Positions 1 through 64,000 of a stretch of DNA of 64,000 nt are shown piece by piece. The DNA is taken from positions 3,410,001 through 3,474,000 of the forward strand of contig CM038998.1 of assembly GCA_017499595.2 (NCBI GenBank), written 5' to 3'. The notes beneath the pieces are model-generated. The model saw only the letters and a list, made by a program, of their open reading frames with translations. It ran no database searches and was not told the origin of the DNA. Within the stretch, counting starts at the first letter, position 1; every line of letters begins with the position of its first letter. The stretch is from Psilocybe cubensis. Its lineage: Eukaryota. The position numbers and the translations under genes were made by a program.

Positions 1-2320
1 AGTGGAAAAAGGAGCCATCTAAAAGGTTGTCTTATATACTTATTTCTTGGTAAACGAACGGAGCAGCAAGAGTTCCTCGAGCTCCACCAATCCCGTCACG
101 GAGAGGTGGAAATCGTTCATTTATCCAATGACGTCGGCCGACGCAAAATCTTAATCATCACGTGATGAGACGCGTCTCTGCTGTGGCTTGCAGACTTGCA
201 GACCAGTTGACTTGTTCTCCACTCCCAACTTCTCGGCGCTTCTCCTGTTTCCTGTCTGAGAGTCTTGTTTATTCTCCACATATTTGCTGGTTATTTCTGT
301 TCATTTTATACTTAAATATTCTTCCTCACAAAGCTGGGGCACACATTGGCAGTCGCTTTGTATAGTATGGCTGGGTTTGAACTGTCCGTCACCCTCCACG
401 CCATCGGGCCATACATATCTTAGTACAGTGGATCATATGCCCACTACTAGCTATGTATATCATGACTGAGGGTGTATCTTTGCTGCATTTTGCCATCGAA
501 CCGTCACATCGAACTGTTCTATCCTCGATCACAGGACGCATCGTGAATTCTACTTCGGTCATTTCATCACCTAACAGGCTTGGAAGGTGGAATAGTGCCA
601 TGTTAAGTGCAGGTTATTTTCACCCTCTTTGCTGAAGTTAAGGGGTATATATATATTTCGTTGTGGTTAGTACATGCAGGTCCTAAGACCTCTTCGTATC
701 TCCCACCGTATACCAATGCAGCGATCCTGATTCAGTAGTTAATGAACATATCATGACTGTGGCTCCGAATGACGATATGTGGTGCATTTCTACTCGTTGA
801 TGTCACTCTCCTGTAGCATTTTTGTGTCAAAAAAATCTCCAGTGACATATGCTGCATCGTGTACGGAGAAGGTCTACCTTTTGAGTAGCTAGAAAAAATA
901 TCTCCAACCAGCATCGTTGGTTATCACCAATAGTTCATGCCTAGGCACCTGTCAGTTTTATTAATAATGGTATCTAATTTTTACTCTTACGGATATCTAT
1001 CTATTCGGCGGTGTGATCGAGTCAAGAGGCGGTGACTCCTGAACCAAAGGAGGAAGGTCAAACAACGATATGTCGACACTGAGAAGCCAATGTATCATCT
1101 CATGGTTATTTTCTGGAAGGACCTGATGGGAGAGTGAACAGTAAGGACAGTAAAGCTCATCTCGGCGTCATCGTGCAAGATTGGACTTTCTTTTTTCAAA
1201 ATTCATACCAGTGAAAAGTAAGTAGAAGCATACAGCCACGTATTTCTATGTGTATACGTTTCAAGAGCTAGGTGTTATGCCGTTATCTATGCACCCAGAT
1301 GGACTTGATCACGGCATATTTTCCTTCAGCGAGTTTTCTGAGGCTCGTCGACCGTCAGATTATCCGAGTCAGTGAGTCCATCATGGTTTAGACTACTTGT
1401 ATGATATATAATATAACAGAAGATATTTAATCCTGGGAGACCAAATTTATATGTGATTAGAACTCCAGATCCCAGACTGCGAAGGTAATTAGTCACTACT
1501 TCCAATAAAAGCAGGCGTCCTTCCTTATTTGGTAGTATTATGTTTCTGGAATTTCGAAGTATTCGAAGATTTATGTAAACACGAAGTTGTACGTGCAAAC
1601 TTACAACTACCAGTCTCATCATTGGCAAGCCAATGTGAGTTGCTGGAGGTGTAGAGACTGGATTTGGTACAGACGATACAGAGCAAGGAAAACAACTTGG
1701 GTATGTACGAGTCAAAAGATGTGCCATATCTGCGAACGAAAGAGCGAGCAGTGGCTCGCAAAGAAGCACCCCAGAAAAGAAGTGGCCCAGAAGCAGATAG
1801 ATATTACTGGAACGTCCAGGTGCATAAAAACTATTAAATACGCAAAAACCATAGAATATAAGCCCGTGTGGTCGTCAAGATGTGGGTCTGGATGATGTGG
1901 AATGTGGGGATATGAATGGCAGGGTTGCTTGGATAATTTGCGCTACATGATAGTGATGTTGGATGGATGGATGGGGAAGTGGGATGTATGGAAATGCAAA
2001 ACAGGAGAAAGATGTTGCAGACGAGAACTAAATATGTTTCAAAGGGAATAAGCTAGGATAAAAAGGGGGAGCTGGAACAAAGAAGAACAGAGATGGGTGA
2101 TATTGTCCGAGATCAAAACGTCGTCGCAGATGATTTTCGTAAAGGATAAAGATTTTTGCATCAAAATATGAAAGAAACCAAGGAAATATGCGTGGGTCGA
2201 GTTCGTAGCAACGGCATTCGACGATAAAAATTCGTCTTCCAGAAGTCGTTTGCAGGCAGTCGTGTTGTCGTGTCGCAGTCGGAATAAAAAAGTGAGGGAA
2301 ACGTCCAAGTGTGCCTGTGT

Positions 2321-3265
2321 TTAAGCACGGACAGAGCGCCAGCTGCTGGAGTGAGTCATGGCGGCGTGGTTCGCAGACAGGAACTTGGACTTGTTTGCGG
2401 CCTTGGGGCCACCTCCGAGCATGACACCGCCAGTAAGAACGGTAGTCTTACCCCCATCGTATGGAGTGACCTCGGTCTTGGTTGTGTCGACAAAGACGCG
2501 AGCTTGACGAGCCCTCTCGCGACGAGAAGGTTTGAATTCGCTACTCTTGGAAGAGGTCACGGAGGTGCGAGAGGAGACGCTGTCGGAAGTGAAGGAAAAG
2601 CCGGAAGAGCTCGAGTTAGAGGAGCGAGAGCTGCAGCGAGACTGTTCGGAGATGCTTGAAAGGGGAGAGGTGGATCGCGCAGGCCTGGGGAATTGAGTAA
2701 TGATTGGGGTCACCCAGGTAGGTGCACTGATTTCGTCAGCAAGCATAGTGAAAATCTTGTCTTCCTCCTCGAAATCGTCTTCCAAGACTTGTTGAGCAAA
2801 AGTTTTGCGAGGAGCAACGATAGGGCGAAGAGATGCCTTGATCATTGGCTCGCTGAAGACTGGGGCCGAGATGGGTGCAACTTGTTCGATCTTCTCGTCG
2901 GACCAGACATTGACAATCTTATTCTGGCAGCGAATAGCAACACATCCCGGGTCGACGAAGAGGTCAAACTCTGTGTTGCCGAGGAGAGCGATCCAATCGA
3001 ACCACTGAACATTAGTGGCGGCACAGGCGGACCAAACGGGCCGAGGGGGCAAGCAGGTAGGAGAGAGGGTCATGCAGCGACGGCCCGAGCCACGAATAGG
3101 GTCTGTGGGAATCCACGAAGGGGCGTAGTGTGCGGTGAGGTTGGCCTCGAGCACCATTTGGAGTTTAAGGAGAGTGGAGGGTGCATACGAACCAGCCAGC
3201 TTTGCGGTGAGGAAAGTGACGGTGTGGGCGACAGCAACGGAAAGAGACTCGGAAGTAGATGCCAT
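2321..3265 (-). CDS. BTG/Tob (APRO) domain-containing protein, 314 aa, single coding exon
   Basis: ATG at 3265 (MASTSESL...). HYAPSWIPTDPIRGSGRRCMTL resembles BTG Box A and EFDLFVDPGCVAIR resembles Box B. Ser-rich linker follows. Two putative 5'UTR introns and a TATA-like TTATAA lie upstream at ~3586-3591. Confidence 0.75.
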   Translation of the reverse strand: MASTSESLSVAVAHTVTFLTAKLAGSYAPSTLLKLQMVLEANLTAHYAPSWIPTDPIRGSGRRCMTLSPTCLPPRPVWSACAATNVQWFDWIALLGNTEFDLFVDPGCVAIRCQNKIVNVWSDEKIEQVAPISAPVFSEPMIKASLRPIVAPRKTFAQQVLEDDFEEEDKIFTMLADEISAPTWVTPIITQFPRPARSTSPLSSISEQSRCSSRSSNSSSSGFSFTSDSVSSRTSVTSSKSSEFKPSRRERARQARVFVDTTKTEVTPYDGGKTTVLTGGVMLGGGPKAANKSKFLSANHAAMTHSSSWRSVRA

Positions 3266-4148
3266 TGGTGAGACGTCAGGGAAAGGGTATCGTCCGGCGA
3301 TAAAAGAGCGTATAACGAAAATGGAGAGGGAGCTGGTTGAGATGAGCTTCTGCGAGAGTGGGTGCAGGAAGAAAAGTATGTAGCACAAGAGAATGTGAGA
3401 TCTAGAAAATTAGCGCGAAAATGAGACGGGCGTTTATATTGAGCCGCGACTCGGAAGACTTACGGGCTAAAGAAATGAATCAGCGGAAGCAATGCAGACT
3501 GAATTTGAATGGACACTAACCTGGTCTAAGAGAGAGGAGAGAAAGGAAACCTGGTCCTGATCACTATTGCCCATCCTAACCTCTCTTATAAGGCGAGGCT
3601 AAAAACAAAGGACAATTACACACACGTGGCCACGCTTTCCTTTTGTTGGATACAATAAGCCTCTTGACTCTCTAGCCCCGACTCTCACAGCGCAAGGCGA
3701 CCTTGTATTCCTTGCCAGCTTCTGGACATCCCGACAGTACCTTGTATTCCCATCAGTCTTATTGTCAATTACATTGCATCACGTACTGCTGAAGCCCTTT
3801 TGTTGAATCCTTTCTTCTTCGATTTCTGATATTGATCGATGCTCCCTGAACCGGTTTGAGTTATCATTAAGCCGACGGTCATTCTAAAAAATACGCCAAG
3901 CGCGCCCACAGTTGCGGATCGCAGCCAGAAGTAAGACCAGTTTGCAGACCTGCAAGCCAGATCGCTGCTCTGCTCGCTCAAGTACCTACAAGATCAGTTT
4001 ACAGACTTGAGGGGACGACGACACGCCAAATACATGTGTCAAGAGATCACCATTCTCCAGTGTTACCGCGCTGTTTTCTGACACGGAGTTACTCCAATAC
4101 GGAGCCGTCGCTCACTAGCTCCATGTTCTTTGCAAGAAATGCGGGGTG

Positions 4149-4156
4149 CAGTCACA
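4149..4156 (+). promoter_or_regulatory. Homol-D box (CAGTCACA) upstream of ribosomal protein gene
   Basis: Exact CAGTCACA ~200 nt upstream of the RPS27 ATG. The motif is known from fungal ribosomal protein promoters. Confidence 0.45.
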
Positions 4157-4353
4157 CCAAGTCATCTGCCGGTGCCGGTGTCGGAGAATGAATATTCAAA
4201 TACCGCGGAAGAAACGCAAACCTTGTTTGCACTATACACACAACTTGCCGCCCGCCCTCGTAGCTCACAGCGTCAAGCCAACAAAAACAAAAAGAGGCCT
4301 CCTGCCCTTCCACATCACTTTCGAAAAGCAGATTTTTAGGACTCCGTATCACA

Positions 4354-4822
4354 ATGGTGTGTATCAACCTATGATCCACAAGACAAGCCATGCTGACCGA
4401 GTGAAAAAAAGACTCTCGCCGTCGATCTCCTCCACCCCTCCGCTGAACACGAGGCCAAGCAGCACAAGCTCAAGCGTCTTGTACAGTCCCCCAACTCGTA
4501 CTTCATGGACGTCAAATGTCCTGGTGAGTGCTTTCACCTCTAGCCCCCTTATCCAACCCCACGTCTCGATCAAATTCATATATTGAACCCCAAATACTCA
4601 TGGTATCCTCGTTTCTGTTCAGGCTGCTTCGCCATCACCACCGTCTTCTCGCATGCCCAGACCGTTGTTGTCTGCCCCTCTTGCACGAGCGTCTTGTGCC
4701 AGCCCACTGGTGGAAGGGCCAGGTTGACTGAGGGTGCGTTCCTCATCGCAGCCATCTCTTGCTTTAAATCGTCTAACCTGACAATTTCCGTTCCAGGCTG
4801 CTCATTCCGTAGAAAGAACTAG
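4354..4822 (+). CDS. RPS27: 40S ribosomal protein S27 (eS27)
   Basis: Exons 4354-4356, 4412-4523, 4623-4733, 4797-4822 give [83 protein letters not shown]. Confidence 0.98.
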
Positions 4823-5430
4823 GTCACAGATCCCACCTTGTCTTACCTACCTACGTATATATGTCTGCTTTCCACCTCAATTTCCTCACCCAGCGCATTC
4901 ATTCACGCCCGACGCCCAATATCACTTCAACTCGCACTAGCTATGTAAATCGCTTTTAGGTCCACCACCTTTGTCTTGCATTTCAAGCTTTCTTTGATAG
5001 GTTTTGATCCCTCTTCCATCTTTCCCCACACACTCATCATAATCTGGATGACCTAGGATTAATAAAAATTAATCTTTTGGGATGGATGATGACTTTTCTT
5101 CCTCCTCGTGTAACAAGATTAAGAAGATATATTTTATCTTGAGCTTTATCTGGCTTCCCTCATTGCGCAACCACGTAATTGTTGAGACATCCGATGGTAC
5201 TCTGTCTTCTCTCCTGTCGCGTGACTTTCAGCTGGGAAAGTATCATTGGCATTACATTATTGAAAGCCAACAAATAATCCTAATCCACGGTTTACATCTG
5301 CATTATGTGTATAATGTAATACGGTACAGGATCAAAATATCCTTGCAGGTTATGGCCAAATCGTTTATACTTCTGTATTCAGTCTTTCATTAGGATCGCG
5401 ATATTCCGGCAAGTTGCGTAAAGCTTTCCA

Positions 5431-5706
5431 ATGCTAATTGCACCATTAGCCGAATCTCTTCTCAAGTTCTTGTTTCCCATATATCGAACAAAAGGCTTTT
5501 GGGAGGAAACTTCTGATGCCGAAAGGACGCCTATTATTACCCCAAATATTTCCGATGCCTTCATGGTATGCTTTGTCCTCGATTATGGATTTCACTGCCG
5601 CCGCGGTCTTATTCTAACAGCGGCATAGTATAAGAATATTGCGAGAACAACATCCACCGTGGACTCTTTCAGATCGTTGTTTGGATCTATCATTCGAGGA
5701 ATCTGA
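5431..5706 (+). CDS. putative small orphan protein (~70 aa, 2 exons)
   Basis: ATG at 5431, canonical intron 5566-5628 (GTATGC...CTAAC...TAG), stop at 5704-5706. No recognisable homology. Confidence 0.2.
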
Positions 5707-6639
5707 ATTTTACAGCTTCTACTTGCACCCAGTCAGTTAGGAGCTCGAAGAAAGTCTTCCTCTGGGTGTGATTACGACACAATCCTGTTGAACCTGAATA
5801 CACACGGGGTCAGAAAGTTGACTCAGCATTGCATCGCATTTCAGACAGAGAAGCAGTCGCGTATGTCATTCTTTATTGTCTTTCCATTATCACCAGCATT
5901 TTGTATAGCCGTTCCTAGGGACCTCGACGTCTGGGATCCTTCGAGTTGACTTACGCGAGCGCGTACGGTTGCCATCGATGATCGCACTTCGAAGTGCTAT
6001 TTTTGTTAATTGCGGTCGCATTCCCTGGCCAATTATGCAACCACCTGGGGTCTTTCACCGACTTACGACCCGAACTTTGAATCGGTGACTTGATATAACA
6101 ATGTCTGACAATTGTCTGGCATTATTCTTGATTGTAGTATATTTCTTTTAGAAATCCATTGTCACCGCTTTTCATGATGTCTTCAGATGTATACAACTAA
6201 TATGCTTTCTATCTCGTGTATTCACATATTTCAGCAACCCTGGAAAATCGGAAATGCAGAAAATGGAGTTCTACGGCATTGGCATTAACATCGAAAATTG
6301 AAATGATGCTTCGGTTCAGAATGTGGGCTGGGATATGTAACAGACAATAACCAAAGCCGCATACAACATACCGCATCAAAAGGTGTGTGTTCGGATATTA
6401 AATCTACGACATCACAAAAAATGGCGACTCGCCACCGCCATGGGGTCAGGTAGATCTAAAATATTTATCATTATATAGATCTTACTAGCAAAACGAGCTC
6501 TAATACCGATGACATAAGTAGGTGGATGAGAATTAAACAATTATGTGCATAGTCCAGAAATTAAATGAATAGTATCATAGCTCGTACTACATCTAGAGAG
6601 CAAATCCAGCAGTTAGCATTCGCCTATATTCAATCGATT

Positions 6640-8175
6640 CTATAGTTTTGATTGAGGTATGTCTTCGGCGGGACCTCTAATGTTAGCACGGACAACGCCT
6701 TCTTGTGTCATTACTGCTACCAGCGTTCCATCACGAGTGAACATCTGTAATCAAATGTCAGTCATATTCCTAGTGGACTGGGTAAGAAGAGTCGGAATAG
6801 CATGGAAACCCACCCTTCCGTGAACAATTGCACGTCCTGAACCGCCACGAGGGCAGTCTATCTATTAAAATAATCAGAATCATACCCAAGAGGAGATTTA
6901 GACAAGTTTGAACCAACTTCGTATAGAAGCCAATCTCCGGCGTCGAAGTCATTGCTGGAGGGAACGTGATAAATGGATAATACTCGTCGAGCCAGAGGGG
7001 TATACGTACTTGTAAAACCAAATTGCGTGGTCAAGAGTAGACTGGAGTATATATGATCTAGGTTACTCAAGTGGCCCAGTACAGAACATCACAGAGGCTT
7101 ACATTCATGCTCAAGGAATCTGGGCCTTTCCCTCCTCGCTTTAATCTCATAATTCTGCCAGCAGTTGAGATGCTGTTGAAATGTAATATCAGCGTCGAAT
7201 TTGCAATGTCTCGTGAATTATCTTACAAATGCAAGTCTGATTCATAGGCGAGAATACACTATTCATTCATTCAGTTGACTATATCAAAGGTTAGTTGGAT
7301 ATACGCACCTTTTGGAACGGTGCTTCATATCGGGGTATATCTCTTGCTTTCATCCAATACACATAGCGCTCAATGCCGTCTGAGCTAACATAAGGCCCTT
7401 TAGCTGATTTAATTGCTATTGGACTTCGAGCACGCTCCTAAATAATGTGAGCGTCCCATCAAGATTATAATAGAAGCAGGGAAACCCACTTGAAGCCGAT
7501 CCTGGAAAAACTTGACTACATTCGGCGACGAATTGGGATCCTGGATGACGCGGGCATAGTTAACTTCTTCGTCAGGGCATTCCTCTGGAGGTGGAACAAT
7601 AGGCATTTTCCATTGGTGAACTGGTTGCCATGGCTCAGGTTTTTGGAACGAGCACACCATGATGAAAATGATGCGTCCGTTTTGGATTGCTTTCACAGAA
7701 CGAGTAACGTAGGATCTGCCATCGCGCACCCGTTCCACACTGTATACGATAGGGGTTGAAGGGGATGCACTCATTAAGAAATAACACTATATTGATCAGC
7801 ACTTTTCTTTATACCGTAAAAAGTTGAAAATAATACATACATGCAATGACTGTTAAAGGTGCAGTAACATATTAATTCCAGAAAAATCCGTAGTTTAGAT
7901 ATGATGCATACGTGTAGTGCAAACGCTGGGTCAACACAATTCGTAGCCGACACTAAACCCTGGCTAATGACTTGTCTGAATGCCGGTCCCAGTCAACAAC
8001 GATGTTGAAACGATAGGAAACAACAACGGCACTAAAAGACTCACCCACCAAACGCACCACGAGCAAGCAAAGGTAACCATAAAGACTTCGAACGAAAGAG
8101 GTTTACTTCAATTTGCTCTACTTCGAGTGAGGTAGAGATTTGCTCATGCTCGACTTGGTTCAATCCACCGTCCAT
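6640..8175 (-). CDS. TES1: peroxisomal acyl-CoA thioesterase II (Tes1/ACOT8 family)
   Basis: Spliced peptides RGAFGGQVISQ, HSLHCYF (9-nt microexon 7841-7849), VERVRDGRSYVTRSV, STLDHAIWFY, GTLVAVMTQEGVVR. The C-terminus is QSKL* (PTS1). Confidence 0.93.
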
Positions 8176-8941
8176 CACGGGTATAATGAGAGAAAAGAGG
8201 GTGAAGATGATAATCAAGGGTTAACAATCTTCGTCGTCAACAAGCGTTTTTGAGATTGAAGTGCTTTACTGCTTGTGATATCCCTTTGCCAATGATGCTG
8301 TCTTGAATGCGGGAGTAATATAGTGACTACCCAGTCGGCATCCGGCAATACTTAACTCCGAGTACCGTTAGCTAAACTACTTGGTCTTACCTGCAGTGAA
8401 CCCTCCGAGGGCCGACAGTCTTCAAACAACCTTCAGAGCATTCAAAGTTTATTGCGATATAGTTCAATCTTATCTCACTTTGATAATGAGGAGGAAAATG
8501 GTTTTCACAGAACAGAAGTTTGAATGTAGAGGCTTATAGTCCGTTCGATTATGTTGAAGCCCAGGCTCTAATACTACCATTATCCTCTCCAATTGCTCTG
8601 GAGAAAATATAACGTGGAAAGCTATACACCCCACTATTGAGATTTAGTGTAACAGAAATCTTAAGTATAAGGAACAGCGGGTAAATCGATTTTCGGACTT
8701 AGTACTTGTTGCGTGGCTTGCCTGGCTTGCCTGAGGGAGAAGGCGTCTAACGAAGTTAAGTCCTGAAGGGAGAACTTAAGGCAGTTGGGTGCCTTTGATC
8801 GTTGCCACACAAGTGTCCTGGCGTTATTATAAAATAACGAGAAAGTGTATGAGGTTTATCTATGGTAATGAAATATGAATGACTGACCTGAGAAGTGTAT
8901 GCAAGAAGAGAAAACATACTCCATGATGTCCCCAAGAAATA

Positions 8942-10122
8942 TCAAAGCTCTTCAACCTCAATGGTGAAGCCACACTCATGACATACTTGCTCTCCGATGC
9001 CGTCCCGAATGCCCTGCACTTGACTAAAAACATGCTTATGCTCAGCATCTTTTCGCCTCTGCCAAACGCCTTCTTTTGTTCGCTTTCGAAGCTCTTTTAA
9101 GCTCTGTTCAAACTTCTTGTTTTTCTTTTTATTCTTTTCCGCTGTTCGTCTTTCAAACTCGGCATCCAATGCTTCGGGAGATCCCCATTTCTTCCAAGCG
9201 AAGTCTTCAACTTGCCAACGCAGATACAACATCATGTTAGCGTAGGTAGAAGCGTGGGGATTGGCTTTGAGTAGATGTGGCATCAGTTCTTCGTCCTGGA
9301 GTTCAGCTGTATGATATCTAAGTTAGCAGAATTTGATAGGGAGGTTACTGATACCACACATACGATCCGTGAGCAAATAATCCTATAACGCATTTTGATA
9401 AGTATCTAAACTTTTATAAGAGTTTTCAAGGAAAACATACGGCTTTACACTCTGTTTTCGTTAATAGACTGTACTTTTCTGGATATTCGCGTTGACAGGG
9501 CTTACAGACCAGACATTTGAATACTTTCATAAACGTCGGGTCGATGTCCATGGAGTTACATTCTCTGCATTTTGCATTACGGTCAGGATCGAGAAACATG
9601 GCTAGGGAAAGTATCAGAAAGCCAGGACATTGTGAAGATACAGACGACGCACGCATATCCAGATTGTGTACATCTCTTTGCTTCTCTCTTTCCTTTTCCT
9701 TTCTTCGTAGTTCCTCGTCTACTTTCTTGCCATCGTCATCTAACAAGAAGCCTCCCTTGGTATTAACCATTTTTGAGAGATCATATTCGAAATATGTTCC
9801 AAGACGCGAGTCTCGTTGCAGCGGTTTGGAGGATGAGAGGATAGTATCATTTCGCGCTGCAGCTCCGGAGAGCGGTCGCTTGTTGTTAGAATTCAGAGCA
9901 TTGGAAGAAGAGGATTCTTGTTCCCTTTGACGTTGAGCATCTTTGGCTATATATCAGGCAGTGTTTCAGTTTTTCCGATTCAGATATAGCCTGAGTACGT
10001 GCTACAACACCTTTGAGTCGGTTGATTTCAATTTGTTTGATATGTTCGGGCGTTGCCTGAAGGAAAGTCGAATCGAATGTTCGAGGAGGAGGAGTGGATG
10101 GTCTTTGATCATTAGAGGACAT
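8942..10122 (-). CDS. RAD14: nucleotide excision repair protein Rad14/XPA
   Basis: YFEYDLSKMVNTKGGFL, zinc finger CRECNS...CKPC, [54 protein letters not shown], C-terminal CHECGFTIEVEEL. Confidence 0.96.
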
Positions 10123-10199
10123 TTTTCAATTCTATAAGAAGAACGGAAGTTTGCTAGGCGAGAACGATGTAGAAAGGAAAGGAGAGAACTCACTATGAG

Positions 10200-10277
10200 T
10201 CGCGTGCAAGCCTAAGATGATTAATTAGTGACTCAAGTCTCGCGTCGCAGTCACGGGGTCTCCCTCTCAACTCGCGT
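10200..10277 (-). promoter_or_regulatory. three MCB-like ACGCGA elements in the RAD14 promoter
   Basis: TCGCGT on + at 10200, 10240 and 10272, 78-155 nt upstream of the RAD14 ATG. Confidence 0.4.
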
Positions 10278-10447
10278 TGGCTCCACGAAGGCGACAACAC
10301 TCAGTTGGAAAACAAGGCATACGAGGCCATAATATTCAACTTCCATATTCAAATCGCTTCAAATCCCAGATGTTAAATGTACACTATTAAATAAAAGATA
10401 CAATGATATAGCAATTACAATTCACAACCAAGAACAGCTCATACACG

Positions 10448-12829
10448 TCAAGATTCCACTACCGCTGGTGTAGAGACAACAGAGTCTACCGCCATTTTAT
10501 CATCTACCGATACCTCTCCATCCTCAGACTTTTCTGCGGTAGATTCAGGGGCAGCTTCAGAGGCTTGGTTGGTATCCGCGGCCGCGGTAGTAGTGACTGG
10601 TGCTTCCGTCCCCGAACCTCCAGCGTTACTCTCCGCTGAAGGAGTATCAACATCCATGCTTGATTCCGCTGCGGCAGAAGCCAATAGGCGGACTGCGGTT
10701 GTATGACCGCTGGGTCCAGCACCGTGAGTATTCATGGTACCAGAGTTCAATATACCTCCACCGAGACCGAATTTGTGGTTACCATTGGGTTCTTCGCTTT
10801 CCCGTTTGCGGTATCTTGCGTGGTTTCGGCGGCCACCTTCACCTTCGTCATCGGAGTCAGAAAGTTCACCGTCTGCTTGGCGCCTTGCATCTAGCAAACG
10901 CATAGGTCGACGATCATTTGGGTCCATGAGATCTTCATCCTCGTTGGGATCGTCAAGGGCACTATCGATAGGCATTGACGGAATGTCTGTTCAGGACGAT
11001 CTTCCATAAGCAAAATTATGACAGGACTCGTGAGGAGCAGAGTTTTACAGACCTGACATTTGAACACTTGGAGGACCACCAGCATGTCGAAGATTTTCCA
11101 AAACAATTCGTTTTACCCGATCAAGGTAAGCTGGACTATTCAGGTCATCGGCATTTGATGATTTAACATCAAGTTCATAGTCAGGCCCAAAGTATTCATA
11201 ATACTCATTTACGGGAATTTCTAGGGAAGTAAATCAGCGACAGAGACCAAACAGTGCAATAAAGCATTACCCGGCCCAAGTTCTACACCAGCCGCTAATC
11301 CAGTCTCAAATGCCCATGCTCTACTGACATTGCGCATGGTATAGCCTCCGCCGCCGAGAAGAAGGAGAGGCTTGTTGAAAGATTTTACAAATTTGACACA
11401 ATTAGCATGACCTGGGGTATTTCCGTTAACTTTATTTACAAGACCCGTGAAATATAGACGTACCTCGCATTGACAAATTTAAGCATCCCAGTTTGTCTCC
11501 TGACAAGGAGTCTGTTCCGCACTGCAAAACAATAGCTGATGGATCATAAGATTCCATAACTTGTCGGATTACCTGCAAGGATAGTTAGATAGCAGAAAAC
11601 ACGGATAACGGAAAAACTTACGGGTTCAAATACGGATTTGTAATTTTCATCAGAGATTCCATCCCGCAAAGGAAAATTGAGGGCATAATATTTTCCTTTC
11701 ATCACCCCAACGTCCTGTAAAGTGAAAGTTAGCATGAATAATGTGGATCGCGCGACTTTACATACCCGAAGTTCTCCTGTACCGGGAAAGTATTCCCCAT
11801 ATTTGTGGAAGCTCACAGTCATAACCCTGTCAGTAGTATAAAACGCTTCTTCCACGCCATCCCCATGATGCACGTCGATGTCAATGTATAGAACACGGTT
11901 ATGGTACCTAGCAGCAGTGTTGGTTTCGCGCTAAAGTACGACATGATGCACGGGACGTACCGTAGTAGTTCAAGGATACCTAACACAATGTCTATCAAAC
12001 AAGTCAGATGAAATGCGAAACTCAGAAAATCCGTAAACTCGCAGACCATTTACATAGCAAAATCCACTCGCTTCACTTTTCTTTGCGTGGTGAAGGCCAC
12101 CTGCCCAGTTCACCGCGATGTCACACTTATCACGGCTAAGTCTAGCAGCCCCCTCTATTTTAATAATGTAAGCAAGTGCATTAAATGCTAAATAGGATGA
12201 AATACCCATCGACCCTCCGGCAGATATAGAGCAATATTCGAAGAGTCCGTCGAAGACCGGACAATCATCACCAACGTTATCTTATACAGAGCTTGATATT
12301 GAGTGTTAATATTGAAACTATCGGGGACTCACATTTATGTTGCTCCTTTACAAAAGAATTCATATTACTTGGAGTGATACGACTAAGAAATTCAACATAT
12401 TCGTCCGAGTGAAATTGGGTCATTTCACGTTTTGTAGCAGGTTTCGCCCGCTAGAATGCAATAAACATAGATCATGCTATGGATTAGATAAAACATAAAC
12501 ATATATAGGGAAACTTACGAAGATTTCCATTTTCTTGTACAAGCCGTAGTTCATGACGAGGGAGTGACACATGCGTATGCGAGTGGGCTTCATGCTGCAG
12601 GTTAACGAAAAAGACACTTGAGCTAACTATACAATCGCGTAATTCAAAGCAGGAGTTACGGATGCCCTGGCCCATAATGAAAGCCACCAATATCCGAATC
12701 GAAAAAGTAACACTACACAGGCGTCAATCAGCCGTACAAATATGCCTCATGAAGGCTATAGTAAAATACAAGACGTACGACGCGTTTCTTTTGAGTTTCC
12801 CCATCAAGCGGAATCATTTTTTCTGACAT
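10448..12829 (-). CDS. RPD3: class I histone deacetylase Rpd3/Clr6
   Basis: [119 protein letters not shown], acidic tail. Confidence 0.98.
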
Positions 12830-13197
12830 CTTGAGTAATGGAGAATGCGATTATTGCATTACTTTTGTGTGGAAGGAATAAGAGCGTCGAAATACAAAGA
12901 GCGTTTATGACCAAATAGTACCGTCCAGACGCGGCACACCACCGAGATCAACCTTCGCACGGTTTTTATTTGCCAACACCGTCCGATGCAAATAATGTCA
13001 ATAAATACGTCACCGCGATGTGAACAAGTTTTGCCAATGAAACGGCTACTCCGGTGCATTGTGTATCCAGTGTAAGTTGACATGGATTATAAGAACATTC
13101 TCAGCGTACAACATCTACTATATACTACTATGCGGACCTACAAGTCAAACAGAAAGTAACGTAAAATGTGGTAGAAGAAAAAAGGCAACCATTAACT

Positions 13198-14081
13198 TTA
13201 CAATTTATTTTTGCCCAAAGGCGCCTCGCGATCTATCGATTCATTAGTTTTGTTGCATCGTTTAAATAATTTTGGATCACCTTGGTATACCAGGGTTGAC
13301 GGTGCAAAACCGAAGTCTTCAGCAAGTTGTATTCCCTGCCCAAAGATAAGTCACAGGTGTGTCTCTGAGAATATCGCAGTGAACGAACCAATTCTCCTGC
13401 AATGACGCGGACCTGTGTGCGGTGCTTGAGTGCATCGTAATTGATGTTTCTAAAATGATTTACCATAGACCAGTGATGCACACAATGTAGACTCGCAAAC
13501 CAAAGCTTATGCCTGTTTCAATATACACCTTTTGTAGGATTAATGAAGGTCTCACCTCCCTGCCGATTGTGGTTTTGAATGAATGCATGTACGGTGTGAT
13601 AGCATGCAGTGATATTTCTTCGTCGAAGTTTACGGCTGGGACAACTTCTTCCAACTGCTTTACAGCATCGAGTAATGCGGATCGCGCCCCGTCAATACTA
13701 TTCTCCATTGGCGTGTTTCGAATTCGTGTATCGTAGGATAGCACCCGAGGTGAGGGGCTTTGCATGCACTCTATCAAGAGTACAAAGTGATCGCGGGCAT
13801 GCCTAAGGTGTTTACCTTCAATACCGCTCGATTCAGTGAATGAAATATATTTGGGACAGAAACTTATTCATACCGATTGTCGAGCCCGGAAGATGTTTCG
13901 AGTTTACAGTCAGTTGTTCATCCGACGTCAGATGATTGTCGACGAGATCCACCGCCTGCAGAAGAACAGTCTTTGCTACCGCAATTTGTTGTTTAACAAT
14001 GTCGCAAACCGCGTGTTCGGATATTTGTGAAGTCGAAGTCATGGTGGTGGTGGTGGTATTCTCAGTAGTAGATTGAGCCAT
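13198..14081 (-). CDS. DinB/YfiT-superfamily four-helix protein with PTS1-like C-terminus (GKNKL)
   Basis: Spliced motifs GSTIGKHLRHARDHF, LSYDTRIR, TTIGRELWFASLHCVHHWSMVRVIA, FGFAPST match the pattern of bacterial DinB-family proteins. ATG at 14081 (the ORF-track start at 14087 is TTG). Confidence 0.8.
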
Positions 14082-14668
14082 CGTCAAATAAAGGGGAAGG
14101 AACCAAGTGGCAAATGATCGGGCAGAGCCACGTCAATTATATATACGTCAATGTGTATTGTAAATACAAGTAAAATAAAATACCACGATCAAGACGAGGT
14201 AAAGACCCTTTGCCTCGCGCACCCCTCGAGACTGATCCTATGACACTCCTGTAACAGTTGCCCCATGCTGCTAATAAGCGAAGGTAGTTTGAGAGTACAC
14301 GAGGAGGAATAAATCGGAAAATTCGGAAATATTTCTCTGCCTAATTTCGAGCAACCTAAGAAGAGATAAGTCACCCGAACTCAAGGCGAGAATGGTAGTC
14401 GATCTGCCAAAGTAATGCCCACCCTGCCCGAAGGAAGGACGGGTGAGAGACAGGAAGAAGCCCGAACATCATCGACCGTCGTCGTCACTTTGGATAGAGA
14501 GCAAGTTCCAGGGTCAGCAATCATTTTTTATATCATTGCTGACAAAGCATATGCCTTTTGTGGACATAGCGTTCGGGGTCCGGTATCGGTGGTGTCCAGG
14601 TCATCAGCCTGTCGCGGTGCAACTGCATTCTCCCAAGTTTACATCCTTCCTATTACCTACTTTTCTCC

Positions 14669-16397
14669 ATGTTGACGTCGTTGAGGAAAGCGGCCTCATT
14701 GGCGCGTGTATGTACTAGTTACAATCAAGATTTTCTTTTCTAACCTGTTCAGCAGACTGCATCTGCAGGTCAGAAGCGATTCCTGTCAATACATGAATAC
14801 CAATCCATGAAGCTTCTTAACGACGTCAGTTTTTTTCTTAACCTCGAGTTATGTGTATCTTAAAGTGGAAACTAGTACGGAATTGCGACACCGAAAAGTG
14901 TTGCCGCAAAGACACCTCAGGAGGCTTATGACGTCGCAAAGAATTTTGGTAGTGTTGTTGAGTTGTGGCTAAAAAGGTATCTAACAAATTTTGCGTAGGC
15001 TCTAACAACCTCGTAATCAAGGCTCAAGTGTTAGCTGGTGGTAGAGGAAAGGGCAAATTTAACAATGGCTTCCAGGGTGGTGTTCATATGGTCGACAGGT
15101 CAGTATTTCCATACATGATCTATTGCAAACACTTATGAATATCCTCCCTCTTTCAAGTCCTAAACAGGCCCAGGACATTGCTGAGAAGATGATTGGTGCA
15201 AGTCTCATCACGAAGCAGACAGGTGCTGCGGGACGAGTGTGCAATGCTGTCAGGAATCTTTTTTGTAATCTTATACCAAAAATACGTATTCTAACCTATA
15301 AAAACCCCAGGTCATGCTGGCAGAGCGTAGACAGCCTGAGCATGAATACTACGTCGCCGTATTGAATGACCGTGCTTCTCAAGGAGTTGTGTTGGTCGCC
15401 TCTGCTCAAGGTGGCATGAATATCGAGGAGGTTGCCGCCAAAGATCCCAATGCAATCATTACCACACCCATCAATTTTAAAAAGGGACTTTCCAAAGAAG
15501 AAGCTATTGCTGTCGCTCAGAAACTTGGTTTCAAGGATGCAGATACCCAATCGCAAGCAGCTGATGTATTCATTAACCTATACCGAATCTTCAAGGAAAA
15601 GGATGCTACCCAGATTGAGATCAACCCTATGGCCCTTACCACCGACGGCCAAGTCTTATGGTATGCTATTATTGATTGTAAAATCTTTCAGAATTGCTTA
15701 AATCTCGCCTAGCATGGATGCTAAATTTGGTTTTGACGACAATGCTGAGTTCCGTCAAAAGGATGTCTTCGGTCTCCGTGATATCTCCCAAGAGGAACCC
15801 TCGGAGGTAGAGGCCCAAAAGGCCAACCTTAACTTCATCAAGCTTGACGGTACCATTGGTTGTTTGGTCAACGGTGCCGGTCTTGCAATGGCTACAATGG
15901 ATGTGCTCTCGCTCCATGGTGGCAACCCTGCTAACTTCCTCGACGTCGGAGGGTGTGTCTTTTGCAATCTATTACTTGAGATCACTTATTGACGCGACTA
16001 CAGTGGTGCTACTCCTGAGACTGTCAAGAAAGCTTTCGAAATTATTGTATCTGACCCCAAGGTCAAAAGCATCTTCATCAATATCTTCGGCGGTGCGCAC
16101 ATCTATATTCTCAGCACGCTATATTATATAACTTTTGCTAGGTATCATGCGATGCGATTATATCGCGGAAGGTGTCATTAGGGCTGCAAAGGAGCTAGAT
16201 CTTACTATTCCTCTCATTGTGAGATTGAAAGGCACCAAGGAAGCTGAAGCCAAGAAGTAAGCCCTTCACAATGGTGGAAGATAATAACATATGTCTGACG
16301 TGTTCATCGTAGGATGATTAAGGATTCTGGCTTGAAAATCATTCCTTTTGACAGCCTGGATGAAGCCGCCGCACAGGCTGTCAAGTTGGCTGTTTAG
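14669..16397 (+). CDS. LSC2: succinyl-CoA ligase beta subunit, mitochondrial
   Basis: Presequence [98 protein letters not shown]. Confidence 0.98.
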
Positions 16398-16578
16398 GTT
16401 TAGATATTAGACGGATTCGACTATATTAATCACTTTCATATAACTTTTATGCGACGGCAAAAAATCGGTGTGATATAACACAAACGAAGACAGCATATAC
16501 CGTAAGAAAACAATAAGTAACAAAAACTAGAGAGACAGTGTACAACAATTTTGTGCTAGTCGAAGCAGAGGAGGCCTA

Positions 16579-19500
16579 TCACCAAGTCGGTCTGACGAAG
16601 GGTTGAGTAGGGGCAGGATTAAAGCCACTATGGGAAGGTTGATGATGTCCATTGTGCGCTGCAAGTTGTTGCTGTTGTTGAGGCGGGGGTGGAGGCGGGG
16701 GTTGGGGGGGCGGTATTTGCCCGTTATCTGCGCGTGGCTGACCACGGCCAGCTGGAATAGGCATGTAGCCATGATTTTGAGGGACCTGCACTGCATGAAG
16801 CATTACTGGACTACTGCTGTACATTGCTGACCCAGGGTGGGCATGTGCATGAGACATGACAGGACTCATGACCGGAATGCCACGCCCGCGGCCTGCATTC
16901 TGTGCTTGGGGTGTCGCGGGCATCATGTTCGGGGGCGGTGGTTGAGGGCCATAGCCGGGTGCTGGATAAGGCATTATTTGGGCAGGATACGGACCAACAG
17001 GGCGCATCATATTACTGTGTGGTTGAGACGTTGGAGGAACGGTCATCCACATTGGTTGGCTATATAACGGTGTATGCCCATTGAGCTGCATCCTACTCGG
17101 AACAGGGCTCGAGGTCATTGGGTGTCCATACATGACGGGTGCCGGTGAGTGGCTCATCATAGGTGAAGGATATGGAACATAGGCAGCAGGACGCATACCG
17201 TTTTGAGGTACAGGAGGATACGGATAAGTAGCAGCAGTGGGACGAGCTACAGGTGCGTGAGTAGACGGAGGCGAAAACGTTGCCCGATGCTGTGGCTGAC
17301 TTGAGGCGGAGGAAGACGTTGGCACCGTTTGAAAAGCCCTAGTAACATCATGGAGTGACATTCGCGATGGAGCACTTGGCAATGACGGTGGTGGTGTTTC
17401 CCCGTCCTCGGACTTCACATCCTGCAATGTGAATGGTAAAGCAGTCAAATCATCAGCAATGCCTTCCAATGAATTGACAGGATGTAATCCGGCCTTATTG
17501 GACGGTTGTGACCAAACGGCTTTGAGGTGCTCAGGATCTGGGGCACGAGCAGGGGAGTCCTTCATGGGTAAGCTCACTGAAGACCTGCTCCATGATCCCG
17601 CGGAATGATGGGTGGGAGGCGTCGCGGGGACGTGTTCATTCTGAAAGCAGAGGTAAGCTGAGTCGTCGAAATTATCACAAAACACCACTTACTGAAGAAT
17701 CTACCTTCTCCATTTTGCTAGGCGCAAACGACGGTACCCGATCCTCAGCAGATGCCAGAACCGGTTTCACTACTCCATTGGTCACTGGGGTCACTGTTGC
17801 AGCTTTCTCCTCCAGGGCTTGTTGTGTATCCGTGGTGGAAGATGTCTGGGTATCTATAACATCGTCCAACTGACTACCCACGATGAAATTGACTATCGGT
17901 GTTGCATCAGCTTCGATGATGCGAGAATCACGACGAAATGCTACAGCAGAACCTGCTGGCATCTTAGGTTGTGCACGGGGGCGTACTGCAGAGTTGCTTT
18001 CAGATTTTGTAGGAGAATTTTCGCTGGGCTTGGGGATTGAAGCAATGTGAGCCTCTGGAGGGGTGCTATCTGGAGGAGGCGAACGACTTGTGGTGTTCAG
18101 TTCAGCAGCGAAGTCTACCTTCGCAGGAGAAGGTGTAACTGGGTTTCTCCAAGTAGCCACTCCATCTGCATTGGTTGGTCGCCCAAACGCACCAATCCCG
18201 TTGACTTTCGTCGGGGCTAAGGATGGTATGTTGACTTTGGGACCCCTGCGCCTGGGAAGGACGATGCGATAGTTGATTTTACCTTTGTAGATAATAGGCT
18301 TGCGGAACAGTACGTCGTTCAGCGATAAGTCCCTGCGATTCATTTCTGCCACTGGTGGATCGAAAGAGAGAATGTCCATGCGGGCTTGAAATGGAGGTCT
18401 GAAGAAAGCGTGCAACTGTTTCTTGTTAATGAACGGTACAGGACGAGATACCGACGGAAACCGAAGCACACTTTTGCCTGCTGGTGGTGGTGACATTGGG
18501 GGCTGCAGTGCTGTCACCAAGAAGACTTCCTGAGGTTCGTCGCTATCGTCAAATTTGCGTGGCCTAAGATGTGGAGGAATCCAACGGTCTTTAGTAGTGA
18601 CTCTGCTAGTTATTGAGGCAGATGTGTGGCCTGACGAAACTGTACGAGAAGGCTGCAAATCTTGATCGGTAGGATTGTTCACAGGAAGTTCTTTCGGCGT
18701 TTCATGTGTTTGCATTGTAACAAGTACACCTTTGATCCGCGACATAGCATCATCCAATGCTGTTATCGTAGCTTCCTTGTAAAATGCTTGATTACGAGGA
18801 GTTCGTTGAGCAACGAGATTATGCGGAACCTGTACTGTTTGCCCGCTTTCGTGTTGACTAAGCGGTTCTTTCGTCAAAAGCGCAGCAGTATCGGGAGAGG
18901 ACGCCTCGTCCTTGGCGGGCAGTTGATTTTTGTTGGGTGAAATACGCTCCCGAGCAGATATCGAGGAATCAACTTGTTCGATCTCATCAGCAACCTGGGT
19001 TTTGGTATCGTCTGTTCTTGCTGGAGGCTCAAGCACTTCTTGGGAAACCTTTCTCCTCCAAGCACCGAAATCTGACTTCTTCAAGGATGGTTCGATTACT
19101 GTCGTCTCTTCAAAGAAATCGCTAGCGATAGGCCGTGACGCTCTTGAAGATAGAGCAGCAGCAGGATTGGGTACCTCCTTGGAGCTTTCCAGCGTTGATT
19201 CCGAGACGTCTTCGTGGCCAACGAACTTGCCCATTTCTGTGAAGTCTACAACTTCAAGTTCGTCTTTCGAACCATCTGCAATAGATTCCACTTGCTCCGC
19301 TGCAGAGGGCCCTGAAGAAATAAAGTTGGAAGGTATAGAAGGGCGAGATTGGATCTGCCGTGGTCGAGGAGATGTTGGAATCGGATTTGGTCGTACTCTC
19401 CAGGATTCTGTCTGAGATGCAGGCGAGGGGGGAACGGGTATCGGGCGCGGAGCGGTATTGCTCAGTCGTCTTGTGGGCCGAGATTCCGTGCGTGGGACGG

Positions 19501-21978
19501 CCTTCAAAGACGGTGGGCGTTGCAAAGATATCCTTTTTGGAACGGCCTCCGAGTTATTGGCATTTCCAGCTTGCAGAGAAAGTTCGGAAGATTTTACTGC
19601 AGCTTCGATTAACTGGACAGCTTCTTTCTCCTGCATAAATGATTGGATAAGATGTTAGTCTCACAAAAGAAAAAGGGTACATGCCTTAGCTGCGGCCAAA
19701 GCTGCTTCCTCTTCTTTTCGTTGTTGTTTCTCTTTCTCAGCTTTCATCTTCTCTTCAATCTCCTGAGCTTTACGTCGTGCCCTCTCTTTCAAAGCTTCGC
19801 GTTCTTCCTCTTCCTGCTGTCGCCTTTGCTTTGCTCTTTCGGCAGCTGTGTGCATCACATCTTTCCGAACTTCATCTAACTCGGGTGCACTGAGAGCGGG
19901 TAAATTAGCGCCAGGAGGGACAACAGGGGATACAACATTGAGAGAGGCTTGAGAAACAGCTGGAGAATGAGGAGGTATCCGTCCAGACGTGGAAACCGGT
20001 AGTCCCGCAGGTGATTCAGCAGGTGAAAATCGTGAGTCACGCGAAGGCAGGCGTCTAGAAGGCATACTTGGAGAAACTTGGGATAAATGAGGTGGTAGCT
20101 GGCGCACGCCTTCTTGTGCAAATTTCTGTGCGGCATGTAGAGGTACCGGTGGAGGACCTATGTTGCTTCTTCTACCCCGATCAGTATTGAAGTCACGACC
20201 TCCAGTATCTACATTTAAGGGAGTGTGATGATCTCGCGACAGGCGTGGGCTTGGTGGAGGACCATCTCGCCGCGGATACTGTTCTTTGTCTCTGTTTCGG
20301 TCGCTGGTAAAACCGTTAGGAGGACCAGGGACATAGTTGCCATTGCTGCCACTAAACCTTCTTCCACGAGAACTGAAATCGGCACCTGCAGGTTTCTGAA
20401 GAACCTGGATGTTATGTGTGTCTCGAGATGATTTAAGCTCCTGAGTGGACCCCGTCCCTTCTGGATGTTGAGAGCGCTTCGAGCCAAACGGCCCTGGTTG
20501 TTGGCGATGAGTTTGACTATAAGGCTCTAACCGATTTGAACGTTCGTTGAACAATACTCGAGATGAATCTTGAGGTGAATGAGAAGTATGTGAAATTACG
20601 GGAGAAGCACTAGGACTAGCTGAATGTGGAGGAACATCTCTAGGCACTGAGGCAGGAGAATTGCGAGACTTCGGCCAACTGCGGTCAAAATCGTCCACAA
20701 ATCGATCTTCTTTGCTTACAGGTATCGTCGATTCCTTGAAATCGTCTGGCTGGGATCTCGGCACGTTTCCTGTAGATACTGACCCAGGTTGATTGGATTC
20801 GCTGGACTCGATTTTGTATTGTCGGCCATCTCCAAACTCAATTACCCCTCCAAGGAAATTGTCATCATCTTCTTCCATCTTCGAGGGGACTAAAATCAAA
20901 CATGTGCCACTAAGAATGCGTTCTGTAACATACCTCATCCCAATGATGTACGTTAGGATCTAAATGAACGCCTCTGAATGCATCAGCTTCCTCCGATCGT
21001 AATAATTTCGCTGCATTATCAGAAGTAGCCTTCGCTTCTTCAGCTGCTTTCGCTTGCTTGCGTGATGTGGATGTCACTATTCAAGTATTGTATTGAATAA
21101 CGATAACAAATGTAAAACTGGAAAAGTGCCTACCATTGGCAACCTCAGCAGCTGTTGGAAAATCACTGGGCTCGAAGTCGGGTCTAACAACAGGGGGTTT
21201 GACATTACCCCAAACCGGTTTGTTGGGGGTGTTATCCTTCTGAGAGGAGCTCATTTGTGGAACGGCATTCCTTGGTTGAGGAAGAATGACTTTCCCAGCA
21301 TGAGGCAGCTGTGGGGCAGCTGTTGCCGAAGGTTGCGAAACAGGAGCGATTGGCATTGGAGATGTGCTATTCGGCGAATTGGTGGCTGGAGATGGTGCCA
21401 CCGAGGACGGACGCGACCATCCAGCAGTTGTCGATGCTACAGCAGGACTGGCAGTCAATTTAGCGGTGACGAGACGAGAGTGCGACGAAGTAGGCTGAAC
21501 GGCAGGTCGTGCTATGATTAGAACATCCAAGTTTTAGAAATCAGGCAATATTGACCAAGGGGAAATACTCACTCGCAGGGCTGCCCGACTTCGTAATAGA
21601 CGAGCTACCTGAAGACGTTGACGTCCCGGATGCTGTATTCTTTTCAAGAAATTTCTTGTTGATGTTTACGGCGCTAAATCGTTTCGGATGTGGGGCAACT
21701 GGTGTTATTATGGAGGTTTGAACATTGCCTGAGCCCAATGGGACTAGAGAAGGGCGAGATGAAGTTGCATTGGACTGGGCATTGGCTGAATTCTGGGAGG
21801 AATTCTTCTCCAAATGTGGATCAGGGACTGCCACGGAAGGAGTTGACGGTGAACCACTATCCACATGCTTTGCCCTAGCAGCCTCCACCTCGCCCCCCGC
21901 GCTCTCCAGCACCTGTTCTTTCACCTCCTGGCCAGTCGAATCCGATAGCAGCTTAGACTCTGGAGTAGGTTGAGCCAT
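16579..21978 (-). CDS. large (~1,700 aa) low-complexity protein, PRRC2/BAT2/MOS1-like
   Basis: Six long exons joined by short introns, one of them GC-AG at 19631-19684. Motifs KRFSAVNINKKF, SDFPTAAE, HHWDEMEEDDDNFLGGVIEFGDG, coiled coil AAERAKQRRQQEEEEREALKERARRKAQEIEEK, and a Pro/Met/Gln-rich tail. Confidence 0.8.
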
Positions 21979-22386
21979 AGACGCGTCGTAACACGCCTGT
22001 TTGTTCTTTTAGTCTTCCCGTTGATGTACTAGATGATGAGAAGACAATGAGCAGATAAGTCGTCGGAGAAAAGGGCGGTAAAAACGAAAGGAAAGATATA
22101 CTGACCTGGGGTTTATACCGCCAGTGAAGGAAGAGGAATATGAATTCTCAGCTCTCAGGCAGTTCGCTGCTTGCAACCTCAGCACGGCCTCGGTCATCAA
22201 ATTTGCTGTATATGGTATTTTTCCGGATCACAAAAACGGCCGGGGTCAAACATAATGCCTCCTTGTCCACCTTCATGGACCTAACAGTGCTGTATGTATG
22301 GCGATGGTATTAATTAATGGTATCGATGGGCATACAGTGACTATAGCCATTATGCAGTTTTAATACAATACAAACTCCCAAGCAAC

Positions 22387-23218
22387 TCAGAGTTCGGCAA
22401 GCTCGGCCTCTTTCTTGTTCAACCTCTCCACCTCAGCATCCAAAGCAACGTTTGCCATTTCAATTTGGAGTACACTTGAAATAAGTTCTGTCCAACGTGT
22501 CTCCAATGCAGTTATTTGCTTGCCGAGTCGATCCTACGAGAATCGTGGTAAGAATGACATATCAATAAAACAGAAAAATGATGATGTTGAACCTGAGTGT
22601 TTTTGCGTTCACGATTAACATCAACGGTCAATTGTTGAAGCTCTTCAAGAGCTTTTTCGGTACGTTTCGCCGTAGCTTCCAGCAGGTAGTTTTGTATTCG
22701 ATAGGCATTGGCTCCGTAAGTTTGAAGCAACGCCAGATTTTGTTGCCTAGGGTCGACGGAAATTTGCTAAATGCCGTTGGCCATTGAAGATCAGATAAGT
22801 GTACATACCTCAGCCGTTGATGTTGAAGTTGTGCATGTGCATTATCTAGAGCAGATTTCCACTCTGCATCAGACGCAGGTGTGGATGACGGTGATGGTAA
22901 TGTATAACGCAAAGTGTCTAGCTGGGGGAATGGTTTGTTCGCTGCGACACGCTCAAGTTCTGCTCTTAGAAGAGGATTGTCCTAAAGTTAAAGGTAATTC
23001 ATAAAGGAGTATATGTAAAAATAAGAAGTCCGCTCACTAACAGCAAATAATGTAACAGGTGGAGGCACGCGCGGGTGAAGTGTTTGTGTAGCTTTCAGTT
23101 CGCGGGCTATTTCTTGATCGACTTTCTCTTTCAAGTAGGGATATTTTTGAAGGTCGTCATCATAATAGGGCAATGAGTCGAAGATCTCTGAGACGATTGA
23201 GGTAGATTCTGAAGCCAT
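22387..23218 (-). CDS. SPF27: pre-mRNA splicing factor Spf27/BCAS2/Cwf7
   Basis: IFDSLPYYD, LDTLRYTLP, WKSALDNAHAQLQHQRLRQQNLALLQTYGANAYR, VNRERKNTQ, LETRWTELISSVLQIE. Confidence 0.95.
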
Positions 23219-23351
23219 ATGAATGGTAAACACCGAATGAAGTTGATTGTTGCGAATACTGAGAGGTCGAGGAATGAATGGCATGGACCGGCAAAACCCG
23301 AAGATGATTGGGTCTACGCTAGTTGTTCACCAGAGCGACCACAACCTCAAA

Positions 23352-24502
23352 ATGTCCTTCCGCGCAGTCGTTCGAGCAAGCCGTGCTTTTGGGGCTGTCT
23401 CGACACGCCCAGCGACGTACGCGGCAGTCTATCCCAGACGCCAGATTCATTCCACCTCTGCGTCCAAAGGTGAGCGACATCTTCCGACTCAATACCCGTA
23501 GTCATACTAAGCTATCTTTGCAGCCTCGACCTCGCCGTTCACTGAGCCCACTTCACCTAACCCCACTGTGACGCTCTACTCAGAGACCACTGAGGCACTT
23601 CATACATACGGATCCTACCTAACTCAATGTCTGCCTAAATTCATCCAACAGTTCTCGGTCCTGAAGGATGAACTGACCCTGTACATCGCGCCTTCTGCGG
23701 TCATTCCCGTCCTAACTTTCCTGCGCGACCACCAGCAATGTCAGTTCAAACAAATGATGGATATCAGCGGTGTTGACTTCCCCGAGCGCGAGAAGAGGTT
23801 CGAAGTCGTGTACCACCTTCTCAGTGTCAAACACGCTGGCAGAATCAGGGTCAAGACCTATGCTGGAGAGGCAGACCCGGTTCCCAGCTCCGTCGAAGTG
23901 TTTAGGGGATCCGACTGGTAAGTAAATGCCGCTTATAGTTGTGGCACCTCCAGCTAACGCGAACGCTGCTCATAGGTATGAACGCGAAGCTTGGGATCTT
24001 TTCGGCATCTTTTTCGAAGGTCATCCTGACCTGTTAGCTCTCCTCTCTTTCTTTCTTAAACGCCTACTGACTGAAATACCTCCAGCCGGCGCATCCTGAC
24101 TGATTATGGTAATTTATCTTTTCCGAAAATACACCAACTTTATTGTGTTTAACTTGCCAATAGGTTTTGAGGGCCACCCTTTGCGTAAAGATTTCCCTTT
24201 AACTGTGAGTTCATTTTATTCTTTTTTGGTACCGCTGTAAGATTGAGTTTCCACCAGGGTTATACTGAGGTTCGCTACGATGAAGAGCGCAAACGTGTTG
24301 TCTACGAACCTCTCCAACTTACACAGGCATTCCGGTATGTTCCTCAAGGCCTGGGAGGTTATCGCAAGCTCATTAGCACCATTGTTTTAGCAATTTCGAG
24401 TCGTTATCGCCATGGGAGCAAGTCGGAGATGGCACAGCGGGTCGCCGCCCCGACAATCTCAAACCCCTGCCTCCGCCGAAATCAGAGGAGGTCAAGAAAT
24501 AG
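23352..24502 (+). CDS. NDUFS3: NADH:ubiquinone oxidoreductase 30 kDa subunit (NDUFS3/NuoC)
   Basis: [87 protein letters not shown]. Confidence 0.98.
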
Positions 24503-24742
24503 ATTACTTTGTGTTCTTCCAGACCAAAATATAGATCTTGTTATCCTAAGGCAGATCACAATAATTTCATTACCATCGTTATCATGAGGTTCCAGGGTCA
24601 TTGCTATTAGTATATTGTACAGTGGGCATTTGGGGTGTCAAGGTTGATATATCAGGTGAATTATACAGCGAACCAGGCGGGGAGCACGAAGAGTCAAAAG
24701 AGGATCGAGTATATGCCAAATTGGGGACAAAAGTGTCAAGTT

Positions 24743-26214
24743 TTACACAGCGATTGTCGACCCTTCTGCTTTGTCTTCAGTCGAGTCAGTGCTCGCTGGT
24801 TCTTCGTTCAAACTATCAGCTTTGGAGGCCCACCCCATTCGTTCAACAACATATTCTTGCCCAATGACCTCCACCCCGATCCTCAACGAGTCGGCAATCA
24901 GGTCCTCGACCCAGTCATATTCATCCCACAGGGCAATCCATTTGCTTGGGACAGCCTGAGTAACTGTAACGTGGGTGAGCTTATGCTCCGGGTCATCGAG
25001 ATAGATAAGGAACTGAAGGTATTGAGATGGTTCTTGCTTCGTCTCGGATTTCGTAGGTGGCTGCGAAAGGGTAGAGAAAAATGGTTGAATCCGGAGATAT
25101 ACATGGGAATATGTAGTGGCATTCGCTGAATTCTTAGTCGTGGACGTCGCTTTGTCATTTTTCTTGATCACATCTTCGATGTTTACCTGAAGGAGAATGT
25201 AAGAAATCATTAAGACAGATTGAAGAACAGATTTACCTGAGCAAGCTTCAGCGCTGCTTCGTAGCCGTCTACTGTATTTAGGTCACGTCCTTCACTTCCT
25301 TCTTTAGGTCGCGATTCGTTGCCTCGATTTACCACAAGGTCCCCACCCTCTACCTGTTCCAAGATCTGCCAAAAAATCATATCATTTTAACTGATGAATA
25401 CGAGCGAGTAGTCCAAAGACCAACCCTAGCAAGAGCGCGATAGGCCAGAGGTTCAATACCTTCATATCCTTGCATATCATGGCTTAACCAAACCTGAATG
25501 ACTTCATGTTCAGAGATGGGAGGAGCGACGACGTTGAGAATATCTGTTAGGGTAGAGAGACCGACACGCTTGAAATCTTGACCTGGATATGGCGAGATCA
25601 GACGGATCGCGTACGCCTAAACAGATTGAATACTGACCTAATTTATCAAGTTGCGCAGTCTTCGCATATTCTATGACCCCTTCTCCCCATTTCCGAGCTT
25701 GCTCGTTCTTTGGTAGATGTTTCACTTGCTCATCAACAACCGTCTTGGCCTGTTGAATGGCTGCAGAAGCAGATGACCACACTGATCCCCATCCCCATCC
25801 CCCTGAGCTCGCTTGGGCTTGGGATTGAACAGAAGTCGTAGATTCAGATTTCTCCCTCGCACGTTGAGCATCGGAACTCGCGGTTCTATTCAACGAAGAG
25901 GTGGATGAAGATGCTGATGGAAGCAGGGAGGACCCCCCTCCCAACCGCACACGTTCGGTACTCTTTCTCAGCGTTGGTGTGCCAGAGCGAGAGATGTGAG
26001 CAGTGGTGGCTCTTGTTGGTTCTGTGCTCTTTTGAGTAATCTCGTCAAGAAAAGCAAGGACTTCAGCAGCCTCTCCTTCGTTTCCTGACCCAGGTGCTCC
26101 TGCCGCTGGTTGTGAGCCATTGTCGGCGCTGGCTACCTCAGGTGGCGGTGCGAAAGAATCAAGATCGTCGAGAAATTTGAGAGCCTCCTCCTGTTTAGAT
26201 TTCTTAGATGCCAT
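24743..26214 (-). CDS. MTC1: Mtc1-like (maintenance of telomere capping 1, DUF5427) protein
   Basis: EEALKFLDDLD, GGWGWGSVWSSASAA, LNVVAPPISEHEVIQVWLSHDMQGY, VTQAVP...EYDWVEDLIADSLRIGVEVIGQEYVVERMG. Confidence 0.8.
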
Positions 26215-28448
26215 TTATGAAGCAAGAGTCGGACAGTGATGGTTCGAATGAAGGCAGTTTGGGTGGTATGGCCCAGGCGTCCAATTGCCATATATGGTAG
26301 CCCAAACATGTACGCTTTGCGTTCAAACCTATTCCTTTCCTCCACCATGGTCACTTTTCAGAAATTTTGGTTGCTCTGTTCCCTATTTCTTCGTTACCCT
26401 TCGAATTCTCTGTATATGAGAAGTAATAGGACATACCGGGCACGGATTATGTTTTCGAAGCAACCCAACACTCATGTCATCATTTTTAACTCTGGAATCA
26501 GAGTCGACTATCGCCCATGTGGTATCGCTTTAAAAACACATATACTGAGTACTGAGGTGATTTTACTACTAATCAGTTGCAATTTTATATCCTTGAAATC
26601 GCCGTGCAGCACAAGTGGATCCCCTTATTACTTCAATGACCGTGCCCCCTTCATGCGAAAATCTCTCCTTGAGGCTCGACCTGACCCTCGGAATAATTCC
26701 ATCAAAGCCATTTCCGACCTTTACGGGAGACTATATTTTCTGTCTGTAAAGAAGCCAAATGTACAACGCAATTTGGGCAATGGGCGCCAGATTTCATGGG
26801 TCAGTCCTGGTTCGCCAAAGGTCAGTACGCCTTTTTTTCCCAAGCGTTATTAATGTATGAAGTTGGAATGTTCTGTAACAATTCGATCTCCACGGCCGAC
26901 ATCTGGCAACTCCGCCATGCGTCTTTTCATCCTTTTTCGCAATCATCCTTTACCAGATAAAGCCACAATCATATGGACGATATGCCAGGCATGATCTGAA
27001 CTTATATTTGAACAGCCCGTTTATCTTTGGCCCATTTATTCCTCTATGAGCACTTACAACAGTTTGCAGAGGACTGGGCCCCTTGATGAACCACTAGTCG
27101 TTATCAGTACCACTGAAAGACCTGAGAACTCGCATTTCGGTTAACTTCGACCAATCAAGTCCTGCGTTCTACCGACTCTACTTCAGTTGTATTTATTTTC
27201 CTCATGGTTAATTGAACTTTAATAGAAGTGAACGACAAGCCAGGGCACTTCCTGTCTCGCCAATGAACTGCCTGTTAATACTTTTCGGGGACTTTAGGTA
27301 TGCCTGCGGGCCGGGATGTACGATTCGCAACTTGTCCTCAAGTCTTGTTCTTTGAACTTTCCCCTCTTGACAAGTTCATTCCACATTGCACCAAACCACG
27401 GCTCGTTTCTTCACTGGGCGAAATTCATTAGATTGCGATCCAAATAAACCTACCATCCATGCACCTGTCATGCATATCACCATTCTCATCGATTCGCAGA
27501 CATGGTATCACATCATTAGCCTTGTTATATCAGATAACAAGACTCCACAAATACGGTTGGAAAATGGCAGATGGCCGACGCACTTAAACATTGTTCAATT
27601 TAAGAAACAACCAAAGACCTTTAAAAAGAACATACATCCATTCCGCTCCCATACATACTTCGTTTTCCTTCTTTTGACCCAATTCAGATCATCAAATACA
27701 TAGATCCCACGATAGTTCTCCCAAAAAAGAGTCCGTTTCTTGCGAAAAAATCGAGCCTGTTTGGAAAGAAATGCTCGGATTTATACCTTTAAACGTGGTA
27801 ATGACGAGCAGCTCAGTTCATTGCTATTGTTCTGTGGCATGTGTGGGCACGATTCAAATGAACACGAGGCAGACCACTCCCTCAGACCTTTACCACTGGG
27901 TTATACGTTGGTGGCATATATTGCTCCACTTCGTGTTTGGCTATTTATTGGTAATGCCCAGAGGCCAAAATGACTCGCGCATCTCTATGGTCAACTTTTC
28001 GACTGCGGTGGTATATACAATCTATTGGTACTCTAACAGTTAAGAAACTCAACTATCTTGCTTGCTAAAAACAGGTGGAACATATCAAGAATATATGATG
28101 TAAAACACTTTTGCTAAATGTTTTCGATGAACTTGGAAGTTTAAGGTGCCTCATCATTCATTTAAAGGCATCTGGTACCATATTAAGAGGATACTGACTT
28201 CCCCACTACTAAAATATTTTCAAAAAAAATGTTTGGCATGGCTTTTAGAATATTAAAGAAAAGCGATAACTGGATGCTTTGTGCTCAACTGAACGGTACA
28301 ACTCCGGTGACGCAGTTGCAGTCTCGTGCATGTGATTAATTCATTCGGACAAGTTACCTGCCGCTTGCTTGGAAGACGAACAACCTGCTCCGGAACCACC
28401 ATCTAGTCTCTTCGCTGGCGACCAACTCTTCAGGATACTGCTACCATC

Positions 28449-29209
28449 ATGTCTTTGGCCCTTGTTAACGAAATCATTACCAACCCAGCTTTCCATGATT
28501 ATCTAGCTATTCTGAAGGGTGCCCGAAATGGCTTTGTGTATGGTGTTAAAGTCAGGTTCCCCCATGCACTCGTCATGTCCATTCTTTTCGGTCGCGGAGA
28601 GTGAGTTTTCCGTCTCAAGCTTTTCTCGGACCCTTAACGAACCAATTTGGTCAGCTGGCAATCGCGACTCCGTGTGATATACCGAGCTACAAAGCAACAC
28701 GCTTTGAATCTGGCCAAATTTGTCTCGCTCTATAAGACTGTTCTTTTGGTTCAGAAGAAGCTGAACGGTGGAAAGGAGCGAGACAGCGATACTTTTGTAG
28801 CCGGATTAATCGGTGGATATTTCATCTTTGGCGACCGAAATGCGGTGAACGAGCAGGTACGTCGTTATTTCTACCTTGATTGGCTGGAGTCTTTTAACTA
28901 AAATATTGTTTCTATTTTCAGATTGTACTCTATGTGGTATCGCGAGTCGTTGCATCGTTCATTCCTCGGGCGACCTCTCCGTATAATACATCCCCACAAT
29001 CTGCACTTGCAGGATCTGCCGTGAAACCAATACCTCCGGATTCGAAATATTTCACACTATTTGCTGCCGTCTCCTGGGGTGCTGTGATGTGGCTCTTCCG
29101 GCATCGGGGTGAAACTATCCAACCCGGAATGTTCAACTCAATGAAATATCTATATCGCGATTCCGATACGTGGAAGGACCTGAAGACCCTCTTTTGGCAC
29201 AATACTTAA
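28449..29209 (+). CDS. PXMP4: peroxisomal membrane protein 4 (PXMP4/PMP24, Tim17 family)
   Basis: LAILKGARNGFVYGVKVRFPHALVM, ATKQHALNLAKFVSLYK, FVAGLIGGYFIFG, VNEQIVLYVVSRV, WGAVMWLF...IQPGMFNSMKYLY. Confidence 0.95.
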
Positions 29210-29290
29210 AGTTAATGTCTTAGGATATATACCACATGTTATTAACAACAACTTACATCGAACTTATCCTGCGTTGTTCCTGTGACCACA

Positions 29291-30413
29291 TCACCACAAG
29301 TTAGAAACTTGGTCCAATCGTCTTGGCAGCCTTTTGCATTTATACTGGAAAAACCGTGGGCGCGTTAGGCCGCGAACATTCCGTGGAAGAGCAATCCTAC
29401 TTACAGCGAGCATCTCCACAGCTGCTGTACACGCCTTGTAGCACGATTTACAGGCTACGAAGGTTTCTGTGAGCGCAGACATTTCCCCGGCTACATCGGT
29501 GGCTTCAGGTAAATCGGGAGGAATAAACAGACAATGAGTACGACAACCCAACAAGCCATTTTTTCAAAAATCCTTCTCACCGCTATCAATTCTTCCCATT
29601 AAGGCTTTACGTTGTCTGTCCCAAGACGTCGTGGTCGACTCGTTGTGTGTTGTGCACGCACCATAACCTGGAGTCGGAAGATTAACTCGTGCCAAGGCAC
29701 AGCCTGAATTAAAAAGAAAGCTTTACCATGGGGGAAGATCTCTTCCGCTAAGAGAAGATCCTGCAATGCTTTAACGCGAAAGTGTTGCAATTTCACGAGT
29801 TTGTGATAAGAAATGACACTAGGAAGGACTGCGATATCGTCCAGTCTATACGAGGCCATTGGGCGAACGAATTGGCTGGCCTCAGATGCCTCCCAATCCA
29901 TCTCATGCAGGGTAGCAAAACCGTAGACTTCCAACGGGTAAGCTGGGGCGTTTGCACGAAGGTGGACCCGCAAATTAGCCGCAACGGCCTCGGCGATTGC
30001 ATATTTATCGACGAGCCTGAACAAAAGGGATACAAGTAATGGAAGGGGGATAACCGTTGCAAGATTATATCGAATCTTTTGGAACAAATCATCAGTTGGG
30101 ATCTGCTCTGGAGGTGGTGGTGGGTCGTGCAAAAGGCGCAAGAGAGCGGCTAGTTCTCCACCCGTTTCTTGCAGCTCTAGGGCGTCCTCGCCTTTCGGAT
30201 CCGATGGTCCTACATCGCAACAGGCGAACATGTCTTCTGATAATACGGATTCAATTATCAGCCATTGTTCTGTCGTTATTGGATGTATAATTGAAGCTTA
30301 CTGAAGACGTCACTGGTCATCAAAGCAGCACGACTGGCGGGATATATTGTCCCATCAACGGCAGATTTTACACAAAGATCTGGGTTTTGGCATTCAAAAG
30401 TGTTCCAGGACAT
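29291..30413 (-). CDS. BTB/POZ-like domain protein (agaricomycete type)
   Basis: PDLCVKSAVDGTIYPASRAALMTSDVFKDMF, LELQETGGELAALLRLLH, LVDKYAI, PLEVYGFA, then a Cys-rich tail CKSCYKAC. Four canonical introns. Confidence 0.75.
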
Positions 30414-30949
30414 TATCGATGTAGGTACCCAGGAAAGAGTCAAATAAAAGTATACATCACCTTGTCTTATATATCACTTATGATCATGACATCTGAGGGC
30501 GCGCAGCGCATCAAACGTGTCCTGGACAGAAAAATGAATAGCATTACATAGATGTATACGTGGGTATCATGATTTGCGGAGGCGCATAGCATACTGGCCT
30601 GTGCCGCATGATATTGGTGACTTACAGAACAGACAGGGTGTTGTACAGAATGATTGATACATCACGTCGTGAGGGTGCGTATGGAGATGGGAAGAATCGT
30701 GTCTTCGCGAAAATGTGTACTTACATCAAAATCCTGAGCAAAGAATCATGTACGAAAAGTGCATGCTGATGTGTGTAATGGGTGAGAGGTATGTGGCAAC
30801 ATCGACAAAGAGGGAAAGTGGTGGAGGAGCTGTACATATGAAGTTCAACCAGAGGAAAGAAAAGAAAAGAAAGGGAGACATAGTGGTATCATAAAAAGAG
30901 GTAAAGGTGAGGGAATCTAAAAAGCCCAGTAATCCCAGAAAAATGTCCC

Positions 30950-31837
30950 CTACATAACAACACACTTTGACGACTTTTTCTTCTCTTTTTTCAGCGGTGC
31001 GCCAGCTGGCGCGCCAGGCTCTATATTCCTGGTTTGTCGTAGTGACCGCACGAGGTTGGTGAAAAGACGGTCGACATTTGTGGGAGTCTTGGCGGAAGTC
31101 TCGATGAATTCGCAGCCAAACTGACGCGCTAGCGCGGCACCCTCTTCCTTCGACACCTCTCGTTCGTAGGTCTTGTCGCATTTATTGCCAACGAGCATAA
31201 ATATGGGGTCACCTCGTTTGACCCTCCTCATGGACTGTCGGAATATTTCGAGCCGATCAAAAGTCGATCTAGAGGCGATCGAGTATACGAGAATAAAGCC
31301 TTGGCCTTCACTAAGGGGCGCATTCGCTGGATCAATTTCTGGATATAATGGTTATTGCAAAAATCTAGACTAACCGGACCCATTGGTCACGCAAGGTGGC
31401 ATACTCCTCTATCACGCTTATGTGAGCCTATATGAAATGAAGGAGGGAAGAGGAGGAGGAGAGACGTACCCTGGCCTGCAGTGTCAATGACTTCTACAAA
31501 GCACATTCTGTTATCCACCACCAGCTGTTTTCGGTAAGCATCTTCTATTGTGGGGTCGTATGTCTATCGGCAGGGTGTGTGAGGGTCGGAAGCAAATAAA
31601 TTGGGGGAGACGACGAACCTCTGTAAAATCAAGATGCAGAGGGCACGAAGAGAACCTCAGAAAGGAAGATAGATCGGCGATGGAAGGCAGACTGACCAAC
31701 AAAACAATTGAGGGTAAACTGGGAAAGATCAATATGGACGGTGTGGCTCGAGGGGACGGAATAGGACTAACCTGCACGGCCAGAGCTGTTTTCCCCACAC
31801 CTCCATCCCCAAGCACTGCTACTCTCCAGCTATCCAT
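30950..31837 (-). CDS. RAS2: Ras-family GTPase (fungal Ras2 type)
   Basis: [46 protein letters not shown], polybasic region plus CAAX (CVVM). Requires a 2-nt exon at 31619-31620. Confidence 0.97.
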
Positions 31838-34800
31838 TTCTACAGGTCGTTACAGAGAAAGAAAAACGCAAATGAGAAGGTCGAAGAAAGAGTCGAGACG
31901 AAAGGTTGCACGGGCAGAGGTAGCGAAAGAGGCGAGGAAAGCGATGAGCACGAGTACTTGAGAGAGATAGCAAGAAGAAAGAGGGATAGAAGAAAGAAAA
32001 AGCGTCAGAAAACGTCGTCGTCGAGGTTCGTGGATGAGTCGTAAAGAGAGGCGCAAACGGGCCTTGTCGAGGAATATACGGCAGCGAGCCAACGGGCAGA
32101 GAGACTTGGTTCGCAACTAAACGAATCGGTCCTATTTCTATCTTTCCGAATAGATCAATTTCTCCTTTGGGACAACTCTGCAATAAATATTATTTGCCCG
32201 AATCTTCCCACACCCGGATGCCCAATCCGTCAACCGTGCTCCGCATCTCTGGCTCACACAGCCAACAACGCCTGGAGCCCACACTGAAATATCCTCGCAC
32301 CTGCCGCCCCGGCCACCCCATCACACCCCGCCCGCTGCTACTCCTCCGCCCCCAACCCCAGGGCTAAGCTTTGCTGCGAGGTTGCCCCGACAGAAAGGCC
32401 CCACACAAGGGCCAATTCATGCTCTTCGTCTCCCGATAAAGTCCGAGCGCTCAATCCGTCCGGAACGAAAACCACGCGCGGACTCCGATGCTATTCACGG
32501 TCTTTGTGACTATTCTATGGTTTATCCCAAGCCTCTGTGGACTTTCGAGAAGTCGGAAAAGAATTCCACATTTCTGCCTGATTGGTCTGATATGATGGGT
32601 ATTTCCGCCGCGTTTTGCACAAAAGCGCTCAAAGCTTGGCAGTCCTGTACACGCCAAAACGGGTATGTTCTGGGGAAATGACCAATCCCCTGTCTCATTT
32701 TGCAGGATCAGATATCCTTCACACACACAACGCTTTGCGAATAGATCTGATAATCTGAATCCACCCAACAGCCTTTAATAGTTCAATCTATGTTGGTTTA
32801 CCTCACCCAGTGGAATCCAAGTTTGCGAACCGTATGTCTTTTTGAGTCAACATGCCGTTTCTACATTCACTTCGAGAATGTTCTGGTCACATTTCTACTG
32901 CAACAGCACTGCATTTACAACTTCGGCTGGATCTCAACCTCAATTTCAGACGACTTGTGTACATTTCTTCGCAGTCACGGATTCTGAGGTCGACCTTTAC
33001 GCGCTATGATGCAACAGACTATTGTGGCGCATGATAATGCCTTTCTATTTATAAATAAGCTTGATCAAGACTCTCGGATGTCACTCCAGATCTTACCTTT
33101 TGCTCAAGGGCCTGCATCGTACGAGGGAAAGGCAGATCTTTGCTCGTACTAAAGTACTTTTAATAAAAAAAGATAAAAAGCTTCTCTATGACTTCACTGC
33201 AGTCTTCATAGCATCTGTCCGGCTTCCGTGGGAAGCATATCATCATATTCACCGCCCATCGCTGGCTGAGCATTGTCCAGCAGGGAGCATGCTGCTTATT
33301 AAGCTCCATGGCACAGACACATGCAAGTCGACCGTGATTTATATCTGGTAAAAAAACGACGAGAAATTGCTATAAGGAGAGTATTAAATCTACCGGTGAG
33401 TGCGTAATTATACTGAGGGCAGGAACGTTCTCAGATAAATTAGGCATTGCTAGTTCTTGCCTGCTCGGAGACAGGTAGGCCGAGAGAAGGCTCAGGTACA
33501 AAAGGGATTTCCATGATTGTATCATCCTGCGTTTGCCCTTGAAGCTGGAAGAGTAAGCTTCTGCCATTCAGGGGACGTAGCATCCTCGGATGTGGGAGAA
33601 GTATTTGTCCTCTATTCTACCACACAGTGAGCGGATAATGTGACTGTCCACAACAGAGGTGTTGGCTCCATGTGCGACCGAGTCGGGTATGCGTTCTGAA
33701 CAAATTGAGGAATTCGAGTCAATTCTTACTTTGGTATGTAAAGTCACCAGTCAGGGGCCAAAAGTTTCTGGAATGTTGCTTATCTTATCATTTTATCATA
33801 GAATTTATTGATATTTTGGACACGAGACCCAGCGCGGACCGCCTGTGTGACGACGAACTCGTTCGCGAACCGACATGTTTCACAGACATTTGTCGACTTG
33901 CACGTCCATTGTCCAAAACTATCCAACTGTCAGGGTGTTATAGCTGGCCTTGACAATAGCCTGTTTCCCCCCACTCTTCGCCGTCTCCACCCCATAGCCT
34001 TCCCTGGCAAGAAAAAATCCCAGCGATCAAGTCACGCATGAGCACCCACTCCAGTTCGCTAAAAATGGCGGTCGAGCCCCTGCCCTATTACATATTGCGG
34101 TCACATCTCGAACCATTGCAAATGTAATAAAGCCAAGGCACATATGCTTCGCCTCGCGGCCATATGATTTGGTGTCTTTAAGCGTACACTTCTGCAAGCC
34201 CTGATATGCGAGTCTGCATATCTGATCCAGATGGGATCCGATCCTGCTATGACTCTGAATCTCTCACCCCGAGTCGTTGCATCGTCTGCCTTTGCCTTGA
34301 GATGGTGTACTCATCATCATGAGCCGCATCTACGTCGCATTATGACGGGGGAAACGGACGTTTGGTAAGAGTTCACTGCCAACCCAACCCGAACTACACA
34401 TTTGAATGCAATCTCCCTCTTAGGCAACCGGGGCGAAGATGACAGCCTCTGCCGCACCTTTCTTTGTTCAAGGCTCGCGGGCGGATTGATGATTGTCAAG
34501 GCTCCGTGTTTATTCAGGGTAAGGTATTTTTGCTAATCCGTCATTTTAAAAAGAATGAAACCAGATCGAGTCATAGATATCAACTTGGGAATCATCAGGG
34601 AACAATCAAATGCTCTTCTGCCAACTACCGTGTCATGCTAATGATTCCATTCCTTTGGATGCTGTGTATATCTACTCTTGGATATATTCTAGGACCCACA
34701 CACGGACACACACAATCACGGATCCAATGCAAAATTGGGTTATTTCAATCGGCGCTTGGAGCATACTATAAAGAGGCACAAACTCAACCTTTGCCTCGTT

Positions 34801-35939
34801 CATTCATCCAAAAAGCACGCCCAAAAACAAAATCAATACCACACGTCTTTAATAGTTGGACTATCGTCCATTATGCTCGGAATAATACCATTTTCGAATC
34901 TCTTCTTACGTGAAGGACCCGCAGGTGAAGGACTCGAGATTGTCCCTCCCATACTACCTGTCTGTGGACACATTTCCAAGACCTTTTGATGGAGAACTGG
35001 TGGGCATCTCTATCCGCATCTACAATGATGCAAACGCCACTCGTTAGCCTAACTTGTCAAATTTTGAATGCAGTGACAAAACAGCTTTCGCCTTTTCTTG
35101 CTCCATGCCAACCCTGCGTACCTATGTTCTAGCACCAGAAGCCCATTGGCGGTGCTGACGAGGATGCTTGCATTTTGATAGAGTTTGCTATGATCGCACG
35201 ATGCGTCGACCGCGTTTTTTTTGAACACTCGGGTCTGTTGCGGGTCTCCGTCTGCTTCTGCTCAAAAAGTTCTCTCCCTCACCGCTATCTTGTAAATTCT
35301 CTTCTCGCGCGCTCTTCTGTCTGCGACGGCTTTTCCGAAGTCTATTCTTATATGCGGAACTTGCGTTATCAAATCGTGATCGGTTCTACGTTTCTCTCAT
35401 GCTGGAGATTGGGGCAAATTGCTTCTGCATGTTTTCTTTGTTACTCGTAATCGCCAACTTTTTGGGTTTACCACACAGTCTTGTGTATAAGGAACCAAAA
35501 TATACCGGTGTTTTGGATTTTTACATCATGCAAAAAAAAGCAAGAACGAAACCTTCTCATCACCATTGCTACTGTCGATTGTAAATTATCGGGGAAAAAA
35601 AGGAATCTTTTACGCTAATCATTTGCAACGAGGCGCGAACGGTTCGGAAACCGATGAACCCTTTAGGGTCGTCGCCTTTTTCTTGACTTGTACCTCGCTC
35701 AATGAACAAACTCGTCTTTCTCTGGTCTGCCTCGCCCCTTTGGAATACGGACTCTACTGACTGGTGGTAAACAAACGCCAGGTCTTTTGTTTAATTTTTT
35801 TTGGTCGTTACTCTGTGTTTGCACCATGGGTCTGCAAGTCGGAGGGATGAGGGTCCAGAAGCCCTAGCCTCCCAAGCGAACCGGGCCTATCTCTCGTGCT
35901 CTAGCCTCGAGCTGGGTCATTTACTTCGGTTTCTTTTTC

Positions 35940-35956
35940 TTTTTTTTTTTTTTTTT
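35940..35956. repeat. poly(T)17 tract
   Basis: Direct reading. Confidence 0.9.
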
Positions 35957-36433
35957 GCGTGCATCCCTTTTTTTGTCGTCTTTAAGGGGCTTTATGCACA
36001 ATGGAAACGCCAATCTTTTCGGAGAAAGTAGCCTTTTGATTCTGCCCATTTAGGGTCTGGCCGAATGGATCCTCCTCTAGCATTCTTTAGCGCTATGCCG
36101 GGTGGGTTATTACCCAGTCCGTGTTTCTCCTTTCCCTTCCCGTTTCTGTCCTTCCCTGGTGCAAGTCGCGTTTCCTGGTGCGGCTTTGGAGGCGCTACAA
36201 GTTCGACAGGCGTATCGCAGGGACGCACTGTCCGCCCCTTCCCCGCGAAGTTATAAAACAGAGTATGGTATGTGTGTGAACTATATATCCGCTTCTTCGG
36301 CCTTTGCAACTCTCAATCATTCGGAACAGTGGTCCGTTGGCTAGCCCACTTGCCACTAGCGCACGTTGTTACCCTTTTTTTCCCTCTTTATATCAAAAGG
36401 ATCAGAGAATGATAATTTACGCTTTCCAGCCGA

Positions 36434-36955
36434 CGCATACTGCACACTGCACACTACACACGTATACACACGCATACACACATACACTTTTTGCGAAGCT
36501 ATCGTTCGAAGGTTGAATCCGACAATACATTCATCGCCTATCTATCTATCTATCTGTACAGGGTGGAAGAGGAAGCTTGTGTGTGTGTAATGTTTCAGAA
36601 GCTTATCAACTTGCCCTTGGAGAAGATAGCACCTTACGGTACCCCCTTGATTCTTTCTGGACGAAGTTTGGGGAAATACATTGTACATACACTTTGACAA
36701 GGTGTGTGATGTGATCCACGCCATTTTGTGTGTGCGCGTGGGTGCGGCCCCACTATAAGAGCAAGGCACGATAGGAGGTGGTCATGGTGCGTTCAGGGGA
36801 GAGGGTTATTGACTTTTTTTGCTCTTTTTTTGACTTTTGCAGAACGTGTCCCGTGTTCGTCATATCATACATACCCCATGGGACCATCATTTCCATCATT
36901 CTCCTTGATGGATGATGATGATGACTATGATGCTGATGTTGATGCTGATGATCCA
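36434..36955. repeat. cluster of degenerate microsatellites: (CA)-rich 36434-36487, (CTAT)4 36538-36555, (GT)n ~36579-36588, (GAT)n ~36906-36952
   Basis: Direct reading. Confidence 0.75.
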
Positions 36956-37245
36956 TCAACTCAACTGTTCAACGTTCGACTGTTCACCTGTTTAAGGTCA
37001 ATGTTGACTATGCAAGGAAGGTGAATTGTCAGTGTTCATTTATAACAAAGTTCCCGTCACTGAACATTCCTTCCCTCCCCAGCCAGCCACCCAGCTCATT
37101 TTGCTATTTTTCTCTCTTGTTTGTTGTAATGGCTGGCACTGGCACTGGCACTGACGGTCTGGCATGATGTTGATTTTTGAATCCTTTTGATATCTGGACT
37201 CCTGCTCCTCAGTGCTCCTGCTTTTCCCGTGTGTCCTTAATCCTT

Positions 37246-37274
37246 GGGAATGGGAATGGGAAATTGGGAATGGG
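37246..37274 (+). repeat. (GGGAAT)n tandem repeat, G-quadruplex consensus
   Basis: GGGAATGGGAATGGGAAATTGGGAATGGG: five G3 runs with 3-5 nt loops. Confidence 0.7.
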
Positions 37275-37783
37275 AAATCTCATCGGAGCATTTTGCGTGC
37301 AAAACTAAAATGTTATCTGGCTTCTGGCCTTGCTTGCTTGCTAAGGACGTGTCATCGTGCTCTACAAGGTTGGGGCGATACGGATACCCCCGATTATTTA
37401 GGACGATATTCGGAAACTTTTTGACGGGCTGGACTTTTTTTTCTTTCTTTCTAGTAACTTCTGGGTTCTGGTTTTCGTGCAGCGCAATTCGCCACTTGTT
37501 CGCTTTGTGTTCTGCGCTTACTCTTTCGATTTATCAGCTAAGGGCGGAGTGCGTGACTTGTACTTCATGAGGCGAGGGATACACCCGGCCGGGGTCCTCG
37601 CGTTCCTGATCTGCCTCCCACGGTTATCGCTCTCTAACTCTTGACTTCATGAGAGAGCGCGTCAGACGTGCGAATATGCCTGACCAATACCTGACCTTTC
37701 AACCAAACTTTTTTTTTGGGAAAACACGCGCTCTTGCATTTGTTTGGGGATTTGGTGGTAGGTATCAGTGTAACCATTGCGGA

Positions 37784-37826
37784 TGACCGTTGACCGTTGA
37801 CTGTTGAACGTTTGAACATTGACTGC
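37784..37826 (+). repeat. degenerate heptamer tandem repeat (TGACCGT-like x6)
   Basis: tgaccgt tgaccgt tgactgt tgaacgt t tgaacat tgactgc. Confidence 0.7.
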
Positions 37827-38736
37827 TGGATACAATTCTCTGGGGCTGTCCCACTGCAGTCTGCCATGCTATACATACATACTACGGTTGATATAATGAT
37901 GATGTGATGAGCTATAAAGGCGGTTGTTTTGATTGTGATAAGCAGGTTGTATTAATATTGTATGCGTAATCATCGCCCGCGCCCGTCGAGGATGGAGAGA
38001 CAGAGCCGCAGTCTTACGCAAGAGGGAGGGAAGGGGAGGAGAAGGGGGAACGAACAGAGACCCTTGGTCAGCTCCGGCTGCGTAAAATTGCGCAAGCGAG
38101 TGTGGGCCAAAAAAGAGCCGGGTGTCCGTGCCGGGATGCCACCTTGTCAACGATTTCGCGCCTTTTGGGCGGCTGTTTACGCTGCAGTGTCTGTGCTGCA
38201 ATTAAAGAAACTGCATTTGCCGACGATTATCCATTTCGGAGAGACAGAGTAAGGAAGGGTACCTCCTAACGCCGCTCGAGGCAATTTCATGTTGAGAGGC
38301 ATGTATGGAATGCAGGGCGTAAGTTTACAAGCGCTCGACGGACAAACGGAAAGGCTAGAAGTGGGCCCGCAAGATTTATTTTTGTAGCAGGATATTTGGT
38401 ATCACTATCGAAGGTATTCCGAGGGTATGTGGACGTGTTTTAACAAAGCAGTTGTGTTTACTAAGAGTACAGCGGTGGGAAGAAGCTGTATAGATGTACA
38501 TGGAATCCCGTAAAAAAGAAAAGACTGAGAGGACAAGAAATGAGGGAAAAGGAAATAAACTAGTGAAAAAGGGAGGACATGGGCAAGAAAATGGTGGTGG
38601 TGGTGGTGGTACTATGCAGGGAATACAGTCGTCAAGGCATGAGTTTTGGGAATAGGTATTCAGGTCGTTGGTGGTGGTGGATATGTGTTTGTACAGGCCA
38701 AGGCGGCGCGTCGGATCGGGGGCAACGCGGAAGTGA

Positions 38737-39018
38737 TCAACAGTCCTGGCGGCTGAATTCAGCCTGGGTGAGGTCGAGGACAAAGGTTGCCTTGTAATTC
38801 TTTGGAGGCTCGATGAGCTTTGTTGTTTTGGCATTTGTGGTGGAAGCCTTTGCTGCGAGAGCGGGCTGCATGATATGTGAAATGGTTGGGAAGGGGCGGA
38901 GAGCGCGCGAGGATGGGAAAGAGGGGTTGCGCTTTGGCAGGACGCGCTTCTCTGCGGGGAGAGTTGGCTGGGAGGATGTGGCGAGGGGCGAGGAGACAGC
39001 GGGGCGAGTCATGGCCAT
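38737..39018 (-). CDS. small basic hypothetical protein (93 aa, intronless)
   Basis: MAMTRPAVSSPLA...KLIEPPKNYKATFVLDLTQAEFSRQDC. TATAAA at ~39136-39141 and CCAAT at ~39254 lie upstream on the minus strand. Coding-like GC content. Confidence 0.65.
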   Translation of the reverse strand: MAMTRPAVSSPLATSSQPTLPAEKRVLPKRNPSFPSSRALRPFPTISHIMQPALAAKASTTNAKTTKLIEPPKNYKATFVLDLTQAEFSRQDC

Positions 39019-41058
39019 CCTGTGCCAGCAGTTGTAGTGAGGAGGTAAGAGTAAGTAAGAAATGAAAGCAGGCGTACTGTTATATGTATGCTTTGCAGGG
39101 AGGCTGGTATTGAATCGGACTGAGACTGAGCGTGTATTTATACCTTTTAGACTGAACGCCAATTGCGCATTTCAGTTTGGGGGAGATGCAACTACATTTT
39201 GGTTGGGGTTCGGCAACCTACCCACGGCACGCTTAATTCGCTGCGCGTATCTCATTGGCTCCCCACAGTCGCGTCTTTCCTACTAACCACCCCACTATCT
39301 ATCTTGCACCTCTTGCTTCTCCTCATCCACTGTCCTCCTTACTCGGGGTTCAACGTGAGATCCCCTAGACATTCATATCCACCCCCTCTTGCTCTCCACC
39401 TTTGTCTCGGGTCGCCACCATGTCGCGTCTCCATCCTTGTTCTCAGCCTTGTGGAAATTCCGCTGTCTGGTCACCCGAATACACCCAAGTCTAATTTCTT
39501 CGAACCTAGCTTCTCGCAATCTTGTCTCACTCCGCACGTGAAGCCCCTCCAACTTATAAAGCAATCTTATCTCTCCATGTGTCTTCGAGATCCTTACTAC
39601 AAGACCGCTCTCCAAGACTACCTCGTCGCACAAGATCATCATGCATTAATCCCAGATAACAACACGCCATGCAGATCTCTCCCAGGAAGCATTAAGGCCC
39701 CAATTTTCTGCATGGTCTATCCACTTTTCTTGTTCCAAACCATCCCCTCGTTCCTTCTCTTCACACGAATATGTGTCTTTGGAGATATCACAATCAATGG
39801 TTGCGTACTTGCGCAGTAAACATACCACTTTGCGCGATTCTAAACAATCCTTGGCGTTCTTTTTGTGTGTCCTTGATCGACTTCGCCTCGGAGCGCTATC
39901 CAACTGTCAGTTCTCGAATTATAATCTCTCACATTCCACGAAATTTTTGGACCGTACGCCTCCGCACGACCATTGCTCTGGATTCAAACGCTCTACTAGG
40001 CCTCCAGGTCACCACGACTGCCCTTCTAAAGATGTCTACTTGTAGTGTAAACATATAAGTCCCATGTTTTGTAATCACGACACCGTATATGCTACCAAGT
40101 TCCCTCCCTTTCCGAAACATGCCAGGTAATTTTCCAACTCGGCACCCGTTCCAGTACCAGGGAAATCTTTCACGCCCCGTCTTGCGGCGCATTCCGTGCA
40201 ACTCAGAGAAAAAAAATGCATTTATACATTACCAGACATCCGCTCCCTTCTCTCACTCCGTGGAGTCCAAGGGAGAACAGCAACCAGCACAGGATGCCTA
40301 GAAGAATATCAATCGCTATCAACATGTTTGCGTGGTGCATTCAATTGCATGGTCTGATTCTAAGCTTGGGGAAACGTCTGGAAATGTCAGGAAACGAGCG
40401 GCCGGCGGCCTGTCCGATATCTATCGGAACTGGCAGGGTCGTGCAGCTTGTGCTAGGTCAAACTTTAAACCATTGCTTCAACTTCTGGTCTGACCTGTTG
40501 CCAGTCATTAATTCAAAGCCTTTGAGATCGAGCAGTGTTCGGTGGATTCGAAATCACACACTATCAAGTCGAAGCTTTGATTACACCAAACAGAAACACT
40601 ACTATTTATTTCTAACTACATAAGCTTCCGAAACTAACAACACAAGGTGTCTAAATACTCACACAGCAGATAATGTGTACTGTGAAAAGTAATTAGTTGA
40701 TAGAGATGGTGAGGGAAAGGTAATGGGGAATTGATGTGATGGAGAAAGGGGAAAGGGGAAAAGTGGGTTCTCCCGTTATCGATGACTCTATATGTGTTTC
40801 GGATACAGCTCATCGATGCCAGGGTGCGAAGCGAAGCAATTGATAAGAACCGACATGCATTAGAGGGTAGGTGGGGAGGAGGTGAACAAGAATAATTGGC
40901 AAGTCACGACCAGCAAAATTGATTCAAATGATCAACAGAATTAAAAACGGTGTGTGTGTTCGCCTTTAAACAGGAGGAGTGTGGGTTGAAAGAACTGAGA
41001 ATATCAGTGAAGACGGGAATAAGTGTGGGGGGAAACTGGCCGTCGAAGAGATTAGGTG

Positions 41059-41301
41059 TTAATAATATCCAGCTGGGATCGCGGATGTTTCAGGATAAGA
41101 CAGTGTGAGTGTGAGTTGTGTGCATGAGCGCGTCGATGAATCCTGTTGTTGTCGCTCTGACTCGACGGATGGGCCTCTCCCCCCCGCCTGCTTTCCTAAT
41201 GTACAAATGGCGTTGTGTTTGAAAAGTCCGAGAAAGACGATGATTCCGAGAGCAAATATGATCAAAACGGCCTGCCGATGGTTGCGAGTGTAGTTTGCCA
41301 T
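41059..41301 (-). CDS. putative small single-pass membrane ORF downstream of yippee (80 aa)
   Basis: ATG at 41301, hydrophobic AVLIIFALGIIVFLGLF. Lies only 77 nt past the yippee stop. Confidence 0.2.
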   Translation of the reverse strand: MANYTRNHRQAVLIIFALGIIVFLGLFKHNAICTLGKQAGGRGPSVESERQQQDSSTRSCTQLTLTLSYPETSAIPAGYY

Positions 41302-41378
41302 CCTTAAATAAGGAAGGCGCAGGGTATACGGTTTGCCCTACGCGGTTTCAAATACCGCGTAGGAATAGCGTATGGAGC

Positions 41379-41906
41379 CTACTGCACGTCCACAAGCAGG
41401 TTCCGTTCGAGTATGTATTTGCCCTCTTTGTACTTCTGGGACTGCTCATAGGCTTTATCCTGTGTGTGGTGAAGCGTTCCAGGGTCAGCTTATGCGGGGA
41501 ACAGAACAGTGGATAGGAAAATGCATTTACGTATTTCCAGCCTAGAGTTGTGCCACATTTAACGCAATAGATGTCACGGACGGTGTGGTTGCCAGTGGTC
41601 ATTGCACGGTCATCCGGCTCGCCTTCGATAACGTTAACACTAGAGTAAAGCGTTCATAAGCGAGTGTGTGTGTGGAAAGGCCACTAGAAGACTTACACGC
41701 CATCGAAGAGGTAGGCTCTACCGTGCTGGCCATTGAACGCCTGCCACAAAATGATGTCAGCCACATGCGATTTGATTCCATGACAGACGTCAGGAAAACA
41801 AGCTTACCCGAGACATCATGCTGTGGATTGTCGCGAGATGGGTCTTGCAGGTCGAGCATCCGTAGATGCGCTCACCGGATAGGTAACGACGGTAGCTCAT
41901 GCCCAT
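41379..41906 (-). CDS. MOH1: yippee/Moh1 (YPEL) zinc-binding protein
   Basis: MGMSYRRYLSGERIYGCSTCKTHLA...SRAFNGQHGRAYLF...[42 protein letters not shown]. Confidence 0.96.
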
Positions 41907-43861
41907 TGTAGATGAATTGTCTGATTGGTTGTCTGAGATGAGAGATTTGGAAAGATGTGAGTCAAGCAATGCACGTCAAATGAACGCAAACTGAGTTCAA
42001 TGATTGAGAATGAATGGGTTTCTACTAGACGAGGTCGTGGGGAAGGTAGAGAGAGAAAGGAATGCAGCATTATATAGTCTTATCCCGGGGGGGTCAGGTC
42101 AGGTCAGGAGTAAAATACTTATGGACCATCCGGAGAGTTACCATAAACGAACTTGTTCCGCACCGTCCATGCCCTCCGCCCTTTTGCAGCGACTTTCCGC
42201 GACGAAGCCCACGCCTTATCAGTCTCCTCATGGCTGAGGGAACCAAAAACACCTGTTTTCCATGTTCCTGCTCACTTCTGCCTCGCTGTCGAATTTGCAA
42301 AGAAAGTGGGAATGTGGGATCTACGCGGTTTTTCTGGCGACCAACACCACATCTCCGGCCGCTTTTTTGGAGGGCCAGGTCCCGTAACCCATAAATGACT
42401 CTCTTGACGCCTTACATGGTGTGAAATATGGTCATGCTCTGTCATCGATGACTATCTTTCGCAAGCCACCGTGTCCTCTTCGGACGATGGTGGCGCGCTC
42501 TAACTCCGTCCCGCTCACCTTCTAACACCACCTGTAGGTCCCAATGATCTTGCCCCATTTTTTCCATGGTAAAAAAAATACTCGTTCTGTGATCGAACGA
42601 AATGATATAACGCATCCTGGGGCGAAAAAAATTGCCATATGACATATGCTCTCTTTCTCTATGACGAAATGCTGCAGATCTGCGCACCGTTGCCCTGGTT
42701 TTTTTGTCTGTTCAAAGTTTGACCGCACACACTCTTTTGTACCTCGAAGTTCCGGCGGTCTGCTACCACCAATATGCAGGGGCATGATCAGGTCACGGTT
42801 CACATACTTCATTGCCAATTATCCGTCCCAGCCTGCTGTTTCTCCGGAACGTAAAAAAAAGGAGTGTCGGTTTAAAGCCTACGTGGGCTATTTGTCATAC
42901 CCCCCCTTCCAACTATCGCCTTCGTTCGGACGGGCGGTGCACAGCAAGCGTGGATTGAGCGTCTATTCTTGGATAGGGCTGGAACTGCAGCAGCAGGCGG
43001 GAATTTTGTTGCCTATTGCTGTCTACCTTCTGCTGCGCCTGGTGCTGTGTTCGAGGCATTTCTTCGACTCTATGGGAGATGAACTTCTCATATTGCGTGT
43101 ACGTTGACACACTGCCCTCAGATTAGAACCCTGAGGAGTCACGAATATATACATACACTTTGAAATTCTAGTTCGTGGAGGTTATCTCTTCTTGGCTGTG
43201 ATAGGAAATTTGTAATGATCCACGCTCACCTGGTTATTGAGCTTTTCTTCCCTGTGGCTGGTGGTCATGTCATCACCACGAGTCAACTTGAACGTCTTCA
43301 ACGCTACCAGGACTAACCTGTCTGGTAACAATCGAAGCTCGACGAACACCTGAATCTCAATTATCACGCCAACTCCATCAGCATCAAGGGCACTACTACA
43401 CTTATTGGTCTCAAAGCAAACAATCATCCTACACACCACGCCAGACGCAGAGATTAATCTCCCATTGGATAACATCTGTTCTCCGAAGTTGCTCAACTCT
43501 GTGTAGTTTTCTCGAAGCAACTCCAGATCTCGACCGAAACGTTATCACAACCCAGTGTACTCCAGCTCGTTCGACCGAAATTTCATTGGTGATAACGCTG
43601 GCAACGGGGAATCAGGGAAGCCGACACGGAAAAATGGGAAATGGTGCACCTTATGGATCTATGAAAGCCAAAACTTTACAGTTGCGGATTGACGGGAGAC
43701 CATAATCGTAGAGACGAGTAGATTAGACAAATTGTATCTTACAAACTTATTTTTAATAAACTTATTTCCCAATGGCCTCCCCTCGTAGCATTATTTGGTG
43801 TTGGAAGGGGATAAGTTCTGAATAACCCACACATGTCTGTCAAAATCTAAACAAAAAAATG

Positions 43862-43965
43862 TGCCCCCTGCAAGGCTCGAACTTGCGACCTCAGGATTAC
43901 CTAAGCAATGCTTAGTCATAGGGATTCTATGAGACCTGCGCTCTAGCCAACTGAGCCAAGGAGGC
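43862..43965 (-). tRNA. tRNA-Met(CAT), elongator type, with 30-nt intron (43898-43927)
   Basis: GCCTCCT acceptor stem, GCTC/GAGC D-stem, CAGGT-CTCATA^A-TCCTG anticodon arm, GCAAG-TTCGAGC-CTTGC T arm, 74 nt mature. T7 Pol III terminator immediately downstream (43853-43859). Confidence 0.96.
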
Positions 43966-44316
43966 TATACGCAAGTGCCATTTTGTAGCGTACAATGACT
44001 GAAGGTTATGACCAAGTGTGACCATGCATCTGTTTTCGTGACGGAGTGACTTTGCTGCTTTACCACCATCTCCTTGCTGTCCGCGAATTATCTGGCCGGC
44101 CACCTCCTCCTACCTCACCGTATTCGTCGACGCGCCCTTGTTTTCCGCTTTTGTTGCGGCCTATCTGTCGCTTTATAACTCCGCAGACCCTTGTTTTCTT
44201 ACCATTGGGGGTTATTGAAGACACACCTGGCCTTCAAGTTCTCTCTTTCTCGAACGAAGTTTCATCACTCCTAGTCGCCAATTTCGCGGCTACAGTTGTC
44301 TGCATATCACATTTCC

Positions 44317-46691
44317 ATGTCTTCGAGAAAACGACCAGCCACCGAACCACTATCTCCGCCACATTCTCCTAAACATCCACGTCTTAGTTTGGAAATTCCT
44401 GACAGGGACCCTCCTAAATCAAAGAAAATCATTGGTCGTTGGTGGGCAATGGCGAAAGACATGACGGAACTCGTTATGGACACCATCTCGGCGATTGCTT
44501 CGCGTACGTCTATCATTGTCTCATGCTGTTGTGTATGCGCCTCTGATCTCTACTTTAGTGGGATTATCATCTCCAACCCCATCTTCCTCGTCGCCAGAAC
44601 CTGATACTCCGTCGCTTGTGGATGAAGCACGGTTATCCTCCTCGCCCGTATCCTCTTCTTTAGATACTCCTCCACAAAGTCCTTCTCCACGTACAAGATC
44701 AGATGCCAACCTCTCCTCCACCCCGAAACAACGCCCAGGCATTTCAATACAGTCTCCACCGACAAATGACACACACCAAAGTGACTGGGCCTCGCGAGAT
44801 CCTCCAAGTGAAGACGAATCATTCCGAATATTTGACGACGCAAACTTCTCCACACCAAAAGCACAACGTGTTCGGTCGACTAGTTCTGATCATATCACTC
44901 TCGAGACCTCTTCTCCAAATAATGCGTCCAACTCTAGTGGCTTAAACAGTTCAGGGACACCAAAGTCACAGGAGTCGCGAGACAGTTCAACTCGAACAAC
45001 TCAGACTTCAAAATCACCGACCCTCATCGCTGTTCCAAAGTCACGGAATCACGTTTCAAGGAAGCCTGGTAGACGTGGGAGTCACCAACCTATCAAAAAG
45101 AGAAAGCATATATACGACGATGTGGTTCGTACAAAATCGTCGTAATCGTTTTTCGAAAACTGAATATCTTACAGCATAAGGCTCATGTTAAACGTTATAA
45201 GCTCGAGTTGAGGGAGGAATTGAGTCAAAGGTTCTATCAAGCAAAGATATCTCATGGTAAATCCTCCTCTCTTGCATTTCTTTTTGCATAAACTCATCTG
45301 GTGTTTAGGCTATCGATCTTCGTACCCTGAATTCAAGGGTATGGCACTTTGATTGACCCAATCCGTATAACTGACCTTTCCTCAGGTTGGCTATCCTACA
45401 AGAAAACCTTGGAAGATTTGAACAGCGCGCCTTCGGTTTCTGGTATGTGTTTATATACGAAAAGCTGTTTCTTTCTCATCATACATTCACCCAGGATTAC
45501 TTGGACCCCCTGCACAATCGTCTGGCACCTCACAGGATGGGATTGTAGGTGATGATTTGACTACGGGAACAACCTTGACTAATGAAATTCCACAGACTCC
45601 TGAATACTTGCAGCGTGCATTGGACATATTCGATGCCACTATGAATGGGTTAGCACATATCCTCGATACTTTTGAAACATGAGCTAACTGGGTCTCTAGT
45701 CCTAAACCTCCTAGACCAAATATCCCAAGTATCGACGAACTTGCAGCGCGCAAAAAGGCGAAACAGGAAGCTATCGACAAGCTCCTTCGTCCTCCTCCTT
45801 TACCGACCAGCCTGTCTCCAGAAGAGGAACAGCAAGTATCAGCCTTGCTTCGCCAACGTGGTGTTATCTCCAAATTTGCCAGAGAGCAAGTATCCGATCA
45901 AGACATCTCTCGACTTCGTCCTGGTCAATGGCTAAATGACGAAATCATCAATTTCTACGGTGCCATGATTCTCGCTCGTTCTGAAGGAAGTAAAGAAAAC
46001 CCTACTTCCGTCTCGAAAGACAAAGGAAAGGCCAAGATGAAGGCACCTTTGAATGTGCATTACTTCAGTTCGTTCTTCTGGACGAAGATGACGCAAGAAG
46101 GGTACGATAAAGGAAGGCTCGCCAAATGGACCAAGAAGGTACACATATCTATTGCTTCATCGCGGTATGCTTACTAACTGGAGCTTAGTTGGATATCTTC
46201 TCGAAGGATGCCATTCTCATACCTGTCAACCATGGCAATGCTCATTGGACTGCCGCTTCAATCAATTTCCGTCAAAAACGCTTCGAATCGTATGATAGCA
46301 TGAACATGGCGAAATCTAAAGTATTCCAGGTGGGTGAACTAAATATGTGGAATGAAGTGTGAATTCATGCGTTATATATGAAGGTTCTACGATCATACGT
46401 TAACTCGGAACACATGAACAAAAGGAACAAGCCTTTCAACTTCGATGGTTGGGAAGACTGGGCACCAGCGGTATGGTTCTTCAAAGTCGTTCCGCTTACC
46501 TTACTCACACTTTTCTGCAGTCGACCCCACAGCAGGAAAACGGCTACGACTGCGGTGTCTTCACATGTCAGTTCCTGGAATCGCTATCTAGAGGCGAAGA
46601 TTTCTTCAATTTCTCGCAAGCCGATATGCACTATCTTCGAAGACGAATGATCTGGGAAATTGGCAACTCCAAACTCTACAATTCCCGTTAG
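44317..46691 (+). CDS. ULP1: SUMO protease Ulp1 (peptidase C48)
   Basis: LRPGQWLNDEIINFY, HYFSSFF, LAKWTKK, IPVNHGNAHWT, YDSM, PQQENGYDCGVF. All N-terminal exons splice in frame. Confidence 0.93.
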
Positions 46692-46922
46692 CCTCTTATT
46701 GTAAATATTTTTGTGGACTCTTTTCTCTCTTTGTTTCTTTTTTGTCGCACCTATTCGTATACTTTGCTGTATTTTTATCACTTTTGTTTTGTTGCGCTTT
46801 GCTATTCGACGGAGGATGGAAGGAATGAAAACCAATATTCAATAGCCGTCCAGTGTCGAAGATTAACCGTAAGGGTTGGAAGATAATAGCAATAATTACA
46901 CAGAAAATAGGCTTCAATATCG

Positions 46923-47583
46923 TTATCTTCTGAACCACCAGACAACCATAAAGAACCAGAAAACAATGACCAGGAAGACAATATACCACAGCCAGCGACA
47001 GCCCTGCCGTGCAGCCATGTTGTTCATACGTCGAAATGTGCCTGACAAAATGCCACCTGTCTCCGCAAAAGCATCGTTCTGTTGTATTTGAAGAAAAAAG
47101 GGGTTAGTTGAGGACACGTATTAGCAATCAAGCTAGGGGTGATGCGCACCATTTGGCTGAGTTGAATCGTCGATTCTCGGACTTCGTTTCCAATTCCAAT
47201 CGTAATCTACAAAAAGACGAAAGTAACAAGCGCAAGTGCATCAGACAAACTACAATGCGTTGGAAATAAGGCACCCGGGTAGCACAAACTCACGTACATC
47301 CTTCAATAGCTTGACTTTTGCGCTGAGGCCATCAAGCGCCTCGTCATTTTGGCCCTCTAGATCGTCTGCGTACCGGTGACCATTGAACTGTGTTGATGGA
47401 TTGTACACACTTCCGCCAAAGGGTGTTGACCGTCCAGACTGTGGAGGTGTTGTGCCCAATAGTGCTGACCGGTCGCGGAGCGAGGGTGCCGCTCGTACTC
47501 TAGAATTAAAGCAGCCAGGTCAGGATTCCAGCCTCCCCACGTATTGAAAATGGGAGATTCATGGACTCTCACCGTTGTGACAT
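46923..47583 (-). CDS. BET1: ER-Golgi Qc-SNARE Bet1
   Basis: LEGQNDEALDGLSAKVKLLKDITIGIGNEVRES...NDAFAETGGILSGTFRRM plus a C-terminal TM anchor. Confidence 0.92.
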
Positions 47584-48225
47584 TACGAAAATAAAAAAAA
47601 GAGAGACAAAAACTGGACTGGAGAAGTTGTTGGGGCTAGCGTCTAATTTTGCATCGTCCGCTGGGACTGTTGGTCGTGGTGACACGTTGAGGGGTGTTTA
47701 ATTCATTGTAGTGCGCGGGTGCGGTCATTACCGATCAGGTTGACCTTCCAAATGCAGATGTCCCATTCTGCAAAACCATTCGTTGTGTTGGTTGACGGGC
47801 TTGAACTACGGCAACTCAGATAGGTGCAAATTTTGATACGAAGCAAATGTAATTTTTAACAATACACCTATACTAGAACAGCAACGCGCTCTCTGTACCA
47901 GTAAAGAAATGGGCTGGTACCGCTGGATCTACAGAGTACCAGAGAATAAAAAGGGAAGGATCGTTGTATGTTATGATGGGTAAATAAGATACTTATGACA
48001 AATAAGCTATGGAAAGCGGGGCAGGGGTAGGTCTGACAATTGTTAACAAGTGGAATGACTGCGTGTGATGAGTGTGTTGCAGAAAGAGTGTGTCTGGTGA
48101 GGGAATGTGGAGTGGGCGAAATATAGTAATAAAAAAGGTCCTTTCGTCATCATCATGAATGTGTCGAGTATGCTATCAGTACAACGGCTTTTGGGTTTTC
48201 CGTGAGTGCTTGTGCGAAGTTTTCT

Positions 48226-49850
48226 TCAGTGAATGCTCATGCGATTTAGAGTCGTACTTGGTCCTCGTCGGTGGTTTTCACCAAACCCTTGGGCTTTCCG
48301 TGTTACTAGGGAAAAGTTGTAAGCATGTTACAACGAATTGACGTAGTCATTCTAAAAAACTTACACGCATCCTTCAAACCACGGCCGAAGTTTTTCAACA
48401 CAATCACAGAGTACACAAAAGTGGCAAAAAGAAGCACAATAGCAATGACAGCTGCAGGTATAGAATGAGTCACCCGACTTTACAAATCCAAGCGACATGC
48501 ACTCACAGAAGATAGTAAGGGATTTCCACACAAGCCTGTATTGGTCCTCATGTCTTAATAGCAATACTTTGATGAGCTAGGGAAAACTGGATCAGAACTA
48601 TGGCATGAGGATGACATGCAAAAGAAACACACTTTATAGATAAAATAAATCATAGCTCCGACACATCCTGACATGAAGCTCGCCATCATCCATTTGTTTT
48701 CGTGTCGAGCCGCCAGATGACCTTCAATGAGAAGTACAATGGAAAGCGGTAACGCAGCACATGTAACATAGTACTCCCAATCCGTATCTTGAAGGACCAA
48801 CCAAATAAACTGTACTGAGAATCCCACCCAGAAAAAGACGTCGAATTTGACCAGACACTCGTATATCTGGTAGTCGGCATACATCTTTTTTATTCTGATG
48901 TCGGCGCCAAGGAATTTGTAAACTTTCCAACCGAATTCGTTGTATATCTTCCACCCAAGGCCAATGTACGCGATTTCAGCTATAGAAATAACGATTGGGA
49001 TTATAGTGGTGAGGACGTCGATGGGAATATTTGATACTCCGGCAACGGAAGAGTCGGACATGGCTTCTCGGACTTCCCCAATTTGTATCACCGCATAGGC
49101 TAGGAAAAGGGCATTGAAAACGCTGAAGCCACGTATAGTTAGATTAAAGAAACCAATTTTCAAGTAATTATTGAAAGACTCACGTCAAGCATAGAAATTG
49201 TAGCGTGTTCCGAGCGTATACAGCATCGACTGCCATGACAAATTGGAACACGCTGGAGATAGGGTGAGGATGGATCAGAGTAGAAAAACTGCAGCAGCAC
49301 GTACTGCGCTAGCGCGAAGATGGCCAAGTAGACGGGCATCCGCCGCGTCGCAATGTCCCCCTGACTCCCCTCTATGTGTTTGTTTTTCTCCCGCACCCTT
49401 AGAAACAGCTCTCCTTCAATAGCCAAATCGATCGTAGTCTCTATGAGGACCGTGATAACGTAGAGACGACACGCTAAGGATTCGGGCAGAACCTAGCAAA
49501 CGCATGAGATGGACTAAGCACGCAAAAGGCCACCAATCTACCTTTTGCCACAATGTACGCGTATCTACTTCCTTCGTTGGAAGGGCAGGAGGGTAAACGT
49601 ATGCAGTGTCGTGTGTGTCGTCAGACTGTGGGGCGCCTTTGCTTGAGAGGGGTATTGAGTTGGCTCTGTAGTGGGCATGGTGTGTTGGTGTGCCTACGGC
49701 AAAGGTCTGATGTCGTGTATTTGAAGCATAGGGAGCGGAATATTCATCAATCAAGTCGTCGTATGAAGCCTTGAAATCCTCTTCTGTTCTTGAAGGCTGG
49801 AGGTAGGGGGTATTATGTGTACGGTCGGAATAGGTGTTTGGCGCCGACAT
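48226..49850 (-). CDS. multi-pass membrane protein, UPF0658 (S. pombe C1952.10c-like) family
   Basis: PVYLAIFALA, DAVYARNTLQ, WKIYNEFGWKVYKFLGADIRIKKMY, LVKFDVFF, ENKWMM, NFGRGLK, tail NRMSIH*. Confidence 0.85.
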
Positions 49851-50307
49851 GGCGGCGGTGTATGGTTGGCCTGCGAAGAGGTTAAGAGAGTGTGTAGATG
49901 AACGATACAAAAGAAAGGTTTTCGGAGTCTGGAGAAGGTTTGGAAAAGATGTTGATGTGTTGCCAACTTTCCCAGCTGTAAGCGGTCTAGCTTCCCCGTG
50001 TTACTGTTTGGTCGCGCCCTTAATTAGTTCCGTTGCCAAGTGGCTGTCCCAGTCTGCACAAGTAAAATATGGCTCTGGAGGCTGGCATGCAAGCAAAGAA
50101 AAGACTGACTATGCTGGGTGCGCTTTGTCGACACTAGTAAAAATATGTATTGTAGATCGTCCTGATTATTGTTGCATGCCAACAACTAACTAAATTCGTC
50201 CAACAAGGACACAACTATTATTAGATGGACAATGGAACCGTGTAGTACCGTGTAGTGCTAAGGCTCAGTTCGATCCCAAGCTTCAATCGTCAAATAGGTA
50301 GACATGC

Positions 50308-51370
50308 TTAGAGAAGCTTAAGTTTTCCCGTAATTTGATTGACCAGTCGAGCAGGTCCTGGTCACTCTTTAATTCTAAGCACAACATGGGATTGGATAAA
50401 ACTCACCTGCAATCCCAAGGACAGTCCTCGAACCCGCAGCAATCTGCGTACGGCCACTGTCGTATAATGTCATTCAGACATGCACCATTTCATTCAGTAA
50501 CTCCACTAGATTGACTTACGCGTCTTGTATCGAACGAGCGCATAAGTTTAGGCTCTGAGCTTGCGCTTTGAGAAGGAGCATTTCGTCCTCATTATCGCAA
50601 CGCAGAGCGACTTTAGTCTGGCTGAACTTTACTTAGCATCATCATATCAGAGCCCAAGAGATTAGCGCGTACCCCGTTCGCTCCCATTGCCGTAGAAGCT
50701 AGAATGCCGGAAGCAAGATTAAGATAATGGACGGGGACATAAGATCTTCGCGTACAACAGGATTCTTAACCAGAAGTGTCTTGTAACACGCTAATGCTGC
50801 ATGGCTGGGAAACATTAAACAGAATCCTTTGAGTTTCTGAGCAATTTCGGCTTACGAGCATCTGGGTAGAACGTGTTTAGGATCCGTTGCATCGATTCAA
50901 GCCTTGAGATACCTACTGAGCAGCTATCTTCCCCGATGTCATCCCTAAATCTGTGCGCACGACAAGAACCTACAAGGCAAAGAATGCTGAATGAACATCA
51001 TGTAAAAATGCGTGTTTCCCGGGATGGAAGCAAACATACCATTTTACAAGTGTCCTCGATGGGGTCCATTTTGAGTGACTCGATATCTCCATCTCCTAGG
51101 CTTGAAACTGAACTTTCTTCAGTTTCGTCCGTTTCATTTCCATCTGACAGCTCCTCGACTCGGAGCCTCTTTTCAGCGTGAGATTGAGGGGAAGGGACTA
51201 CGGTATTTTCTGTCGTGTTTTCGTCGGTCCGGGCTTTGGTATGTGTTCCTGCCCAGAAACCAATGGAAAGCGAAGTGACAACTAAAGCGGCGTAGATAGG
51301 GACTGTCATAAAAGAATCAGCGACTTGAGGTCTCATTAAACCGATTAGACATACGGATATTCTGGCCCAT
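50308..51370 (-). CDS. PTH2: peptidyl-tRNA hydrolase 2
   Basis: N-terminal TM, KMVLVVRTDLGMTSGKIAAQCSHA (6-nt microexon 50856-50861), WERTGQTKVAL, IQDAGRTQIAAGSRTVLGIAGP...TGKLKLL. Confidence 0.96.
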
Positions 51371-52311
51371 TGTGCAGGGAAGGTAAATAGAGGCCCTGAG
51401 CTGCAAAATGACAATGAAAGAAGCAAAGACGCGTCCTGTTAAAGCCAAAATTATAATGCACGTGCCATTAGCCACGGTCGTGTTTTATATGTCCGTCATT
51501 TCTTGGCTTTTCTAAACATACATCGTTCACTCCGTGCTACAATATATCATCCTGCTTCAGTCCATGCTCTAGATCTCTTCCCCTGGCTGCATTAGACTTC
51601 AGAGGCGCTTCGTAGTTCCGTAAAACACGCAAAGGAACGCAGATTCCGACTTACAATGCCTATACGAAATTTCCTTACGTTTGACATCTCCACCTGACCT
51701 CGTCTGCCGAAGTTCACTGGCTGTCTATCGTATTTTACGACCCGGTACGCTGGAATTAAGGATCGAGCGCAACCCAACGTAAGGCAGTACGAACCTGCAC
51801 GCTTGATTTGGAGCTCCCCGTCTCCCCTGGAGTCCTTTCTGAACGTCAGACATCCCCTACTTGACTGAATTTACGTACTCTGTATCTTTGCACGCAGCAT
51901 AGATATGTCCATTAAATCTTTTCCAAGATCTTGATATTCTCGGAATCTCACGATCAGGTAGATAGCGTGGTGGATAGCGTGTTTGCTGTCGCGCTTAAGA
52001 GTGTATCATTGGTCACTGGTACGCTTTCGTTTTATCAAGTTAATATGATTATCTGACCTTGTGACAGAATTAAACTTAACAACACCGGCATCGCAGAAGC
52101 TACTTCGAATTTTACAGGCCGAACTTGTTGAATGGGGATTTCCTCCTTCCCTACCTGATTTTTTACATGCCAAGAAGGGTATATGTACTCCACCGCTTTT
52201 CAGGGAGAAGGAAATGCCTTGAAGATTAGAAAGGTTGAATGAAAAGGGGGGCTGAATCGAAAATCCGGTATTTATTCTGCAAAGGTTTATGGCGTTCCAG
52301 CACCTCTCGAG

Positions 52312-54805
52312 ATGTCCCTTCGAAACCTCCAATCTTCTCTTTCCAAAAATCAGGAAAATATACACACCAACAGGTCATATGTTTCCAACGACGATGAACT
52401 CCAAACCTCACCACCTCCTTCCATTGACTCCTTGGCACCTACTTTTGCACCTGAACCACCTTGTTTACCATATACACATTCGAAGGAAGACTTGCGCAAT
52501 TCTCCGTCTCCTTCTTCCAGTAAACCTTGTACCATCGTCGACAACGGCAAAATATCCATTACGACTGATTCTTCTGAAGGGAATTCTTCATCACCACCAG
52601 ATCGTTTAAAATGGCGTTTAGCAAGTGGGTTTTTTGCATACTTTATGTGCGGCTGGGGCGATGGTGGTAAGTCATCCAACTCGCAACCTCTGATGTGTGT
52701 TGACTCTAGTCGTCGAACTTACTGTTTTATAGTTACCGGCGCCGTTCTTCCTGGCAAGTATATGTTTTGTTTGACTGTGCCTTTAACGTTCATTTTCGTT
52801 TTTATAGACTTTATGGCCGATTATCATATCACTTTCATGATGTCCTCCTTACTATATGCTGCGACTACTGTCGGGTATGTAAATATGACATCATAAATAA
52901 GATAAATATTTTATTTACTTCTGTGAAGGTTCATAGTTGGAACTATGTTGGTGGAGTCAATTATAAACCAACTTGGCCGCTTTCGTCTTGTTGCGGACCA
53001 TTCATCCTGGATTCCAGCCATACAATTGCTCAAGACAAAGCAAAGTGATAATGAAATAGGTTACTCTCCCTCTCAAGCCCGTCATATATCATTACTAGTT
53101 TCGAGCATTTTGCATGGGATGTTCTTCGTTATGATGGGATCAAGAGGAGGTTTCTGGGCGGCTTTCGGTGCCTACGCTGTTGCCGCTTTTGCGAGGTCTG
53201 TCTTGACAGGTAGAGTTCGCAATTTAAATGGTAGATTTTATCTTATGACTGATCATGTTATATTGAACAGCTTCATTGTGAGTTATCTTCGAACCTCTTG
53301 ATTTAATTTTAACATGCTAATCATCCAGTCAGAAACGGTTATTTCGCAGAAGGGCCAAAGCAATCGCTTGGATATGCTTTTGGTTTGTGGAGTTCGTAGT
53401 TATGACTTTACCCAATGCTTCACTGCTCATAATTTTCAATCTCGCAGGTTTAGGAAGTGTTGCATCTCCTTTGCTTTGCCAGTCCCTCATCGCGGTCAAC
53501 GTGCCTTGGTTTAATTTCTATCTTGGTTCTCTAGTGCTATCAGCTGTTAATGTGGTCTTCCTGGTCACAACTTTTAAGCCAACGCTCCGTGAGCATTTGC
53601 ATGACCGTCAGAATGCAATTATGCTCGCAGCGAAATGCGATAATAAGGACACCTGGGTAGCAAATAAAAACAAGGAACATTTTACTTCGGAATCTCGATC
53701 TGAAAACGTCGCAAGCAACAAAAAAGGCACGAATCCAAGTTTTTGATGTCTTATGACTGCTGATATCACAACCAGCCCTTTCAAGCGCCCTAAAGATGAA
53801 GTTCCAGTGGGCAATTTGTTTGTTCTCATTACTCTACTACGGATGGTCAGTCTTGCATACCTATATCATTTCCTTAAATACTAATTAGCCCAACAGTGAA
53901 ACATCGACGTCAGGATTTGTTAGTGAATCAAATTTTGACAAATATTTGTTCTGATGAAAGTATAGATTGTGTCATATCTACTGGATATCAGAGTCAGTTC
54001 ATTATATATAACAACCCTTATTTTGCATACTCTGACATGAATTATCTTGTAGAACGCTAATCCAAAGACTGTTGGATACGTCTCATCTGGTTTCTGGGGT
54101 GGCATCACTATCGGACGGTTTGTTTGGGGACATGTAACCCCAAAGTACGTCTAACTTGAAAATTTTCGTGATCTGAACAGTTCATTTGACCTTTATACTA
54201 GACTTGACCCTGCTGGAAGGAAAATAGTCGTTCAAATATGCATGTTAGTTCAACGTGCTTTTTACTTTTCTAAAGGCACATCGACTTACTCTGTCTTTGT
54301 AGGCGTAAGACTACATTGATATCTTTACACCAAAATTCGATTAACTCTTTTATAGTCATTGGACTCTTAATGCAAATTCTAATATGGACAATTGGTTCAA
54401 ACATTGTGAATTCCATCTCAGTCAGTATCATCGGTTTGGTTTACGGACCTGTCTTCCCGGCCTCTTTGACACTCGCCAATGATATTCTACCTCTTGAGGT
54501 CCGGATAATCAGTATGGCGCTAATGTAAGATTTCGTCATTTCTTATCTACTAGATTTTTGGCCTAACGCCAACATTAGTTCTGCGGCTGCCAGTTTGGGA
54601 TCAGGTATATTTCGACGTTTCGCAGCAAACCTTATGTCTGATTGTTCTCTCATCAGCCTTGTTCCCATTTGTTGCTGGAACAATATTGAGCATTCAAGGA
54701 ATCCATACTTTGACATATTTCACCGTCCCTCTCGCTGGCGCCCTTACTTTTCTCTGGGCCCTATTTCCATCCAAACCACCCTCTCGTCCCGAGACATCTG
54801 TCTGA
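52312..54805 (+). CDS. MFS transporter (Bsc6/FucP-like)
   Basis: FAYFMCGWGDGVTGAVLP, GLGSVASPL, SETSTSGFIVSYL, GYVSSGFWGGITIGR, GLVYGPVFP. Many short exons, including 7-nt and 2-nt microexons and a GC-AG intron. Confidence 0.88.
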
Positions 54806-55254
54806 GAAAAGGATGATGTTTGTTATCCCTCAACGATCCAGATGCTGCTTCAAGGCTCCATGCCCACATCTGTTTTTGACTATATCTTGACTGCTATGTA
54901 TATATTAACTGTCAAAATTTCATAGATATCGCTCAGTACAGACTGTTCTTTTTCTTCTACTTTTCTTGTTTTACAACTTGAAACCGTACTGCAGCTTTCA
55001 TGTATTCTGTAATCTTCACCCCAGCATTGGGCCCACATGTTTTCTGCACTTCTAATGCAATCTGTATTCGAATTCGCAATAGCAATAACATGGCCACTTG
55101 ATGCTAGAAGATGTAAAGACGGGTAAATAATTAGTTATATCGTACATGTTTGCTATGGATGACATGGATTTGCTTTATACTAGTACAAGGTTGAACGGAA
55201 ATACGGGTTAACGACAGAGTCACGGAAGTGAATTGATAGATGTGTTGATGAGGT

Positions 55255-57012
55255 TTAATCGCTGTCAGTATCAGTCGACGATCCTGTTTCATTAGCATGA
55301 TCAATTTCTAAATAACGAGGGTCGTCAGAGAAGATGTACTACGTCATTGCAGAAGAACTAACCAAGTTGATAATCCGGAACATGAATTGGTTGTGGGCGA
55401 GGTGGGCTAATGGGGCGACGAGGAGGGCCAGTCCCCATAGCCAGTGGACGACCTCTGACGGCTTTATTCACGGCAATAGGTCTGGTCGGACTTTGCGTGG
55501 AAAACGTTGACGACGGTGTACCAGCTACGAAACCATCCGGTGAAGAATCGCGGGATGATGCCGACGACCGATCGAGGAAGGACGCAGTCGAGGAGTCGCG
55601 CAGCTTAGAAGGTATCTTTGATTGGGAAGTTGTAGAGGGTGAGTAATGAGACTGCACAAATGTGATAAGAATTTATCAATTAAGGAAAATATGAATCCTA
55701 CATTGCTAGGAAATCCAGACAACTCTGGATCGGCTTTTACTCTGGACACAGGCGAACCTGTAAAGATCAATAATTTAAAAAAGAGCACTAAGCAAGATAT
55801 ATTGAACCATGCTAAACATACCAGAGGCTTTGCCCTTCTTTGGTTTTTTATTGGGTGAGATCGTGGGTGACCCAAGCTACCAGATATCCATCAGTTTCAG
55901 GCAGAAAAGAACTAAGCAGCATGTATACCCTTTTCCGTTTGAGAGTAAAGTCCCCTTCGTCCGCTGTATTCCCATGCAACGTAAGGCTGTGACGAGCATC
56001 GATAAAATCAAGAAACGAACCTTGTTTCTTCCCTTTACCTTTACCTTTGTTCTTTCCGTTTGCGGTGCCTTTCTCTTCGGATATATAACCACCGTCGGAC
56101 AGTGGTGACGCTGAACGACCGCCTTCTGAGGATTGTCTAAAATTGAGTTTCGCAGTCAGATATTGAATATTGTTTATAGAAAACAAATTAGGAAAAGTAG
56201 AACTAACTTAGGCTTCGTTGCGTTGCCTCGGACAGCACCTCTTCGTGATGTACTGAGGCCTAGGCAGGTGGTAAGGTGTGGTGCATATCTGTTTGGCGCC
56301 AGCTAAAGAAAATCGAATAGCATCAACATAATGAGTATATCAGGCGTATTGCTTGATGGATAACTGTTAGTTAGACGCACTTGTCTTTGGCATGAAACAC
56401 ATTCAAGGAGCTGTGCCCCGTCACCCTTCAGACTTGTAGGTGTACTGGCTCCAGTGCCATTCGGCACACCTTTAGAGGCCCCTCCATCATATCCACTTGT
56501 AGAGGAGGGTGTGTCTGCACGTTGACCAAAACCTGACGGGCGAGAATTGTCGTTGGTAGTACGAGGATTATGTACTGAGCAAAAAAAATAACGTCCGTTA
56601 TGTTTGACAGGAGACGTACAGAAGTCAATGATTCACTTACTTGATCCACATCTAACGGTTTGTACGTACATGATGCATGAGCAGGGAACAGTCACTGAGG
56701 TTAGCATCTGGGGCACCACTAAACCTGCACAGCGATTTCACTGCAGCAGGCGAAGATTCAAGAGGAAGACGCACTGGGTATTACACGTTGTACACACAGA
56801 TTTTCCGCGAACGACTTCGTGATGGGTTTGCAAAGTCGCATCCATTACCAGCTCTTCCAGCATAGCCGCGAATACTCGCGCAGTCTGTTACGACATAATT
56901 GTAAGGCACGACCCAAAGTAAACTTGCATGTTAGGAGCGAGGACAACCACTTTCAACATATAATGTATCTTACCAAGGCCGCCAATGTTTCCTCTCTCTC
57001 TGATTTGGGCAT
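55255..57012 (-). CDS. SGF11: SAGA deubiquitination module subunit Sgf11
   Basis: N-terminal helix ARVFAAMLEELVMDATLQTHHEV, zinc finger ECVSCQRQLAPNRYAPHLTTCLG, last exon ETGSSTDTDSD*. Confidence 0.88.
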
Positions 57013-57625
57013 TGTCTGCGCGAGAACGTCGTGTGATTAGAGGGTGAATGTGTCCAGTCAAACAATGGTAAATTTCAAACTCCTGGGTGTCGAAGAGTAA
57101 CAATGCCTTCAAAGTAAATATCCCTCAAGCTAAAACAATAGCCAGGGAAAGTGTAGTGATGCAGTTCCTCAGTCGTGGTCTGTGAGAGTGCCGATGAAAG
57201 TGGAAGTAGATGTACGCGACGAGCAATTACAATTACACTGTGATCACGTTTTCAATGAATACATTAAGCGTCTAATGCAACATCTCAACAAATGAACAAA
57301 TAGTGTACCATGCCCACATATCCTAACTCTCCCAACTGAAAAGAAAACATTAAGCTAGCATTAATTGGGTCGTGTCAAGGTCGTGTGTCATAAAGGAAGC
57401 TCGAATATCATGTATAATAAGTAACGGACTTTTAATGGCCTGAGCGTCTAGATAAGAACGAACGGAATTCCAAAATAAAAAAGAATTAACGGGTGGGTGG
57501 AAAGAGCCTAATCATCAAAGGTATTCATAATTTTTTTCTAATAATCAGCGAACGAATAAGCATCAACACCACTCTCCACCCCATTCCTACTTTCCAAACT
57601 GACTAATCCAAAATGATAGGAATAT

Positions 57626-60091
57626 TTAATAGTGGTTCGAGGTCAGTCTTGAGATAGTGAAGACTCCAACAATGACGACCGCCAGGGCACCAATGCTAGC
57701 AGGAAGTAAGAGGTCTTTGGGTATTCCGAATACTTCATCACCTGCAGCGATAGGAGCAGCACGTTGTGGGGCAGGAGCCAAGGGTTCCGGGATGACCTCC
57801 TTCAAGGGTGTAGGTACGTTCGATGCGACGACCTGCTCAGCTTTCTCCACCTCGCGAACCTGTTCAATGGCAGCGGCTGTAACCTCCGCAGCCTTGGCTT
57901 CGCTCTTGCCAGCACCAGCTTCAGCCCATCCTTTACCACCCTGCACGAAAAGCACCACACGATCCTGGGCTGCTGCACGAGCGATTTTAACAGCCTCCGA
58001 AACGTCATGGTCAGACGTGATCAAAACAGTATCGCCATCGGCATCAGTATACGACAAATGGAAGTCGATAGGGTCAGGTCGTGTTGCGACATCTGAAGTT
58101 GGCTGGAACTCCGTGAAGAAGGGATCAGTGGCGAGTTTTCCAGCAACAATTTCACGCAGATGCTCAACATCATCATGGCGAGACTGGAAACGATGGGTAC
58201 GCCCACTTGGCGTACGGAATTTGAAAACATATGTGCCATCGTCTGCAGGTACAGGGACTCCGCCACTGGGAACGTGAAGACCCTTCTGGCGGCCATAGCC
58301 TTCAAGAGCGGAAACATGATCATCATCCATGACAGAAGCCGAATCATTGGGGTGCACCTCAGAGTGAGGAGATTGTTGGAGATGAAGGTCATTGATACCA
58401 GCAAAGGACCTGTTGTCGGTCATAGCATGCTGAGAACCAGACAGGACAGATTCGCCATCGTCATGTCCAATGGAATCAAAGAAACGTCCCCACATAGGAC
58501 CGCCTTCCGAGTCACTGTGACCAGCTTCGCCAGACATAGCGTTCATCTAAGATAACGCAACTTTAGATTAAGATGATAAAATAGATGTACAGATGAACAG
58601 ACCTGTTCCAGAGTGGCATATGTAAGCTTTAAGACATCAACGATAGCAACAAGATGTCCATCAGCCTCGATAACAGGAAGATTGAGGTAATGTCCATCTG
58701 GGAGATAATGTCAATCATTTTTTAACAACATGGCAGGACCAGCTTACTGTGCATCTTCTTCAAGGCATCATGAACGCTCATGGTAGGAGGTGCAGTATCA
58801 GGATGAGGCGTCATAACACGGACAACACTGCACCGACCAGCGTCCAAGCCAGCGGCGATCACGCGAAGCACAACATCTTTGCTGGTAAAGATGCCAGCAA
58901 TCTTTGCGGGTGCGGGGTTGCCGGATGTTTGTGGACCCGAAGGTTCCATGACACAGACAGCAGTGGTCCTTCGTTCCTTCATCAATTTGGCAACCTCACG
59001 GACAGTAGTCTTCGGGCCCACAGTAGCAGGCTGGGTGAAGGTATCCATGACAGTAGTGAGATCAGGGAGCGCAGTCTTCTCACGTAGCTTCTCCGCCCAT
59101 GCAAGCATAGCGGCTGCCTGAGGGTTGCCTCCGACCGCGCCAAGCTCGGACTGCACGCCAGCCATAGCATTGAAGAGCTGCTCTGATGCAGCCGAACTTC
59201 TCTCAACCTTACCAAGAGCTTCATGGAAAACCTTGGTGATGTCCAGCAAACCGACAACATTTCCATCTTCGTTACACACGGGCTAGTGAAGAAGAAAATA
59301 CCATTGGTAAGTATGTTTAAATTTGAAGAAGAATTGTAGAACGTACAAGATGTCTGAAATGTTTCGACACCATGAGTTCCAAGGCCTCAGTCGCGCTAGT
59401 CGAGTCGCGAGTGACCATTGGGTTACGCGTCATGATCTGACTGACAGGAGTAGTATGAGGATCAAGTCCTTCTGCTGTAACCTACACGGCGTATACTATG
59501 TCAGTTACTCTATAACAGCGCATAAAGAGATAGAAATAGTACACACCCTGTATGCCAGATCCTTAGCGGTGAAAATTCCGCTCAACCCCTCTTCGTCATC
59601 CACGACCAACACACAATCTGTTCTCTTAGCGGCGCATAACTGGCTGGCCTCCGAGACGGTGATATTCTCCGGAACCGTCAAAGCAGGGCTGGGTTTGAGC
59701 GCAGCGACAGTTCCTTTAGCGGCGGCGGGCTTGCCGCGCTTAGAGGTTCGTTGCTGGCTGTGGGTCGTCGAGATCGTGCGCTTGCGCGAGAGTTCGGATT
59801 CGATCTTCTTGCGGATAGCCTGATTTATGTTTTAGTCAATATGTTCCAGGAAATTAAGCGGGTTTAGTTAACCTCATCTCTCTTCGATTGTTTCTTTCTT
59901 GTCTCAGCGACGGAGACACTACTTTGGAATCCGGATACAGTAGACATGGTTGCACCTGTGCTAGCAAAACTATTTGACGTGTTTGAACGAGCGCCTGGCC
60001 TCGGAGAGATAGCACGTTCCGGACTAGTAGGAAATGGAAGTGGAGACTGGGTACGGCCTGAGTTATGAGTAGGAACGGGTATACGGGACAT
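57626..60091 (-). CDS. tandem CBS + PB1 domain membrane-anchored protein (Mug70/CBSCBSPB-like)
   Basis: GTVAALKPSPALT, GIFTAKDLAYRV, GIFTSKDVVLRVIAAGLD, VMTPHPD, PB1 YVFKFRTPSGRTHRF...LSYTDADGDTVLITSD, C-terminal TM. Confidence 0.92.
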
Positions 60092-60239
60092 TCAGCAACT
60101 GCAGAGACTGCAGAAAGTCAAGCGTCAAGTTCAGTCCAATTCGAATCGAAATTATTCCCCAAAGTGAATGTGATCTTATTTACATATATTTGTTATATAT
60201 TATTGTTGGCTAATTTATTATGTAATATTGTGGCGAGTT

Positions 60240-60597
60240 TCACGTGCGGGTCTTCCCGTTCCGTAGTGAGCCCCTATTTCTGGCTTGATATACTGTGTAA
60301 ATGTAGTAGGCGCCGCCGAGCGCTGCTATTGCAAAGAAGTTGGCTGGTTCAAATAATCAGCACAATATAATTTCAAGCTGACCAAACAATCTTACCTGCA
60401 ATAAAACCAAGGGCTCCCTGGAATACGTCTGTGACCATCGCGATCAGGTGCTGGGCCACTTTGAAAACGCTTGTGATGACGTCGCCTCCCAATGCGAAGA
60501 TGGCATGGAAGACAGCAAACACCGATTGTACGAGTGAGAAGACAATTCCCACTATTGAGTTGATAAATTCTGTTATGGCGTGTACGATTGAAGGCAT
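60240..60597 (-). CDS. small amphipathic/membrane hypothetical protein (~101 aa, 2 exons)
   Basis: MPSIVHAITEFINSIVG...FQGALGFIA^ANFFAIAALGGAYYIYTVYQARNRGSLRNGKTRT*. Canonical intron, TATAAA upstream at ~60639-60644. Confidence 0.8.
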
Positions 60598-61018
60598 GGT
60601 TAAGTTTGTTTGCCCTTCCCCACATCCCCACCCACGGTTTTATACATTGTACGGGCTCCATAATTGACGGCGACGTCATGGACACACTGTACGCCACCTT
60701 CGTCATGTTGGGATTAATCCTGGTTGGCAAGTATCCAAAAGTACAACAATGAAACAAATAATTAGCACTGTAGGCGCGCACTAAATAAAAACGACAGCAT
60801 CCAATCTAATAAAATAAAGAGCAGAAACAAATCGTGTCTTGTTCCAACTGTTTCAATGTTTGTCCACCCGAACATAAAGATTAAACACAACCAAAAAAAA
60901 ACATCGAATGATTGTAGTTATTCCAGCCATATCTACGTTCCAAACACAGGGACACTATTCAACAAACGCTCCACACACAATGCCATTCTTGTTTAGGAAG
61001 ATAATGGACAGTCACAAA

Positions 61019-62219
61019 TCATCGTGCAGCCTGGGGAGGAACACCAGCGTTGGGTGTCAACGTGGATCCAGACCAAGTCTGGACAGCGTATTGAACTTTG
61101 TCCCAAACTTGTGCGAGCACGGGTGGATTAGTGGGTTTCCGGATGAAGGCATCTGCACGGCTATTGACGTATGCGACAGCTTCGCGAGTGAACAAGGAGT
61201 GGAAGTGGCGCGCGCGCAAGAAGTGCGCAAAGATTATAGGTGCCAAGATTGAATTACGCCATGTCAAGCATCCGAGGAGAACGCGAGCCATAATAACAAG
61301 TTCCGTGTAAGCAACAACCTTCATAGCGTTGTCGTAGTTGGCTGGAATATGATTTAGGATATACGAATTGTTTGAACGTGTTTCATGCATACCTTTGACC
61401 CAGGCCTGGAGTTTCTTAGCCAAAGGATGAGGCTGGGGAGGGCCGCCAGCAGTAGCAGGTTGTGCAGGGGGGAGGAATTGGGGCATCAATGTTGTACGAG
61501 TGAAAGTCATGGCATGGAAAAGCGAGAAAATCATGTACGGCAACAAAGCAACTGCATGCAAATACATCAGTGTGGCCAAAATAAAGCAGAAACAAGATAC
61601 AGACTCGTAACCGGTTTCGAGGTCCACCAGAAGAAGGCGAGGAGGAAGTACTGAACGTTCTAAATTCAATATTGGTATCAGCGTCATGATAGAAAAGTAC
61701 ACGACAAGGTCAACCAACCTCATCGAGCATGGCCTTGCGTATGTAGGCAAGATTGGGTTGAGGTGTCTGGAAGGGGGAACGTGTGTTACGTCATGTTCCA
61801 GGCAACACATACAGCACGGATTGCGCTCGGAGGAAAACGTGTTGACATACCCCCAACGATTTACTAGTAACAGAGAAGATATTAGCATTCTGTGATATCA
61901 CACAAAGAGAGATATGTTGACGCACTGGCATACAATGGCATAGCTGATCAACGCGCCCGTGAAGCTGGCTGTACACGTCGCGCAAAAGGAAGTCAGCGGG
62001 TTGTGTCGGTTGCATACATATGAGTACTAAGAAGGGATCTGACCTTTGTACCACGCAGCAGAGACAGTTTTGAAAGTGACCCATGCAAGGATATACCGCA
62101 AAGAGGATAAGAGAAGTAAGAAATGGCCAGAAGCCCAGAGATAGTGCTGTGAACAGAATCTGAGTGCTAGTTCAGATTAAGGTCATAACCTTTCTAAGAA
62201 TCACCTGAGTAGTTGCCAT
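61019..62219 (-). CDS. POM33: Pom33/Per33/TMEM33 family ER/nuclear-envelope membrane protein
   Basis: HYLWASGHF, GALISYAIV, DENVQYFLLAFFWW, LLPYMIFSLFHAMTFTRT, FAHFLRAR. 13-nt microexon 61851-61863. Confidence 0.88.
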
Positions 62220-62428
62220 CGAAAGGGCCGGAAACTTGTAAAGAAGTGACTGTACAGTTCAAGAATGCAAATAAAAGGGAGACCGGTGAAAACACAGTGT
62301 CAAAGGGGGACCTCGGTGTAAAGCGCAGGGCGAGTTTTCCAACCAAATTAAACGTGGCGTCACTCTTAGTCACGTGCTCAGGACGTCACAACAGAAGTCA
62401 TCATTCGGCGTCAAAGGTCAAAACATAA

Positions 62429-64000
62429 CTATCTACTCCAATTCTTGCCCAACTTCTTCATCTCCTGGCCTTTCCGGTACATATCCTTATCAACAGCCTT
62501 CTTTCCCAGTGTCTCCATGCGTTTCGATTTTTCTTTCACACGCATTGGGCCCCGCACTGAACCATCTCCAACTTGACCGCTTCCCTTGTGCTTTTTAGGA
62601 CTCTCCGAGTCTGACGCATCCTCGTCAGACACTGCACTGTCTTCGTCGCGACGTCTCTTATCTCCTACACGAGCCGATTGGCCCTTACCAGGACCAACAG
62701 CAAGATTGACGCGAGGAGGTACTTTGAAGCCGAATGCTTTGGCAATTTTTGTCAAGTCCAATGCGTTCACATCGAAGATCTTTTTCAGAGAATACGAGGC
62801 ATATGACTGCAAGTATGCGCGGTAACCACTTGTGGCTGATCGATACAGATTGTAGTTTTTCTCTAGGAGATTCTCCAACTATATCGGTAAATCGTCAATT
62901 GTGCACAACTCTCCCATGACAAGACGAACATACCTGAGCTTGAACATTCTCGATTCGATTAGCTGGGAATACAAATTCGTTCAGAGGAACTTTGGATTCC
63001 TTGAGATATCTCAAGAACCCAAGCTCGCTCTCCAGGAGGAATAACAAACTTTTCCCGACTTTGCCTGCTCTCGCCGTTCGTCCTACTCTGTGAATGTAAT
63101 CGCGAGGGTCATCAGGAGGATCGTACTGGACGATGTAATCCACACGAGGGATATCAAGTCCACGGGCAGCAACATCAGTACATAGCAAGATTCCGGATTC
63201 CGCGTTGATAAATTCAAAGAATGTGTTAGTTCTTTTTTGTTGCTTTTGTTTGCCCTATAATAAATATGTTACATTCGTCGTTACCTTCAGTATATGATAA
63301 AAACGTACATGTAGATCCAGGACAGGTACATCGATATAGTTTAGCAATTCTGAATGATATTTTACAGAATTGCAACTGGAGAAGAAGACAATAACTTTCT
63401 TCTTCAGATTCTTTTTTAAGAAGGTGAAGAGGAGGAGGAAGCGGCGTTCAGAAGGACAAACGACGTAGCCTTGTGAAAGAGTGGCTACCGTGCTGGTAGC
63501 TTCCTCTTTGTCAACATCAATATGAACAGGTCCAGGTCGTAGTGATATCCGGGCAAGATCTGTGACTTTTGTGGTTTGTGTGGCAGAGAACAGCATTGAT
63601 TGACGTTCATCTGTGTAAAAAATGGTGTAAGGCTCAAGAAATTTAACCAAGGGACCAATGAACCTTTTGGCAGCATAGCAATGATATCCTTCATCTGCTG
63701 CTCGAACCCGATTTCCAATATCCGATCGGCTTCGTCGATGACGAGGGCTTTGAGATTTCTTCTCACAAATCCTTTTGTATCCTAGAGAAATATTACGGTC
63801 ATAAACAATGATGCCCAAATTTTGGGGTCAAACTCACTCTCAAATGATCCCAAAGACGTCCTGGTGTAGCCACGAGGAGATTCACTCCCTTGACCAGCTT
63901 CTCCTCTTCCGCTCTCCGATTTGCACCTCCAATTACAATTCCAAATGTTTGCGAATGATATTTCATGAGATCCCTGGCTACACCGAAGATCTGGAGAGCC
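62429..64000 (-). CDS. HAS1: DEAD-box RNA helicase Has1 (5' part outside window)
   Basis: [83 protein letters not shown]. Confidence 0.97.

Follow-up and report, generated by a model that had tools for sequence, protein, structure and literature searches.

In animals, BTG/Tob proteins tie signalling to global mRNA deadenylation, and reviews regard fungi as having no such route (PMC10157403), because the model yeasts are without it. A locus in the mushroom Psilocybe cubensis raises the question of whether a fungus encodes a protein of this kind and, if so, whether that protein could act as an adaptor for the Caf1 nuclease of CCR4-NOT, as the original prediction proposed. We analysed a window of 64,000 nucleotides (assembly GCA_017499595.2, contig CM038998.1, positions 3,410,001 to 3,474,000; all coordinates below are positions within it). 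An intronless coding sequence occupies 2321–3265 on the minus strand and encodes a protein of 314 aa, P0001, with its stop codon at 2321–2323 and no internal stop. The three strings singled out in the original prediction, VAVAHTVTFL...KLQMVLEANLTAHY, WIPTDPIRGSGRRCMTL (3065–3115) and EFDLFVDPGCVAIR (2930–2971), are all present in the translation. The ATG at 3265 is the earliest in-frame ATG within the stop-to-stop frame 2321–3409 and agrees with the N-termini of 23 aligned orthologues, with which the C-terminus of P0001 also aligns. Three polymorphisms between runs fall in the coding sequence: two are synonymous and lie inside the APRO domain described below, and the third is P131S in a variable linker. 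An antisense frame at 2660–3271 on the plus strand is likewise open for 203 aa, as is expected opposite a genuine gene.

Contigs from a single study support the structure of the transcript. Runs X1 and X2 are only presumed to be RNA, even though GT..AG joints occur in their contigs, and are not recorded as such. One X1 contig connects 3401 with 3521 and 3574 with 3623 across minus-strand GT..AG boundaries, dividing the 5′UTR region (3266–3808, minus strand) into exons at 3623–3808, 3521–3574 and 3266–3401 separated by introns of 48 nt (3575–3622) and 119 nt (3402–3520). The first of these joints (3401/3521) carries three extra letters. The interval 2337–3401 is spanned by an X1 contig without joints, and an X2 contig covers 1697–3119 unbroken, giving a 3′UTR of at least 624 nt (1697–2320, minus strand) whose true end is not readable from the contig. 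Runs X3 and X4, which are DNA-like, are colinear with the window and lack the X1 joints. The X1 joints, the X2 cover and the colinearity of X3 and X4 thus support a spliced 5′UTR, an intronless coding sequence and a 3′UTR of at least 624 nt, in agreement with the spliced leader and long 3′UTR that had been predicted from the letters. A TATA box had also been proposed: the sole upstream TATAAA (3433–3438, minus strand) lies inside the second 5′UTR intron of the X1 contig and so does not precede the 5′ exon seen in that contig. Run X2 is without cover over 3440–3760, a gap that does not justify inferring another start site driven by the TATA box, and we discarded a scan of 3200–4400 for bacterial promoters and terminators as inapplicable to a fungus.

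Profile searches and structure prediction agree on the family to which P0001 belongs. In HMMER comparison P0001 matched the Pfam BTG profile PF07742 with 56.6 bits, well above the curated threshold of 23 (E 2.5e-15), the match extending over residues 12–116 (2918–3232) and profile positions 5–110 of 117, within a BTG/Tob (APRO) domain that we place at residues 4–122 (2900–3256, minus strand). A phmmer search of PDB sequences with P0001 recovered BTG2 at E 2.2e-4, and a family profile built from an alignment of 24 sequences (A1) recovered BTG2 (E 1.9e-7), Tob1 (E 2.1e-4) and FOG-3 (E 5.3e-3), a resemblance far beyond chance. The AlphaFold2 model reaches a pLDDT of about 98 for residues ~8–122, with ten-residue blocks from 11 to 120 at 92–98, and places helices at residues 4–23, 29–50, 60–63, 75–84 and 88–94 and strands at 64–67, 100–105, 108–113 and 116–122. 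This predicted topology of five helices and four strands in BTG order is that required by the APRO fold, in which five helices lie on a four-stranded antiparallel sheet. Foldseek comparison of the model with the PDB returned ten matches at E ≤ 0.001, and all ten were Tob1, BTG2/TIS21 or FOG-3; one of them is 2d5r_B, the Tob partner in the Tob–hCaf1 complex. The next match stood at E 0.73. The best Tob1 matches had TM scores (target) of 0.89–0.90 with an rmsd of 1.5 Å. As judged from the Pfam score and the predicted fold, the originally predicted assignment to the BTG/APRO-domain proteins is confirmed, and P0001 represents a real, divergent fungal branch of the BTG/Tob family.

P0001 has 638 database matches, the family has 250 clusters at 50% identity, and identity to P0001 ranges from 56 to 91% across Agaricales, Boletales and Atheliales, placing it by sequence in a conserved agaricomycete family. 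A 2023 review states that fungi have no identified BTG/TOB homologues (PMC10157403), and our literature searches turned up no publication on any BTG protein from fungi. The earlier description of the family as unstudied in fungi is accurate to that extent, but the family is not undiscovered, as databases already label its orthologues 'Anti-proliferative protein domain-containing protein', 'BTG family' or 'protein Tob/BTG'. The domain match is thus already auto-annotated in public databases and carries no novelty; what is new here is the analysis of the interface, the C-terminal tail motif and a sister clade that has lost the boxes.

We next compared the residues through which animal BTG/Tob proteins contact Caf1. 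Alignments to BTG2 and Tob1 place a box A-like motif, WIPTDPIRGSGRRCMTL, at residues 51–67 (3065–3115, minus strand) and a box B-like motif, EFDLFVDPGCVAIR, at residues 99–112 (2930–2971, minus strand), with a family-specific LPPRP loop between them at residues 72–76 (3038–3052, minus strand). Both boxes are recognisable as had been proposed, through the strings GSGRRC and LFVDPG, but compared with the family patterns W.P..P..GSG[YF]RC (box A) and L[W]VDP.EV (box B) an Arg has replaced the box A aromatic residue and a Phe the box B Trp. Arg62 sits at the site of BTG2 Tyr65 and TOB1 Phe55 and is Arg in 48 of 75 family members; Phe103 sits at the site of BTG2 Trp103 and is F in 45 of 75 and I or L in 21 of 75; and Asp105, which matches BTG2 Asp105, is D in 52 of 75. 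In the loop, Leu72 (51/75) occupies the site of BTG2 Asp75 and TOB1 Asp65 and is followed by an insertion of two or three residues, with P73 and P74 kept in 69 and 70 of 75 members. Published mutagenesis studies report alanine substitutions that reduce or abolish Caf1 binding at BTG2 H53, Y65, D75, W103 and D105 and at TOB1 H45, F55, D65, W93 and D95, and HMMER alignments place Ser50, Arg62, Leu72, Phe103 and Asp105 of P0001 at these positions. The Caf1-critical set is therefore not kept in P0001: one of the five residues is identical (Asp105, equivalent to TOB1 Asp95), one is conservatively changed (Trp to Phe) and three are non-conservatively replaced, so that TOB1 His45, Phe55, Asp65 and Trp93 become Ser, Arg, Leu and Phe, and BTG2 Tyr65, Asp75 and Trp103, which are called essential for Caf1a/b binding, become Arg, Leu and Phe. 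The three replacements lower the claim of canonical Caf1 binding and leave the claim of fold membership untouched. We also sought a stand-in for the basidiomycete Caf1 by scanning metagenome contigs with a degenerate pattern of the Caf1 motif MDTEFPGVVA. The scan yielded at least 120 loci; the 64 ORFs that reached 270 aa or more were placed in a quick tree, 50 ORFs were aligned (A5) and two were compared with the PDB. One of these Caf1-like ORFs (P0286, locus L043) reached 338 bits when compared with human CNOT7 and 293 bits with S. pombe Caf1, and among the at least 120 loci none was assignable to a basidiomycete.

Beyond the APRO domain, P0001 carries a tail of about 190 aa that is mostly predicted to be disordered. 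Four modules in this tail are conserved, in the order acidic helix, Ser/Arg patch, invariant Gly-rich motif (YDGGKTTVLTGGVMLG) and terminal Trp-Arg. The first module, a conserved acidic amphipathic helix with a PTW.TP..QFP segment, spans residues 154–193 (2687–2806, minus strand), the helix itself being predicted at residues 156–180 with mean pLDDT of 74–81 in the blocks covering 151–180. Conservation in this segment is high at T155 (62/75), A157 (63/75), Q158 (60/75), F172 (54/75) and P187 (64/75). A serine-rich linker follows at residues 197–232 (2570–2677, minus strand), with pLDDT below 50 for residues 209–232, and contains an S-R-x-S-S-R-S-S patch that is a candidate phosphorylation cluster (S209 in 72, R210 in 65, S212 in 67, S213 in 70, and S215 and S216 each in 68 of 75 members). 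The C-terminal hallmark, SRRERARQARVFVDTTKTEVTPYDGGKTTVLTGGVMLGG, at residues 247–285 (2411–2527, minus strand) holds YxGGxTTVLTGGVMLG and is the most conserved element across the 75 family members. G272, G279, G280, L283 and G284 are each present in 75 of 75, Y269 in 74, and V276 and V281 in 73; T267–G284 is identical across all 24 sequences of A1; and outside the hallmark the only invariant residue is W91. This element is predicted to be disordered (pLDDT 50–60). The conserved terminal Trp-Arg pair, W309 R310, lies at 2336–2341 (minus strand), and 57 of 75 members have W[RK] among their last 25 residues.

Searches with the tail returned little outside the family. The hallmark has no Pfam match, a phmmer search of the PDB with the last 79 aa gave no match at E ≤ 10, the motif had none in NCBIfam, and a feature search with residues 236–314 among proteins lacking PF07742 gave no usable match; literature titles retrieved with GGVMLG concern amyloid-beta and, in one case, scorpion venom peptides. 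In longer proteins that contain the motif, PF07742 is also present in five of five, which argues that the motif and the BTG fold function together as a unit. Three of these five bear extra Pfam domains and look like gene-model fusions. PAM2 motifs in the Tob tail bind the MLLE domain of PABP. Measured against the PAM2 consensus as commonly given, an SSEFKPS string in P0001 was a candidate that we rejected for lack of conservation: beyond residue 200, EF.P is found in 3 of 75 members, and column 244 holds Phe in six and Tyr in six of 75. Unlike Tob, the P0001 family therefore has no conserved PAM2.

Human TOB1 and TOB2 share with P0001 an N-terminal APRO domain of the same fold, which in P0001 is a model, and the Tob structures 5ci8, 2z15 and 2d5r_B superpose on that model with TM scores (target) of 0.85–0.90 and rmsd of 1.5–2.1 Å at about 18% identity in the fold alignment. 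Tob and P0001 both continue into a long, disordered, Ser-rich tail with short conserved motifs, and P0001 (~314 aa) is similar in length to TOB1 (345 aa), but the P0001 tail differs in carrying YxGGxTTVLTGGVMLG and the terminal WR, which are without PDB or Pfam match. A tail that is disordered yet strongly conserved is an adaptor-like layout that P0001 has in common with Tob, which bridges Caf1 and PABP (PMC7430666). Human BTG2/BTG1, with mouse TIS21, is the best sequence match among solved structures, with 24–25% identity in the fold alignment and the common strings L-T-x-H-Y, W-x-P-x-x-P-x-x-G-S-G-x-R-C and V-D-P. In contrast to the ~190-aa tail of P0001 with its other motifs, BTG2 (~158 aa) ends in a short box C tail described as contacting PABPC1 (PMC8632095, PMC4773420). 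Outside animals, the BTG protein of Dictyostelium discoideum (DDB_G0285069) is presented in PMC2837350 as the first non-metazoan family member, a long-tailed protein of 423 aa encoded by a single intronless gene, and its boxes are reported to match those of animals closely (box A 15/19, box B 7/14). On that published description it resembles P0001 in having a non-metazoan APRO domain, an intronless gene and a long tail, P0001 has the more divergent boxes, and the domain predates animals.

In a deep sister clade, to which 22 of the 75 family-tree sequences belong, box A is shortened by a deletion of eight residues and box B is degenerate, yet the C-terminal motif is kept. In an alignment of 18 of these proteins (A4) the Pfam BTG profile still matches only three, and hhalign relates A4 to A1 with a probability of 100% and E 2.9e-69; a profile search with this divergent alignment gave only 17 matches.

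We consider it plausible, at a little short of an even call, that P0001 is a deadenylation adaptor. By analogy with Tob and BTG, from which we infer Caf1 binding, a tail partner, phosphoregulation and an effect on poly(A), P0001 would be a regulated adaptor whose APRO domain docks on the Caf1/Pop2 nuclease of CCR4-NOT via the box A/box B face, whose conserved tail peptides link it to a second conserved factor associated with mRNA and whose Ser/Arg patch serves as a phospho-switch, the three together directing deadenylation or repression of target mRNAs. The domain and its fold, the interface remnants Asp105 and Phe103, the Tob-like tail layout, and the signs of selection and transcription make this reading plausible; against it stand the three replaced Caf1-critical residues, the box-less sister clade and the want of a conserved PAM2-like motif. 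These same replacements also suit a repurposed BTG fold, which we judge a real possibility that nonetheless falls on the improbable side. Here the APRO domain would be a scaffold without Caf1 binding, and the function would reside in the invariant Gly-rich motif, assisted by the Trp-Arg and the acidic helix, which would together engage a different, highly conserved partner, perhaps outside mRNA decay. Residues invariant in 75 of 75 members are confined to the C-terminal motif, W91 excepted; in longer proteins that motif is found only with PF07742; and its persistence in the clade without boxes A and B indicates that family-wide selection is not on the Caf1 face. In P0001's own clade, however, boxes A and B are strongly conserved, with GSGRRC and D[LF]FVDPG identical in nearly all 24 sequences of A1, which argues for a functional surface where Tob/BTG has its Caf1 face, and the tail searches among proteins without PF07742 and in the PDB point to no alternative partner.

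A further alternative is that the BTG domain, as in C. elegans FOG-3, forms dimers or multimers with itself and contacts RNA directly, rather than recruiting an enzyme as a monomeric adaptor. FOG-3 shares with P0001 a divergent BTG/Tob fold, in its case with a lineage-specific function and an altered surface. It appears among both the fold matches (5td6, E 1.5e-6, TM 0.71–0.79) and the profile matches, and the box A face of P0001 has Arg62 in place of an aromatic residue, beside Arg63; PMC6066285 describes FOG-3 dimers that multimerise, with a basic surface and RNA binding. We regard this mode as very unlikely for P0001, since Tob1 and BTG2 are better matches than FOG-3 in both searches. FOG-3 dimerisation uses a nematode-specific linker, of which we identified no counterpart in P0001. 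That 2321–3265 is no functional gene but a chance ORF, a pseudogene or an annotation artefact is already refuted by the Pfam match, the 638 homologues conserved over their full length, the high-confidence predicted fold, the spliced contig cover and the synonymous polymorphisms within the domain.

Returning to the adaptor reading, its fullest form is a tentative proposal that we hold to be doubtful as a whole. Against the view in reviews that BTG/TOB homologues are missing from fungi, mushroom fungi would keep an ancient BTG–CCR4-NOT axis lost in yeasts, binding Caf1/Pop2 through a re-wired face (Arg62, Leu72-Pro-Pro, Phe103 and Asp105); YxGGxTTVLTGGVMLG and the terminal Trp-Arg would form a new motif on which a conserved factor of mRNA decay or translation docks; and the box-less clade may act as a competitor or decoy for the same partner. 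A conserved, transcribed agaricomycete family with the BTG fold means either that BTG-type control of poly(A) tails predates animals and was lost in yeasts, or that the fold was recruited to a different fungal task. Both alternatives are testable in tractable mushrooms, and the invariant C-terminal motif gives a precise starting point for tracking down the partner.

The BTG/Tob-like gene occupies window positions 2321–3265 on the minus strand, where translation yields a single unbroken frame of 314 codons and a stop, and its ATG at 3265, the earliest one in phase within the stop-to-stop frame 2321–3409, lies where the N-termini of aligned orthologues also begin (MAS...SLS...). Every peptide string quoted in the original prediction is present in this translation, with the sub-features re-translated from their coordinates. 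The APRO domain profile (PF07742) matches residues 12–116 with 56.6 bits and an E-value of 2.5e-15 (curated cut-off 23) and is the only Pfam family with E ≤ 10 in the protein. Among PDB sequences, phmmer found BTG2 at E 2.2e-4, and a profile of 24 orthologues found BTG2 (1.9e-7), Tob1 (2.1e-4) and FOG-3 (5.3e-3). An AlphaFold2 model built from 75 family sequences has block pLDDT values of 92–98 across residues 11–120, with predicted helices (4–23, 29–50, 60–63, 75–84 and 88–94) and strands (64–67, 100–105, 108–113 and 116–122) in the order of the BTG type. Foldseek comparison of this model with the PDB returned ten matches at E ≤ 0.001, all Tob1, BTG2/TIS21 or FOG-3, with target-normalised TM scores up to 0.90 and an rmsd of 1.5 Å for the best and an eleventh match at E 0.73. 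Both the sequence profile and the predicted fold place the protein in the BTG/Tob domain family, which bears out the APRO identity first proposed.

Contigs from X1 and X2, two runs of one study that are presumed to be RNA and of which neither is on record as such, carry GT..AG joints that are absent from the DNA-like runs X3 and X4. A single X1 contig spans 2337–3401, 3521–3574 and 3623–3808, leaving out 119 nt and 48 nt upstream of the coding sequence, and an X2 contig covers 1697–3119 without a break. Because of this cover and these joints, we assign the gene an intronless coding sequence, a spliced 5′UTR of 376 nt when joined and a 3′UTR of at least 624 nt, lengths taken from contigs of one study that do not show the true ends; the spliced leader and long 3′UTR had both been predicted. 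The 3401/3521 joint of the X1 contig contains three extra letters (GGG, plus strand) matching neither flank, which may stem from variation between strains, from a micro-exon or from an error of assembly. The joined 5′UTR (3266–3808, minus strand) holds five upstream ATGs, all within the two upstream exons, and a 59-codon uORF whose stop lies 10 nt ahead of the main ATG, an arrangement that hints at translational control provided that the spliced isoform is the major one. A TATA box had also been cited as fitting a regulated gene; the sole TATAAA near the gene (3433–3438, minus strand) sits inside the 119-nt 5′UTR intron of the observed spliced contig. The last exon begins (3401) ~30–35 nt downstream of this element, and a second, proximal and uORF-free transcript start near it is conceivable, as contigs do not mark starts. 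Coding differences among the runs occur at window positions 2798, 2875 and 3125, comprising two synonymous changes (F156 and Y47) and one P131S substitution that falls in a variable linker.

A word-seeded search in which 8,000 candidates were scored recovered 638 proteins at E ≤ 0.001. Among the best 120 of these, the nearest relative is a Psilocybe cyanescens protein with 91% identity and all named organisms are agaricomycetes as judged by name, with lineages confirmed in the taxonomy for Psilocybe (Agaricales), Clathrus (Phallales) and Dentipellis (Russulales). An exhaustive HMMER search through 1.84 billion cluster representatives gave 250 matches at E ≤ 0.001, 148 at ≤ 1e-10 and 66 at ≤ 1e-30. 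Of 30 matches from an Atlas feature search, 28 belong to the PF07742 set, and Basidiomycota is the phylum represented most often. The claim of an unstudied agaricomycete BTG-type family stands in part: the literature searched yielded no paper on any fungal BTG protein, but the domain is already labelled in databases as 'Anti-proliferative protein domain-containing protein', 'BTG family' or 'protein Tob/BTG'. The terms BTG, Ccr4, Caf1 and deadenyl- are absent from the first 300,000 of 653,132 characters of a large review of agaricomycete fruiting-body genes, and part of one report terms the Dictyostelium BTG protein the first non-metazoan family member (PMC2837350).

Known contacts between BTG/Tob proteins and the CCR4-NOT nuclease Caf1 allow the predicted interface to be compared residue by residue. 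Excerpts of two studies describe loss of CAF1 binding in BTG2 Y65A, W103A and D105A (PMC2588512) and lowered binding in TOB1 H45A, F55A, D65A, W93A and D95A, with BTG2 Tyr65, Asp75 and Trp103 termed essential (PMC3517456). In HMMER alignments, with frequencies counted among the 75 family members, BTG2 His53 corresponds to Ser50 (Ser or Thr in 58/75), Tyr65 to Arg62 (48/75), Asp75 to Leu72 (51/75), after which Pro-Pro-Arg is inserted, Trp103 to Phe103 (45/75) and Asp105 to Asp105 (52/75). This five-position mapping indicates that the acidic residue of box B (residues 99–112) and its adjoining aromatic are kept and that the box A side (residues 51–67) is re-wired, and by sequence the gene product does not have the canonical Caf1 interface. 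The altered box A side could mean either that it co-evolved with the fungal Caf1 or that the interaction has been lost. A search for the basidiomycete Caf1 among metagenome contigs found eukaryotic Caf1 sequences only, none assignable to a basidiomycete.

Conservation among the 24 orthologues, which come from several orders, extends from the APRO domain through much of the predicted-disordered tail. Conserved tail elements include an acidic helix (KT.AQQLLEDD.EEDE.IF.MIADEI, helix 156–180, pLDDT 74–81), a PTW.TP..QFP element, a Ser/Arg patch (S-R-x-S-S-R-S-S), a C-terminal motif (SRRERARQARVFVDT.KTEVTPYDGGKTTVLTGGVMLG) in which T267–G284 is identical in 24/24, and a terminal Trp-Arg. Across all 75 family members the only invariant columns are W91, G272, G279, G280, L283 and G284, with Y269 and W88 each kept in 74/75, and W[RK] occurs inside the last 25 residues of 57/75. 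Searches of Pfam, PDB and NCBIfam found nothing that matches the C-terminal motif region, and an Atlas search returned no usable look-alike outside PF07742 clusters. The motif appears Gly-zipper-like and beta-prone, a character underlined by the presence of its GGVMLG core in the reversed amyloid-beta 42-1 control peptide, as given in parts of PMC5363225 and other papers; the overlap itself is probably coincidence. All five proteins longer than 550 aa with the C-terminal motif also contain PF07742. In three of them, from other species (P0281, P0283 and P0285), further Pfam domains are present: radical SAM/BATS domains in two cases and a complex I 30-kDa subunit in the third. This points to gene-model fusions with an adjacent gene and not to genuine fusion proteins.

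The genes around the BTG-like gene give no hint to its function. Divergently placed at ~4334–4822 (plus strand) is a ribosomal protein S27e gene (PF01667, 64.9 bits), with a 55-nt GT..AG intron (4356–4410) spliced out in both X1 and X2 contigs, followed by an acyl-CoA thioesterase fragment (7412–7786, minus), an XPA-like exon (8945–9322, minus) and an ATP-grasp exon (15302–15709, plus). Three adjoining long open frames of 369, 659 and 432 aa at 16582–20959 (minus strand) gave no hit to Pfam at E ≤ 1e-4 and may form one large gene of no known family. A complex I 30-kDa subunit exon (23511–23918, plus) lies ~20 kb from the BTG-like gene, and this placement together with the gene-model fusions elsewhere suggests loosely conserved synteny.

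A midpoint-rooted FastTree of the 75 sequences, with clades labelled by a simple pattern rule of our own, splits the family into a box-bearing clade that includes the gene under study and a 22-sequence clade in which box A is missing or degenerate, many members having a gap there, and box B is degenerate (for example DLIIEPS or ELIITNS). Profile–profile comparison of 18 such divergent sequences with the 24 orthologues gave a probability of 100% and an E-value of 2.9e-69 over 273 columns; only three of the 18 have a Pfam BTG match, and the C-terminal motif is intact throughout. At least five box-less copies (P0255, P0271–P0273 and P0277) occur in one Flagelloscypha sp. genome, including two pairs sharing contigs.

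We tentatively rank first, at a confidence short of probable, a model in which the protein acts as a Tob-like adaptor, because the fold and both boxes are strongly constrained in the gene's clade and the layout is Tob-like: a folded APRO head precedes a tail that is disordered yet conserved, rich in Ser and marked by short motifs. Part of one account describes Tob as bridging Caf1 and PABP (PMC7430666). The fungal protein differs from Tob and BTG1/2 in lacking their tail motifs, and in a putative adaptor its own tail motifs would stand in for PAM2 as the tether, with the Ser/Arg patch as a candidate phospho-switch. GW182 proteins dock on CNOT9 through Trp motifs, which the conserved Trp residues of the fungal tail, with small residues on either side (PTW.TP and [ST]WR), may resemble. 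The box-less clade and the altered contact residues both argue for the main rival, a possible if rather doubtful reading in which the BTG fold has been repurposed and function is carried by the invariant tail motif. An RNA-binding multimer of the FOG-3 kind is improbable, and a non-gene reading of the frame is excluded. The domain match itself already stood in databases; the new elements are the description of a fungal branch of the BTG/Tob family whose interface is re-wired, its invariant tail motif and its box-less sister clade.
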